The position numbers and the translations under genes are program-made. DNA of 64,000 bases from Candidatus Competibacteraceae bacterium (GTDB lineage Bacteria > Bacteroidota > Bacteroidia > CAIKAF01), in contig JACSSC010000058.1 of NCBI GenBank assembly GCA_014879445.1, forward strand, positions 39,536-103,535, given 5' to 3'. The notes beneath the pieces were generated by a model that saw nothing but the letters and a program-made list of their open reading frames with translations, was not told where the DNA came from and made no database searches. Below, piece after piece: positions 1 through 64,000 of the stretch. How positions within the stretch are numbered: position 1 is the first letter of the stretch; each line of letters starts with the position of its first letter.

Positions 1-87
1 CGTTGTTTGATGAAAAATTTTACACACTCTATATTAAAAAAGGTAAAATCTCAGCGTACACGAAACGAATTGTAATCAAATAACACT

Positions 88-1743
88 ATGAAAAAAAGCT
101 TATTATTTTTTAGCTGCTTGGCCTGTACGACCTTATCTTTTTCACAGTTGCAAGTTAATAACACACAAACACCCAACGACTTAGTTCAAAACATATTGGC
201 CGGCCAAGGTGTACAAATCAGCAATGTATTATTTAATGGCGCTCCTGGCAATACCATTAATCCACAAATAGGTTCATTTAATGGCGCTACCTCAAATATC
301 GGGCTACCAAGTGGCATTATCATGTGTACTGGAGATATTGGTGTAGCAGTAGGACCTAACAACCAAGACGGAGCAACTGTAGGTGGTGGATTTTTTGGTG
401 CCTCTGACCCTGATTTGGATATACTGGCAGGCAATAATACCAATGATAAAGCTGTATTGGAGTTTGACTTTATACCCGCCGGAAATACCGTTACCTTTCG
501 TTATGTTTTCGGTTCAGAAGAATATAATGAATATGTCTGCTCAGGATTTAATGATGTATTCGGCTTTTTTATTAGTGGGCCTGGTATTACAGGTACATTT
601 CAGCTTCAGGCCATCAACATTGCCATCATACCCAACACCAGTACACCTGTAGCTATCAACACAATCAACAATGGCACTCCGGGAGCATTTGGATCTGCAC
701 CCACCTGTGCTGCCATCGATCCCCTTTGGAACACACATACTGCATATTATTTTGATAACGCAGGCGGTACTTCTGTTCAGTTTGACGGATTTACAGTCGT
801 TATGGAAGCTGTAGCACAAGTGCAATGCAATCAAACATATCATCTTAAAATTGCCATTGCCGATGCCGGCGATACCGGATTGGATTCAGGCGTATTTCTT
901 GAAGCCGGATCATTACAATCCGATGAACTTCAAATTGCAGGTATTACTTCAAGTGGCGACTCTCTGATGATTGAAGGTTGTAACACTGCTTACTGGATTT
1001 TTACTCGACCTAATGCCAACGACACCGCCTATATTGATATTGGCGTATTTGGTACAGCCACTATGGGAGTTGACTATTCAAACCTACCTTCGCAAATCGT
1101 TATGCCTCCCGGTGTGTTTTCTGATACAATCTCCATTTCTTCTATTGCTGACTTTATTACCGAAGGAACTGAAACCATCACTTTGGCCATTTATTTCTCA
1201 AATGCCTGCTCTGGCGACAGCGCAACTGCCACACTTTATTTACAGGATTATGAAAACTTGTCGGCTATATTAATGAGCGATACGGTTGTATGCACGCAAA
1301 TTGGTGAATCCGCTTTGCTCTATCCATTAATTTCAGGAGGCGCTGCTCCTTACTCCTTTGTATGGAATAACTTGACTGACACTACCGACACCGTTACTGT
1401 TTCCCCACCCATTACTACTGATTTTTTTGTAACAATTCAAGATGGCTGTGGATACTCAACGATTTCAGATACCATAACGGTTACCATTCAATGTCCTATT
1501 ATTGTACCCAACGTGTTATCAGCCAACAGCGACGGACTTAATGATGTGTTCTTTATACCTAACATTGACCAATATCCCGGCAATGAAGTATATGTATATA
1601 ACCGGTGGGGGTGGTTGGTATATCATGGATCAAATTACCAAAACGACTGGGCTCCTACCAACTTGGTTGAGGGTGTTTACTTTTATGTAGTAGATAACAA
1701 GATTACCGAACCGGTAAATGGCACTCTACATATTTTCCATTAA
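88..1743 (+). CDS. Secreted choice-of-anchor L domain protein with T9SS type B (CHU_C / gliding motility-associated) C-terminal domain
   Basis: Signal peptide; LEFDF..FRYVFGSEEY..FNDVFGFFISGPGI and YHLKIAIADAGD..DSGVFLE motifs; C-terminal VPNVLSANSDGLNDVF..VYNRWG..Y.NDW..GVYFY. Confidence 0.85.
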   Translation: MKKSLLFFSCLACTTLSFSQLQVNNTQTPNDLVQNILAGQGVQISNVLFNGAPGNTINPQIGSFNGATSNIGLPSGIIMCTGDIGVAVGPNNQDGATVGGGFFGASDPDLDILAGNNTNDKAVLEFDFIPAGNTVTFRYVFGSEEYNEYVCSGFNDVFGFFISGPGITGTFQLQAINIAIIPNTSTPVAINTINNGTPGAFGSAPTCAAIDPLWNTHTAYYFDNAGGTSVQFDGFTVVMEAVAQVQCNQTYHLKIAIADAGDTGLDSGVFLEAGSLQSDELQIAGITSSGDSLMIEGCNTAYWIFTRPNANDTAYIDIGVFGTATMGVDYSNLPSQIVMPPGVFSDTISISSIADFITEGTETITLAIYFSNACSGDSATATLYLQDYENLSAILMSDTVVCTQIGESALLYPLISGGAAPYSFVWNNLTDTTDTVTVSPPITTDFFVTIQDGCGYSTISDTITVTIQCPIIVPNVLSANSDGLNDVFFIPNIDQYPGNEVYVYNRWGWLVYHGSNYQNDWAPTNLVEGVYFYVVDNKITEPVNGTLHIFH

Positions 1744-1799
1744 AATTTCTGCCTGATTATATTGCTTTACAGTAAGTATTCTGATATATTTCATTTGCT

Positions 1800-1807
1800 T
1801 ACCTTTG
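1800..1807 (+). promoter_or_regulatory. Bacteroidota -7 promoter element TACCTTTG, 4 nt before the ATG at 1812
   Basis: Exact TAnnTTTG match. Confidence 0.65.
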
Positions 1808-1811
1808 TTGT

Positions 1812-2855
1812 ATGAAACATTTATTTCATCTAATTAGATTTCTGATTATCATTATAGCTGCAAATGGCTTTCTATACCTTAGCAGTTGTGGTAATAAAAA
1901 AACGCATCCAACCATTGCCGACTCCCCATTAGTTGATACTTCAGAAAAAAAACTTCAAATTCTAAACAAACGAATTTTAGACGACCCCAACAATCCATCT
2001 TTGCTATATCAGCGAGCAATGGTATTTTACAACATGAAAAACCTGTATAAAGGTATGGAAGACATCATTCGGGCTATTAATATGGATTCGTCTGAGGTAA
2101 AATATCATTTATTATTGGCCGATTTCTACTATGCCGACACCCGAATTGATGAAGCAAGAGAACGCATTGAAAAAGCCCTCTCTCTTAACCCAAATGATAT
2201 TAATGCCAATATCAAAATGGGAGAGCTTATGTTCTATCTTGCAGATTACGTTAAAATGTTCACTCACCTCGATATTGCCTTAAAGCAAGACCCTTACAAT
2301 GCAAAAATCTACTTCATCAAAGGCATGGGATTTAAGGAAATGGGGGATACAAATCTGGCTATCTCAAGTTTTGCCACTACCATCGAACAAGATCCTGAAT
2401 ATTTTGACGCATATATGCAATTGGGAAATTTGCACGCTACACGTCACAATCCAATAGCCATTCAATACTACAATAATGCTATTCGTATTAATCCATTAAT
2501 GATCGAAGCCCATTATGGATTGGCTTACTATCTCCAAGAAAATGGCAAACCCGATGATGCCATAAAAATATACAATGACCTGTTATCTATTGATCCATCT
2601 AATGCAGTAGCTAATCATAATATCGGATACATATTCCTTTTTTACAAAAACGATCCTGCTGCTTCTCTTCAATGGTTCAATCGCTCCGTATCCCTGAATC
2701 CAAAAGCAGCCAATACTTATTATCACCGCGGATATGCATACGAGCTCTTGCACGATTTTGAAAAAGCCAAAGAAAACTATAATCTTGCTATTGAAGCATC
2801 TCAGAACCAATTTCCGATGGCAACAGAGCGCTTAGCAAGAATTCAAAATAAATAA
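1812..2855 (+). CDS. Tetratricopeptide repeat lipoprotein
   Basis: Hydrophobic N-terminus ending LSSC lipobox; many A....P.....Y..G TPR units. Confidence 0.85.
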   Translation: MKHLFHLIRFLIIIIAANGFLYLSSCGNKKTHPTIADSPLVDTSEKKLQILNKRILDDPNNPSLLYQRAMVFYNMKNLYKGMEDIIRAINMDSSEVKYHLLLADFYYADTRIDEARERIEKALSLNPNDINANIKMGELMFYLADYVKMFTHLDIALKQDPYNAKIYFIKGMGFKEMGDTNLAISSFATTIEQDPEYFDAYMQLGNLHATRHNPIAIQYYNNAIRINPLMIEAHYGLAYYLQENGKPDDAIKIYNDLLSIDPSNAVANHNIGYIFLFYKNDPAASLQWFNRSVSLNPKAANTYYHRGYAYELLHDFEKAKENYNLAIEASQNQFPMATERLARIQNK

Positions 2856-2862
2856 TCATATT

Positions 2863-3405
2863 TTGACAAATCATATTTCCATAAAGCAATTATATCTTCC
2901 ATCTGTCAATTACGGCACATTAGCCGGACTTATAAGTTTTGCTTTGTATATGTTGCTATACAAGCTGGGTTTTAGCCCTCTTCTCGACTGGAGATATGTA
3001 GGTGTTTGGATTCCATTCTTATTTATCTTCTTAGCAATTCGTCGTATCAAAAAAACATTATATCCAACCCCCCTTACATTTGCTCGTAGCTTTTATTCAG
3101 GCATTATTACTACTTTTTTCATGTCTTCGCTCAAGGCCATTTTGGTTTATATCACAATCTCTCTTACTGGCGAAGGAATTATTGATCAGTATTTCGAATC
3201 GCTTCAAAGAGTTATTAACGAAAGTAAGATGAGGGGTGATGAGATATTACCGATTTTGAACGACCTGCCAGCATTACGCAAACAATTTAATGCACGCATG
3301 TTGGGCATTATGGAATTTAACTTGCACTTCTTTGGAGGAGCTGTTGTGTCTCTTATTATTTCATTGTTTTTAAAGTCGAAAAAAAAAATTGCCCTATCCC
3401 AATAA
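2863..3405 (+). CDS. DUF4199-like membrane protein
   Basis: About 4 hydrophobic helices with the Bacteroidota YG..AG ... TF...F..G ... G..VSLIISLFLK pattern; TTG start uncertain. Confidence 0.6.
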   Translation: MTNHISIKQLYLPSVNYGTLAGLISFALYMLLYKLGFSPLLDWRYVGVWIPFLFIFLAIRRIKKTLYPTPLTFARSFYSGIITTFFMSSLKAILVYITISLTGEGIIDQYFESLQRVINESKMRGDEILPILNDLPALRKQFNARMLGIMEFNLHFFGGAVVSLIISLFLKSKKKIALSQ

Positions 3406-4089
3406 CCGGCCGCCCCATTGGGTATTATATTTTTCCCACAAACCTTTGGATAAAGGAAAATGCTCAATATGCATTTTTTGATTTGTTATAGGGTGAAGAA
3501 AACTCAGTTTGTAGGCATGTAACGTGATACCATTCGACACCCCTGATGGATATTTTGAGCCATACATCACATCTCCTGCAACGGGATGCCCAATTGAGCC
3601 AAGCTGCGCCCTGATTTGATGATATTTTCCTGTGATAAGATCTATCTCTAATAACGAAAACAATGAATCTGACTGCAATATTTTATAAGAAAGTGAAACC
3701 GGTTGAAATTGCCGTGATAATGAGCTTAATGCAATAACGGCTTTTTTATTTTCCTTGTCTTTTATATGGAATTGATTTAAAATTTGCTGTTCAACAGCCG
3801 GTATTCCTTCTACCAAAGCCAGATATTTCTTTTCAATTTGACGCTTCTCTATCATCTGCTGCAAAGGCACAGTTGCTGTTTTCTTCTTTGATACAATCAA
3901 TATACCCGATGTGGGCCTATCGAGACGTTGCATCAATTTCGGACGAACAGATTGCTGGCATTTGTAATATTCAACCAGCCACGATTCTAAACAAGTTGAA
4001 ACATACAAATTCTGATCACTTACTAATCCGCATGGCTTATAAACTATAGCAAACCAATTATCCTCATATATGATAGCAGGTACACTCAA
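3394..4089 (-). CDS. RluA-family RNA pseudouridine synthase
   Basis: IIYED..KP.G, RLDRPTSG catalytic Asp motif, TGKYHQIRAQL, GD.MYG, LHAY.LSF.HP. Confidence 0.9.
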   Translation of the reverse strand: MSVPAIIYEDNWFAIVYKPCGLVSDQNLYVSTCLESWLVEYYKCQQSVRPKLMQRLDRPTSGILIVSKKKTATVPLQQMIEKRQIEKKYLALVEGIPAVEQQILNQFHIKDKENKKAVIALSSLSRQFQPVSLSYKILQSDSLFSLLEIDLITGKYHQIRAQLGSIGHPVAGDVMYGSKYPSGVSNGITLHAYKLSFLHPITNQKMHIEHFPLSKGLWEKYNTQWGGRLLG

Positions 4090-4475
4090 AGCAAATTCAC
4101 TTTGTACACATCAAAAGAATTACGTGGAATATCAGAAACAAAAATGGGAAACAATTCATCAGTTTCTTCAGCCAGATCAAATGAATTACAACCAATTGTC
4201 AATGGTTCAAAAACCAATGTAAATGAAAGGGTTAATCCTTTTTCAATCCATGTCCATTCAGGCATCATAGTCACGCCAAAAACATGCAACAATTTCGAAC
4301 AACCTAATCCATCTTTTTCGCGTAAGTAAGTTTCTTGAAGTACTCTTACGCCAATATCTAGTGGAGCCGTTACAAAACAATGTACAATCACATATTTTTC
4401 TTCTAGCATGTGTAATGCCGGAACTTCGACAGTTAGATTGCTAATCTCGATATCTGTAAAATCTGAAGATTGCAT
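4086..4475 (-). CDS. Conserved hypothetical protein
   Basis: Co-oriented with neighbours, 4-bp overlap with rluA start; SFTLVFEPL..C.SFDL.E..RN.DVY pattern recalled from Bacteroidota hypotheticals. Confidence 0.7.
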   Translation of the reverse strand: MQSSDFTDIEISNLTVEVPALHMLEEKYVIVHCFVTAPLDIGVRVLQETYLREKDGLGCSKLLHVFGVTMMPEWTWIEKGLTLSFTLVFEPLTIGCNSFDLAEETDELFPIFVSDIPRNSFDVYKVNLL

Positions 4476-4511
4476 AAATTGGATTAAACAAAATTAAAAA
4501 AATATTTTTTT

Positions 4512-5450
4512 TTATTCATCCAGCCTTGATAAGTTTCTCATCATGCCTGTATAGGTTGCACGTGATATGGGTGATCTTTTAAAAGTTTTATTAAATGACG
4601 CTTCATCCATTTGTTTCCATGTTAATTTATCTAACGTGAGGAGTAATGAATCCGGATAAAAACGCGGTTCGGAATGAGGAGATGAAAATCGGTTCCAAGG
4701 GCAAACATCCTGGCAGATATCACAACCAAATATCCAACCGTCAACCGGATAATCTGAGAGGTTAGGAGAATTATTTTTTAGCTCTATCGTCAAATATGAA
4801 ATACATTTATTAGCATCAAGCACATAAGGTGCAACGATGGCCTGAGTAGGACATGCATCAATGCAACGAGTACATGTTCCGCAATATGAATGCATCGGCA
4901 CATCTGCCTCACAATCTAAATTGCAAATAATTTCAGCTAAAAAAAAATAAGAACCTTTTTGGGGATGAATGAGCAATGTGTTCTTACCAATCCAACCCAA
5001 TCCGGCCTTGGCTGCCCATGATTTTTCTAAAACAGGAGCGCTATCTACAAAAACACGATAAGAAAAATGCCCTGTTTTTTTCTGAATTTGATTTACCAAT
5101 TCATACATTTTATCTTTTACAACAAAATGATAATCCTCTCCGTATGCATACTTGCTTATTTTGGGCACTCCTTTTTGTTGCTGATGTTTGGGATAATAAT
5201 TATAGAGTAAAGAAATAACAGTTGTGGCGCCTTCAACCAGTATAGATGGATTCAATCTTTTTTCAAAATGATTTTCCATGTATGACATCTCGGCATGTTT
5301 GCCGTCTTTGAGCCATAATGCAAGACGTTGTCGGTCATCATCAAGATGGGCAGCTTTCGAAATACCACATCCAAGGAATCCTAATTCGGAGGATAATTCT
5401 TTAATGCATTGAGCATGATATGTTCGGAGTTGTTCTGTATTCAATGTCAA
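4512..5450 (-). CDS. queG: tRNA epoxyqueuosine(34) reductase
   Basis: [52 protein letters not shown]. Confidence 0.95.
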
Positions 5451-6481
5451 CTTTCACTATCAAACAAAGAAAGATTGTCAGGGTTTTTTAACCGTCCTAA
5501 ATGTTTGTATGCTTTTTCAAGAACAATTCTTCCTCTGGGTGTACGCACTAAGAATCCTTCCTGAATCAAGTATGGCTCATACACTTCTTCAATAGTGCCG
5601 GCATCTTCGCTTACAGCAGTAGCAATGGTGCCTAATCCAACAGGACCGCCTTTGAATTTATCTATGAGTGTTGTAAGTATTTTATTATCCATTTCATCCA
5701 ACCCGTACTTATCCACATTAAGCGCCGTTAGAGCCATCTGTGAAATATCAAAAGTAATAACACCGTCTCCTTTAATTTGAGCAAAATCACGCACCCTTCG
5801 CAACAGCGCATTGGCAATTCGCGGAGTACCACGACTTCTACGGGCTATTTCATGAGCCGCTGTTTCTTCAATCGGAATTTTCAAAATTGAAGATGAGCGT
5901 TTAACAATGTTACTTAATGTGGCCTCATCATAATATTCTAATCTAGCATTGATGCCAAAACGCGCCCTGAGCGGTGAAGTAAGCAATCCTGAACGGGTTG
6001 TTGCTCCTACTAAAGTAAATGGATTAAGAGAAATCTGTACCGATCGTGCATTCGGACCAGAGTCAATCATGATATCAATTTTATAATCTTCCATGGCTGA
6101 ATACAGATATTCTTCAACCACAGCACTCAGGCGATGAATTTCATCAATAAAAAGCACATCACTGGGCTCAAGATTGGTAAGTAATCCAGCCAAGTCACCC
6201 GGCTTCTCCAATACCGGACCTGAAGTAATTTTTATCCCCACGCCCATATCATTAGCAATAATATGTGCCAGTGTTGTTTTTCCTAAACCGGGAGGACCAT
6301 GAAGCAAAACATGGTCGAGCGCTTCGCCACGCATCTTTGCAGCTTCTACAAAAACACGAAGATTGTCAACCACTTTTTGTTGACCGGTAAATTCTTCAAA
6401 CTCAACAGGTCGTAAAACTTTTTCTAACTCACGTTCTGTTTTGGTAAGACGCTCATGTCCTGGATCCAAATGCTCATTCAT
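5447..6481 (-). CDS. ruvB: Holliday junction branch migration helicase
   Basis: [50 protein letters not shown]. Confidence 0.98.
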
Positions 6482-6485
6482 GATT

Positions 6486-6493
6486 CAAAGGTA
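6486..6493 (-). promoter_or_regulatory. -7 promoter element TACCTTTG of ruvB, 4 nt before ATG
   Basis: Exact TAnnTTTG match on minus strand. Confidence 0.65.
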
Positions 6494-6598
6494 TGATATT
6501 TTCAGGTTATATTTGGCTACATCAAAGGTTCATATCATAAAATATCCGAAAAAGGTTTAACGCTCAAAAACCTTTGTAATTTTGACCAATTATCAATT

Positions 6599-7288
6599 AT
6601 GACGAATTTATTTATTTTTCCTTTTGGCGGAGGCAACGAAACTTCTTACGCTCGAATTACACAATTGCTCCATCCATCCATTCATATTATCTCGGGTGAA
6701 AGCCCGGGTAAAGGACGACGAAATAAAGAACCATTGCTAAAAAACCTCTACCGAATGGCTGATGTTTTTTTTGAGCAATATGCGCAACAAGTGGATGAAA
6801 ACAGTATCTTTCTTGGACATTCGATGGGTGCATATTTGGCCTATCTAATGGCTATCCGACTTCGTGATGAAAAACATACACTTCCCAAGCATCTTGTGCT
6901 TTCAAGCAAAATTGCACCTTCGCGCCACTTCAATAAGAAAAGAATGTTACTCACAGATGAGAAGTTTATTAAACACTTGAAAGAACTAGAAGGTATGCCG
7001 GATGCTATTCTTAGTAATGCTGAATTATTAACATTATTTTTACCCATCATTCGTGCCGACTTTGATGCCTTAGATCAATTTAAATATATCCCTACTACCC
7101 CACTTCCAATTCCTATTACACTTTTTTGTGGCAATAGAGAAAATGTTCCCGACGAATGGCTTACCGACTGGAATAAAGAAACAACAGATTGCTTCGATTT
7201 TAAACGAATATCGGGCGGACACTTTTGGCTTTTCGACAACCCTGACCCACTCATTCAATGTATTCACCAAATTGCAGGTATAAAATAA
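6599..7288 (+). CDS. Type II (editing) thioesterase, GrsT/SrfAD family
   Basis: FPFGGG, PGKGRR..EP, GHSMG nucleophile, LPIIRADF, GGHFW; own promoter element TAATTTTG at 6577-6584. Confidence 0.9.
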   Translation: MTNLFIFPFGGGNETSYARITQLLHPSIHIISGESPGKGRRNKEPLLKNLYRMADVFFEQYAQQVDENSIFLGHSMGAYLAYLMAIRLRDEKHTLPKHLVLSSKIAPSRHFNKKRMLLTDEKFIKHLKELEGMPDAILSNAELLTLFLPIIRADFDALDQFKYIPTTPLPIPITLFCGNRENVPDEWLTDWNKETTDCFDFKRISGGHFWLFDNPDPLIQCIHQIAGIK

Positions 7289-7293
7289 AAATT

Positions 7294-7956
7294 ATGGAAG
7301 CATTCGTTGCATACACGTTCATTGATAATCTCAATCAACCCTTGCCCGATGCTGCGCTTAAAAGCTTGCCATCCATAATGAAAGACGAGATTAATTTGTA
7401 CAAAATGAATGATGACCAAATTCGTTTACTCGCCGGAAAACGACTCCTTTATTATGCCCTTCAAATAACAAATCATGAATCGGATATGATTCAGCAATAT
7501 ACCGTAGCACCAAATGGCAAACCATTCATACCCGGCTTTCATCCTTTCAATATCACTCATTCTGGAAACATTGTAGCTATTGCCGTATTATTAAGCAGAG
7601 GTGAAATTGGTATTGACTGCGAAATGATTCGACCTATTCAACCTTCATCATTCACTAAGCAATTCTCACCACCTGAAATGCAATGGATATTAAATGCGCA
7701 GCAACCACAACAACGATTTTTTGATGCCTGGACTATGAAAGAAGCCGTGATGAAAGCTGATGGACGTGGAATGCGTATCCCCTTGCATCATATTCGACTG
7801 AAAAAAGATTATGCAACGATAGATGACAATCCTAATATATGGTTCCTTTATCCTTTATCTCTACATCCAAATCACCCGGCACATCTTTGCTCTGATCAAG
7901 CCATTTCAAATATTAAAACTATACATATACTTACTAATGATCTATGGCTACTTTAG
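7294..7956 (+). CDS. Sfp-type 4'-phosphopantetheinyl transferase
   Basis: NGKP, FNITHSG, IGIDCE, FFDAWTMKEAVMKADGRG; start moved to ATG 7294. Confidence 0.92.
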   Translation: MEAFVAYTFIDNLNQPLPDAALKSLPSIMKDEINLYKMNDDQIRLLAGKRLLYYALQITNHESDMIQQYTVAPNGKPFIPGFHPFNITHSGNIVAIAVLLSRGEIGIDCEMIRPIQPSSFTKQFSPPEMQWILNAQQPQQRFFDAWTMKEAVMKADGRGMRIPLHHIRLKKDYATIDDNPNIWFLYPLSLHPNHPAHLCSDQAISNIKTIHILTNDLWLL

Positions 7957-8043
7957 TATGAATATTGCCCTTATTTCATCCTTGTTTTGTAACTTGTGCA
8001 ACCGTTCGACTTTATACATAATGTAGGCAAAAATCAACATGTT

Positions 8044-9555
8044 ATGAAAATTTTCACATCTAAACAAATCAAAGAACACGACCAATACACTATACTGCAT
8101 GAGCCCATCGCTTCTATTGATTTAATGGAACGTGCGGCAACGATTCTTACAGATGCTCTCATAAACCAATGGCCTGGAGAACTTACTTTCTGCATTGTAT
8201 GCGGAGCTGGCAATAATGGTGGTGACGGATTGGCCATGGCACGCATGCTTCACAAACACAATTACAAGGTAATTGTATATCTGCTTGATGCTAGCAATAG
8301 AAGTGACGATAACCAAAAAAATCTGAAAAAACTCCCATCCGATATTACAAAGTTTGAAATAAAGGATACAGACGCATTGCTTGAAATTCCTTCTGATGCA
8401 GTAATTATTGACGCCATATTTGGTACAGGCCTTTCACGCGAACCCGAATCTCTGTTTGCTCAATGTATAAAAAGCATAAACCGCTTGTCTAATCCGGTTA
8501 TTGCTATTGATGTTCCATCCGGTTTGGGATGCGAATATACACCCTGGATGTATAATAGTGAGCATATTGTTCGTGCTACACATACTTTTACTTTGCAGCA
8601 TCCCAAACTCTCATTTTTTCTTCCTGAAAGTGCTGCTTATACAGGCACATGGGAAGTACTTCCTATTGGCTTACATCCCGAGTTTGAATCAATCACCTCA
8701 ACCCCCTATCAATTAATTGAGAGCGAAATGGTTCTTGCTATGTTGCCTAAGCGAAAACGGAATGCTCACAAAGGACATATGGGACATACACTGATAGCTG
8801 CAGGAAGTAATGGAAAAATTGGTGCTGCAATGCTTTCGGCCAAAGCGGCTTTACGAGCCGGTGCCGGTCTAGTTACTGCATATATTCCGAAATGCGGTTA
8901 CACAGCACTTCAAAGTGCATTACCTGAAATTATGGTTATCTCTTCTGATGATGAAAAGGAACTCGAAGGCACAATCTATCATCCCATGCGCTATCAAGCT
9001 ATTGGAATTGGTCCTGGCATTGGAACAGGCAAAAGTGCAGCACTTGTTTTGAAAAATTTAATCCAACAATATGATAACCCTTTGGTGATTGACGCAGATG
9101 CAATCAATATTCTTGCTGAAAATCCTACCTGGATGTCATTTCTTCATAAGCACAGTATCCTCACTCCTCATCCCGGCGAATTTGAAAGGTTAGCTGGGAA
9201 GGGAAATGGATACGAACGATGGCAAAGACAAATCGAGCTCTCTACCCGATTCCAAATATTCATCGTTTTGAAGGGCCATCATACATCCATATCAACACCA
9301 AATGGGTCGCTTTATCTTAATTATACAGGCAATTCCGGAATGGCAACAGCCGGTTCGGGCGATGTACTTACCGGCCTAATTACAGGTCTGTTGTCGCAAA
9401 TGAACAGTTCATTATTTGCTTGCATTGCAGGCGTATATCTGCATGGCTTAGCCGGTGATTTAGCACTCAACAAACAATCTGTAGAATCGCTAATTGCCTC
9501 CGACATAATTGATCATTTCGGAAAAGCATTTGATTTTATTCGAAATCATGATTAA
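8044..9555 (+). CDS. nnr: Bifunctional NAD(P)H-hydrate epimerase/dehydratase
   Basis: LMERAA, GNNGGDG, DAIFGTG, HKG..G, VIDADA, LTPHPGEF, MATAGSGDVL; start at ATG 8044. Confidence 0.95.
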   Translation: MKIFTSKQIKEHDQYTILHEPIASIDLMERAATILTDALINQWPGELTFCIVCGAGNNGGDGLAMARMLHKHNYKVIVYLLDASNRSDDNQKNLKKLPSDITKFEIKDTDALLEIPSDAVIIDAIFGTGLSREPESLFAQCIKSINRLSNPVIAIDVPSGLGCEYTPWMYNSEHIVRATHTFTLQHPKLSFFLPESAAYTGTWEVLPIGLHPEFESITSTPYQLIESEMVLAMLPKRKRNAHKGHMGHTLIAAGSNGKIGAAMLSAKAALRAGAGLVTAYIPKCGYTALQSALPEIMVISSDDEKELEGTIYHPMRYQAIGIGPGIGTGKSAALVLKNLIQQYDNPLVIDADAINILAENPTWMSFLHKHSILTPHPGEFERLAGKGNGYERWQRQIELSTRFQIFIVLKGHHTSISTPNGSLYLNYTGNSGMATAGSGDVLTGLITGLLSQMNSSLFACIAGVYLHGLAGDLALNKQSVESLIASDIIDHFGKAFDFIRNHD

Positions 9556-9635
9556 AATTATTCGTTCCATCTATTCTCTCTCTATTTACCTAATATCAAA
9601 ATTCTTTTATACTTTTGCTACAAATACTTTAATGC

Positions 9636-10214
9636 ATGGAATTTGAGAAGTTGGTATCTATTAGTGGGCAATCATCGCTATATTTGGTAATCAGCAAGAC
9701 AGCCAATGGCTTCATTGCCGAATCATTAGAAGATAAAAAACGCATCCCAGTTTTTCAGAATATGGATGTGAGCATGTTGGAAGACATTAGCATTTATACC
9801 GAATCAGGTGAAGTTACACTAAAATCAGTATTTCTGAAAGTGCTCGAAAAGTACAACGGAAAAGACACTCCCGATGCAAAAGCAGATAATGCTGAATTGT
9901 TTCGTTTTTTTGAAGAAGTACTCCCTGATTTTGACAAAGAAAAAGTATATGCCTCTCATATACGAAAAATTGTAAAATGGTACAGTCAACTTCTCAAACT
10001 AGGCATGATTGATTCGGAAAAACTGTCTCCTAAAGAAGAATCCAAAACTGAGGAATCAGAAACTAGCGAAGACAAGCCGAAAACTGATGAGAAAAAGAAA
10101 GAAGCTAAAACTGCCAAACCAAAAAGCGTAACTGTGGCAACTAAATCTACAGGTGCCGTAAAAAATGCCCCTGCCCGCAAAGTGCAAACCGTTAGAAAAG
10201 CAGGAGGCGCATAA
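9636..10214 (+). CDS. DUF5606/DUF6852 domain protein with charged Lys-rich tail
   Basis: LVSISG..LY..LEDISIYT..LPDFD.EKVY.SHIRKIVKWY pattern; promoter element TACTTTTG at 9610-9617. Confidence 0.8.
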   Translation: MEFEKLVSISGQSSLYLVISKTANGFIAESLEDKKRIPVFQNMDVSMLEDISIYTESGEVTLKSVFLKVLEKYNGKDTPDAKADNAELFRFFEEVLPDFDKEKVYASHIRKIVKWYSQLLKLGMIDSEKLSPKEESKTEESETSEDKPKTDEKKKEAKTAKPKSVTVATKSTGAVKNAPARKVQTVRKAGGA

Positions 10215-10280
10215 TCTTTTGTCTATTCTATGCCCAATAACATAGGCAAAAAATTCACACTAATAAACATATTTGATTAT

Positions 10281-10306
10281 GGCCGTTTCTGTAATGGCCT
10301 TTTTTA
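10281..10306 (+). terminator. Possible intrinsic terminator
   Basis: GGCCGTT-tctgt-AATGGCC followed by T-run, between convergent genes. Confidence 0.45.
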
Positions 10307-10327
10307 TATGATTAAAAAAAATTATAA

Positions 10328-11917
10328 CTAGTAGGAAATTAAACGATAGCTATAATTGCGAAAAACCATCATACGAACAGATTGATTATACCATCCATCA
10401 GTTATTGATTTGCGATCGAAATGAAAATGTGAATCTTCCGAAACGGATTGGTGAATACATTCACATGTTTTCTCTCCATATGCTGCCAACATTTGCATCA
10501 TGTACAGTGTAACATAATATCCTTTGAATGCATAGGTGCCGGGATCAATTTTCATTAGCTTTTGGTACTGCAATATAAAAGGTGCTGAAGCACTATCCGT
10601 ATAACTGGAAAAATTTACGGTAGGTATATGTAGATTCATATTTTCGTAATAATCGGCTTCTATGTTATTGAATTCGAGCCATTCTTCTGTTCCAACAATA
10701 CTCACATCTGTTTTCTCTGTTGCTTTATTTAGTTTGGTTAGATAGTCCTTAACTGTAATTTCACGTGAACATGGAAAAATCAGTACATTCTTTTTATCTT
10801 TTTGAATCCGCGATAAAGCGCCACCTGATTTTAATCGGGTAAAATGAAATCGTGTGGTGTCGTTACCCGACCACAATTTCAGAACTCTATGATAATGAAG
10901 ATGCAGTAAAGAATCTTTCTTTGTTCCTGGATCAACTAATATGTAATTGGCTTCGGGATATAAGGTCTTAAAATATTTCACTGTTCTGATAGCTACTTGT
11001 TCTTCATCCGGAGTAATTTTGATAAGATATGGGCGCCCGGATAAAAGAGTTGTTGCCCTTGAGAATGGTGTAACTATGGGAATTTTTCGAGATGATGCAA
11101 AATCAGCAACAAGCCCCAGGTTTGCACTATACAAAGGCCCAATAATCAAATCCATATTACCCATTTCGGGTTTAAGCAAAATATCTGTAACCTGATCCGT
11201 ATCATTTTTACTACGCGTATCATACACAAAAACTTCTATATGAATCCCATGATTACGTATAGAATCAAGTGCAACCCTTGCTCCGCCAAAAAATTCGGAA
11301 GCAATCCTGTTGTTTGATTTTCCGCTGGTAGTAAACGGAAGAAGGAATGCGATTTTGAAGGATTTTTTTTCAGTTCGATACGTTTGGCAATGATTAAATG
11401 TTTGCACAGATTTTATTTCCTGTTTATTCTCCATCATTTCCTTATTAGGACCATTATCCGGCTTTTGAGTAATCGGAAAATCCACTTTGATAGATGAAGA
11501 GGGTACTCTCAATTCTTGCCCCGATTTCAATCCGTTTTTTACAAAGGGATTTAATTCAGTCAACATCTCAACAGTCGTATTATATTTTTGAGCAATACCA
11601 TACAATGTTTCTCCATTCACTACATTATGGATAGTGGTTTGCATGGGCAAAGCAGGTTCTGTTGCTGCACTAGGTTTCGGAAATCTAAGTATCTGGTCAA
11701 TTTTGATACCATTTGCTGCCGACGGATTATAAAAATAGATAGTATCCTGATGCACATTATAGTGACGTGAAATACCATAGACCGTTTCTTTAGGTTTTAC
11801 AGAATGCAGATAAAAAGTACGGTTACCTACAATTTCTGTTTGTTGTGAAAAGGAAAGACCTGAAAGGCAAAAGATCATCACAAAAAACAGAAAAAAAGAA
11901 TGAAATAATTTGGCCAT
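10328..11917 (-). CDS. LysM-repeat protein with periplasmic binding protein type 1 (LppC-like) domain
   Basis: Signal peptide; two LysM units (HSVKPKETVYGIS, HNVVNGETLYGIA); IAFLLPF..EFFGG..YDT..DLIIGPLY; start at 11917. Confidence 0.85.
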   Translation of the reverse strand: MAKLFHSFFLFFVMIFCLSGLSFSQQTEIVGNRTFYLHSVKPKETVYGISRHYNVHQDTIYFYNPSAANGIKIDQILRFPKPSAATEPALPMQTTIHNVVNGETLYGIAQKYNTTVEMLTELNPFVKNGLKSGQELRVPSSSIKVDFPITQKPDNGPNKEMMENKQEIKSVQTFNHCQTYRTEKKSFKIAFLLPFTTSGKSNNRIASEFFGGARVALDSIRNHGIHIEVFVYDTRSKNDTDQVTDILLKPEMGNMDLIIGPLYSANLGLVADFASSRKIPIVTPFSRATTLLSGRPYLIKITPDEEQVAIRTVKYFKTLYPEANYILVDPGTKKDSLLHLHYHRVLKLWSGNDTTRFHFTRLKSGGALSRIQKDKKNVLIFPCSREITVKDYLTKLNKATEKTDVSIVGTEEWLEFNNIEADYYENMNLHIPTVNFSSYTDSASAPFILQYQKLMKIDPGTYAFKGYYVTLYMMQMLAAYGEKTCECIHQSVSEDSHFHFDRKSITDGWYNQSVRMMVFRNYSYRLISY

Positions 11918-11976
11918 GCTGGTTTTCTTAATGAATGATATAGGATATATGCAATATAAATTCATGCCAAAATTAA

Positions 11977-13500
11977 TTATTCCCATTCAATCGTAGCGGG
12001 AGGTTTGGAACTGATATCAAACACCACACGATTTACACCTTTCACTTTGTTTATAATTTCGTTGGAAACAAGCGAAAGAAACTCATGAGGCAGATGCGCC
12101 CAATCAGCCGTCATACCATCTGTAGAAGTTACAGCACGAAGACAAATGACATTTTCGTATGTTCGCTCATCTCCCATTACTCCAACAGATTGAACGGGTA
12201 AGAAAATAGTGCCTGCTTGCCAAACCTGGTGATAATAACCTTCAGATTTCAATCGGTTGATAAAAATATCGTCAGCATGCTGTAGGATAGAAACTTTTTC
12301 TAGCGTGATGTCGCCTAAGATACGGATTCCAAGCCCAGGTCCAGGGAAAGGATGACGATTGAGAAGAGAATCAGAAATCCCTAATTCAAGCCCGATTTTC
12401 CTCACCTCATCCTTAAATAACATCCTAAGTGGCTCAACAATAGATAACTTCATATGAGCCGGTAAGCCACCTACATTATGATGTGACTTAATTGTAACTG
12501 ATGGTCCCTTAACAGAAACTGACTCAATCACATCAGGGTAAATGGTTCCCTGGCCTAACCAAGTTACATCTCCCAACTTGTGCGCTTCTGTATCAAACAC
12601 TTCAATAAAGGTTTTTCCAATAATTTTTCGCTTTTTCTCAGGGTCCGATATGCCTTTTAACTCATGAAGAAATATCTGAGAGGCATCAACAGCTATGACA
12701 TGTAAGCCCAACTGGTCATAGTTTACCTGCACATCTCTAAATTCATTTTTTCGCAGAAGTCCGTTGTCAACAAAAATACAATGTAATTGACTTCCAATAG
12801 CACGACTCAGCAAAACAGCTGCCACCGTAGAGTCCACACCACCCGACAAGCCCATTACAACATGATCGGTTCCAATCTTTTCACGAAGTTGCGTTACGGT
12901 CTCTTCTATAAATGATAATGGAGTCCAATCTCCTGAACATCCGCATATGCTTAAAAAGTTTGCAATAATCTGACTTCCTTCTGTGCTATGATAAACTTCA
13001 GGATGAAACTGAATACCAAAAATTTTATCTTGAAGATGAGAGAATGCTGCAACCGGAATGGTATCTGTGGAAGCTGTAATCTGGAATGATTCAGGTACTC
13101 GAATAATCGAATCACCATGCGACATCCATACTTGACTGCCCATACCAACACCCTGCATCAATGGGCAAGAACTTAATGTTGTCAAATTGGCTCTCCCATA
13201 CTCACGATGAGTGCTGCGATGCACTTCTCCTCCTCCCTGCTGAGCAATGAGTTGTGCTCCATAACAAATCCCGAGTACAGGAACCGGCGACTCTTTCCAA
13301 TTAAATTCGGGGAATAGTGCATTTTCTTCTTTAACCGAAAAAGGACTGCCGGAAAGAATTACGCCTTTAATGCTTTCGTCAAATGTGATGTTATGTGAAA
13401 AAGGATGTATCTCACAAAACACATGATGTTCCCTTACTCTACGGGCTATCAGTTGTGTATATTGAGAGCCAAAATCTAAAATAATAATCTTCTGATGCAT
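11977..13500 (-). CDS. guaA: GMP synthase (glutamine-hydrolysing)
   Basis: [52 protein letters not shown]. Confidence 0.98.
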
Positions 13501-13504
13501 GGCA

Positions 13505-13512
13505 CAAACTTA
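13505..13512 (-). promoter_or_regulatory. -7 promoter element TAAGTTTG of guaA, 4 nt before ATG
   Basis: Exact TAnnTTTG match on minus strand. Confidence 0.65.
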
Positions 13513-13562
13513 GCTATTTTTTTTGGGTCATCCTATGTACTGTGCTTAGCTTTATCTGATAA

Positions 13563-15509
13563 CTAATAGGCCGTAATTAGAAATTCTGTACGACGGTTAA
13601 GTGCTCTGCCTTTTTCGGTTTTGTTGCTTGCCACAGGTTGGGTTTCTCCAAACCCTTTATATGTCATTCTTTGCTCTGCTATGCCAAGAAAACTCAAATA
13701 ATCAAAAACCGCTTTGGCACGATTGTCTGAGAGTATCAAGTTGTCGTTATCATTTCCCACATCATCGGTATGACCCTGAATCACAAATGAAATGGTAGGA
13801 TTTGTTTTGAGAAATTCAGAAAATTCATCAATAATACGTTTGGCTTTCTCTGACAATTCATAAGAGTTAGTGGCAAAATTAATATCATTCAGACGATAAG
13901 ATTGCCCAACTTTGATTTTATCTGTTACCAACTCTACTTTCTCTGGCTTTCCTGAAGCCATCTCGTCTTTGGTTATTAATTTTGATGTAAATGCTATGCC
14001 TTCTTCTTTGATTGTCATAATATGATCATCGGTAGCCGTCACAATGGCTACATATGTTCCATCATCTTGATTAATATCAATTTTTGTAACTTCATTTGTT
14101 CGGGTATTCTTGATTTCAATTTGCGATGCCATCACTTCTTCTTCCTTATTTTTTACTGTACCTTCAACATAAATAACCTCTGTAGGTCGTGCTGTTTCAT
14201 ACAGATCAAATGTATAGATATCTAATCCACCCGGACCATTGAGTTTGTCTGAAGAATAATATCCGGTTTTCCCATCCAAACTAACAAAGAAACTTACATC
14301 ATCACCCTCTGTATTTATGGGCTTTCCTATATTTTTAGGTGAACTCCATTTTCCATTACTATCTTTTTTGGAATAAAAAATATCATAACCACCTAATCCC
14401 TTATGGCCTTTTGATGAGAAATATAGTGTCTGACTGTCGGAATGTAGAAAAGGAGTAAGCTCATTATCGGATGTATTGATTTCATGCCCCATATTGATTG
14501 CTTGCCCCCATTGCCCGTTTTCCTGCTTATAACAAACATATAAATCAACACCACCTAGCCCTCCGGGACGATTGGATGCAAAAATTAAAGTTTTTCCATC
14601 ATACGAAATAGTTGGCTGAGAATCCCAACTATCTGAGTTGATTGCCGAACCTGCATTCACAAAAGGTTGCCAAAATCCATCTTTCAATTCTGATTTCCAA
14701 ATATCGCAATATTCAACTTGATTATTAGCACATATAACAAAATACATTGTGCGATTATCTGCTGTTATGGTTGCTCCGCCATTATTATATTTATAATTAA
14801 AAGGTCGTGGCATTTCCTCTCCTTTATCAAATATCCCATTCTGCAATGAACTCCGGGTAAAAATCTCAACAAAATTAACGCCACTGTCATACGCTTTATC
14901 TAATGACTTCCCAGAAACCATTGTTTTTCGAATAAAGTAAAAGTGTCGGTTATCAGGAGAAATACTAGCCAAATATTCATCTTGAGGGGTACATACATTT
15001 GGCATGGGCTGAGGATTAAATGGTACAGGTTGGGAAAACAATGCTTCGTAATCTTTAATTTCTTTGAGCAACTGTTTTGCTATACCATAATCATTATCAT
15101 CTTTGATATCGAAAGACAGAAATTTTTCAAAATATGAAATAGCCGTCTTATAGATGGAAGCATCATAGGCAATGAGTCCTAAGAAAAAATGTGTGTATGG
15201 TGAGAAATCAGGACATATATCGCGAACCGACTCTAAGCGGTCTTTCGCCATGTCTTTTTTGCCTGATTTAAAATAACTAACGCCGAGATCAAAGAGGGCT
15301 TCGTAAAAGGCATTGTCAACGGCTACTGCATCATTCAACAATTTGCGTCGTTCGGTAATATTAGATTCGTTTAGGGCTTTGTTGTATAATTTTAAGGCGG
15401 ATTTTGTAGATGTGGGTTCGCACGCGGATTTATTAATCATAAAGTCCTGAGAGAACAATAGAGAAACGCTTCCAAATAAATACAACAGTAAAGTAAACAG
15501 TAATTTCAT
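13563..15509 (-). CDS. TPR + PD40 propeller + OmpA_C peptidoglycan-binding protein (PorE-like architecture)
   Basis: FASNRPGGLGGVDLY and YFSS.GH.GLGGYDIF PD40 repeats; INFATNS..GHTDDVG..LSDNRA..GFGE.QP..NRRTEF; start at 15509. Confidence 0.88.
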   Translation of the reverse strand: MKLLFTLLLYLFGSVSLLFSQDFMINKSACEPTSTKSALKLYNKALNESNITERRKLLNDAVAVDNAFYEALFDLGVSYFKSGKKDMAKDRLESVRDICPDFSPYTHFFLGLIAYDASIYKTAISYFEKFLSFDIKDDNDYGIAKQLLKEIKDYEALFSQPVPFNPQPMPNVCTPQDEYLASISPDNRHFYFIRKTMVSGKSLDKAYDSGVNFVEIFTRSSLQNGIFDKGEEMPRPFNYKYNNGGATITADNRTMYFVICANNQVEYCDIWKSELKDGFWQPFVNAGSAINSDSWDSQPTISYDGKTLIFASNRPGGLGGVDLYVCYKQENGQWGQAINMGHEINTSDNELTPFLHSDSQTLYFSSKGHKGLGGYDIFYSKKDSNGKWSSPKNIGKPINTEGDDVSFFVSLDGKTGYYSSDKLNGPGGLDIYTFDLYETARPTEVIYVEGTVKNKEEEVMASQIEIKNTRTNEVTKIDINQDDGTYVAIVTATDDHIMTIKEEGIAFTSKLITKDEMASGKPEKVELVTDKIKVGQSYRLNDINFATNSYELSEKAKRIIDEFSEFLKTNPTISFVIQGHTDDVGNDNDNLILSDNRAKAVFDYLSFLGIAEQRMTYKGFGETQPVASNKTEKGRALNRRTEFLITAY

Positions 15510-15605
15510 GCTCTTCTTTAATTCAATCATGATAAAAAACTCTCTGAAAGTAAATTTAGTATGCAGCATGAGAAAAAGTTACGATATCAATTTAAATTCA
15601 ATGGT

Positions 15606-16631
15606 TTAAGGTAATTTATTTTCAAAACTATCAAGTGATTTCTGCCAATTCCATGCCGAAAGCAATGCATCATGTAATGCATACTTCGCCTCCCAACCCA
15701 ACATTTTCTTGGCTTTATTGGGATTGGCCCAAACCTGCTCAACATCACCGTGTCTGCGAGGCGACAATCGTACCGGTATTTTCACACCGGTTGCTTCTTC
15801 AAATGCATGAAGCAGTTCAAAAACAGAAATCCCATTCCCTGTTCCAATATTAAAGACCTCTGGCGAATGTGTCGGCGTGAAACGCAATGCGCTCAAATGA
15901 GCATGCGCCAAATCATCCACATGAATAAAATCACGAATACATGAACCATCAGGCGTATCATAATCGTTGCCAAACACAGATAAAAATGGGCGTTGACCAG
16001 CTGCCGTTTGTGTTAGATATGGAACTAAATTGTTGGGTACGCCGGTTGGCAATTCGCCTATTTGGGCAGAAGGATGAGCGCCTATCGGATTGAAATAACG
16101 AAGTATGGTTGCATGTATTTGTGGGCTAACTCGACAAACATCAGCAATCATATCTTCGCATATTTTTTTGGTATTGGCATATGGCGATTGGGGTGAACCT
16201 AATGGCTCCAACTCAGTTACCGGCAAAATCTTGGGCTGTCCGTACACCGAACAAGAAGAAGAAAAAACCAAACGAGGAATGTCATATTCATTCATCATTT
16301 GCAGTACATTAATCATCCCCATCAGGTTATTATTATAATAATCCAAGGGCTTTTCTACTGATTCATTTACTGACTTATAAGCTGCAAAATGAATGACGCC
16401 ATCAAAAGGTGCATGTTGCCGACAAAAAAGGTTGAATGAAGTATAATCACAAATATTTAATTTTGCAAAAACCGGTTTTTTACCTGTAATTATGTTGATT
16501 CCATTCAATAACTGACCATCTGAAGCTGACAAATCATCCACAATACACACATCATAACCGGCCTCAAGCAACACAACTACTGTATGTGAACCTATATAAC
16601 CTGCACCTCCTGTTACTAAAATTTTACCCAT
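15606..16631 (-). CDS. galE: UDP-glucose 4-epimerase
   Basis: LVTGGAGYIGSHT, HFAAYKSV.ESV, YANTK, LRYFNPIGAH, RDFIHV; promoter element at 16651-16658. Confidence 0.96.
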   Translation of the reverse strand: MGKILVTGGAGYIGSHTVVVLLEAGYDVCIVDDLSASDGQLLNGINIITGKKPVFAKLNICDYTSFNLFCRQHAPFDGVIHFAAYKSVNESVEKPLDYYNNNLMGMINVLQMMNEYDIPRLVFSSSCSVYGQPKILPVTELEPLGSPQSPYANTKKICEDMIADVCRVSPQIHATILRYFNPIGAHPSAQIGELPTGVPNNLVPYLTQTAAGQRPFLSVFGNDYDTPDGSCIRDFIHVDDLAHAHLSALRFTPTHSPEVFNIGTGNGISVFELLHAFEEATGVKIPVRLSPRRHGDVEQVWANPNKAKKMLGWEAKYALHDALLSAWNWQKSLDSFENKLP

Positions 16632-16688
16632 GACAGCTGATATTTCTCTGCAAAGTTAGACATTCACGATAAAACAGTTACCGTATTT

Positions 16689-16886
16689 TTAATCCTTAAT
16701 TTCTTCGTAATCTACATAATCACCATCGTTTTGATGGCTTCCCCCTGATTTTTTATGATTTGATGTTCTATTCGTATGAGGCGCTGACTTTGATTGCTGA
16801 GAAGATGAATATATTAAATTCATTATAAACCGTACAACTACATACAATCCAATAATAATAAGCAGGGTTCGAAAAACACCAATCAT
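16689..16886 (-). CDS. DUF4834-like small membrane protein
   Basis: N-terminal TM helix, polar linker, C-terminal GDYVDYEEIK; start overlaps carB stop. Confidence 0.75.
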   Translation of the reverse strand: MIGVFRTLLIIIGLYVVVRFIMNLIYSSSQQSKSAPHTNRTSNHKKSGGSHQNDGDYVDYEEIKD

Positions 16887-19696
16887 TACTTGCTGAGGTA
16901 TAAATTACGTTCGTTATAAATTTTGATAAAAAACTTATCTTTCAATGATTCTATAAAATAAATTGCTTCGCCGGTTGATTTCATTTCTGGACCTAACTCT
17001 TTATTTACGCCCGGGAATTTATTAAAAGAAAATACAGGAATTTTAATGGCATAACCCTTTAAGTTCGGATTAAACGTAAAATCAGTAAGCTTGTGAGTCC
17101 CGAGCATCAATTTTGTTGCGTAATTTACATAGGGCTCTTGATATGCCTTGGCTATAAAAGGTACTGTACGTGATGCACGTGGATTGGCTTCAATCACATA
17201 TACTTTATCGCCTTTAATAGCAAACTGTATATTAATCAGGCCTTTTACACTCATAGCTAGGGCAATGCGTTTGGAATATTCTTCCATTTGCTCTACAACC
17301 AAAGCGCCCAGGTTGTAGGGGGGCAACACAGCATACGAATCGCCGGAATGTATGCCTGCCGGTTCGATGTGTTGCATCATCCCAATAACGCGACAATCTT
17401 TCCCATCGCAAATGGAATCCGTTTCTGCTTCAATGGTTCTTTCCAAAAAATGATCTAGCAGAACTTTATTCCCCGGAAAATCGCGAAATAAATCTACAAT
17501 ATGGGCCTCTAATTCATCTTCGTTTATCACGATTTTCATTTTTTGCCCACCCAGCACATAGGATGGCCTCACCAACAATGGGAAACCAAGTTGTCGGGAA
17601 AGTAATATTGCTTCTTCAGCATTGGTTACCGTACCAAATTCGGGGTAAGGAATATCCAACTCTTTAAGAAGTGTTGAAAAACGTCCCCTGTCTTCAGCCA
17701 AATCAAGCGAATCAAAACTTGTACCCATAACTGGGATTCCGTAACGATGCAGCTTTTCTGCCAATTTCAATGCTGTTTGCCCTCCCAACTGTACAATAAC
17801 GCCTTCGGGCTTTTCGTGTTGAATTATATCATAAATATGCTCCCAGAATACGGGCTCAAAATATAATTTATCAGCCGTATTGAAATCAGTAGAAACGGTT
17901 TCGGGATTACAATTTATCATAATCGTTTCAAAACCGGCCTCCTTAGCCGCCAAAACACCATGCACGCATGAATAATCAAATTCAATCCCTTGTCCGATAC
18001 GGTTTGGACCCGATCCCAAAATAACTACCTTACGTTTGTCGGTTACTACTGATTCATTTTCTTCCTCAAATGTAGAGTAATAATAAGGTGTATAGGCCTC
18101 AAATTCAGCAGCACATGTATCCACCAATTTATAAACACGCTGAATCTTATCTTCTTTTCTTCTCGCATACACTTCACTTTCAAGACAATCTAACAGGTGT
18201 GCCAGTTGCCTGTCTCCATATCCTTTTTGTTTGGCTGTTAGCAATATTTCGCGTGGAAGGTTTTGAATGGTAAATTGTTGAATAGATTTTTCAAGTGAAA
18301 CCAATTCTGCTATTTGATTCAAAAACCAGGGGTCAATTTGAGTGGCTTTATGAATGGTCGTAAATGGTATTCCAAGCTTAAATGCGTCATATACATGGAA
18401 TAATCTGTTCCAGGAAGGATGCTCCAAGCTATGTAGAATCTCATCTCGATTTCGTAATTCACGACCATCAGCCCCCAGTCCATTTCGATTAATTTCCAAC
18501 GATTGACATGCTTTTTGCAACGCTTCTTGAAAACTTCGTCCGATACCCATTACCTCTCCCACACTTTTCATCTGTAGGCCTAATCGTCGGTCTGATCCTT
18601 TAAACTTATCAAAGTTCCAGCGAGGAATCTTCACAATTACATAATCAAGTGTCGGTTCAAATAATGCACTGGTTTTGGTAATCGGATTTTCTAATTCATC
18701 TAAATGATACCCAATGGCAAGTTTGGCTGCAATACGTGCAATCGGATAGCCGGTTGCTTTTGAGGCCAAGGCAGACGAACGACTTACTCTAGGATTAATT
18801 TCAATGGCAATGATGTCTTCTGATTCTGGATTAACGGCAAATTGCACATTGCATCCGCCTGCAAAATTGCCGATAGATCGCATCATAAGAATAGCCATAT
18901 TTCGCATACGCTGAAATACAGTATCAGGCAATGTTAGCGCAGGTGCTACTGTTATTGAATCACCTGTATGAATTCCCATGGGATCGAAGTTTTCGATAGA
19001 GCAAATGATTACAACATTATCATTTGCATCACGCAACAACTCCAACTCATATTCTTTCCACCCGAATATGGACTGTTCAATCAATACTTCATGTATGGGT
19101 GAAGCATGAAGGCCGCGATTCAGTAATTCATCAAATTCTTCCTTTTTATGTACAAATGCACCTCCCGTTCCACCTAATGTAAATGATGGCCGGATGACGA
19201 GTGGAAAACCAATTTCCTGAGCAATTTCTTTTCCTTCCAAAAACGATTGTGCTGTTTTTGATGGAGGTACGCCTACCCCAATATCTATCATCAATTGACG
19301 AAATAACTCTCTGTTTTCTGTTCGATCTATTGCATCAATATCAACGCCAATAATCCTTACTCCATACTTTTCCCAAACCCCTGCTTCTTCACATTCCTTG
19401 CAAAGATTAAGGGCTGTTTGTCCTCCCATTGTAGGCAATACTGCATCTATCTTTTTTTCTTCCAATATTCGAATGATGGAATCCATTTCAAGTGGCAACA
19501 AATACACATAATCTGCCGTCACCGGATCTGTCATGATAGTAGCTGGATTGGAATTAATCAATGTAACCTCTATGCCTTCTTCACGTAACGATCGGGATGC
19601 CTGAGAGCCGGAATAATCAAATTCGCAGGCCTGGCCAATAATGATAGGCCCACTACCAATAATCAGAACTGATGAAATGCTTTTGTCTTTTGGCAT
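16886..19696 (-). CDS. carB: Carbamoyl-phosphate synthase large subunit (short form, 936 aa)
   Basis: MPKD..GSGPIIIGQACEFDYSG, NSNPATIMTD, IEINPRVSRSS, GSGPNRIGQGIEFDY, GPEMKSTGE; start moved to ATG 19696. Confidence 0.97.
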   Translation of the reverse strand: MPKDKSISSVLIIGSGPIIIGQACEFDYSGSQASRSLREEGIEVTLINSNPATIMTDPVTADYVYLLPLEMDSIIRILEEKKIDAVLPTMGGQTALNLCKECEEAGVWEKYGVRIIGVDIDAIDRTENRELFRQLMIDIGVGVPPSKTAQSFLEGKEIAQEIGFPLVIRPSFTLGGTGGAFVHKKEEFDELLNRGLHASPIHEVLIEQSIFGWKEYELELLRDANDNVVIICSIENFDPMGIHTGDSITVAPALTLPDTVFQRMRNMAILMMRSIGNFAGGCNVQFAVNPESEDIIAIEINPRVSRSSALASKATGYPIARIAAKLAIGYHLDELENPITKTSALFEPTLDYVIVKIPRWNFDKFKGSDRRLGLQMKSVGEVMGIGRSFQEALQKACQSLEINRNGLGADGRELRNRDEILHSLEHPSWNRLFHVYDAFKLGIPFTTIHKATQIDPWFLNQIAELVSLEKSIQQFTIQNLPREILLTAKQKGYGDRQLAHLLDCLESEVYARRKEDKIQRVYKLVDTCAAEFEAYTPYYYSTFEEENESVVTDKRKVVILGSGPNRIGQGIEFDYSCVHGVLAAKEAGFETIMINCNPETVSTDFNTADKLYFEPVFWEHIYDIIQHEKPEGVIVQLGGQTALKLAEKLHRYGIPVMGTSFDSLDLAEDRGRFSTLLKELDIPYPEFGTVTNAEEAILLSRQLGFPLLVRPSYVLGGQKMKIVINEDELEAHIVDLFRDFPGNKVLLDHFLERTIEAETDSICDGKDCRVIGMMQHIEPAGIHSGDSYAVLPPYNLGALVVEQMEEYSKRIALAMSVKGLINIQFAIKGDKVYVIEANPRASRTVPFIAKAYQEPYVNYATKLMLGTHKLTDFTFNPNLKGYAIKIPVFSFNKFPGVNKELGPEMKSTGEAIYFIESLKDKFFIKIYNERNLYLSK

Positions 19697-19727
19697 GATT
19701 TTCAGTATGTTAATGTTGGCCGGACAC

Positions 19728-19751
19728 AAAAAAACCGAACCAACGGTTCGG
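19728..19751 (-). terminator. Intrinsic terminator or attenuator in the carB leader
   Basis: Minus strand CCGAACC-GTT-GGTTCGG-TTTTTTT. Confidence 0.7.
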
Positions 19752-19755
19752 GATG

Positions 19756-19763
19756 CAAAACTA
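19756..19763 (-). promoter_or_regulatory. -7 promoter element TAGTTTTG upstream of carB
   Basis: Exact TAnnTTTG match; TTTA about 21 nt upstream as an imperfect -33. Confidence 0.6.
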
Positions 19764-19818
19764 ATGATTTGCTAATGGTTATAGTAAATAGTTATAAACA
19801 ATTATTCACAGCATCCAT

Positions 19819-20718
19819 TTATTTTTTCTCATCCGGCTGCACTTCTGTCTTTCCGGTTTTAATAAAACGAAATACCGAAATCAAATCCATAGCCAATTTA
19901 GCATCATCAATAATTAGATCAAAGCGATTCAGGTAACTCTTTTGAACATTATTCTCAAAATACTTAACGGCTTTTGTATTGTTGGAGCAAACCATATTAA
20001 CGCTTAATTGATTTTTTGCTACTACAACCCTAAATGACGCCACATTAAAATCAGCCATGTAAAACTCATAAGCCATAACCTTTTGTGCCCCTTTTGAATC
20101 CGTCTCACTAATAGAATAGGTAAGCTTGTTATTATTGCTTCTGTCAATGGTTAACATCATATTGTATTGCTTCCCATTGGCAGAATAACTTCTTTTAATG
20201 TTTGCTTCAATCCAATTATAAGCATCCGCTTCAGATGATGGTGCAACTTTTTCAACCGGCGATTCCTTCATGAGGTACAGTATGGCTTCACGAGCATCCC
20301 GCATCTTTTGCATGTCATCAAAATATATTGGAAAAAACTGCGAATATGAAGATTTATTACTAGCTGTTTGTTTCACTAACCTCTGATCGCCTTTAGCAAA
20401 GGCATGAATCTTTAACTCCTTGCTGGATGTAAGCTGCATGATTTTATTTGGCTCCAGATGCTCCAAAAAAAACTCAAAAGAAACCGTATTGCTTTTTCCT
20501 TTGGCATCAGCTTTTACAATGGTGAGGATGACTTGCCCTTTTCTTCCGGTTTCAAACTGAAAAGCATGCTGATACGTCAAACCGGGCTGTGTGGCTTGCG
20601 AACATTGTGAGGATAAAAATGTGCGGGCCTGATCAACTGATGTGAATTTGGCCTGAGACATTACATTTCCAAACATGATGAAAAATATTAACATTGTTAT
20701 TGCAAGTGACTTTTTCAT
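19819..20718 (-). CDS. Secreted hypothetical protein with two tandem ~130-aa repeats
   Basis: Signal peptide ending in SQ; DAKG..SFEF / DSKG..AYEF and LVK..SY..FDD / AVK..SY..IDD repeated. Confidence 0.75.
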   Translation of the reverse strand: MKKSLAITMLIFFIMFGNVMSQAKFTSVDQARTFLSSQCSQATQPGLTYQHAFQFETGRKGQVILTIVKADAKGKSNTVSFEFFLEHLEPNKIMQLTSSKELKIHAFAKGDQRLVKQTASNKSSYSQFFPIYFDDMQKMRDAREAILYLMKESPVEKVAPSSEADAYNWIEANIKRSYSANGKQYNMMLTIDRSNNNKLTYSISETDSKGAQKVMAYEFYMADFNVASFRVVVAKNQLSVNMVCSNNTKAVKYFENNVQKSYLNRFDLIIDDAKLAMDLISVFRFIKTGKTEVQPDEKK

Positions 20719-20839
20719 AATCAATACTCAAATTATTTATTTTACAAAGAAACAAAATTAATCTGTAATCCATACTCAACACCCCTATAAATTGTATTCC
20801 AGTTGAAAAATAACTAACATTGTTGTTTGCAATTAGTGT

Positions 20840-21748
20840 ATGAACCTTTTTTTTAACAAACAGACATCAGGCATATATCATTTCAGGTCGTACATGGCTG
20901 TTATCCTCATTACGCTGGGTTTCTTCTTTTTGGCTCAGATTCCCTTAGCAAATGTTGTGGCTCAAGCCGGCCAATCAAATGTTCTTTATTCACCGGCTAT
21001 TCAGCAGTTGATGCCCTATCCTTTGTTTTTTCTGCTAATCAATCTTCCATTTATTGCCGGTCTTGCTGCTTTATTGATTTTTTTCTGGTTATTTCATCGC
21101 TGCAATCCCAAAACGATAATCACCTCAGCCAATAGATTTCGTAAGGGAATGTTTGGTTGGGGATTATTCTCGGCTCTCATCGCTATTTTTATCACCGATT
21201 TGTATTATTATATCAAAGATCCATCAAATTTTATATGGCAATATTCCGCCGACCAATTTTGGACTTTCCTTCCTTTTGCCCTATTGATTTTCCCCCTCCA
21301 AATCGGATTTGAAGAAATTTTTTTTCGCGGTTATTTATTTCAAGGAATAAGCAGAAGCACACGTAGCATCATGATCGGATGGATATTAACATCAGCCCTA
21401 TTTGGGTTGGCACATAGTTTCAATCTCGAAATCAGAGAATTTGGATTTTGGAAAATGCTGCTCGTTTATATTACACTAGGTATGGGGTTGGGGCTAATTA
21501 CTATTTTAACAGAAGGCCTTGAATTAGCACTAGGATTTCATTTGATGAATAACCTCTATGTTGCATTAATCAAAACCTTTCCAGGTAGTTCATTAGATAC
21601 TCCTGCACTTTTTATGAGCCCACCACCCGACACTCAGTTTATTATTATTGAAACCATTTTTGGCATTTTACTTTTTATAATTTTGGCTTTAGCCCCTTAT
21701 TTAAAAAAAATACCTAAGCAACCCTTTTCAATAAATAACCGTTTATAG
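20840..21748 (+). CDS. CPBP (CAAX/Abi) family intramembrane metalloprotease
   Basis: QIGFEEIFFRGY, SALFGLAH, GLELALGFHLMNN; multiple TM helices. Confidence 0.92.
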   Translation: MNLFFNKQTSGIYHFRSYMAVILITLGFFFLAQIPLANVVAQAGQSNVLYSPAIQQLMPYPLFFLLINLPFIAGLAALLIFFWLFHRCNPKTIITSANRFRKGMFGWGLFSALIAIFITDLYYYIKDPSNFIWQYSADQFWTFLPFALLIFPLQIGFEEIFFRGYLFQGISRSTRSIMIGWILTSALFGLAHSFNLEIREFGFWKMLLVYITLGMGLGLITILTEGLELALGFHLMNNLYVALIKTFPGSSLDTPALFMSPPPDTQFIIIETIFGILLFIILALAPYLKKIPKQPFSINNRL

Positions 21749-21753
21749 GCAAA

Positions 21754-22467
21754 ATGAGATTGATGATAAACACTTTTCGATACCTAATTTTACTTGCTAT
21801 GATATTTGTATTTTCCTTGCCGGGAAATGCTCAGGATGTTGAAACTGAAGATTTAAGCCCTCCACCCCGCAGAGGATACTTATTTGATGTAATGCTTGAT
21901 ATGGGTGTGCCTCACTATGTTTACAATCCTGCCAACGCAGGTGCTTTTGAAGCCATTGGCAATATTAGTGCAAGTTTTCATACACGGGTTTGGAAAAATC
22001 TTTCTATTGGCCCGATGTTACGATTTACCGGATTTAATATTTGGAATCCCCGCTTTAATCAATCTAATCCTTTAGCATTAACTTTTATGGCTACTGCCGA
22101 TATCCGCTATGAAGTTCGGCTAAGCGATCGCTTCTCATACATTCCTGCCATCAATGCAGGGGTTGGTTTTATCTATTACAACAACTTATTATTACCCAAA
22201 AAAGGTGAATTTCATACACCACCAAAAACGCTTACTGATTGGGGCGCTATTGTGAACATTAACAATGGATTTTACTATTTCGTTAAACCAAACAAACAAA
22301 TGGGAATTGGCCTGATATTAGGCGCAACCTACTTTTCTCATGAGTTTAGCAAAAAAGATACAGGTCTTCAAAGTGACGAAACGCTTTATAATAAAAGTGA
22401 CGAGGGGCCTTCTATCAATCTTACTATCGGGTTTGGATTAATCACAAAATTTGGTCGTGCAGAATAG
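21754..22467 (+). CDS. Putative outer-membrane beta-barrel protein
   Basis: Signal peptide (GNA-Q), alternating amphipathic strands, terminal INLTIGFGLITKF. Confidence 0.6.
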   Translation: MRLMINTFRYLILLAMIFVFSLPGNAQDVETEDLSPPPRRGYLFDVMLDMGVPHYVYNPANAGAFEAIGNISASFHTRVWKNLSIGPMLRFTGFNIWNPRFNQSNPLALTFMATADIRYEVRLSDRFSYIPAINAGVGFIYYNNLLLPKKGEFHTPPKTLTDWGAIVNINNGFYYFVKPNKQMGIGLILGATYFSHEFSKKDTGLQSDETLYNKSDEGPSINLTIGFGLITKFGRAE

Positions 22468-22478
22468 TTTTATTAAAA

Positions 22479-23954
22479 CTAATCTGGCATATACTGAAAG
22501 TTAAGCGCTCCGCACTTATCCAAATCTGAAGCAATCGTTAATCTTCGCTTCGACCCATTCGGTTCAATAACAGCAATGGCAGCGGTATTCGGGTGAATAC
22601 GTCCTAGATTATGAGCATATAATATCAGATAATTATTTGTATTCGGCAATACTTTAATCTTAACTCTCTTTTTCTCTTTTGTAACCTCATACTCTTCTAA
22701 CACCCATACTCCATTGATGTTAAGTGAAATTGTATCACCATCATAAACTGAATTATCCCAAATTTCGATTTCAAACTCTTCTTGTTTAACAATAAAATCG
22801 CCTACTTTCTGCACTTTTCTATCTCCTACTTCTGTTGGAATATTATTTTCCGTATAAATAACATTGGGTTTATTTTCAATAACAACCTGAATCGTATCTT
22901 TCACCTCAACATCAAATACTTGCACAGTATCAGGATCTATAATTGTGATTAAGGTATCTTTCTCGGGTTGAGGAAATGACCATATCTTTATCGCTCGATC
23001 ATATCCGGCAGTAATAATAATTGAGTCATTTTTCCAAAATAAAAAAGATCGAACAACATCCTTATGTCCCAATAATACCTGCTGCAACGACATATTGTCT
23101 GATTTGTAAATATTTACTCTTTCACTATCATCTCCAGAAATAAAGAGTGACTTATTGCTATTAAACACAATACGACTGTATCCTCTACCATCACTGCTGC
23201 CGGCGGAAATGGTTTTGTTAAACTTGTATTGAGAACCATTCCAATTCCATCGTATGACTTTTCCATCACACCAACCATACACCCAATCTTTTATAGAGGT
23301 AATATTATTCACATAAAACCCTGTCCATAGTGCATCTATCAACTTATCAGATTTATAATCCCAAATCATTACACCATACCCCATGCTGAACATGATATAT
23401 TGGTTTGAGTAATCAAGAATTCCATCTGTGATACCATAATTAGTCGTAGAACTATTGGGTAAATAAACGGTTTGAACATTTGATGTATTTGTAAGAGATG
23501 CTTTAAGAAGGCCGGTAAACTGACCGCTGGTTTGTAAGGCATAGCCGCCGAAATATACATGTCGATCATCAGGAGTTAGAACTCCAAAATTAACACGATC
23601 GTAGGGAGCCGATATGGTATGTAGAAGATTTCGAGAAGAAAATTCAAATACTTTAACTTTTCCATCATCACCTGCCGTAACAAACTTGTCGCCACGTGTA
23701 TTAAAAAGTATTGAATTGATGGATTTTTGATGAGCTCTGATTTTCTGAATTACTTGCATACTCTGTAAATCCCATATAAATAGATACCCTCCATAATCTC
23801 CACTAAGCATATGCTTGCCATCCGGAGCAAGCACAATAATTTCTACTTCGTGTTTGTGATCTGTTTTGGTGTCTAACAATACATAGGGCTGTTGAAGAAA
23901 TGCAGGAATTGCCAAACACAATAATAGGAGCGTTGAAAGCAGTCGGTTTCTCAT
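22479..23954 (-). CDS. Secreted WD40-repeat protein with uncharacterised C-terminal beta domain
   Basis: AHQKSIN..VTAGDDGKVKVF, GHKDVV..ITAGYDRAIKIW; C-terminal WDNSVYDGDTISLNING..AHNLGRIHPNTA. Confidence 0.85.
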   Translation of the reverse strand: MRNRLLSTLLLLCLAIPAFLQQPYVLLDTKTDHKHEVEIIVLAPDGKHMLSGDYGGYLFIWDLQSMQVIQKIRAHQKSINSILFNTRGDKFVTAGDDGKVKVFEFSSRNLLHTISAPYDRVNFGVLTPDDRHVYFGGYALQTSGQFTGLLKASLTNTSNVQTVYLPNSSTTNYGITDGILDYSNQYIMFSMGYGVMIWDYKSDKLIDALWTGFYVNNITSIKDWVYGWCDGKVIRWNWNGSQYKFNKTISAGSSDGRGYSRIVFNSNKSLFISGDDSERVNIYKSDNMSLQQVLLGHKDVVRSFLFWKNDSIIITAGYDRAIKIWSFPQPEKDTLITIIDPDTVQVFDVEVKDTIQVVIENKPNVIYTENNIPTEVGDRKVQKVGDFIVKQEEFEIEIWDNSVYDGDTISLNINGVWVLEEYEVTKEKKRVKIKVLPNTNNYLILYAHNLGRIHPNTAAIAVIEPNGSKRRLTIASDLDKCGALNFQYMPD

Positions 23955-24045
23955 GATTTTTTTCACTTGTACAAATAATCAAACGCAAAGTTCATATAAT
24001 CTGTGTAAATTTTATTTATTTTATCTTTTTTTTGTAAATCACTCT

Positions 24046-25548
24046 ATGATGAAAAGGAAAGCACTATTGCTGATAATACTATTATTATTTGTTCAGCATC
24101 TGATATCGGCGCAGGTCAAAACCGCCGGAACTGGAGGTCGGGCATCATTGGTACAATACATGCAATCCATCAAAAACATGGATGGGTTGGGTGGCGCCAA
24201 TATTGGGATTAGCGTTAAATATGCCGATACGGGAGAGCTGATTGCCGAGCAAAACAGCCAACAGGCCATTGTACCTGCATCTGTTACTAAGTTAATTACA
24301 ACGGCTACTGCATTATTAACATTTGGTGATGGGTTTCGATTCACAACATCTTTGCAATATGATGGCGAATTGGATAATGGCATATTGAAAGGTAACCTAA
24401 TTATTCGGGGAGGAGGTGACCCTACGCTGGGTTCGGAACGCTTTAGCGACATGCGTGTTGATAAAATTCTGCAAGCTATCCTAAATTTTCTCAACAAAAA
24501 AAGCATTCATACAATAGAAGGCGATATCATTGGCGACGATAGTGTTTTTGAACAGTCCTTGGCACCAGCAACATGGAATTGGGGAGATTTGGGTAATTAT
24601 TACGGCGCAGGGGCCTGCGGACTCAGCATAATGGAAAATGCATATAGTATTTTTTTTAGCTCTGGGGCCATTCAGGGTGATTCAACTGTTATTACTTCTA
24701 CCAAGCCGCCAATCAAAGAATTGCAAATGATTAACGAAGTGAGATGCGGAAAAAAATATTCCGGTGACAATGCCTACATTTTCGGGTCTGAATATACCTA
24801 CCTGCGTTATGCTAGAGGCACAATTCCTCCTGGCGAAAAAGATTTCAGCATCAAGGGGGCTTTACCCGACCCGGCTTTGTTCACGGCACAATTATTAGAA
24901 CAATTTTTGCGTTCAAATCAAATTATCATAAAGGGCACAGCCACTACTCCCAGAATATTAAAGATAGATGGAAAAAAAATGTCGGTAAATGAAAACAGAA
25001 TTACCATTGGGGAAATCAAATCGCCAACTATTGGCAGCATAGTGTCTCAAACAAATATTCACAGCAACAATTTGTTTGCCGAGCATTTGCACAAAGCAAT
25101 AGGTTATCGTTTATATGGTATGGGAAGCAATTATAATGGCAATGAGGGAATTCGTAGTTTTTGGGTTAAAAAAGGACTGAATCCCGATGCACTTTTTATT
25201 GCTGATGGTTCGGGGTTGTCAAGAAACAATGCCATAAGTGCAGATAATTTCACACGTCTTTTATCGTTAATGGTAAAAGAAAAAACATTTGAAAGTTTTT
25301 ATGCTTCGCTACCTATTGCAGGCAAAACAGGTACATTAAAATCAGTTGGTGCCGGCACTTCGATTGAAAATAATCTAAGGGCAAAAAGTGGTTCAATGAA
25401 TTTAGTAAGGTGCTATGCCGGATATGTAAAAAACACAAAAGGAAGAGAAATTTGTTTTGCAATCATGTTTAATAACTTTACATGCCCAACAAAAGAAATC
25501 AAATCTATTATTGAAACGCTGATGATAAGAATTGCTCAATCTGAATAA
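24046..25548 (+). CDS. dacB: D-alanyl-D-alanine carboxypeptidase/endopeptidase (PBP4, peptidase S13)
   Basis: PASVTK (SxxK), GGGDPTL, SNN (SxN), DGSGLSR.N, AKSG; start at 24046. Confidence 0.95.
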   Translation: MMKRKALLLIILLLFVQHLISAQVKTAGTGGRASLVQYMQSIKNMDGLGGANIGISVKYADTGELIAEQNSQQAIVPASVTKLITTATALLTFGDGFRFTTSLQYDGELDNGILKGNLIIRGGGDPTLGSERFSDMRVDKILQAILNFLNKKSIHTIEGDIIGDDSVFEQSLAPATWNWGDLGNYYGAGACGLSIMENAYSIFFSSGAIQGDSTVITSTKPPIKELQMINEVRCGKKYSGDNAYIFGSEYTYLRYARGTIPPGEKDFSIKGALPDPALFTAQLLEQFLRSNQIIIKGTATTPRILKIDGKKMSVNENRITIGEIKSPTIGSIVSQTNIHSNNLFAEHLHKAIGYRLYGMGSNYNGNEGIRSFWVKKGLNPDALFIADGSGLSRNNAISADNFTRLLSLMVKEKTFESFYASLPIAGKTGTLKSVGAGTSIENNLRAKSGSMNLVRCYAGYVKNTKGREICFAIMFNNFTCPTKEIKSIIETLMIRIAQSE

Positions 25549-25597
25549 TGAACCATATCTTTCTTTATTTTTATTCAATTTTTATACCCCATTCATT

Positions 25598-26305
25598 ATG
25601 AAAACAACAGCAAAAAGTATCTTACCTTTCATATATTTTGCAACGGCTCTGATAGAAATTACAGGAGAGTTGATGCGAACTACTGACACAACACCGTGGC
25701 TTGTATATATCAGCAAACCGCTACTCATGCCAATGCTTATGATATGGTTTTTATTTCATGAGAATGCTTTATCTTCTGTTATTCGCAAATGTGTTTTTAT
25801 TAGTTTAATTTTCTCAATGGGTGGTGATATTTTTCTTATGTTTCATGCTGACCATCTTTTTGTATTTGGTTTATCGTCATTCCTTCTGGCTCACGTTTTA
25901 TACATTGTCGGATTTTGGCATCAGGCATCCGGCTCATTACCTTGGGGAGGTCGTTTCGTCCTTTCATTACCTTATATATTATTTATATTAGGGTTTCTCT
26001 ATATACTTAAAGGACATATTTTGCGAAATGACGCAACAGCGCCTTTGTTTATACCTGTTGTAGTTTACGCATCAGTCATAGGGATCATGGGAATGGCAGC
26101 ATCATGGCGTGTATCTAGTACAAATAGAAGAAGTTTTTATTTCATCTTATTCGGCGCTTTATTATTTATTCTTTCCGACTCCATGATTGCCATTAATAAA
26201 TTTGTGAGCCCAATTCCGTATGTGGCTGTTTGGGTAATGAGCACCTATGTAACTGCACAATTTTTAATTGTAAAAGGCACATTAATACATTCAAAAATAA
26301 AATGA
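25598..26305 (+). CDS. YhhN-family lysoplasmalogenase
   Basis: SKPLLMP, FSMGGDIFLM, FGLSSFLLAH..YI, GALLFILSDS, TY.TAQ. Confidence 0.92.
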   Translation: MKTTAKSILPFIYFATALIEITGELMRTTDTTPWLVYISKPLLMPMLMIWFLFHENALSSVIRKCVFISLIFSMGGDIFLMFHADHLFVFGLSSFLLAHVLYIVGFWHQASGSLPWGGRFVLSLPYILFILGFLYILKGHILRNDATAPLFIPVVVYASVIGIMGMAASWRVSSTNRRSFYFILFGALLFILSDSMIAINKFVSPIPYVAVWVMSTYVTAQFLIVKGTLIHSKIK

Positions 26306-27495
26306 CAAGAAAATCGCGATCATACATTTATTTGTCGCTGGGAGTACTTATACTTTTCACCGGATTTTATTTTTGGGGGCCTATTCGTTTTGCTAATGGC
26401 AGGGGCCCACTAAACTCATTCGACACGATGCCTGTTCAAACCGATTCAGCCATTATTACGATTGCATTCACCGGCGATATTATGGGACATACACCTCTTA
26501 TTGAAGCCATGTATCAGCCACAAACCAAAACCTATGATTACACTCCGATTTTCAAACATGTTGCTCCGTATTTTAAGCGTTGCGACTGGGTTATAGGTAA
26601 TCTAGAAGTTACGCTGGCGGGTGCGCCCTACACCGGCTATCCTACTTTTTCAAGCCCCGACGCACTTCTCAACGCTTTGCTTGATGCAGGATACACTACT
26701 CTGATAACAGCAAATAATCATTCATATGACAAAGGGAAAAATGGATTTACTAGAACATTGCATGTACTAGATTCAATGAAAATGCCACATACCGGAACAT
26801 TTAGAGACGCATCTGAAAGAGATTCTCTTTACCCATTAATTTGGGAATCTCAGAATGGATTTCGCATTGCACTGCTCAACTATACTTATGGCACCAATGG
26901 CATCAAAGTATTACCACCCAATATTGTGAATATGATTGATACTTCGCATATCCGCAAAGACCTGCTTAAAGCAAAACAGCAAGAGGTTGATTTTATTATA
27001 ACCACTTTTCATTGGGGGGTGGAATATCAAAGAATGGAAAGCACACAACAGGCATTAATAGCGCAATTTGCTGCTGATTATGGCGCCGACCTTATTATTG
27101 GCGCTCATCCACATGTTGTGCAACCAATACGCTGGATAACTCCAAAATCTGACAGCACTCATCATGTACCTGTATTTTACTCACTCGGTAATTTCATTTC
27201 AAACCAACGTGATGTATATCGAGACGGTGGCATTATTGCTGAAGTTGTATTAGTAAAGAAAAACAACAAAGTCAGAATACATTCTTATCAATACATCCCC
27301 ACTTGGGTTTACAAAAAAGAAAGCGCTCCTCAAAACTATACCATCATTCCTGTAAGCATGGCTGAAATGTATCCTACATACTTTAATCTGTCATCTAAGG
27401 ACTCGGTAAAACTACATCGTTTTGGATCAGATACCCGGATGTTGCTTCATCCAATTTCTGAAAAAATACCAAAATGGGAATTAATGTCGGAATAA
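26302..27495 (+). CDS. CapA-family metallophosphoesterase-fold protein
   Basis: GDIMGH, GNLE, ANNHSYD, HWGVEY, GAHPHVVQP, YSLGNF; ATGA overlap with the YhhN gene. Confidence 0.92.
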   Translation: MTRKSRSYIYLSLGVLILFTGFYFWGPIRFANGRGPLNSFDTMPVQTDSAIITIAFTGDIMGHTPLIEAMYQPQTKTYDYTPIFKHVAPYFKRCDWVIGNLEVTLAGAPYTGYPTFSSPDALLNALLDAGYTTLITANNHSYDKGKNGFTRTLHVLDSMKMPHTGTFRDASERDSLYPLIWESQNGFRIALLNYTYGTNGIKVLPPNIVNMIDTSHIRKDLLKAKQQEVDFIITTFHWGVEYQRMESTQQALIAQFAADYGADLIIGAHPHVVQPIRWITPKSDSTHHVPVFYSLGNFISNQRDVYRDGGIIAEVVLVKKNNKVRIHSYQYIPTWVYKKESAPQNYTIIPVSMAEMYPTYFNLSSKDSVKLHRFGSDTRMLLHPISEKIPKWELMSE

Positions 27496-27505
27496 AAACC
27501 GAATG

Positions 27506-28144
27506 TTATTCAATAACAGTAACATTAGGATATTTCGATTTATCAAACTCAAACAAAGTATCGTTGAGTTCCTTATCAGTTGTCATCTTTTCGATTTTGT
27601 AAATGTATAACGAGCCATTTTTAGCTAATACATTGGCACGAAGAACTTGATTTTTATCAGTATCTACAAAAAGGCGTACGATTGTAAAATCCTTCTCTTT
27701 GGGTTTTGTTGGATATAAGTCAATGACAGAAATATTTTTCCCATCCTCTTTTTTTGTTTCCTTAACACGCGACTTAAAATTGCTCTCGTAGATAGTAAAC
27801 ATATTTTTGGGTGTAATGGCATCGTCTTCCAGCTCATCTACCGAGATAACCTGCACCTCATTGGTTTCTTTTGAATAAGTATAAACCTTGGTGCCATTAC
27901 AGAAAATTTCCTGGTCTTTCATGGTAACACGATATTTATCATCTTTCAGCTTAAGAACACCTTTGGTTGTTTCATTGATTTTTTGTTCTTTATTTTCAAC
28001 CGTAAAAGAAAATTCCAATTCAACCGTTTTGTATGATTTATTTTTTTCGCTGAGTTTATCGAGTATTTTTTTTGCATCAGCATCTTGCGAAAAAAGATTA
28101 AACATAGTGGCTACAATCAAGGAAAAAGCAAGAATCGTTTTCAT
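27506..28144 (-). CDS. lolA: Outer-membrane lipoprotein carrier protein
   Basis: Signal peptide; AKKILDK..G.L.LK.DKY..NG.KVYTY..NEV..F.FDK.KYP; directly downstream of ftsK. Confidence 0.85.
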   Translation of the reverse strand: MKTILAFSLIVATMFNLFSQDADAKKILDKLSEKNKSYKTVELEFSFTVENKEQKINETTKGVLKLKDDKYRVTMKDQEIFCNGTKVYTYSKETNEVQVISVDELEDDAITPKNMFTIYESNFKSRVKETKKEDGKNISVIDLYPTKPKEKDFTIVRLFVDTDKNQVLRANVLAKNGSLYIYKIEKMTTDKELNDTLFEFDKSKYPNVTVIE

Positions 28145-28168
28145 GATATTCAATTAATTTTTACAAAG

Positions 28169-30667
28169 TTATCTTTTATCTTTCAAAAACTGTTCCAAAG
28201 AAAATAAATCTGGAAGGAGTACCTCTCTTGCCTTACTGCCTTTATTGGGTCCAACAATACCCATCATTTCCATTTGATCTATCAAACGCCCTGCTCTATT
28301 ATATCCTAGATTAAGGCGACGCTGCAATAAAGAAGCTGAACCCTGTTGATGTTGAACAATGATTCTAGCCGCTTCTTCAAACAATTCGTCCCTATCATTA
28401 ATATCAAGGCGAGTTTTATCAGGGTCTCCTTCTTCTCCAATATATTCGGGTAATTTCATGGGTTCGGCATAGCCGGGCTGGCTTCCGATGAATTGAGCAA
28501 TCCTTTCCACTTCAGGTGTATCAACAAAAGGGCATTGAAGACGGATCAAATCACTTCCGGAGCTAAATAGCATATCACCACGTCCTATTAACTGCTCAGC
28601 ACCTCCAGAATCCAGTATGGTACGAGAATCAATTTTTGAAGTAACCTTAAAAGCAATGCGTGCCGGAAAATTGGCTTTAATGGTACCAGTAATGATATTA
28701 ACCGATGGCCGTTGGGTTGCAATAATCAAATGAATCCCAACCGCACGAGCCAATTGTGCAATACGTGCAATAGGTGTTTCCACCTCTTTACCGGCTGTAA
28801 TAATCAAATCGGCAAATTCGTCTATCAGCAAAATGATGTAGGGTAAAAAACGATGTCCGTCATTAGGATTCAATTTGCGGGCTACAAATTTTGCATTGTA
28901 TTCTTTGATTGTTCGAACAGCGGCATTTTCGAGTAATGCGTATCGGTTATCCATTTCAATACACAATGAGTTGAGTGTATTCAGTGCTTTCTTTGTATCG
29001 GTTATAATAGCTTTTTCCTCACCCGGCAACTTGGCTAAGAAATGTTTTTCAATCAATCCATACAGTGTAAGCTCCACTTTTTTGGGATCCACCATAACGA
29101 ATTTGATTTGAGAAGGATGTTTCTTATAAAGTAATGATACCAAAATCGCATTTAATCCAACAGATTTTCCCATTCCCGTAGCGCCGGCCATCAACAAATG
29201 TGGCATTTTAGATAGGTCGTAAATGAAATCTTCGTTGGATATTGTTTTCCCAAGAATAACTGGAAGCTCGAAACGCGTATCTCTAAACTTATCGCTTTTA
29301 ATAACAGATAACATGGAAACAACCTGTGGATGTTGATTCGGAACTTCAATTCCGATCGTTCCTTTGCCAGGTATCGGTGCTATGATACGAATACCTAATG
29401 CAGCTAAACTTAGAGCAATATCATCTTCTAAGTTTTTTATTTTAGAGATACGAACACCAGGCGCGGGTATTATTTCATATAAAGTTACGGTGGGGCCTAC
29501 CGTTGCTTTAATTTTTGAAATATCAATATTATAATTACGAAGTGTTTCAACAATTCGATTTTTGTTTTCCTCCAGTTCGTCTTTGTTTATCTGAATATCT
29601 GAAGCTCCGTAATCAGAGAGCAGATCAGGCATCGGAAATTTATAATGCGGCAAATCAATGGTTGGATCATATTCGCCGTATTGCCTAACAAGCTTTTCTG
29701 ATAAAGATTCATTTTCGTTTGCAGAGGTTTCGATAGTTGGAGGTTCTAGTACAAGCAATGGTTCGGATTCATTTTCTGACTTTGGGGCATTGGTAATTTC
29801 CAAATCTTGGGCGTCTTCAGCATCTTTAATGATGAGCTCGTCTCGTATTTCAAAAGGTGGCAATTCGTCAATAGGACATTCTTCTATTGATTCATCCAGC
29901 TGCATTTCTTCAAATTCGTTTCGATGAGTGTAATTATTTGAAGGCAATGGTGTATCTGGAATTGCAGAAGTTTCGTCTGTTTGAATAGGTTTAGATTTTA
30001 GAAAATTTCCAAATCGAAGATTGGCATTAAATCGAATAACCAGAAAAACAAGAAAAGAAAAAACAAAAAGCAATGCAGAACCTACTCCCCCTATCGTATC
30101 AACAATAAGCGTGGCGAAATTGAGGCCAAACTTTCCGGATAAAATACCACCCCAAAAATTCGGAGCAATAAAACCCAAAATACCGGATACCCAAATAATC
30201 AAAAAAGTAAGCACAGCAATGGCTCGTCCTAACCTCAACATTTTTTTTTGATATAACCATTGCACACCCAACAGAAAGAATATAGGCACAAAAAGGAATG
30301 AAGCGATACCAAACCAGCGATAGATAAAGAAATGAGCCAATTTGGCACCGATAAATCCCATTGAATTTTGAACCGGCTGAATCCCTTCAGACGCAACGGC
30401 AATACTTTGATCAGCTTTCCATGTAAAGAAAAATGAGATAAAAGAAACCAGCAGCATCAATGAAAAGAAGATTAGGAAGAGCCCTGCGACTTTTCGATTT
30501 TTATCATTTTTAAAAAATGCTATAATCTTAGGTGTGGGATGACTTTCGGAAGTTTTTCCCTTACTCTTGCGTTTGGATTTACGGACAGATTTATCCTCTT
30601 CACTCGTCTTTTGAGTGTTTTTGATTGTATTTCTTGGAATCTCTTCGATCTGCTTCTTTGATGCCAT
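28169..30667 (-). CDS. ftsK: DNA translocase FtsK
   Basis: 4-TM N-terminus, GPTVTLYE, MPHLLMAGATGMGKS, IDEFADL, ATQRPS, gamma domain LQRRL.LGYNRAGR. Confidence 0.97.
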   Translation of the reverse strand: MASKKQIEEIPRNTIKNTQKTSEEDKSVRKSKRKSKGKTSESHPTPKIIAFFKNDKNRKVAGLFLIFFSLMLLVSFISFFFTWKADQSIAVASEGIQPVQNSMGFIGAKLAHFFIYRWFGIASFLFVPIFFLLGVQWLYQKKMLRLGRAIAVLTFLIIWVSGILGFIAPNFWGGILSGKFGLNFATLIVDTIGGVGSALLFVFSFLVFLVIRFNANLRFGNFLKSKPIQTDETSAIPDTPLPSNNYTHRNEFEEMQLDESIEECPIDELPPFEIRDELIIKDAEDAQDLEITNAPKSENESEPLLVLEPPTIETSANENESLSEKLVRQYGEYDPTIDLPHYKFPMPDLLSDYGASDIQINKDELEENKNRIVETLRNYNIDISKIKATVGPTVTLYEIIPAPGVRISKIKNLEDDIALSLAALGIRIIAPIPGKGTIGIEVPNQHPQVVSMLSVIKSDKFRDTRFELPVILGKTISNEDFIYDLSKMPHLLMAGATGMGKSVGLNAILVSLLYKKHPSQIKFVMVDPKKVELTLYGLIEKHFLAKLPGEEKAIITDTKKALNTLNSLCIEMDNRYALLENAAVRTIKEYNAKFVARKLNPNDGHRFLPYIILLIDEFADLIITAGKEVETPIARIAQLARAVGIHLIIATQRPSVNIITGTIKANFPARIAFKVTSKIDSRTILDSGGAEQLIGRGDMLFSSGSDLIRLQCPFVDTPEVERIAQFIGSQPGYAEPMKLPEYIGEEGDPDKTRLDINDRDELFEEAARIIVQHQQGSASLLQRRLNLGYNRAGRLIDQMEMMGIVGPNKGSKAREVLLPDLFSLEQFLKDKR

Positions 30668-30690
30668 AACAAGGCCTCGATTTAAGTAAA

Positions 30691-30719
30691 CAAAAATAAC
30701 ATGCTAAAGCATGTTATTT
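30691..30719 (-). promoter_or_regulatory. ftsK -7 element (TATTTTTG) overlapped by a perfect 12-bp inverted repeat
   Basis: AAATAACATGCT-aa-AGCATGTTATTT at 30694-30719. Confidence 0.55.
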
Positions 30720-30868
30720 GCCTTATCAAAAAAAGGATTTCAATATCCCATTGTTGATAATAGGCAAAGGGGGTAAAAGCAAACGAAAAAAAATCAAAAA
30801 ATATTGCAACAAAACAAGATGAAGAAACGATAGCGTGTGATTTAAGGAAGAGTCAGTGCATGAAAAGT

Positions 30869-31486
30869 TTATACAAATTCTTCGATTTCGCCAATACCTT
30901 GGCGAATAAGAACCACCTCAGAACCAGAGCAATCAAGCACAGTAGATGGTTCATTATGACCAAAACCACCATCAATCACTAAATCTACAATTTTCTCATA
31001 CTTGTCAGCGATGACATCAGGGTCTGTTGTATATTCCAAAATGCTATCATCGTCATATACAGATGTAGTCAAAATAGGCACGCCCAATTCTCGAACCAAT
31101 TCTACCGGAATTTTATTATCAGGCAGCCTAATGCCTATCGTCTTTTTGCTAGGAATCATTTTAGTTACGGCCTGACCGGCATTCAAAATAAAAGTAAAAG
31201 GGCCTGGTAAAAGGCGCTTCATGAGTTTGAAAGCATCATTACTCACCAGTCGGGCATAATCACCCAACATACTTAAGTCAGAAAAAACGAATGAAAAGTT
31301 AGCTTTTTCAACGGAAATACCTTTGATTTCTGCCATTCTTTTAATGGCATTGGGATGAGTTGACATGCAAGCAAAAGCATAGACACTATCGGTGGGAATA
31401 ATAATCACGCCACCCTCTTTCAACACATCAACGGCTTGCTGAACATGTCGTGGAGCCGGTGATTTAGGATACATTTTTATTTTCAT
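30869..31486 (-). CDS. Sua5/YciO/YrdC family protein (YciO-like)
   Basis: IPTDSVYA, LPGPFTFIL, IGIRLPD, PSTVLD..RQG; lacks the KxR and SxN motifs of TsaC. Confidence 0.85.
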   Translation of the reverse strand: MKIKMYPKSPAPRHVQQAVDVLKEGGVIIIPTDSVYAFACMSTHPNAIKRMAEIKGISVEKANFSFVFSDLSMLGDYARLVSNDAFKLMKRLLPGPFTFILNAGQAVTKMIPSKKTIGIRLPDNKIPVELVRELGVPILTTSVYDDDSILEYTTDPDVIADKYEKIVDLVIDGGFGHNEPSTVLDCSGSEVVLIRQGIGEIEEFV

Positions 31487-31554
31487 GGCAGTATGAATTT
31501 TTAATGAATAATCAGATAAAGAACAAATACCTAGTACCCCATAAATATCCTTCT

Positions 31555-32211
31555 TTAGGATACTGATTTGCGATAGTCGGCTAAGAATTTTTCAAGCCCG
31601 ATATCCGTGAGCGGATGATTGAGCAACGCTGTAATGGCATTGAGCGGGCAAGTAACCACATCGGCGCCCACTTCGGCACATTGAATAATGTGCATAGGAT
31701 GACGCACTGAAGCAGCCAGTACTTGTGTTTCGTAGCCATAATTACCATAAATCTGAACAATTTGGCGAATAAGCAAAATGCCGTCGGTTGATACATCATC
31801 CAATCGTCCGATAAAAGGGGAAACATAAGTAGCACCGGCTTTAGCAGCCAGCAATGCCTGTCCGGCAGAAAAAACGAGTGTGCAATTCGTGCGAATTCCT
31901 TTTTCGGAGAAATACTTCAATGCCTTAACACCATCCTTAATCATTGGGATTTTGACCACGATACGTGGATGAAGTGCTGCAAGTTTTTCTCCTTCTTCTA
32001 TCATTCCATTAAGATCCGTTGATATCACTTCAGCGCTCACGTCACCATCAGAAATTTCACAAATTTTTCGGTAATGATCAAGAATAGATGAACTATCTTT
32101 TATCCCTTCTTTGGCCATGAGAGAAGGATTGGTTGTAACGCCATCCAATACGCCTAATGATTGTGCCTCGGCAATCTGACTTAAATTAGCGGTATCAATA
32201 AAAAATTTCAT
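31555..32211 (-). CDS. tal: Transaldolase / fructose-6-phosphate aldolase family (short type)
   Basis: [48 protein letters not shown]; start at 32211. Confidence 0.92.
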
Positions 32212-32402
32212 AACAAATTGCTTTACGGCATCAGCTTTCAAAACACATCATAAAGGTATGAGAAATTGAAAAGAATGCCAAGAAAAATACTTAAAATTTA
32301 GTTAACGATAAAAAAAAACGAAAGTACATTCAAAGAATCAATAGGGCAGAAAAAGTTATGTACAAAATGTTAACAGAATATCTATAAAAATCAATAAAAA
32401 AA

Positions 32403-32500
32403 GGGGCAAGTTACTTACATCGCACCGCTACAACCTTCTGCCCTTGCTTTCTTCCGAACCTGGGGGATTCAAAGGGAGCTGGTCGTATAAGACTTACCCC
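32403..32500 (-). ncRNA. ffs: Signal recognition particle RNA (small bacterial type)
   Basis: Minus strand GGGGTAAGT...CAGGTTCGGAAGAAAGCAA...ACTTGCCCC; helix-8 GGAA tetraloop motif, complementary ends, promoter TAATTTTG at 32505-32512. Confidence 0.95.
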
Positions 32501-32591
32501 GGCACAAAATTACAATTTGTTTTGCCTTTACCAAACATCCCATACATAAGCCGAATCAGTTTTCTATCTTTGCCACCTAATAACTACGAAT

Positions 32592-34370
32592 ATGTATCGC
32601 ACACATACATGCGGCGAGCTGCGAATAGAGCACGTTGGCAAAATAGTACTGCTATCTGGATGGGTACAGCGCACACGCGATTTGGGAGGTATGACATTTG
32701 TTGACCTGCGCGACAGATATGGCATTACACAGCTCACCTTTTCGATGGATGAACAACCTGAATTATGCCGTCAGGCACGCGGGTTAGGGAGAGAGTATGT
32801 AATTCAGGTAGAAGGAGTCGTTAGTGAACGTAGTAACAAAAACAAACAAATATCAACCGGAGATATAGAAATCAATGTTTCAAAACTATCCATACTTAAT
32901 GCATCCCAAACACCACCATTCACAATTGAAGAAGAATCCGACGGGGGCGATGAATTAAGAATGAAGTACCGCTATCTTGATTTACGCAGACCTCCATTGC
33001 GTGAAAACATGATATTGCGACACAAAACTGCATTGATTACACGCAATTACTTATCAGCTTTAGGGTTTATGGAAATTGAGACACCATTTCTGATTAAATC
33101 CACACCTGAAGGAGCTCGCGACTTTGTTGTACCCAGCCGCATGCATCCGAGCGAATTCTATGCACTTCCTCAATCTCCACAAACTTTCAAGCAACTTTTA
33201 ATGGTAAGCGGTTACGACAGATATTTTCAGATTGTTCGTTGCTTCAGAGACGAAGACCTGAGAGCTGACCGTCAACCGGAATTCACACAAATTGACTGTG
33301 AGATGTCGTTTGTTACACGCGAAGATGTTTTAAATACCTTTGAAGGATTAGCCAAGCATATACTACGCGAAATCAAAGGCATTGAAATTGGGCAAATTCC
33401 ACAAATGACCTATGATGATGCCATGCGATATTATGGAAGCGACAAGCCCGATATTCGTTTTGATATGAAATTTGTCACCCTTCAATCAACACAAGAATCC
33501 ATACATCTTATTCGAGGCGGACATGGATTTAAGGTATTCGATGAAGCCGAATTAATTGTAGGCATCTGCGCCCAAGGTGCCGCTGATTATACACGCAAAC
33601 AATTAGACGAACTAACCGAGTTTGTGAAAAGACCTCAAATAGGCGCTACCGGATTAATCTATGTAAGATGTACAGCAGACGGCACTTTCAAATCATCCGT
33701 TGATAAATTTTTTGATACTGAAGAATTAGGCAATTGGGCTCAACACTTCGATGCTAAGCCGGGTGATTTGCTGCTTATCATGGCCGGGAAACATGAAAAA
33801 ACCAGAAAACAACTCAATGAGTTGCGTTTAGAAATGGGTACCCGTCTCGGACTTAGGAAAAAAGATGATTATCGATTTTTATGGGTATTGGATTTCCCTA
33901 TGTTTGAATTTAACGAAGAAGACAAGCGATGGTATGCGATGCATCATCCCTTTACATCACCCAAGCAAACCGATATTAATGCCCTCTGTAAAAATCCCGA
34001 ACATGTTAAAGCCAATGCCTATGACCTGGTTCTTAACGGAACAGAAATAGCCGGAGGTTCCATCCGTATTCACAACAAACCCTTACAAGAAGCCGTATTC
34101 AACATATTAGGATTTAGCCCTGAAGAAGCATCCGAAAAGTTTGGTTTTCTAATGACGGCATTTGAATATGGAGCCCCACCACACGGTGGAATAGCATTTG
34201 GATTCGACCGCTTATGTGCTCTATTGGGTGGAAGTGATTCTATTCGAGATTTTATTGCATTCCCCAAAAACAATGCAGGACGCGATACCATGATTAACAG
34301 TCCTTCGGGTATAGATAAACAACAATGGAACGAGTTGCATATTCAGCATCAAAAACATATTTCATCATGA
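32592..34370 (+). CDS. aspS: Aspartate--tRNA ligase
   Basis: [55 protein letters not shown]; promoter element at 32565-32572. Confidence 0.98.
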
Positions 34371-34440
34371 TAAGTTTAGGATGCATGCACTAAAACCACA
34401 TTTTCGTCGTTATGGGATTTTCTTAACTTTGAACCCGTTT

Positions 34441-35532
34441 ATGAAAAAAAGGATATCGGCAATCATACTTACACTTTTTACGGTTATTCCTGCATTCTCT
34501 CAATTAGGAGGAAGCAGCACATACAACTTTCTAAAACTCCCTAATTCAGCCCGGATAGAAGCGCTTGGCGGCGCCACCCCAGCCCTGTTTGATGCCGATT
34601 TGAGTTTAGGTCTGCAAAACCCTGCCACATACAACAAAGGGATGCACAATCAGATTCAACTCAGTTTCAACAATTACTTAGCCAACATCGGTTATGGATT
34701 TGCGGGATATTCAAGAACATGGGATAAAATCGGTTCTTTCATGGGTGGGATACAATACCTAAACTATGGTGATTTTATCAGAGCTGATGAGTCAGGAAAC
34801 CAACTTGGTACATTCACAGCTCATGATGTAGCCATATATATTGGATATTCACGGTCATTTTTTGACTCGTTGCTTTTTGTTGGAGCCAACTTCAAAAATA
34901 TCATTTCGCAATACGCCGAATACAATTCGTATGGTATGGCATTGGATCTAGGTGCCACGTATGTAAGTCGCAACAAACTCTTCACAGCCGGATTGGTTAT
35001 AAAAAACATAGGCGGACAACTTGACCCATACACACCCGGAAATCGTGAGCCCATTCCCTTTGAAATACAAATTGGCGTATCGCAAGCATTCAAACACGTA
35101 CCATTGCGATTCTTTCTTACAGCCACTAATCTCCAACGTCCGGATTTGAGTTATTATGATCGCGACAATCGTTTTGTACAAGATCCGCTTACAGGCGATT
35201 CGATTGATACCAAACTCAATGTTGGTCTCAATATCCTTCGGCATTTCATCATAGGCATGGAATTTTATCCTTTCAAAAAACGTGTATTTCTACGTTTGGC
35301 TTATAATTTTCAGCGAAGTGGAGAGATGTCTGTTGATGCGATGAATGGCGCTGTAGGATTGAGTTATGGAATTGGTGTACGCATTTCACATTTTACCATT
35401 AGTTACAGCCGGGCACATTACTTTATGACACAATCCCCAAATCATTTCACATTGAATATAAATCTTGATGGCTTTTTAAAGGCCAAAAAGAAAAAATCAG
35501 AAGCCCCCCCACCCCCACCGCTACAACCCTGA
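34441..35532 (+). CDS. porQ: Type IX secretion system protein PorQ
   Basis: QLGGSSTYNFL.LP.SAR..ALGG, NPA, QYLNYG.F..ADE.G..GTF, DLG, N.G.Q; start at 34441, promoter element at 34424-34431. Confidence 0.8.
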   Translation: MKKRISAIILTLFTVIPAFSQLGGSSTYNFLKLPNSARIEALGGATPALFDADLSLGLQNPATYNKGMHNQIQLSFNNYLANIGYGFAGYSRTWDKIGSFMGGIQYLNYGDFIRADESGNQLGTFTAHDVAIYIGYSRSFFDSLLFVGANFKNIISQYAEYNSYGMALDLGATYVSRNKLFTAGLVIKNIGGQLDPYTPGNREPIPFEIQIGVSQAFKHVPLRFFLTATNLQRPDLSYYDRDNRFVQDPLTGDSIDTKLNVGLNILRHFIIGMEFYPFKKRVFLRLAYNFQRSGEMSVDAMNGAVGLSYGIGVRISHFTISYSRAHYFMTQSPNHFTLNINLDGFLKAKKKKSEAPPPPPLQP

Positions 35533-35545
35533 TTGGTTGCATTAT

Positions 35546-35652
35546 TGACATCTTGTCAGCGCCTATCTGACATAATAATCATCAAACTGAATTTTTAGCA
35601 ATGATAGCTGACAAAATAGTCATAGAACCTATTTTGGCATAAAATCTGACAA
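35546..35652 (+). promoter_or_regulatory. Putative groESL control region with TGACA repeats and a sigma54-like element
   Basis: TGACA-tct-TGTCA at 35546-35558; further TGACA at 35568, 35609 and 35647; TTGGCATAAAATCTGA at 35634-35649. Confidence 0.5.
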
Positions 35653-35688
35653 TAGGGCGAAGAATGTTAAACATTAAATAAAAAAAGT

Positions 35689-35967
35689 ATGAGTAAGATA
35701 GATGTAAAACCTTTACACGACCGGGTAATCGTTGAACCGGCAGCCGCAGAAGAAAAAACAGCCAGTGGCATCATCATTCCTGATACCGCAAAGGAAAAAC
35801 CCCAACGCGGCACCATCATTGCGGTAGGTAGTGGGAAGAAAGACGAACCCATGACCGTTAAAGTAGGAGACAGCGTACTTTACGGAAAATACTCAGGCAC
35901 TGAAATTCAAATTGAAGGCAAGGATTACCTGATTATGCGTGAAAGCGACATCTTCGCTGTCATCTAA
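35689..35967 (+). CDS. groES: Co-chaperonin GroES
   Basis: [36 protein letters not shown]. Confidence 0.98.
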
Positions 35968-37641
<1,674 letters not shown>

Positions 37642-37660
37642 TATTCCATTAATCTATCAC

Positions 37661-37695
37661 AAAAAAGGTCGTTCTGTAAAAGAACGACCTTTTTT
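37661..37695. terminator. Intrinsic terminator of groESL
   Basis: AAAAAAGGTCGTTCT-gtaaa-AGAACGACCTTTTTT. Confidence 0.9.
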
Positions 37696-37854
37696 AATTT
37701 ACACATGTTGACTATGCTTCTCATGCGTAAATGAATCACTATCATTTTCAACACAATCATTCCTTATTGTACTTAAAAATGGTTAAGATGGATAAGAAGA
37801 TTTTTTTAGTTCATACAGTTTTGCAAAATTTGTAGATATTATTTGAATTATTGC

Positions 37855-40005
37855 ATGAAACACTTGTACTTAGCAGCCACTATAGTTTCCATTATCAGCG
37901 TGAAATGTCAGCAAAACAAAGCCCATTATCCTGTTATTCGGGTAACCTATCCAGATACGTATCGAGACAGCAGTCAAGAACACAGCTATTTCGGCACAAA
38001 AATAGCCGACCCTTACCGATGGCTTGAAGACGACAGAAGCAAAGAAACAACCCAATGGGTTGATGCCCAAAATAACGTAACATATGGCTATCTGAAGCAG
38101 ATACCATTTCGCGACTCCATTCGCAACCGGCTAACCAACATTTGGAATTATCCCAAATACTCCACACCGTTTCGTGAAGGTGGTTGGTATTTTTTCTTTA
38201 AGAATGATGGACTGCAAAACCAAAGCGTTTTGTATATTCAAAAAAATCTGGATGACGAGCCCCGAATTTTGATTGATCCCAACACATTATCCAAAGATGG
38301 TACAACATCGCTCAGCGCTTTCAGCGTATCAAAAAACGGGCAATATGCCGCTTATAGTATATCTGAAGGCGGGTCGGACTGGAATACCATTCGTGTAATT
38401 ACACTCTCGGATGGAAAAGAAATGCCTGACGTCGTTTCATGGGTTAAATTTTCTGGTATTTCGTGGTACAAAGACGGTTTTTTTTACAGCAAATTCCCCA
38501 CACCACTTAAAGGAGATGAACTCAAATCATCCAACCGATTTCAGAAAGTATATTACCACCAGTTGGGGCAGCCAACATCTGCCGACCGGCTGATATTTGA
38601 AGACCCAGAAAATCCGTTTCACGGCCATTATGCCAGTGTTACAGAAGATGAACAATATTTAATTTTATCCATTTCGAAAGGCACATATGGTAACAAGATT
38701 TATGTAAAAGACCTAAAAAAAGGCATTGATGCACCATTTATTAAAGTCATTGATGATTTTGAAAATGAAAGCAGTATCGCCGATGCTGACCAAGAATTTC
38801 TCTATGCATTTACCAATATTGGAGCAAAAAAATACAGATTGGTAAAAATCCCCATTGAACAAGCCCACGATCGCAATCGTTGGCAGGATGTAATACCTGA
38901 GTCAGAGGATGTGCTCACCGGCGTTTATAGCAACGGAGGCAAATGGGTAGCCAATTATATGAAAGACGCCAGTTCGGTGGTACGTATTCATGAAAAAGAC
39001 GGCCAATTTGTTCGCAAACTCGATTTGCCGAGCATGGGAACCATTAGCGCATTCAGTGGACGCAAAGAAGATGATACCGCTTTTTACTCATTTACATCCT
39101 TTGCCTATCCTCCAACTATTTTTCAATACCGCATATCAGATGGCAAGACCAGCGAATTCAGAAAATCAGAAATCAAATTTAATCCCGAACATTTTGTTGT
39201 AAAACAAGTATTTTATAAAAGCAAAGACGGGACTAAAATCCCTATGTTTATCGTTCATAAAAAAGGGATTCGTAAAGATGGCAATAATCCATTGCTATTA
39301 TATGGATATGGCGGGTTTGATATCAGCATTTTGCCCAGTTTCAGCATTTCAAACATCGTTTTCTTGGAGCAAGGAGGCATTTATGCTGTAGCCAATCTGC
39401 GTGGGGGCGGTGAATATGGCGAAGATTGGCACAAGGCCGGCATGCTGCTCAATAAACAAAATGTATTTGATGATTTTATTGCAGCCGCCGAGTATTTGAT
39501 TGACGAGAAATACACACAACCCGCCAAATTAGCCGTTCATGGACGCTCCAATGGCGGACTTTTAGTAGGAGCCGTTATGACACAACGACCGGATTTATTT
39601 AAAGTTGCCGTGCCGGCTGTAGGCGTTTTAGATATGCTGCGTTATCACTTATTTACCATCGGACATGCATGGGGAGTAGAATATGGGACAAGCGACGACT
39701 CCCTACATTTCCGCAACCTGCTTACCTATTCGCCCCTGCACAACATTAAAGAAGGTATAAACTATCCGGCAACAATGGTGATGACAGCCGACCATGACGA
39801 CAGGGTGGTACCTGCTCACAGTTTTAAATTTGCAGCTACGCTCCAGGCCAAGCATCAGGGCGATAATCCAGTGCTGATACGTGTTGATACCCAAGCCGGT
39901 CATGGTGCCGGAAAATCCACTTCCATGCTGATTGAAGAATCAACCGACTTTTGGTCGTTTATTATGTATAACCTGAATATGCATCCTCGCTTTCCCCAAC
40001 CATAA
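37855..40005 (+). CDS. Prolyl oligopeptidase (peptidase S9A)
   Basis: DPYRWLED, YGYGGF, NLRGGGEYG, GRSNGG, DHDDRV, AGHGAG catalytic triad; export signal. Confidence 0.96.
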   Translation: MKHLYLAATIVSIISVKCQQNKAHYPVIRVTYPDTYRDSSQEHSYFGTKIADPYRWLEDDRSKETTQWVDAQNNVTYGYLKQIPFRDSIRNRLTNIWNYPKYSTPFREGGWYFFFKNDGLQNQSVLYIQKNLDDEPRILIDPNTLSKDGTTSLSAFSVSKNGQYAAYSISEGGSDWNTIRVITLSDGKEMPDVVSWVKFSGISWYKDGFFYSKFPTPLKGDELKSSNRFQKVYYHQLGQPTSADRLIFEDPENPFHGHYASVTEDEQYLILSISKGTYGNKIYVKDLKKGIDAPFIKVIDDFENESSIADADQEFLYAFTNIGAKKYRLVKIPIEQAHDRNRWQDVIPESEDVLTGVYSNGGKWVANYMKDASSVVRIHEKDGQFVRKLDLPSMGTISAFSGRKEDDTAFYSFTSFAYPPTIFQYRISDGKTSEFRKSEIKFNPEHFVVKQVFYKSKDGTKIPMFIVHKKGIRKDGNNPLLLYGYGGFDISILPSFSISNIVFLEQGGIYAVANLRGGGEYGEDWHKAGMLLNKQNVFDDFIAAAEYLIDEKYTQPAKLAVHGRSNGGLLVGAVMTQRPDLFKVAVPAVGVLDMLRYHLFTIGHAWGVEYGTSDDSLHFRNLLTYSPLHNIKEGINYPATMVMTADHDDRVVPAHSFKFAATLQAKHQGDNPVLIRVDTQAGHGAGKSTSMLIEESTDFWSFIMYNLNMHPRFPQP

Positions 40006-40046
40006 CCCGACTTTGTTGTTATACAAACAACAAAATTTGTTCATCT

Positions 40047-40502
40047 ATGCAACATAAACTAACTATCGGTATGTCTGCACCCAAGTTTAGTGCACCCGAC
40101 CAAGAAGGAAATACCATTTCACTATCAATGTTCAAAGGAAAAAAAGTGATTCTCTATTTCTATCCCAAAGACAACACCCCCGGATGCACTAACGAGGCCT
40201 GCGCTTTCAGGGATGGCTATGAAGAACTATTAACAAAGGGCTATGTAGTGATAGGCGTAAGTACCGATCACGAAGCATCACACCAGCGATTCATTTCACG
40301 ACACCAACTCCCCTTTTCACTGATAGCCGATACCGAAAAAAAAGTACATGAGCTATACGGAACCTGGCAGGAAAAAAAGATGTACGGAAAAAGTTATATG
40401 GGCACCCTTCGGCACACATTTGTTATTGACGAGCTAGGGAATATAGAGAAAATCATTACCAAAGTAGATACGAAAAATCCCATAGCTCAGGTTTTGGTAT
40501 AG
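40047..40502 (+). CDS. bcp: Peroxiredoxin BCP/PrxQ
   Basis: LYFYPKDNTPGCTNEAC, GVS.D..SH..F. Confidence 0.95.
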   Translation: MQHKLTIGMSAPKFSAPDQEGNTISLSMFKGKKVILYFYPKDNTPGCTNEACAFRDGYEELLTKGYVVIGVSTDHEASHQRFISRHQLPFSLIADTEKKVHELYGTWQEKKMYGKSYMGTLRHTFVIDELGNIEKIITKVDTKNPIAQVLV

Positions 40503-40624
40503 AAGAAAACTCAGCATACTGACAATCTGAAAGATAATCCATTGTTAATATCTTTTTTTGATAAATTATTTGGCAATAATGGGTCAAATATGATATATTT
40601 ACCCAACAGATAATGACAAATTTT

Positions 40625-41656
40625 ATGGCAAAAGATGAAAATAAAGAACAGAGCAAACTAGCTAAGGAAAAAATGCAAGCGCTCAAGCTCACCTTAGATC
40701 GCATAGAAAAGACCTATGGAAAAGGAACCATCATGCGACTGGGCGACAACATTATTGAGGCCACAGAGGTAATACCAACGGGCTCGATTACTTTAGATCT
40801 AGCATTGGGGATAGGCGGTTATCCCAAAGGGCGAATCATTGAAATATATGGTCCCGAATCATCCGGAAAAACCACACTAACCCTGCATGCCATAGCAGAG
40901 GCGCAACGCAAAGGAGGCATTGCTGCATTTATTGATGCAGAGCATGCTTTCGACCGTCATTACGCGGAGAAGTTGGGTATTGACACGGAAAATCTACTGA
41001 TATCGCAACCCGACAACGGAGAGCAAGCACTTGAGATTGCCGACAACCTGATTCGTTCGGGTGCCATAGATATCATCGTGATTGATTCGGTAGCTGCCTT
41101 GGTGCCAAAGGGCGAATTAGAGGGCGAAATGGGGGATTCGAAAATGGGGCTTCAAGCCCGATTGATGAGTCAGGCCCTGCGCAAACTTACAGCCAATATC
41201 AGCAAATCAGGTTGTTGTTGTATTTTTATTAATCAGTTGCGTGATAAAATAGGTGTTGTTTATGGTAATCCGGAAACAACAACCGGCGGAAATGCCCTCA
41301 AATTTTACGCATCTCTGCGTCTTGATATTCGGCGAACCGGCCAGATAAAAGATGGAGATAGCATTACAGGCAACCGGATTAAGGTGAAGGTAGTAAAAAA
41401 CAAACTGGCGCCTCCATTCAAAACAGCCGAATTCGACATTATGTATGGAGAAGGAATCAGCAAACCCGGCGAAATTGTGGATTTGGGTGTTGACCTTGAC
41501 ATATTGAAGAAAAGTGGTTCTTGGTATGGATATGGCGAAACCAAACTCGGACAAGGTCGAGATGCGATCAAGCAACTCCTTCTTGACAACCCTGAACTCA
41601 GCGATGAACTGGAACATAAAATTAAAGCTGCGGTGGTTGAAAACAGTGCCGGATAG
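40625..41656 (+). CDS. recA: Recombinase A
   Basis: [45 protein letters not shown]; alternative start at 40613. Confidence 0.99.
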
Positions 41657-41677
41657 TTTTGCCACATACAGCTATAT

Positions 41678-41711
41678 AAAAAGGTCTGCCATAAGGCAGG
41701 CCTTTTTTTTC
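41678..41711 (+). terminator. Intrinsic terminator of recA
   Basis: AAAAAGGTCTGCC-ataa-GGCAGGCCTTTTTTTT. Confidence 0.88.
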
Positions 41712-41722
41712 AACTACTTGTC

Positions 41723-41968
41723 TTACCCACGATTGACAAAATTTATAAAAACAGATTAGGCCTGTGAGTATAGCCCATCTGTAGTTATTTTATACATACC
41801 GTTGTAGTATTATATGAATTTGGATTTGATGGATTAAACTAGCATCAGATTTAAAACAATGATTGAAAAATGTAAATAATAAACCGTATGAGAGGAATAG
41901 TAATAAGCTTACACTAGCGGTATGATGCAGAATAATTTTAATTTTCAGGATGGTTTGTCAAAAGGTAA
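41723..41968 (+). ncRNA. Candidate structured RNA or degenerate palindromic element
   Basis: Nested complementary segments with G-U pairs found by eye; no ORF of 60 aa or more; family not recognised. Confidence 0.3.
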
Positions 41969-42042
41969 ATAGCTAATTAAAATGATTATCGTGTTTTCAT
42001 GAGATGTACTTCAACTCGTACAACGAAAGCAGAGAAAGAGTT

Positions 42043-42075
42043 AAAAAAAAATCCCCGAACAAAGTCGGGGATTTT
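42043..42075 (-). terminator. Intrinsic terminator (possibly bidirectional)
   Basis: A-run, ATCCCCGA-acaaag-TCGGGGAT, then TTT. Confidence 0.85.
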
Positions 42076-42096
42076 CTTAAAGATGATGCTATATAA

Positions 42097-43767
42097 TTAA
42101 TCAAATTGTACTTTGGAGAACCACATCAATTTACCTTTCCTATCAGCACCGATGAAGATAACTTTATTATCTTTAATGGGGTTAACGGGGAACTTGTCAT
42201 CTAAGTAGTAATCGCCATTACCTATATCCAAGAAATCATTTGGTGCTTTGCCGTCATTAGAAATTTTGGCTACACGAGGGTAGTACAACATTCTGGCTGT
42301 TTCGCCCCATTTCTTGGCACCGGCCACTTCAAAAATCGTCCAATATACACCCGAACCGTCAGGAGCATTTAGCAATGCATGCTCAGTAGGTGTTGCCTTA
42401 TTGTATTCATTTTTCTTACGCAATTTTGTGGAGTAGTTGCTGATGAGTTTTCCGCTTGAATTAAAGTTGAAGGCCACCACTTCCTGATAGCTGGATGTAC
42501 TAATACCCATAACTACAGGGCCGGAAGTATATTTTTGACCTGTGATAAAGATATTTCCGGTTGGGCCTATATCCAGTCCACAAATCTTAAGAATTCCGCC
42601 TGTAAAGGGTTTGCCTTTTTCTGAGCCAACCTGAACAAATGTAGGTTTGAATTCTTTGATATCGGTGAATGTTACCCAATCAATTTTGCTAGGAGAAATT
42701 TTCATGATTTGATAACCATTTGGCTTCTCTCCATATGTATTGCGTGTTTGTAATGAGCTTTGAGGCAGATATGCTGCGTTGCCTAAATATTTGGGATTTA
42801 CCTTTGTTTTGGATGTTACACCATGTATAAAAATGTCATCACCTACTTCGCTCATTTCATATACCACCCAAGTAAACATGTTAGGAACGGCAATTTCATT
42901 TCTTCTCACAATAGATCCATTAAATTCCACTTCAATGTATTCAAACTTATTATCGGCTCTCTGAAAAAGATAACCAACATTTCCGGTAGATAAGAATTTG
43001 TATTTTACAGGAGCAGCAGCTACCGGGAAATCAAGGGGTGTGGATTTTAATTTTTCCATTGACTTAACGCTGAACATTTCAAAAACCCAACGTTTGCCAG
43101 CTTCTGCTAAATTTTTTCTGTCATATACAGCAGCACAAATTACGACGTCGCCTTTTTCGGCATTCATTACCGGTCTGGCGGCATGGGCAGTTCTGTAGGT
43201 TGCTGTGTAACCGTAGCTGTACACGTTGCTGGTGGTAGTGCGGATATATTGTTGCAGGTCGTTGTTGGTCCAGAAGTTCAACAATTTTAGTTTTTCACCG
43301 TCTTCTCCTTTGGGTCTTACTCTTTCATCAACATTAAAACGGTTATCGCAATAACCGGTTAGCCAGTTGAAATAGTTCTCAATATATCCTTTTTTGAAAA
43401 CGGTTTGTCCTGTAAGCCAGTTAGGTTCTACGGTTAAGAGAGGTTCTTTTGTTTCAGGGCAAAAATCAAACGAAAAATGAAGTTTGTATTTTTGTCGCAC
43501 TTTTTCAATATCATCCTCCAAATTTTCTGTTTTGATGTAGTTGAAATCCAAATCAAAATACAGAATTTCAGCTTTTACTTTTCTGGCTGTCGATTTGGTC
43601 AGATAAAACAGAATCATTTGGTTATTGTCTTCATCAATCTGTACTTCCGTCAGATTAGTGATTTTTGCTTTTCCGTCCGGATCGAAAGTTGCTTCTTTAA
43701 TAACTTTTTGCGAATAAACACCTGCTGATATGAAGAGTAGCAGCAGGATTGTAATGGGCTTTCTCAT
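42097..43767 (-). CDS. Secreted hypothetical protein, beta-rich (possible propeller)
   Basis: Signal peptide MRKPITILLLLFISAGVYS-Q; 556-aa ORF; no family recognised. Confidence 0.75.
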   Translation of the reverse strand: MRKPITILLLLFISAGVYSQKVIKEATFDPDGKAKITNLTEVQIDEDNNQMILFYLTKSTARKVKAEILYFDLDFNYIKTENLEDDIEKVRQKYKLHFSFDFCPETKEPLLTVEPNWLTGQTVFKKGYIENYFNWLTGYCDNRFNVDERVRPKGEDGEKLKLLNFWTNNDLQQYIRTTTSNVYSYGYTATYRTAHAARPVMNAEKGDVVICAAVYDRKNLAEAGKRWVFEMFSVKSMEKLKSTPLDFPVAAAPVKYKFLSTGNVGYLFQRADNKFEYIEVEFNGSIVRRNEIAVPNMFTWVVYEMSEVGDDIFIHGVTSKTKVNPKYLGNAAYLPQSSLQTRNTYGEKPNGYQIMKISPSKIDWVTFTDIKEFKPTFVQVGSEKGKPFTGGILKICGLDIGPTGNIFITGQKYTSGPVVMGISTSSYQEVVAFNFNSSGKLISNYSTKLRKKNEYNKATPTEHALLNAPDGSGVYWTIFEVAGAKKWGETARMLYYPRVAKISNDGKAPNDFLDIGNGDYYLDDKFPVNPIKDNKVIFIGADRKGKLMWFSKVQFD

Positions 43768-43890
43768 GGTTTTAATGTATTTTTTGTTAAAGATTAAAGG
43801 CAAATGTAAATGAAATCTGATTGATTTTATCATTTCAAATTAAAATACTGCATTCGCCTTACTTCATCCTATTCAGTTCTATTGATCCAT

Positions 43891-43927
43891 TAAAAAAAAG
43901 AGCCGCTTCTATGAAGCGGCTCTTTTT
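43891..43927. terminator. Intrinsic terminator
   Basis: A-run, GAGCCGCTTC-tat-GAAGCGGCTC, T-run. Confidence 0.9.
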
Positions 43928-43944
43928 ACTCTGCAAGGAGGTTA

Positions 43945-46299
43945 TTATTGAATCAGTGTCATTTCAACACGGCGGTTGCGTTGACGTCCGTCTTCAGTAT
44001 CGTTGCTGTCAACAGGTTTATCAGGGCCAAACCAGTTTACAACAAAGCGACTTGCCGGTACGCCTTTCTTCACCAAGTAGTTCTTCACAGCATTGGCTCG
44101 ATTCTTAGATAAGGTAATGTTGGCATCACGTTTACCTACATTATCGGTATGTCCTTCAATCATCAGCTTCCATTCCGGTTTGCTCTTCAGCATCAAAGCT
44201 AATTCATCTAATTCATCAAAACTACTGCTGCGTATGATAGATTTGCCGGTGGCAAACTCCAGATTGTCAAATGCCTTCTTCAATACTTCTTTCTCTTTCT
44301 CAGTAATTGGCGGACATCCGAAGTTTTCAATAACACCGGGCACAGTAGGACACTTGTCGTCAATGTCGCGAATTCCATCACCATCTGTATCGGCATAAGG
44401 GCAACCCTTAAGCTCTGCTATTCCGGGCACGGTTGGGCAAAGGTCTTCGTGGTCGAAAATACCATCGCCATCTGTATCTGGGCAGCCAAAGGTTTCTTTG
44501 GGTCCTGGTATGGTCGGACATTGGTCTATCTTATCAATCAGGCCATCGCCATCTGTATCGGGACAACCATTAAATTGTGGCAATCCTCTTTCATCCGGAC
44601 AATCATCTTCACGGTCAATCACGCCATCAAAGTCGCGGTCTGGACATCCTTGTAATTCTTTGGGGCCTGCCTCAGTCGGACATTTATCCACTTTGTCGGG
44701 TAATCCGTCTCCATCTGTATCAGGGCAACCTTTAAATTCGGCAAGTCCTGGTTCGGTCGGGCAATCATCTTCAGTATCTTGGATGCCGTCGCCATCGGTA
44801 TCAGGACAACCCAAGAAAGCCCAGGTTCCGGGAATATCTCGGCATTTATCTTTCTTGTCGGATACTTTATCATTATCGCGGTCGCGTGGCTTGCCATGAG
44901 GTATTGGTATTTTCAATCCGGCATGTACATCAATTCCTTTCCAGTCGCCGGCAATTAAATTAGAGAAGATATCGCCTGACCCGATATGTAAAGGTCCTAA
45001 GCGAAGTGCCAATCCCCAGTTGAAATCGGAGTATGTATTATAGGCAATAGGCATATAGGCGCCAAACCACGGATTCTCATATCGAACAGTAAATGCCAAA
45101 TTAGTGGCAACGTGTGAGCGGCTGTCATCTGAACGGCCATTATTGAATGCAATAAAGGGTGTAAAGTTTAAATACAGCCCTTTCACCGGTTGATAATCAA
45201 TGGATGCTACCAATGAAATGGGAAGTTCCATACCATAGGAGGTTTGCCCCATATCTACCACGGTCATACCAGGCATATTATTTAATTTGTCGGTTAAATC
45301 GTAAATGTTTTCTATGCCATCAAAATAACTGTTGTGCAGACCGGTTACATTTGCCGTATAGTCGCGACTGTTGGCAGCACGGGTATATTTTATGGAGCCG
45401 ATATCAACCAATGCCAATGATGCTTTCAGCATGTATTTGTCAAGGTCTTTACGCCATAGGTTGGTTTTTCCATCCATGTCATATTTGTAATTCTGCCATT
45501 TCGGACGCCATTCATATACCACACCCAAGTCGGCGCCAAATCCAAACCCTTCTAATTTGAAGCTGTAGTTGCTGTTGGCAAAATCTAAGTTGTCGGAGTG
45601 CCCGTAGTTTACATTTCCATACATCTGACGTATGGTGTCATTACCCCATACAAAGCTAATGTTTTTACCATTGGCATAAGCTGAGCCCAATCCCTGTAGG
45701 AATTTTAGTGTAATACCGGCTTTTAAAAAATGTTCGTTTTTGTCTAAAATAATACGGCCATAGGTTAATCCATATTCTGCAAAGGCATTCACGTTTGCCG
45801 AAGCATAATCTTCTGTATAAACAATGCCATATTTCGAACTAGGGATTCCATTATAGATAAAATCTGCAAAAGGGTCGTCTAAGTCATCTAAGTTTGCTAT
45901 TGCTCGAATATTGCTTGTAAATGCAATGGCATCTTTTTGGGTAATATTGAACATAAATGATGGCCCTTGTATTCTAAAATTAGCAAGGGCTTGTTTGGGA
46001 TTGCCATCAAAATTGTACTTAATATACAAAGTGTCGGCTCCCGGCTCCTCAAGACGCGAAGGATCAAAAATGGCACGCTGATCTATACTGATAAAGTTAT
46101 TACCCATTGATGCATTAATCATAAACAGGTTGATGTCTACCTTAAATCTGGAATCCACCACATTGGCCGGATTAACATGCAAGCTGTTGATACCAGCCCA
46201 ACTGCCAATGCTATATCCTGCAAAATCTTGTGCTAAAACGGAACTTGATATACCCATGGTTAGGGATAAAATACAAGCCAATTGTGTAATTCTTTTCAT
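43945..46299 (-). CDS. DUF5723 barrel + thrombospondin type-3 repeats + OmpA_C outer-membrane protein
   Basis: NPAN.VDSR, G.TLKFLQG.G, DLGVVYEW, DIGSIKY; Asp/Cys repeats; FATGKS..IEGHTD..LSKNRA..NRRVE. Confidence 0.9.
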   Translation of the reverse strand: MKRITQLACILSLTMGISSSVLAQDFAGYSIGSWAGINSLHVNPANVVDSRFKVDINLFMINASMGNNFISIDQRAIFDPSRLEEPGADTLYIKYNFDGNPKQALANFRIQGPSFMFNITQKDAIAFTSNIRAIANLDDLDDPFADFIYNGIPSSKYGIVYTEDYASANVNAFAEYGLTYGRIILDKNEHFLKAGITLKFLQGLGSAYANGKNISFVWGNDTIRQMYGNVNYGHSDNLDFANSNYSFKLEGFGFGADLGVVYEWRPKWQNYKYDMDGKTNLWRKDLDKYMLKASLALVDIGSIKYTRAANSRDYTANVTGLHNSYFDGIENIYDLTDKLNNMPGMTVVDMGQTSYGMELPISLVASIDYQPVKGLYLNFTPFIAFNNGRSDDSRSHVATNLAFTVRYENPWFGAYMPIAYNTYSDFNWGLALRLGPLHIGSGDIFSNLIAGDWKGIDVHAGLKIPIPHGKPRDRDNDKVSDKKDKCRDIPGTWAFLGCPDTDGDGIQDTEDDCPTEPGLAEFKGCPDTDGDGLPDKVDKCPTEAGPKELQGCPDRDFDGVIDREDDCPDERGLPQFNGCPDTDGDGLIDKIDQCPTIPGPKETFGCPDTDGDGIFDHEDLCPTVPGIAELKGCPYADTDGDGIRDIDDKCPTVPGVIENFGCPPITEKEKEVLKKAFDNLEFATGKSIIRSSSFDELDELALMLKSKPEWKLMIEGHTDNVGKRDANITLSKNRANAVKNYLVKKGVPASRFVVNWFGPDKPVDSNDTEDGRQRNRRVEMTLIQ
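44311..44883 (-). repeat. Seven tandem 27-aa (81-bp) TSP3-like calcium-binding repeats
   Basis: D.DGDG..D..D.CP...G.....GCP seven times; recurring CCATCTGTATC in the DNA. Confidence 0.9.
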
Positions 46300-46530
46300 A
46301 ATTGCTTTAAGTATTTGGTTATAAATTCATATCAAAGGAATAAAAAAAATAAATACGCTTTCAATTTTTATTTTGTTTTTTTTCACAAATACAATACAAA
46401 GCAACAACTTAATAAACATACCTCTCAAAATTTGTTACGAACGGTAAGTTTTTGTTGTAAATAACATGAAAAGCGACATAATATTATAAAAGTATCGCTC
46501 AATGAAAGTTTCGAAAAATCTTAAATACGA

Positions 46531-49056
46531 TTAAGGGATTGAAAAAAATAGGAGTTTATTTTGATGGGTTAAGATGATTGTGATGGGCATATCGGGAAGC
46601 CCGATAGCAAAAGGCAGTGCGCCATACAATGGTGATCCGGCCACCATTTCCCACCTATGATTGAATATCAATAGTCGCTCTTGCATTTGGTCGTATATGA
46701 GCCGGTAATGGAGGTCTTGATAGAGTAAACGATAGCTTCCTTTCTCAATATTAGGAATTGATGTAATGATTTTTTGGGTAGAAGATGTAATTTTTAGGGC
46801 ATTTGATTCCCAAACCCAAAATATGATATTTCCTATTTCAGTGGAGTGTTCGGCGTGTATCAAAACGCTTGGTTTGTTTCGTTGCCATATCTCGGGCTTG
46901 CGTGATGAGTCAAAGTTCTGATATATGATTGATCCATTGGCATCTGAAAATACCATGCCATTCATCATCGCTTCGGCATGTTGAATCAGTATAACAGGGC
47001 TGGTTACAGGCGTTGTCCATGATGCTATTTGTTCTATTTGTCCATTGGTTTTGTAGCCGGTTGCGGCGCCGTCGTTATTTACAATCCAAAGCGAATAGAG
47101 CGATGATGTCGGCACAAAAAGTTGAACATCCTTGTCGGGATATGGATGTTTGAACAGCATTTTGCTCTGTCCGTTCTTGTCGGTACTCCAACAGGTGCCA
47201 TCCTGATTCTCCCATATAATATGTGTTGGATGGCCATTCACCGGCATGATTTTTTTTATGGGTAGCTCAATCGGGAAACCGGGCAAATCTCTTCCTTCAT
47301 GTTGTATGGCATATAGCTTTTTATGAGAAACATAAACCAATTGTGATGAGCCCGTTTCGGGATACCAATTGATCGTTTGAGGCGCCGAAGATATAGGATG
47401 TTCAAGTATTCTTTTCCACAATATTTGTCCTTGCAAATTGCAGCCAATCATTTGTTGTGATGTTACAATTACCAGTGTAGAATCTTTCCCTGTAAGAAGT
47501 GTAGGCGAAAAGAGAGGAATGGATGGTAACAACAATTCTGTTTGTAATGGAATTTGGGTTGCTATTCGATTTGCAATATTGATTTTGATGAAGCAGCGAG
47601 CTATCTCTTTTTTGTTACTCCATCGTATGCTAAGGGTTTCGAATATTCCTGATAAGGAAGCTGATTCTGCATTTTGCATTTTTGAATTGTTGAGTAGCGA
47701 TGGCTGTAGCCAGAGTGTCCATGATACGCTGCGTTTATTTTCTGAGGCAAATGCTTTTTCATATAGTGGATATCCTTGCATGGAGCCCTTTTGTATTTCC
47801 TGATGATAAAACCTGATGGCATCTTCTGTAGCTGATATAATCAGATAATTATTGTGATGTGTGATATAGTATGATATTGATGAAAATAGTTTCCCCAGCG
47901 GAAAGTTTGCAAATAAAAGGGAGTCGTGTAATATGCTGCACAATGCGGAATCGTTTGTTGTCATATTTATCAGCGAGTCGCCAAGTTGTTCGGTTATCCT
48001 GCGACTTTCATCATTTGTACGGAATATCAGCCATGTATGTGTTTGTGATGAATAGTTATCATAGCGTGTAGTGATATAAGCCGGCCCATCCATAAATGGA
48101 ACAAGCCGATTTTGAGGTAGCAGATGGGTTAATCCAGATGAATGAAATGCCAGCACCATGCCACTTCGCATTGGAATTTGCGATAGTCCACTTTGCAGGT
48201 TATCTTCCTTTTCGGGCAAGGCGTGCATCCATCCTTTATTTCTCACCAATGGAAAGAGCCCGTTGAGATGTATTGACATTGAGTCGGGCTCGATACTGAA
48301 TTGACCTGATTGAAATGCGTCGGGCAATAACAATGTCTGAAAATCATTGTTTGAAAGAAACCCTGCAAGGCGAAACAATGAGGCGGGCGAACAGATTAGT
48401 CCGAATGGTGATGCAACGGGCTTAGTGGCCATGAGTAATTCAAAGTCATTTCGTGTAGGAAACCCATTTTTTTTATGCAATGTGAGTAATGCCGATTCCA
48501 CCATATTGATATCGAATGATGCAATCCAAATATCTTCTTTGATGGCATAGTGTAAAAAGCGATTGCTGAGTGAAAGTTTCATGCGGCGTATGCTTCCGTG
48601 CTCATAAGTGATTTTCTCTAAAGGATGTGTTTTGTTGGATTTTACGACAAACTGGTCAATAAAATGTTCTTTAAACTTGCCATTCAGATTGCATGTATAG
48701 AGTATTCGATATCCTTTTGGTGTTAGGTGAAGCGATGCATAGAGTGTAGCGTTTGTAAAAAATTCTGCCGTGCTTTCATGTGTACGTATGATGGAATCGA
48801 GTGGCAAAAAATCGGCAATAAATTGTTTCACTTCAGGCAAAGTATCAAGCGACGACCAAAAGGACATCTTCAGCCATCTTTTTCCGATGCCGAATGGATC
48901 TTTTAGTTCGAAGATCATTTCAGCATCAGCCGGTATAGCTTCCGTTGCACTTGATTTTTTTCTAAAAACGGGCTGAAGCAGAAAAAAAGATACTACGATC
49001 AATATAAATATGGATACTGATATACCGATAATCCAATTTCTCTTCTTTTTATTCAT
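46531..49056 (-). CDS. Membrane-anchored DUF3352-like protein with C-terminal propeller-like region
   Basis: N-terminal TM, AIPADA, LYASLH; later G.ILWK..I.SAP, GRDLPGFPI. Confidence 0.65.
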   Translation of the reverse strand: MNKKKRNWIIGISVSIFILIVVSFFLLQPVFRKKSSATEAIPADAEMIFELKDPFGIGKRWLKMSFWSSLDTLPEVKQFIADFLPLDSIIRTHESTAEFFTNATLYASLHLTPKGYRILYTCNLNGKFKEHFIDQFVVKSNKTHPLEKITYEHGSIRRMKLSLSNRFLHYAIKEDIWIASFDINMVESALLTLHKKNGFPTRNDFELLMATKPVASPFGLICSPASLFRLAGFLSNNDFQTLLLPDAFQSGQFSIEPDSMSIHLNGLFPLVRNKGWMHALPEKEDNLQSGLSQIPMRSGMVLAFHSSGLTHLLPQNRLVPFMDGPAYITTRYDNYSSQTHTWLIFRTNDESRRITEQLGDSLINMTTNDSALCSILHDSLLFANFPLGKLFSSISYYITHHNNYLIISATEDAIRFYHQEIQKGSMQGYPLYEKAFASENKRSVSWTLWLQPSLLNNSKMQNAESASLSGIFETLSIRWSNKKEIARCFIKINIANRIATQIPLQTELLLPSIPLFSPTLLTGKDSTLVIVTSQQMIGCNLQGQILWKRILEHPISSAPQTINWYPETGSSQLVYVSHKKLYAIQHEGRDLPGFPIELPIKKIMPVNGHPTHIIWENQDGTCWSTDKNGQSKMLFKHPYPDKDVQLFVPTSSLYSLWIVNNDGAATGYKTNGQIEQIASWTTPVTSPVILIQHAEAMMNGMVFSDANGSIIYQNFDSSRKPEIWQRNKPSVLIHAEHSTEIGNIIFWVWESNALKITSSTQKIITSIPNIEKGSYRLLYQDLHYRLIYDQMQERLLIFNHRWEMVAGSPLYGALPFAIGLPDMPITIILTHQNKLLFFSIP

Positions 49057-49173
49057 AAAGCGTAAAAATATATTTATTTCAGCATTGAATTTTTAATCAC
49101 AAAAAAAATAATCAACAACTTGTTATTAATGAAAAAAGAAACAGGATACATAACATACGATGACACAATTGAG

Positions 49174-49181
49174 TATTTTTG
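49174..49181 (+). promoter_or_regulatory. -7 promoter element TATTTTTG, 4 nt before the ATG at 49186
   Basis: Exact TAnnTTTG match. Confidence 0.6.
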
Positions 49182-49185
49182 AGCC

Positions 49186-49671
49186 ATGAAGAAACTGATA
49201 CTTGTGAGGCATGCCAAATCTGATTGGGACAATCCTTTCCTCTCTGATTTTGATAGACCATTGAATCATCGCGGGTTGCACGATGCCCCTATGATGGCAG
49301 AACGGATTATCCAAAAGGGCCACCTCCCTGATGTTGTGGTAAGCTCTGATGCACGTCGTGCTCTTGATACAGCTGAGTTGATGATGGAGGCCTGGCATAA
49401 CAATTCTCTTTCTTTGCACAAGGAGCACATCCTCTATCATGCGCCTGCCGAAACAATTTTTGATATTTTCAAACAACATACTTCTGATTTTGACAGCATC
49501 ATGTTGGTGTCGCACAATCCGGGTATTACAGATTTTGTTCTGCTGTTTTCTAATCTCAAGATAGATAATGTGCCAACCTGTGGCGTGATGGTATTCTCAT
49601 TTATGGACGGTGATAATGATTTACGGCCATTTCGGCTTATTGATTTTGATTTCCCTCGCAATCCTTCCTGA
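49186..49671 (+). CDS. sixA: SixA-type histidine phosphatase
   Basis: LILVRHAKSDW, DFDRPLN.RG, SSDA.RA..TA, VSHNPG, VPTCG. Confidence 0.88.
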   Translation: MKKLILVRHAKSDWDNPFLSDFDRPLNHRGLHDAPMMAERIIQKGHLPDVVVSSDARRALDTAELMMEAWHNNSLSLHKEHILYHAPAETIFDIFKQHTSDFDSIMLVSHNPGITDFVLLFSNLKIDNVPTCGVMVFSFMDGDNDLRPFRLIDFDFPRNPS

Positions 49672-50450
49672 TGAGTCGTTTTGTACATAAAAAGTCACTC
49701 GGACAACATTTTCTGAAAGATGTTTCTATCGCTGAGCGAATTGTGAATGCTATGCTCGAAAGCGGATATAAAGGGGATTTACTTGAAATTGGGCCTGGAC
49801 AAGGTGCCCTCACACGCTTGTTACGCACATACGATCAGTTTGATTTGCACGTGAACGAGTTGGATTATACGCTCTATGATTCTTTATCGCTCGAATATGC
49901 CTTAGATGATAAACATCTGATAAAGGGTGATTTTTTGACACTAAACATGGCGCAACTTTTCCCTCAGGGATGTGCTATCATCGGCAATTTCCCTTACAAT
50001 ATTTCCACCCAAATTGTTTTTCATATTCTTTCATATCATGCTTATGTGCCGGTTGTGGTAGGCATGTTTCAAAAGGAGGTGGCGCAACGCATTGCTTCTT
50101 CTCATGGATCAAAAGTTTATGGCATTACTAGCGTGTTGACGCAAATAATTTATGATGTAGAGTATCTTTTCACCGTTCCGCCTCATGTTTTTGACCCGCC
50201 ACCTAAAGTGGAATCAGGTGTAATACGAATGACTCGTAGATCGGTACCATTGGTTCAACAAACCGAATTATTCACTAAAGTAGTAAAGGCAGGTTTTGGC
50301 CAAAGAAGAAAAACTTTGAGAAACGCATTAAAAACATTACATTTGCCCGTTGGTTGGGAGCAGCTCCCCTGGCTTGATAAACGCGCTGAGCAATTGAGTT
50401 TGGATGATTTTGTTAAGCTAACCCAACAAATTAAACTTATAACAGGATAA
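49671..50450 (+). CDS. rsmA: 16S rRNA m6,2A dimethyltransferase
   Basis: KKSLGQHFL, EIGPG.GALT, GNFPYNIS, MFQKEVA.RI, F.PPPKVES, QRRKTLRN. Confidence 0.97.
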   Translation: MSRFVHKKSLGQHFLKDVSIAERIVNAMLESGYKGDLLEIGPGQGALTRLLRTYDQFDLHVNELDYTLYDSLSLEYALDDKHLIKGDFLTLNMAQLFPQGCAIIGNFPYNISTQIVFHILSYHAYVPVVVGMFQKEVAQRIASSHGSKVYGITSVLTQIIYDVEYLFTVPPHVFDPPPKVESGVIRMTRRSVPLVQQTELFTKVVKAGFGQRRKTLRNALKTLHLPVGWEQLPWLDKRAEQLSLDDFVKLTQQIKLITG

Positions 50451-50470
50451 ATGGACATTCCGGTCAGATC

Positions 50471-51832
50471 GTGCAAATACAAATTACATCGCAGTTTATC
50501 GGGCGGCTTGTTTCTCTTATCGAAAGTCGCGATGAAGCCCAGATTTTGGAGCTTATAGGTGATTTGCATCCTGTTGATCTCGCTGAAATATTTGAAGAAA
50601 TTTCTCCCATTAGGGCTAAGTATCTATATACTTTGTTGGATGAAGAAAAGGCAGCCGAAGTGGTTGCTTTCTTAGATGAGGATGTTCGTGAAAAGTTTTT
50701 AAGCCAGCTTACTTCCAAAGAAATTGCTGAAAATTTTGTTGAAAATCTGGATTCAGACGATGCGGCTGATATTATTGGTGAGCTCTCAGAAGAAAGGCAA
50801 CGCGAAGTGCTTTCTGAAATTGATGATATTGAAATTGCAAGCGATATCGTTGATCTTCTTAAATATGACGAAGACACAGCCGGTGGTTTGATGGCTAAAG
50901 AATTGGTAAAGGTTAACGTAAACTGGTCGCGGGATAAGGTCATTGATGAAGTACGTTTGCAATCTCATGAAGTGGATAACGTATATACCGTTTATGTAGT
51001 GGATGATAATGATGTGTTGTTGGGTATTCTTCCTTTGAAAAAGCTTCTTATTGAACCCGAGATTGTGCGTATTGAGGATATGTATCACGATAAAATCCAG
51101 TTTGCTGTTGTTCACCAATCAGCCGAAGAAGCGGCTTCAATGATGAAAAAATACGACTTAGTAGTGTTACCTGTGGTTGATGAAATTGGCCGGCTCGTTG
51201 GGCGTATTACTATTGACGACGTGGTGGACGTGTTGCAGGAAGAGGCCGAAAAGGACTATCAACTTATGAGCGGTTTGAGTGGAAGCGTTGAATCTGATGA
51301 TACGATATGGGTGCTTACACGAGCCCGTATGCCTTGGCTTCTGGTTGGTTTGATTGGAGGTATTGTGGGTTCTCAAATTATTAGTGTATATGAAGATCAG
51401 ATAAAGATTCATCCTGAAATGGCCTACTTTATTCCTCTGATTGCGGCCATGGGCGGAAATGCCGGTGTACAGTCAAGCGCTATTATTGTGCAGGGTCTTG
51501 CTAATAATACCCTAAAAAAAGGGGATGCTCTACTAAAGTTTTTTAAAGAACTTTCTGTGGGCTTGCTCAATGGTATAGTTTGCGCTTCTGTTATCATGTT
51601 GTATAATATTGTATTCTCTAATCACATGGGAATTGCCATTACGGTTAGTGTAGCCATGCTTACAGTTATTGTCGTAGCTTCTATAATGGGCACTTTTATT
51701 CCGCTTACTTTGCATCGTTTTAAAATTGACCCGGCCCTTGCTACCGGACCATTCATCACTACCATGAATGATATAACCGGTATGTTTATTTATTTCCTCA
51801 TAGGCCGTATGATGTACGAGATGTTTGTTTAA
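50471..51832 (+). CDS. mgtE: Magnesium transporter MgtE
   Basis: LHPVDLAE, DSDDAAD, YDEDTAGGLM, CBS pair, R.PWL, MGGNAGVQ, DPALATGPFITT.ND. Confidence 0.97.
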   Translation: MQIQITSQFIGRLVSLIESRDEAQILELIGDLHPVDLAEIFEEISPIRAKYLYTLLDEEKAAEVVAFLDEDVREKFLSQLTSKEIAENFVENLDSDDAADIIGELSEERQREVLSEIDDIEIASDIVDLLKYDEDTAGGLMAKELVKVNVNWSRDKVIDEVRLQSHEVDNVYTVYVVDDNDVLLGILPLKKLLIEPEIVRIEDMYHDKIQFAVVHQSAEEAASMMKKYDLVVLPVVDEIGRLVGRITIDDVVDVLQEEAEKDYQLMSGLSGSVESDDTIWVLTRARMPWLLVGLIGGIVGSQIISVYEDQIKIHPEMAYFIPLIAAMGGNAGVQSSAIIVQGLANNTLKKGDALLKFFKELSVGLLNGIVCASVIMLYNIVFSNHMGIAITVSVAMLTVIVVASIMGTFIPLTLHRFKIDPALATGPFITTMNDITGMFIYFLIGRMMYEMFV

Positions 51833-54786
51833 TACGACCCATTTTCACTTTTTCGCTTGCATAATCTTGCATATACACAATATTGACAATGTTGCTCATG
51901 TGGCGTTTGATCAAATGGTACTTCGGGATTAAATATCTCCTCCAAACAATTTCTTAATCCTGCTTCAATCTGACTGAAATATTTTCGGCAGTCGTTGACG
52001 GGTGTTATTTCATTTCCCTCTGCATGCATAATTCGAATGTCAAAATTCTTTTGTTGAATATCTCTTACAAAAATCAACGCCGGCATGATAGATGATTCTG
52101 CATCGCCCTTTTGTGAATTCAAACGATCCAATATTCCAGTCATAAAACAATATAACATCACCTGTAATACATATCCCTGACGATTTTCGGCATGTATCGC
52201 AAATAATTCTTCTATATCTTTAAATATATTTTTTTTATTCGACCCACCACTTTTATAGTCCATCACGCGAAGGGTATTTCCAATCTTATCTAATCTGTCA
52301 ATCTTCCCACCAATCCGAATATTCATTCCATTTACTTCAAATATGGCTACGTCTTTCTTCTCCATTTTCAAGAGCATGAAAGGCGCATTTTTTGAGTCAT
52401 ATTGCAGCATACGCGATGCATAATCCGTTAAAATTTGCATGGCTATTATTTGTGTGCCACTGAATATAAATGGATCTTTATTGTCTTTGCCTGTCAGTAC
52501 CTGATGAAATGACCTACTGACAGCCATTTCAATATGTTTATGAAGATTCTCTATCTGTGAAGATGTGAAATGATTCGACTTGTTTGTTTTGATGGCTTCT
52601 TCATACACTATTTGCATGATCTGATGCAATAAATTTCCGAATGATGCCTGATCTATATCTTCTGACAATTCAGTTTCTTCATACATGCCGGCAATATATC
52701 TGAAATAAAATCTCAACCGACAATCGAGATACGTGTTGATTGCTGATGGTGTGATGTATGGGCCTTGTGGTTCATCTATTGTGTAACGATGAAGACGATG
52801 AAGGATATCATCTGTTTTATGCACAACAATTCTTTGTATTGATTCGATTTGAGCTTCTGGATTCTCCTTAAAGGTGTACATAACCCCCGCAGCTATGTCG
52901 GCGCTAAGCTGGTGTATGTATCGAGAGGGCTCGCCGGGTTGCATATCGGTTGATACGGTGTTGTAAAACAAATGCACACTTTTTGCCCTTCCCAGCACTC
53001 GGTAAAAATAGTAGCTGTACATCCGATGATGTGTTTCAGGCGTGGGCAATCCAAATGCTTTTCGAATATTGTATGGAATGTATGATTGGGATGATGCTGA
53101 TGGGGGTAAAATGTCTTCGTTACAGTCGGTAATAAATACATGATCAAAATCCAGACACTGCGATTCTATCAACCCCATAATCTGTATGCGACCGGTTGAT
53201 TCGGACTGAAATGCGATTCGGCTGTTGCGAAATATTTGTGTGATTAATCGTATGGCTGTTTCGCGTGAAAAACTGATTTGCTCTTCGATAGCCGAATATA
53301 TCAGCTGCATTAACGAATCATAAAATGAAGTCAGCATTTCCCATTGCATATCTCCTGATTTATACTTGCTTTCCTGGGCATCAAGTGTCGAAATTAATTC
53401 CTTAAGATATGCATCCAGTTGTTTGAGGAATGCCAATCCCTCTCTTTCGGGTTGTAATAATTTTTGAATAGACGACCAGGTTGTCGGTAATTCCGATGTT
53501 GATATATACATTAATCCATTTTGCTCCCATTCATCAATGGTGTCTTGCAATTTATCAGCCGTTGCTCGAATAAATGGATGCCGAAGAAGGTTTAGTAAAT
53601 GTTGTTTCCCATATTTATATCCATGCTCTTCATGAATGCTATGTCGAATAATCTCACACCATAACTCAAATAATGTAGCGATAAGTGAGTGTCGTAATTG
53701 TAGCCCCATGGTTATATTCAGCTTGTCTTCACTATTGTTTTTTATAATCGGACTTATCGAAGAGAGCAATGCTTGCAGTTTGCTTTCTTCAGGAAGGATT
53801 ATGGCGATGCTGTCATGGGGTTGAATAACGGGTATTGATGTAGTTTGATTAGTGTAATTTATTCGAATGGGCATGCCTGCAAGCAATGAACCGATGCGTT
53901 GCAATTGCGATAAAGACCTGTTCATGTCATACAAGTATATGCGCTCACCGTTTTGGTTTAGATGTGCATGTGGCTTGATAACGGATGGAAACTTGCTGCC
54001 ATATTTTCGGAAATAATATCCAGCTTCATACTCAACTCGTTCGGTATAGTAGGTGTCAACATCCCAAAAAAATACGCAGCTGTAATTTTTTTTCAGGTAA
54101 GAAAATAGCTTTGTTTCGGATGGTGTAAGTGTGTTGAATCCTGCAATGATAATATGTGATGTAGGGGGTAGAAGAGTGGGTAGGTATTTCTCAGGATGCT
54201 CGGACAGCATGCGATACATTTTTCCTTCATATGAAAGATGTTTTTGTTCAAGTTTTTCATGAAAACGGGTATATATTCCTTCAAGCTGTTGCCACAAATG
54301 AAGAAATGAGTGCTGCTCTTCGCTGATGCGCTCAGGATGAAAACTTTCCCAAAATTGACGTATGGCCTCAATCTGTTCGGGGTCTAAATAATAGAAAAGC
54401 TGTGTCAGCTCTTTTTCGTGTAGCAGCACCCTGAATAAATCATGCACTGGTACCAAATGTTTGTCAATAACCGAAAAATCCCGAATCAACATTTCTCCCC
54501 ATGAATAAAAAAGATCATAATTCTCTTTTCCCATACCGTATTCCTGAAACGTACGATATAGCATGGAGATAAGTCGGAAGTTGTCAGCCGTTTCTAAAGG
54601 AATCGCTGATTGTACAAAATCGTCAATGGAATAAATTTGTGGGGCTCTCATCGCTGTTCGGCTGCTGCTCAATGCTTTCATCAAGTAATCTGCCGGACGA
54701 CGATTGGGAAACAATACCCAAACCGAGTCGTTAGATGTACGATTCTGCTCTATGATATAGGCGGATATTTCTTTAATAAAACTCAT
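51829..54786 (-). CDS. addB: AddB-like PD-(D/E)XK nuclease subunit with Fe-S staple
   Basis: FPNRRP, QIMG.IES..LDF, TPSAINTYLDC.LRFY, GKIDRLD..DYKSG, CQYC.Y..LC; coupled to the helicase gene. Confidence 0.85.
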   Translation of the reverse strand: MSFIKEISAYIIEQNRTSNDSVWVLFPNRRPADYLMKALSSSRTAMRAPQIYSIDDFVQSAIPLETADNFRLISMLYRTFQEYGMGKENYDLFYSWGEMLIRDFSVIDKHLVPVHDLFRVLLHEKELTQLFYYLDPEQIEAIRQFWESFHPERISEEQHSFLHLWQQLEGIYTRFHEKLEQKHLSYEGKMYRMLSEHPEKYLPTLLPPTSHIIIAGFNTLTPSETKLFSYLKKNYSCVFFWDVDTYYTERVEYEAGYYFRKYGSKFPSVIKPHAHLNQNGERIYLYDMNRSLSQLQRIGSLLAGMPIRINYTNQTTSIPVIQPHDSIAIILPEESKLQALLSSISPIIKNNSEDKLNITMGLQLRHSLIATLFELWCEIIRHSIHEEHGYKYGKQHLLNLLRHPFIRATADKLQDTIDEWEQNGLMYISTSELPTTWSSIQKLLQPEREGLAFLKQLDAYLKELISTLDAQESKYKSGDMQWEMLTSFYDSLMQLIYSAIEEQISFSRETAIRLITQIFRNSRIAFQSESTGRIQIMGLIESQCLDFDHVFITDCNEDILPPSASSQSYIPYNIRKAFGLPTPETHHRMYSYYFYRVLGRAKSVHLFYNTVSTDMQPGEPSRYIHQLSADIAAGVMYTFKENPEAQIESIQRIVVHKTDDILHRLHRYTIDEPQGPYITPSAINTYLDCRLRFYFRYIAGMYEETELSEDIDQASFGNLLHQIMQIVYEEAIKTNKSNHFTSSQIENLHKHIEMAVSRSFHQVLTGKDNKDPFIFSGTQIIAMQILTDYASRMLQYDSKNAPFMLLKMEKKDVAIFEVNGMNIRIGGKIDRLDKIGNTLRVMDYKSGGSNKKNIFKDIEELFAIHAENRQGYVLQVMLYCFMTGILDRLNSQKGDAESSIMPALIFVRDIQQKNFDIRIMHAEGNEITPVNDCRKYFSQIEAGLRNCLEEIFNPEVPFDQTPHEQHCQYCVYARLCKRKSENGSY

Positions 54787-57700
54787 GGCATATCGGGATT
54801 GATTTCTTCTATGCTATGATTGTGGATGTAATAAATATATCCCTTTGATTTTTTTTCATAAATTAGTGAGGCCAGCTTGCAATAGGTCTTCATCTGATGA
54901 ATATACGCAGGGTCGGGCATTCCTGTTTTGAAATCTACTATCTGAATCTCGCTTTCAAAAATTACCATTTTGTCTGGTTTTAATATCCTGCCATCTGTAT
55001 CTATCAGTGATTGTTCGTTCAGCGATACTACGTCCTCATCAAACCATCGTTTGCTTATCGGATGTTTTTGAAAATTTTCAAACAGCTTTTCAAAATAATC
55101 TTTCGTTATCGAATCTTCCTTAAATCGCTGTGCATACAATTGCAATACGCCATCCACTTCGCTCCATGTGTTAATGCGTGATAATATTTCATGTACTTCT
55201 ATTCCTTTTTCCTGCCACGATTTTCTTTTTTCAGGCGATTTGCGCAATCGGGTATAATCCCATGGTGTGATAAAATGAAATGCTTGATCGCGAATAATCG
55301 CACATTCTATGTCCTTCATTTGTTCTCTCTCGATGTTATGTTTTTCACCCATCTCAAACACTTGTTTTTCTTTGTCGAGGAATTTCTCCAAATCAACGCA
55401 AATATCGTCAGGGTCGTTGAGTGTTGTATGTTGAAGCCCCATCCAAAGTAATGTAGATATGTTTTTTATCTCATCTGTTTTGTCTGCCGAATTCAGAAAA
55501 ACATATAACTCATTTTCGGCTCGTGTCAGTGCCACATACAGCAAATTCAAATGGTCTAAATATACAGCACACTGCTCATCCAGATATTCTTTTGCAAACA
55601 GCGAATGTAACACGTCTTGCTTGTATTTAATGGGCGCCAATGGCGTGTCCCAGTTCAGTATGTCAGGCGGATGCACCCATAATGTATGGATGTTGTTGTT
55701 TTTGTGATCGAGAAACCAATCGCAAAACGGAATGATGACAACCGGAAATTCCAATCCTTTTGATTTGTGTATGGTGATGATGCGAATGGCATCTTGTGTG
55801 TCTGATATCTTTAATGTTTTGTATTGCCCTTTCTCTTCCCACCAAGAAAGGAAATGGGTAGTTTCGCCCTCGTGTTCTTGAAGATATTGAAGCAACTCAT
55901 CACAGAGTGCCCGGAAAAATGATTGGTCAACCGGCCTGAATAAGCCCGCTTGGCTGAAAATTACATGCAGTACGGCGATCAAATCCTGTAAGGTGTGATG
56001 CGACAATTCCTGTTTTTTCTCAAGCACTTCTCGTACTGGAAATGGAGGATTTATAAGCATTTCGTGCAGGTTATTTGCTAGCTCAGGTTGCAGATAGAGC
56101 GCATACTGTGTAATCATATTACCGGTTTCAACAGCTGTATTGATACCCGCCACTACACGTATGGCAGATATCATAAGTTGTATATAACTGTTGTTGGAAA
56201 TTTGCAACGACTGTTCGCTAAAAACGGATACACTCATTTCGCTTTCTTGCGTAAGCCGATGAAATAGTTTGCCCGATTCTTTACTGTTGCGACATAGCAA
56301 TACGATATCACGCATTTGATAACCGCGACGCAACGCATCCTTCACAGCTTCTACCGTTTGATGCATGGCCAAATCTTCCCAGTTTGCTTCTTGCTCCTTC
56401 GCTTCCTTTTTTAAATTCTTTACCCAAACATATCCAGCTGATTCTTTCTTATGGATGTGTTGTTTGTGCCCCGCATATGCATCTACAAACCACTGGGGCG
56501 TTTGAGATGATATCTCATTTTCGTCAAATGCCTTTTTGAATTTTTGTGTGAGCAATGCCGGTAAATGTTCAAAAATTGTATTGTTGAATCGAACAATTTC
56601 TCTTGAACTGCGATAATTGGTATTTAATGAATGAACGATATGAATGGGGATTTCTTGTTCGACCTGATACATCAATAACCGCCAGTCGCCATTCCTGAAT
56701 CGGTATATGGATTGCTTTACATCTCCAACCAACATACACATATATCCCTGCGAAATACTGTTACTGATTAAGGGCTTGAAATTATTCCATTGCAATGAGG
56801 ATGTGTCTTGAAACTCATCTAATAAAAAATGGTGAAAATAGGTTCCTGCTTTTTCATAAATAAACGAATCCTCGTTATGCTCGATAATACGCGATATAAG
56901 AGCTGTGGTGTCAGGCATCAACATCACTTCATTTTCGTCGCGGTATTGGCGTATATATAGTTGTATTTCGGCAAGTATGCCCAGTTGGTATAGATTTTCT
57001 TTAGCTATGAGCGCACTGTAATATATCGGCGAATTTGCCTGATGATAATCACGAATCTTTTCTAATAATGGGTTGAGTGTCGAATATGCATTTTCTATCT
57101 TATCTTTTATCTCTGCTGGTGTGTCCTTGGCATACCAGGTATCTAATTCCCCAATTTTATTCAGAAATGTATCGGTCAGTTTATATTTCGGATTTTTGAT
57201 GTTTTCAAATATTTTCATGAACGAGCGGCTTTTTCCTGAAAAATCAGTTGCTTGCAAATTGTACTTGTTCAGCAGCGCTTCCCCCTCAGTGGCCATCGTC
57301 TTTAGTTCATCAGCATATTCCTTGATTTGCATTCCAAGTTGTTTCGATAATGCATCCATGCGACGGTTGTCGGTAACAAATGAGATGATTTTACTCTCCA
57401 CACTCAAAAACGATTCTCTAAATATCTCCTTCGAAAATTCAAAGAGCCGATCTCGTATATCCCAATTTTTGGCATCTTCTGTCTGCTCTTTCGAAAACTC
57501 AACCAACCATTCAGTTAGCGCCGTATCGGGTTGCAAATCATCCATAAGTCGTTTGATGCACGATTCCAATACATAGTCGGTGTCCATTTCTAACCGAAAC
57601 CCTGCACTTAAACCAATATCTTTGGCAAATGCACGTATGATGCGCTGAAAAAAACTGTCAATCGTTTGTATGTGAAATTCGTGATATTGATGCAACAGTT

Positions 57701-57980
57701 GTTTGAATATAACTTGCCCCCGGTTTCTTACCCATGCTTCATTCCTGTTTAGCTCCGTTGCTATATGTGCAATATGTTTCGAATCCCCTCCTTGTACAAT
57801 AATCTTTAGCTCCTCAATGATTCTTTGCTTCATCTCATTGGTGGCCTTGTTTGTAAATGTTACACCCAATGTGTGACGAAATTCTTCCGGATTCTGAAAC
57901 AAAACCTTTAAATATGCCCTTACCAATGAGAATGTTTTTCCTGATCCTGCGGATGCTTTATATATGGAGAGCTGCGACAA
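54783..57980 (-). CDS. addA: AddA-like UvrD-family helicase/nuclease
   Basis: ASAGSGKTF, TFTNKA, LDEFQDTS, VGDVKQSIYRFR, NYRS, TIHKSKGLEF, YVALTRA, PDK..VDFKTG; TTG start. Confidence 0.9.
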   Translation of the reverse strand: MSQLSIYKASAGSGKTFSLVRAYLKVLFQNPEEFRHTLGVTFTNKATNEMKQRIIEELKIIVQGGDSKHIAHIATELNRNEAWVRNRGQVIFKQLLHQYHEFHIQTIDSFFQRIIRAFAKDIGLSAGFRLEMDTDYVLESCIKRLMDDLQPDTALTEWLVEFSKEQTEDAKNWDIRDRLFEFSKEIFRESFLSVESKIISFVTDNRRMDALSKQLGMQIKEYADELKTMATEGEALLNKYNLQATDFSGKSRSFMKIFENIKNPKYKLTDTFLNKIGELDTWYAKDTPAEIKDKIENAYSTLNPLLEKIRDYHQANSPIYYSALIAKENLYQLGILAEIQLYIRQYRDENEVMLMPDTTALISRIIEHNEDSFIYEKAGTYFHHFLLDEFQDTSSLQWNNFKPLISNSISQGYMCMLVGDVKQSIYRFRNGDWRLLMYQVEQEIPIHIVHSLNTNYRSSREIVRFNNTIFEHLPALLTQKFKKAFDENEISSQTPQWFVDAYAGHKQHIHKKESAGYVWVKNLKKEAKEQEANWEDLAMHQTVEAVKDALRRGYQMRDIVLLCRNSKESGKLFHRLTQESEMSVSVFSEQSLQISNNSYIQLMISAIRVVAGINTAVETGNMITQYALYLQPELANNLHEMLINPPFPVREVLEKKQELSHHTLQDLIAVLHVIFSQAGLFRPVDQSFFRALCDELLQYLQEHEGETTHFLSWWEEKGQYKTLKISDTQDAIRIITIHKSKGLEFPVVIIPFCDWFLDHKNNNIHTLWVHPPDILNWDTPLAPIKYKQDVLHSLFAKEYLDEQCAVYLDHLNLLYVALTRAENELYVFLNSADKTDEIKNISTLLWMGLQHTTLNDPDDICVDLEKFLDKEKQVFEMGEKHNIEREQMKDIECAIIRDQAFHFITPWDYTRLRKSPEKRKSWQEKGIEVHEILSRINTWSEVDGVLQLYAQRFKEDSITKDYFEKLFENFQKHPISKRWFDEDVVSLNEQSLIDTDGRILKPDKMVIFESEIQIVDFKTGMPDPAYIHQMKTYCKLASLIYEKKSKGYIYYIHNHSIEEINPDMP

Positions 57981-58145
57981 TGATTGACTTTTTATTGAAT
58001 TTCAAATTAACAATAATTATATCATTCTTGGTTAAGGCCTAAGCTTAGAGTTATTCACATTTCGTCAACCTTATTTGTTTGCCTGACAAAGAATGGATAG
58101 TTGTATCAAGGCATAAATTCCGTTATTTTCGTAAAAAAATATGCA

Positions 58146-59564
58146 ATGGAAATTTTTTTGCCTTATGTGGCTGGCCAGTTTGTCGAATCTTCTTTAGTAC
58201 ATTCCATCCGCAATCCTTTTTCTGGCAATGAAGTGGCTAAGGCCTGTTTTGCCGATAACGCCATGATGGAGGAAGCCATTGCTAAAGGCGCCGAAGCTCA
58301 AAAATTATTGGCCAAAATGCCCGCATGGAAACGTGCCGAAATACTCCATTTTATTGCCGACCAACTGCAAGAAAATGCACAATATCACGCATCTCTCCTC
58401 GCTACAGAAGCAGCCAAACCGCTTCGATATGCCTCTACCGAAATTGATAGGGCTATTCAAACTTTTCGTGTGGCCGCCGAAGAAACTAAACGCATAAATG
58501 GCGAATTGATTCGCATGGACTGGACAAAAGCTGGCCAGGGACACGAAGGCATCATCAAATTCATGCCCGTTGGATTGGTCGCCGGTATCAGTCCTTTCAA
58601 TTTTCCGCTTAATCTCGCCGTGCATAAAATCGCTCCCGCTATAGCCGCCGGATGCCCCATTGTGCTCAAACCCGCCAGCTCAACTCCGCTTTCTACGATG
58701 GCATTGGCCCGCATCTTGCACATGGCCGGATTGCCAAACGGGGCCGTATCTGTTTTGCCTGCCGACCGACATGTGGGTAATATGCTGGTTACCGACCCAC
58801 GTATCAAACTCCTCTCTTTTACCGGTTCTGATACTATCGGATGGAAAATGAAAGCCGAAGCAGGTAAGAAAAAAACAGTGCTCGAATTGGGAGGTAACGC
58901 AGGCGTAATTATTGCCCAATCTGCACATCCCGACCATCTGCTTGACTTATGCTTGCAAGGCGCTTTTGCTTATTCTGGTCAGGTCTGCATTCATGCTCAA
59001 CGTTTCTTTGTACATGCTCAGCATTACGATTATTTTGTCGATAATATGCGCCGCCTTGCTCTTAACCTCACCTGTGGTGCTCCCGAACTTCAACAAACAG
59101 AATTCTCTTCCATGATTGATGAACCCAACGCAATCCGTGTGCATGATTGGATTCAAGAAGCTGTTAACCAAGGTGCCGAACTGGTATGCGGTGGTCAAAG
59201 AAATGGAGCTTTTGTTGATCCTACTATACTAACTCATACGCATCAACAGATGAAAGTGAATGCTGAAGAAATATTCGGCCCTGTTATCACTATTCAACCT
59301 TTTCATCATTTCGAACAGGCCGTGCAACTGCTTAATCATTCTCGATTCGGATTGCAAGCTGGTGTGTTCACCAACAATATTCACGAAATGGATTATAGCT
59401 TTGCCGAAATCGAAGCCGGTGGCATTATCCTTAATAATGTGCCAACGCTGCGTTTCGACCATATGCCATATGGCGGTATCAAAGATTCAGGACTAGGACG
59501 TGAAGGCGTTAAATATGCCATGCAGGATATGCTCGAAACAAAAATTCTTGTCAAATCTTTTTAA
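58146..59564 (+). CDS. Aldehyde dehydrogenase family protein
   Basis: ISPFNFPLNL, LKPAS, SFTGS, LELGGN, GQVCI, EEIFGP, PYGGIKDSGLGREG; start at 58146. Confidence 0.95.
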   Translation: MEIFLPYVAGQFVESSLVHSIRNPFSGNEVAKACFADNAMMEEAIAKGAEAQKLLAKMPAWKRAEILHFIADQLQENAQYHASLLATEAAKPLRYASTEIDRAIQTFRVAAEETKRINGELIRMDWTKAGQGHEGIIKFMPVGLVAGISPFNFPLNLAVHKIAPAIAAGCPIVLKPASSTPLSTMALARILHMAGLPNGAVSVLPADRHVGNMLVTDPRIKLLSFTGSDTIGWKMKAEAGKKKTVLELGGNAGVIIAQSAHPDHLLDLCLQGAFAYSGQVCIHAQRFFVHAQHYDYFVDNMRRLALNLTCGAPELQQTEFSSMIDEPNAIRVHDWIQEAVNQGAELVCGGQRNGAFVDPTILTHTHQQMKVNAEEIFGPVITIQPFHHFEQAVQLLNHSRFGLQAGVFTNNIHEMDYSFAEIEAGGIILNNVPTLRFDHMPYGGIKDSGLGREGVKYAMQDMLETKILVKSF

Positions 59565-59567
59565 TAT

Positions 59568-60755
59568 ATGACCGAGCACCCTTTCTTTCATAACCATAAC
59601 TTCTACTCGCCGGCCCCCGACGAAAATTTCCTGTCGCCTCTCTATAACTCTGTTCAGGCATGGGGTATGAAAGATGTTTGCTGCATGAATCATCTTGATT
59701 TTGATACTCAATACATAAATGATTTTATTCGTCAACATAAAGACGAATGGATTTTCTTTTTTCTTTCTTACGATTGCCTTTCTGCTCTCACGCCCGTTTC
59801 TCCTCACCCACGAGCCGATGTTTCATCCCCTTGGATTGTCATGGCCACAGCTGATCAGGTACTCGTTAATCAACCGCCACCATTTTACCAACCTTTTGTT
59901 CTCAATGCTCAAATGCCCGTTCAGCATCTCTCGTGGGAGCAATATAAATCAGGATTCGATCATATCATGCACCATATTCGTCGTGGCGATATCTACGAGA
60001 TCAATTATTGCATCCCTTTTTCTGCTCATGTTCAATCCATTAATACTTACGAATTTTGGTTGCATTTGTGCAATAGACAACCTATGCCTTTTAGCATGTT
60101 TTTCGATTATCTCGATTTTGCCTGGATGAGCGCTAGCCCCGAACGCTTTTTTATCAAATCAAACCATCTAATCCGATCTCAACCCATCAAAGGCACCCGA
60201 AAACATTCTCATCCGCTTGATAGGCATTTCGACAAAATGCAACTTCTCAACAGCATGAAAGACCGTACCGAAAATGTTATGACAGTTGATGTAACACGAA
60301 ACGACCTCTCCAAAATTTCAATACCCGGCTCCGTGCATGTTGACGAACTCTTTGGCGTTTATTCCTTTCCCGATTGGTACCAACTCGTCTCTACCGTTTC
60401 GGCTCAACTGTTGCCAAATATTCAATTCATGGATATCATCAGGGCGATGTTCCCAATGGCCAGCATGACCGGCGCTCCCAAAATCAAAGCCATGGAACTT
60501 ATTCATCAGTTCGAACCTCTGCCTCGTGGCCCATTCTCAGGATCTCTTGGCTATATTGACCCACATGGAAATATAGACGCCAATGTACTCATCCGTTCTG
60601 TTTTCTTCAATCACAACCTTCAACAACTCTCTTTCTGGGCCGGCGGTGCCATCACAGCTTCTTCTGTTGCCATTGACGAATACAATGAGTGTTTGCTCAA
60701 GTCATCAGCTATTCAATCACTTTTTAATCCATCTACCCATGACATTTGCCGATAA
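59568..60755 (+). CDS. pabB: Aminodeoxychorismate synthase component I (chorismate-binding family)
   Basis: GDIYEIN, SASPERF, PIKGT, ENVM.VD..RNDL, SMTGAPK, IRS, GGAIT. Confidence 0.8.
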   Translation: MTEHPFFHNHNFYSPAPDENFLSPLYNSVQAWGMKDVCCMNHLDFDTQYINDFIRQHKDEWIFFFLSYDCLSALTPVSPHPRADVSSPWIVMATADQVLVNQPPPFYQPFVLNAQMPVQHLSWEQYKSGFDHIMHHIRRGDIYEINYCIPFSAHVQSINTYEFWLHLCNRQPMPFSMFFDYLDFAWMSASPERFFIKSNHLIRSQPIKGTRKHSHPLDRHFDKMQLLNSMKDRTENVMTVDVTRNDLSKISIPGSVHVDELFGVYSFPDWYQLVSTVSAQLLPNIQFMDIIRAMFPMASMTGAPKIKAMELIHQFEPLPRGPFSGSLGYIDPHGNIDANVLIRSVFFNHNLQQLSFWAGGAITASSVAIDEYNECLLKSSAIQSLFNPSTHDICR

Positions 60756-62073
60756 ATTTCTTCTGAACTGGCAACAATCCTTCTATTTTGCAGCCCACCA
60801 AAAAATTCTCCTCGCCGTTAGCGGTGGTATGGATTCTGTTGCAATGGCGCATTTATTCCATCTGCATCAAATCCCTTTTGGAATTGCTCATGTCAATTAC
60901 CGCCTTCGGAAAAAAGATGCCGACCAGGATGCAAAATTCGTCGAACAACTCGCCCTTACATTTGATGTGCCTTTCTATCTGCTCAAACCCTCTATGAAAA
61001 AAGCTTTGGTAAATAATCGCGACGGACTTCAGCAAACTGCCCGAAATATTCGCTATGCATGGTTTGATAAATTGGCTAAACAACATGGATATGCTTTCGT
61101 CGCTACGGCCCATCATGCCAACGACTCCATCGAAACATTTTTTGTTAATCTCCTTAGAGGAACCGGCATCGAAGGCCTCACCGGTATTCCCGAAAAAAAC
61201 AACAACCGCATCCGGCCACTGCTCTTCGCCTTTCGAAACGAAATTGCCGATTTTGTTACCCAACACAACATCGCTTTCCGTACCGACTATACCAATCTCG
61301 AAACCCACTATACACGCAATCTGCTTCGCATCGAAGTTATCCCCAAACTTGCCGATATCAACCCCGGATTTTATCTCCGAATGCTCAAAAATATTGAAAA
61401 CCTTCAGGCCGCCAAATCCCTTTATACCCAAGCACTGCATAGATTGAAATCCGAACTCGTTCACTTCGACCCGACGATTCCGGGCTACAAATTATCTATG
61501 CTCGAAATAGCAGGCCGTGGTATCCACTCTTCCACACTCTTCGAAATACTCAAAGAATTTGGCTTCCATATCTCTCAAACCGAAGATATGATACAGGCCA
61601 TCGGTGGCAAAAATGGGCTCATCTTTTCTTCCCCCGATTACGACTGCATCACCGACCGCGGATTTTTTCTCATTCGACAAAAAAATATCATCCATCTTCC
61701 ATCATTCTCACTCTCTTCTCCACGAAAAGGCCATTGGAATCAATTTTCATGGCACATCATTTCCAGTAAAAAACATACACCCATCCATCACCCATCTGTA
61801 GCCGAACTCGATTTACAGAAACTCCAGTTCCCACTCACCTGGCGACTCTGGCAATCCGGCGATTTTATTCAACCTCTCGGTTTGAAAGGCCGAAAAAAAT
61901 TAAGCGACCTCACCACCGACCACAAACTCAATCGCTTCCAAAAAGAAAAATTATATGTACTCCAGCAAGCCGACGGCATCATCGTATGGGTTCCCGGCAT
62001 CTGCATCTCTCATCAGCACAAAATCACCCCATCCTCCCAGCGCATTTTTGTTTGCACCCTCTCCAACATATAA
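60739..62073 (+). CDS. tilS: tRNA(Ile)-lysidine synthetase
   Basis: AVSGGMDS, AHVNYRLR, AR..RY, TAHHAND..ET, RG.G..GL, RN.LR, GD...PLG..G.KKLSD; start at 60739. Confidence 0.95.
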   Translation: MTFADKFLLNWQQSFYFAAHQKILLAVSGGMDSVAMAHLFHLHQIPFGIAHVNYRLRKKDADQDAKFVEQLALTFDVPFYLLKPSMKKALVNNRDGLQQTARNIRYAWFDKLAKQHGYAFVATAHHANDSIETFFVNLLRGTGIEGLTGIPEKNNNRIRPLLFAFRNEIADFVTQHNIAFRTDYTNLETHYTRNLLRIEVIPKLADINPGFYLRMLKNIENLQAAKSLYTQALHRLKSELVHFDPTIPGYKLSMLEIAGRGIHSSTLFEILKEFGFHISQTEDMIQAIGGKNGLIFSSPDYDCITDRGFFLIRQKNIIHLPSFSLSSPRKGHWNQFSWHIISSKKHTPIHHPSVAELDLQKLQFPLTWRLWQSGDFIQPLGLKGRKKLSDLTTDHKLNRFQKEKLYVLQQADGIIVWVPGICISHQHKITPSSQRIFVCTLSNI

Positions 62074-62173
62074 TGTTGAGCCAACCCCATTCATGAGTTT
62101 TATATGTTCACACCTCGCACTTAATAATATTAAGATAAGGGATAATTAATTTATACAACGAACATCATTGAAC

Positions 62174-62202
62174 AAAAAAAAGGAGGGCATAAGCCCCCCT
62201 TT
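62174..62202 (-). terminator. Intrinsic terminator for the minus-strand operon
   Basis: Minus strand AAGGGGGGC-ttat-GCCCTCCTT followed by T-run. Confidence 0.75.
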
Positions 62203-62221
62203 GCCAAGGTCGTTGAACAAA

Positions 62222-63193
62222 TTATTGTTTGATAAAACGATGACGAGCCAATAAATGAAAGGCATCTTGCACCACAACTACATAAGTGCCGGCAGCAAGC
62301 ATTGACACATCAATGGTGTGAAGAGAAGAAGGCATATTTTCATTGATAATCACCTTTCCGTTGATATCATATACCCTCACCTTCATATTGGGATTAGTAA
62401 GAGTAGTTTGTACGCTAAGAATATCAGACACAAGGGTAGGATAAACTTTAACCTGCTGATGTGTTAATTCATCCTCGTTGATACCGGCTGGATAATAAAA
62501 AGACATATCATCAGCCCACAAAGCAGAACCAGCTTGGCCGGTTGATGAAAGCAGATTCGTAAGGTTGTAACCGGCACTGGCAGTACAGAAGATAACAACT
62601 GTATCAGGAGTACCCGGATCCAAATAATTGATAGCAATATCAAACATGGTATAAGTGTTTACAGCTCCAAGAATTTTTTGAGAACCTTCGCCAACTAATA
62701 CAGATTGCATACTCATGGCATCGTAGCGTGTAAGCCATACACGAAATTCGGCAGAATCGCCTGAAACCGGCGTATATTTATACCATCCTTGAAATTTTTC
62801 GGGACGGCCATCAAACTGACGGCCTAAATGAATCGTTTGGCCTACAATATCCAAATCGCCTGTTCCAACAAAACCGGGCAAAAAGAAAGTTGATAATACA
62901 TTTGAAACCATTTTAGCCGCATATGTGCCGGCATATACATCGGATGCATTGGTTTCGCGAATGGTAGTTACCGGACCGGTAAGCGGAAAAGCTTCATCGG
63001 CTAATTGATTAAGGGTGCGCAGAAAATGGGTAGTGCGTGTAGCACCGGTTCCCGGCTCCCAATACGATTCGTTCGTACCGGTAAATTGAGTCCATGTTTC
63101 CATGTTGCCATTGGTTAATGCAGGTTGCTGGGCAAACAAGATGCCGGCCAAACCTGAGAGTAAAAGTGTAGATGTTACAGTTTTCATAAGCAT
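62222..63193 (-). CDS. PCMD (putative carbohydrate metabolism) domain protein with T9SS type A sorting domain
   Basis: NG.METW, RP..F.GWYKY.PV.GDS, GSALW.DD; C-terminal KVYP..V..VYDINGK..IDVS.L.AG.Y.V..RFIK. Confidence 0.85.
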   Translation of the reverse strand: MLMKTVTSTLLLSGLAGILFAQQPALTNGNMETWTQFTGTNESYWEPGTGATRTTHFLRTLNQLADEAFPLTGPVTTIRETNASDVYAGTYAAKMVSNVLSTFFLPGFVGTGDLDIVGQTIHLGRQFDGRPEKFQGWYKYTPVSGDSAEFRVWLTRYDAMSMQSVLVGEGSQKILGAVNTYTMFDIAINYLDPGTPDTVVIFCTASAGYNLTNLLSSTGQAGSALWADDMSFYYPAGINEDELTHQQVKVYPTLVSDILSVQTTLTNPNMKVRVYDINGKVIINENMPSSLHTIDVSMLAAGTYVVVVQDAFHLLARHRFIKQ

Positions 63194-63232
63194 TAAAAAT
63201 TAAAAGTGTGAATTATAGCAAAAATCATTCCA

Positions 63233-64000
63233 TTAAATACGATAAGAGACCTGCACGGTTGATAGTCGTGTGGGGGCTATACCAAGAGGCCTGACAGAGT
63301 ATTCAGAATTGAGTATATTATCCATAATAAAGGCAATTCTGAACTTTCTAATCTGATAACTCACCCTTGCATCAAACACGACACTTCCATTCTTCTGCGA
63401 CTCCATAAAATCTCTAATTCCATGGAACGCTAAACCTGCATCATCCAAAACCAGGAAAAACTTATCAATATTTTGCATCGGGCCATAATAGCGGCAAGTA
63501 AACCCTACATTGAGGTTTTTCCATTCGATATTAAGATCTGCTTTTGCTAAATGTTGGATGCGATATTTGAGTATATGACCTGAAGTGTCGGAAGATGAGT
63601 TGAGATAGGTAATCACATTAATACCAGGTGGGAGGGTGTCGATATAGTATTTGTAACTTGGTTCGAGTGTTTGGGGCAAGCTAAATGTATAACCGGCAGT
63701 TAAATCAATGGTAACTTTATTTAGAATTTTTGCCTGAAGGAAGACGGTAGCATCCACACCACGAATACGCGAATCGCCTGTATTAAAGAATTTGAAACCT
63801 ATTCCTTCTTCATATTGTCCGGCAGCAAATTCACAAAAATTTTCATATTCCTGCCAAAATCCGGCCACGTCCACATATCCGAGGAACCATTTACCGCCTT
63901 TAAACAATTGTTTGATACCCACTTCTGCTGTCCAGCTGGTTTCCGGCTTTAATGAGTCGTTACTAAAGAAACCATAACCGCCGGATGATGTATTGATATA
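63233..64000 (-). CDS. TonB-dependent receptor, C-terminal part (truncated by window end)
   Basis: Frame is open to 64000: N.SLKPETSWTAEVG, RIRGVD, VFDARVSY..DNILN.EY..P. Confidence 0.88.
   Translation of the reverse strand, partial: YINTSSGGYGFFSNDSLKPETSWTAEVGIKQLFKGGKWFLGYVDVAGFWQEYENFCEFAAGQYEEGIGFKFFNTGDSRIRGVDATVFLQAKILNKVTIDLTAGYTFSLPQTLEPSYKYYIDTLPPGINVITYLNSSSDTSGHILKYRIQHLAKADLNIEWKNLNVGFTCRYYGPMQNIDKFFLVLDDAGLAFHGIRDFMESQKNGSVVFDARVSYQIRKFRIAFIMDNILNSEYSVRPLGIAPTRLSTVQVSYRI

Follow-up and report, generated by a model that had tools for sequence, protein, structure and literature searches.

A candidate attenuator at the start of the carB transcript in one genus of Bacteroidota

Does the terminator-like hairpin that stands between a promoter box and carB take part in the control of carB itself, or does it only end a transcript arriving from upstream? 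The question arises in the window, the whole 64,000-nt stretch of contig JACSSC010000058.1 analyzed here, for which an earlier note had proposed that the carB transcript starts on the first base of a terminator and that CTP-sensitive choice of the start site decides between termination and read-through. We refer to the genome that holds the window as G000 (2.69 Mb, 62 contigs) and compare it with G001 and G003, the congeners in which the 5′ region of carB is present.

Anatomy of the carB upstream region

All the features described lie on the minus strand of the window. The proposed carB promoter is the −7 box TAGTTTTG (19756..19763), which belongs to the class of the primary sigma factor of Bacteroidota and is followed by the 4-nt spacer CATC (19752..19755), equivalent to −4 to −1 if the published −12 to −5 spacing of the box applies. 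There follows the 7-bp hairpin CCGAACC-GTT-GGTTCGG (19735..19751), with arms at 19751-19745 and 19741-19735, the loop GTT at 19744-19742, and the predicted +1, C19751, as its first base. The first purine 3′ of this position is G19749, and the nearest pyrimidine–purine step is C19750-G19749. A T7 run, or U-tract in the RNA, abuts the stem (19728..19734), and together the two carry the signature of an intrinsic terminator: the stem has seven base pairs, five of them G-C, and a loop of 3 nt (at least 5 GC-rich base pairs and a loop of 3–8 nt define the type), and the T7 adjoining it is matched by T6 in both G001 and G003. The T-run is separated from the carB ATG (19696-19694) by 31 nt and the hairpin end by 38 nt. 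For the whole series of box, CATC, hairpin, T7, 31 nt and ATG, the earlier note had every coordinate right to the base.

Two further blocks frame the element. The conserved leader block TCCGGCCAAC (19715..19724) can pair with the hairpin loop and 3′ arm in read-through RNA, and the block TGTGAATAATT (19800..19810), about 37–47 nt 5′ of the box, is conserved in all three congeneric genomes. Within the latter, TGTGAATAA is invariant in the three-genome alignment and has 8 copies in G000, compared with 2 of the reversed control. An arginine-repressor site was considered for this block and is not supported, a search of G000 for the PF01316 domain having found none.

The promoter box and the predicted start

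A single box means little by itself, since TANNTTTG is not enriched across the window (81 observed versus 75.5 ± 9.1 expected). When the motif was counted in 10-nt bins over 1054 upstream regions of the genome, using crude gene calls, it was found 84, 128 and 71 times in the three bins from 40 to 11 nt 5′ of the starts, with the peak at 30–21 nt, against a far-upstream background of about 5–13 per bin. The variant TAnnTTCG is also enriched (23 in the peak bin versus 0–13 in the other bins), as is TAnnTTTA before genes, and judged from such counts the TAnnTTTG class is the working promoter motif of G000. TTnnTTTG is flat before genes, at 7–27 per bin, making a T-run plus G unlikely as a −7 box.

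In Flavobacterium psychrophilum, positions −12 to −5 are assigned to the sigma-A box by a start-site map (PMC9723704, available text). By that rule the +1 would fall on the fifth nucleotide after the G of the carB box. This is C19751, with which the stem begins, so the start proposed in the earlier note agrees with an experimentally derived spacing. The argument that had led there does not stand in its original form. The SRP RNA of the window had been said to begin exactly 4 nt after its own box, a distance that was deduced and not read from the match: the Rfam hit (RF04183, 106 bits) already covers part of the box, running from 32506, and leaves 7 model positions unpaired, and the terminal helix begins 5–6 nt past the box G (32500/32499). 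At the usual spacing 5′ of the carB box, no −33 TTG was found.

In Bacteroides, purines are preferred as the first nucleotide of transcripts, according to the available text of PMC7366714, and most carB transcripts may always start at G19749 or A19748, which would leave a weak hairpin and little termination. Nucleotides 4–7 after the box read C, C, C, G in all three congeners, a sequence common at other promoters, and 51 putative promoters of G000 have the box followed 2–4 nt on by CC(C)G, so a C-C-G start does not single out pyrimidine genes. We considered a CCCG start as a mark of pyrimidine genes and rejected it: pyrG has box-N3-CCCG, and so do many unrelated genes.

Strength and folding of the hairpin

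In a scan of positions 15000–24000 for consensus terminators, the carB hairpin ranks first of 10 sites, where shuffled sequences gave 6.0 ± 2.8. Its predicted folding energy is −9.7 kcal/mol (z = −2.73), which 3 of 200 shuffles equaled. Genome-wide, 4 of 197 terminator-like hairpins (stem of at least 6 bp, at least 5 T) have a box ending within 8 nt before the stem, and at least one of these four (C48) looks like chance; the lone co-occurrence of box and hairpin is thus unremarkable, and conservation is what counts. Promoter-proximal terminators are found elsewhere in G000 in the form of box-N8-hairpin-T5 before greA and box-N24-hairpin-T6 before rimP, showing that leader terminators are in use in this genome.

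We compared the computed fold of RNA beginning on the first stem base with that of RNA beginning on the G. The energies are −9.7 and −5.9 kcal/mol in G000, −10.4 and −4.6 kcal/mol in G001 (where the folded RNA and the stem begin one nucleotide 5′ of the predicted +1), and −7.5 and −3.1 kcal/mol in G003. Removal of the first 2–3 nt therefore costs the stem 3.8–5.8 kcal/mol in all three species, which bears out the earlier claim that a start at the G weakens the stem and makes a start-site switch like that of pyrC physically plausible. By computation, only the longer, C-started RNA forms a stable 5′ hairpin in each of the three species, and the preferred register of the G-started RNA of G000 uses up three U's of the run.

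In the full-length leader, the loop and 3′ arm can instead pair with TCCGGCCAAC in G000 (−10.9 kcal/mol) and G003 (−8.2 kcal/mol), and not in G001. This block is transcribed after the termination point and so has no role as an antiterminator. Nor, with the start as predicted, is there RNA 5′ of the stem, which excludes a classical antiterminator or an alternative fold; the position of the start would then be the simplest way to tune read-through.

Known RNA families provided no identity for the element. At gathering scores, Rfam matched only the SRP RNA in the whole window, and with E values up to 5 at seven loci, which cover the surroundings of the pyr genes together with the carB leaders of all three congeners, the only match was a chance-level one to anti-hemB.

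Conservation in the genus and beyond

The arrangement of box, hairpin and T-run precedes carB in all three congeneric genomes that have the 5′ region of the gene. In G001 it reads TATTTTCG-CAT-CCCGAAC-CGAGA-GTTCGGG-T6 and in G003 TACATTTG-TTTC-CCGAATC-GAT-GATTCGG-C-T6. The spacer is thus CATC in G001, its last C entering the stem, and TTTC in G003. G001 has a variant box, and a +1 on the fifth nucleotide would leave a stem of only 6 bp there. In the three-genome alignment, box, stem, T-run and TCCGG persist while the sequence between conserved blocks has diverged.

Stem length is preserved at 7 bp in spite of these changes, with a compensatory C-G to U-A replacement in G003 and, in G001, the loss of an inner pair and gain of an outer one. 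Covariation is limited to a single pair across three related sequences, and it is not significant, being equaled in 168 of 500 shuffles. The arrangement whose conservation the earlier note had proposed to check is present in three of three congeners and was seen in one genus only, without statistical support from covariation. The gene upstream of carB differs among the three: in G001 and G003 it is divergent and reads away from carB, and the element is kept, so in these two genomes the hairpin is not a terminator of the upstream gene. The objection that it serves only to end the upstream gene, which the earlier note had raised against itself, fails on this point.

G000, G001 and G003 have one copy each of the pattern CCGAAYN5RTTCGGNTTTTT, always before carB, and the 24 other genomes of the family that were searched have none (3 of 27 in all), for which reason we rejected a repeat or mobile palindrome as its origin. 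Among 105 distinct carB upstream regions of Bacteroidota, a terminator-like hairpin directly after the box is found in three, those of the congeners; the design is genus-specific. The search for carB matched 36 of 41 related genomes; in G004 the gene lies at a contig end, and G002 had no match. Among named relatives, uncultured Flavobacteriales MAGs stand nearest; a metagenome scan with the CarB N terminus gave no match closer than 79% identity, and the best CarB match in a scan of a genome collection devoid of near relatives was 80%. In comparison with the sister genus g2, the T-run-TGTC-CGGCC of the window's genus aligns with box-TGCC-CGGC, there TACTTTTG-TGCC-CGGC, and the leader block TCCGGCCAAC with what comes after the −7 box. 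On this alignment, the T-run may go back to an earlier box or to a start rich in T.

The enzyme, the upstream gene and the RNA-library contigs

The ORF that begins at ATG 19696 is carB (16886..19696), which encodes the large subunit of carbamoyl-phosphate synthase (936 aa; NF003671, 1412 bits), and its N terminus, MPKD..., is aligned from residue 1 in relatives. The protein covers positions 1–921 of the 1058-position profile and is a short form without the C-terminal region, which we take to be the allosteric domain with the feedback sites of the long form. A search of G000 for carbamoyltransferases returned pyrB only, and the ArgR domain (PF01316) had no match in this genome, estimated to be 100% complete. 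With one carbamoyltransferase and no ArgR domain, the CarB enzyme probably serves pyrimidine supply only, and given such a role and the missing C-terminal region, control at the level of expression would matter.

Upstream of the element in G000 lies a co-directional ORF of 301 aa without a family match (19819..20724), whose stop is 67 nt before the hairpin. We saw no terminator for it other than the carB hairpin, and it is covered by contigs from RNA libraries. Most other terminators of the genome lie 20–30 nt past the stop, as against the 67 nt here. In G000, the carB hairpin probably also ends the transcript of this ORF.

This stretch is represented in 20 public runs from sludge, wastewater or bioreactors, 13 of which are recorded as RNA. 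The contigs used come from four runs of four studies (X1, X3, X6 and X9); they are assembled contigs with a depth of 2–6, and DNA may be present. Two contigs of X3 (19546-19727 and 19748-19898) stand on either side of the hairpin, as do two of X6 (19425-19735 and 19749-20120), the carB-side piece of the latter taking in the whole T-run. A single contig of X1 bridges 18945-20685, and X9, which has no contig between 19519 and 20013, says nothing either way. The contigs thus break at the hairpin in two of the three runs that cover the region, with no loose ends at the breaks, bearing in mind that contigs cannot show transcript ends. As a weak hint, the breaks fit an upstream transcript that ends, and a carB transcript that begins, at the hairpin, and the inclusion of the T-run in the X6 contig counts, equally weakly, against a start downstream of it.

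Comparison with known pyrimidine control systems

The closest precedent is provided by pyrC and pyrD of E. coli and Salmonella, in which the C starts lie at the favored distance with a G 2 nt on and the two extra 5′ C's complete a hairpin that is out of reach for RNA started at the G (PMC6524683, available text). This and the pyrG precedent below are as the earlier note had described them, to the extent that the available text of PMC6524683 and PMC7039003 covers them. The carB geometry of C19751, C19750 and G19749 is alike, and by computation its full 5′ hairpin likewise needs the C's. The pyrC hairpin, however, acts on translation by masking the ribosome-binding site, whereas the carB hairpin lies at least 31 nt from the ATG, is followed by U7 and does not sequester a ribosome-binding site. 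A different sigma factor and type of promoter are involved as well, and start switching at carB is a prediction. The carB element thus falls outside the pyrC type and could at most operate in a pyrC-like way, its output being termination.

In B. subtilis pyrG, transcripts start at GGGC, and at low CTP extra G's pair with the pyrimidine-rich 5′ side of the attenuator (PMC7039003, available text). As there, an event at initiation would decide the fate of a leader terminator with neither protein nor ribosome needed, but carB has no GGGC or G-run (its predicted start is C-C-G-A-A), and the 5′ arm of its terminator is the 5′ end of the RNA. The transcript of E. coli pyrBI starts AATTTG, and high UTP leads to reiterative, nonproductive initiation; carAB P1 starts GUUUGC after a GC-rich stretch (PMC6524683 and PMC7039003, available text of both). 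carAB P1 concerns the same gene, and the AATTT at other Bacteroidota carB genes also starts after a C/G-rich stretch. In the window's genus, by contrast, the T-run comes after the hairpin, at +18 to +24, and not at the start, so a pyrBI-type reiterative mechanism does not apply to this element; the first transcribed nucleotides there do not include the three or more T's of UTP-sensitive starts.

The leader terminators of greA and rimP-nusA share the GC-rich stem, short loop and U-run with ordinary terminators and with carB. The carB stem differs in starting on the predicted first nucleotide, its product would be about 24 nt, and the gene it precedes has a metabolic function and does not encode a transcription factor. 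In E. coli, the leaders of greA and nusA serve autoregulation. The ANTAR type combines an ANTAR protein with two small hexaloop hairpins, the second overlapping the 5′ side of a terminator, whereas carB has one hairpin with a loop of 3–5 nt and no RNA 5′ of it if the +1 is as predicted. A PF03861 (ANTAR) search gave no match in G000, nor did it in the control genomes. A PyrR homologue (NF003549, 186 bits, cut-off 138) precedes pyrB in G000 and has counterparts in 36 of 41 related genomes, so that the protein of PyrR attenuation is present, but the corresponding PyrR-binding RNA has no Rfam match at E values up to 5 in the seven loci, which include the three carB leaders.

The remaining pyrimidine genes do not share the design. 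A leader common to them was looked for and the hairpin–T-run is absent from carA, pyrR-pyrB, pyrG and pyrD of G000; in relatives, it was not found at carA (29 loci) or pyrR (28 loci). The carA gene of G000 reads box-TAGCC-AAAATTCC-ATG, pyrG reads box-TTA-CCCG, and pyrD looks leaderless. In the literature searched, which covered start-site papers apart from their supplementary tables, we found no description of such an element for carB or in Bacteroidota, and none of how pyrimidine synthesis is regulated in Bacteroidota.

A different start at other Bacteroidota carB genes

The comparison of carB upstream regions brought out a second pattern, in which the box is followed by 3–5 mostly C/G nucleotides and then AATTT. 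It is found in 52 of the 105 distinct regions, in Cytophagales and Flavobacteriales; these loci are related by descent, and the 52 are not independent counts. The A of AATTT is the fourth to sixth nucleotide after the box, which is the predicted start. Among generic promoters of G000 the pattern occurs in 13 of 335. AATTT is kept at carB where the flanks are unalignable, and it was not seen at carA (29 loci) or pyrR-pyrB (28 loci) of relatives. The window's genus is without the AATTT start and has the hairpin in its place. A literature search on reiterative transcription in Bacteroidota found nothing relevant.

Discussion

What the three genomes establish is that a box, a hairpin and a T-run are kept together before carB, whatever the orientation of the upstream gene, and that the computed stability of the hairpin depends on its first few nucleotides. 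On this footing, the carB promoter of the genus would fire into a small intrinsic terminator, forming an attenuator at the very start of the transcript, the reading that we prefer over the others, although we find the scales for and against it evenly balanced. For this element we infer the start site, the occurrence of termination and any nucleotide dependence, as follows. The sigma-A box at 19763-19756 would direct initiation to C19751 or to a position no more than about 3 nt away, and the first 24 nt of the RNA would form the 7-bp GC-rich hairpin and U7. A share of carB transcripts would stop as an RNA of about 24 nt and the remainder would read through to carB; the same hairpin would also end the transcript of the upstream ORF in G000.

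Control of such an attenuator could lie in the choice of start site or in a trans factor, or there could be no regulation at all. Under the first option, transcripts beginning at C19751 or C19750 would have the full stem abutting the U-run, and those beginning at G19749 or A19748 would have a stem of 5 bp, or fold in a register that takes U's from the run, and so terminate less. Expression would then follow the CTP/GTP ratio, as for pyrC and pyrD, with termination and not masking of the ribosome-binding site as the output. Such switching is the most economical regulated model and agrees with the geometry, with the computed energies and with what is known of pyrC; we nevertheless rate it unlikely. 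The same tentative standing, with a small but real chance of being right, belongs to the idea that the genus has acquired a protein-free CTP/GTP sensor of 24 nt in replacement of an ancestral AAUUUG start resembling that of E. coli pyrBI, which is conserved at carB promoters in Cytophagales and Flavobacteriales and would itself be an undescribed UTP sensor.

Several other explanations compete with the attenuator. The hairpin and T-run could be only a terminator or insulator against upstream transcription, possibly a relic left where another gene took the place of the upstream one, with carB either starting downstream, where TTTTTTTG would serve as a degenerate −7 box, or reached by read-through. 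The co-directional ORF that ends 67 nt upstream in G000 and has no other terminator is in keeping with this, as are the alignment of the T-run plus G-TGTC-CGGCC with box-TGCC-CGGC of the sister genus, the several carA genes of related genera that have hairpin-T9-G and no canonical box, and the typical 26-nt leader that a start near 19722 would produce. We nonetheless consider it improbable. TTnnTTTG is not enriched before genes; the T-run of G003 is followed by A, so that TTTG is lacking there, and its upstream box is perfect; the divergent genes of G001 and G003 leave the hairpin nothing to end, and even so the stem persists and shows a compensatory change. A weak further point is that the carB-side contigs extend 5′ to 19727 and 19735, beyond the start so proposed. 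A different role, which we think distinctly improbable, is that of a 5′-terminal stem-loop shielding carB mRNA from 5′-end-dependent decay, the T-run being incidental and termination slight. 5′-Terminal stem-loops stabilize bacterial mRNAs, this stem stands at the predicted +1 with 0–1 unpaired nucleotides, and leaders in G000 are generally A/T-rich; the 6–7 T's adjoining the stem in all three species are, however, the defining signature of a terminator, and the RNA contigs break at the hairpin.

Explanations that rely on a protein fare less well. The inverted repeat CCGAAY-N5-RTTCGG could be a DNA operator over the +1 for a dimeric carB repressor, having two conserved 6-bp half-sites around a variable 5-bp spacer (CGTTG, CGAGA, CGATG) in the classical position for repression and a further conserved block upstream. 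It would leave the conserved T-run unexplained, the symmetric double change in G003 is what RNA pairing and not a protein site would lead one to expect, a pattern present once per genome makes no regulon, and we found no candidate regulator, ArgR included; an operator is in our view very improbable. The least probable of the explanations, to which we give little credence, is that termination is set, according to UMP/UTP, by an RNA-binding protein acting in trans. One candidate would be the PyrR homologue before pyrB, widespread in related genomes, but none of the carB, carA, pyrR-pyrB, pyrG and pyrD loci has an Rfam match, the PyrR site included, the loop is not conserved (GUU, CGAGA, GAU), and a 17-nt hairpin at +1 offers no room for the anti-antiterminator design of PyrR attenuation in Bacillus.

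If the start-site model were true, the carB element would be the smallest known attenuator and would show the logic of pyrC transferred from the control of translation to that of termination, in a phylum largely without Shine-Dalgarno-based initiation. Should that model fail, the element would still be a clean, conserved case of a promoter firing into a terminator. The AATTT observation at carB may be more useful than the hairpin element itself: conserved at the carB of many cultured Cytophagales, this start offers a candidate case in which nucleotide sensing during transcription by the unusual sigma-A polymerase of Bacteroidota could be tested directly.

Sequence blocks conserved around the carB element

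The carB box of the window, a TAnnTTTG-class -7 element and the proposed promoter, is preceded by a second block, TGTGAATAA(T/A)T, which lies on the minus strand at 19800-19810, about 37-47 nt 5′ of the box. This block is unchanged in 3 of 3 congeners (the window's own genome, G000, together with G001 and G003) despite a differing upstream gene, and G000 contains 8 copies of it versus 2 of a reversed control. On the other side of the box, within window 19715-19744 (minus strand), the loop and 3′ arm of the carB hairpin (GUUGGUUCGG) would be able to pair with a downstream block, CCGGCCAAC, in read-through mRNA. Two matching changes maintain this pairing in G003, where GAUGAUUCGG faces CCGGUCAUC; it is not kept in G001.

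Pyrimidine genes and carbamoyl phosphate use in G000

A PyrR homologue (NF003549, 186 bits) is encoded directly 5′ of pyrB in G000 (locus L243, or L197:929-1480; contig positions C39:43134-43685) and is present in 36 of 41 related genomes. PyrR-binding RNA was not detected near any of the pyrimidine genes examined. CarB itself (window 16886-19696, minus strand) is the short form: it has 936 aa and lacks the C-terminal portion of the profile, which is 1058 positions long. A search of the whole G000 genome found a single OTCace_N protein, which is PyrB, and no ArgR N-terminal domain; carbamoyl phosphate in this organism probably serves pyrimidine synthesis only. At pyrD (L199:1336-1350, contig C53), we observed an apparent TATCTTTG-TGGC-ATG arrangement, in which the predicted start would coincide with the A of the ATG and the mRNA would be leaderless.

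Predicted leader terminators and a candidate promoter-terminator pair elsewhere in G000

Upstream of greA (NF001263, 184.5 bits), the order is TATATTTG, 8 nt, a 12-bp hairpin, T5, and 24 nt to the ATG (L201:78-150; C17:22677-22749), a predicted promoter-proximal leader terminator. The second leader terminator predicted in G000 beside that of greA precedes a rimP-like gene, whose best match, NF002531, scores 105.8 bits, under the cut-off of 123; here a box is followed by 24 nt, a 6-bp GGGGAC hairpin, T6, and 8 nt to the ATG (L202:78-138; C41:12677-12737). A further box-like sequence, TATTTTTG, stands 8 nt 5′ of a 10-bp hairpin and T9 on the minus strand of L203 (526-576; C5 around 5259). There is no called gene within 130 nt 3′ of this hairpin-T9; the element may encode a tiny RNA or be a promoter and terminator paired without a gene.

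T-runs and predicted AATTT starts upstream of carA and carB

At the carB of another family (L021, G027:C13), TAAATTCG-CGAA-G-T7-GGTTCG occurs about 70-50 nt 5′ of the ATG. Its T7 run is at the predicted start, and the adjoining GGTTCG is the sequence that also makes up the 3′ arm of the window's carB hairpin. This arrangement could connect the hairpin design with a T-run start in evolutionary terms. Upstream of several carA genes in related genera (L219, L221, L222, L225, L232, and L208) stand a hairpin, a T7-T9 run, and a G, and the canonical TAnnTTTG was not found within 170 nt of these genes. Either these genes would depend on read-through, or the T-run plus G may be usable there as a promoter element.

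Among distinct Bacteroidota carB upstream regions (loci L007-L112), 52 of 105 carry a -7 box and, after a stretch of 3-5 nucleotides that are mostly C/G, AATTT(G/A) where the start is predicted (e.g., L065, L090, L108, L081, and L072); the box, C/G stretch, and AATTT pattern occurs at 13 of 335 generic G000 promoters. The AATTT(G/A) matches the AATTTG start of Escherichia coli pyrBI, which mediates UTP-sensitive reiterative transcription. Judged by this sequence pattern, the AATTT start at carB is a candidate phylum-wide UTP sensor in Bacteroidota.
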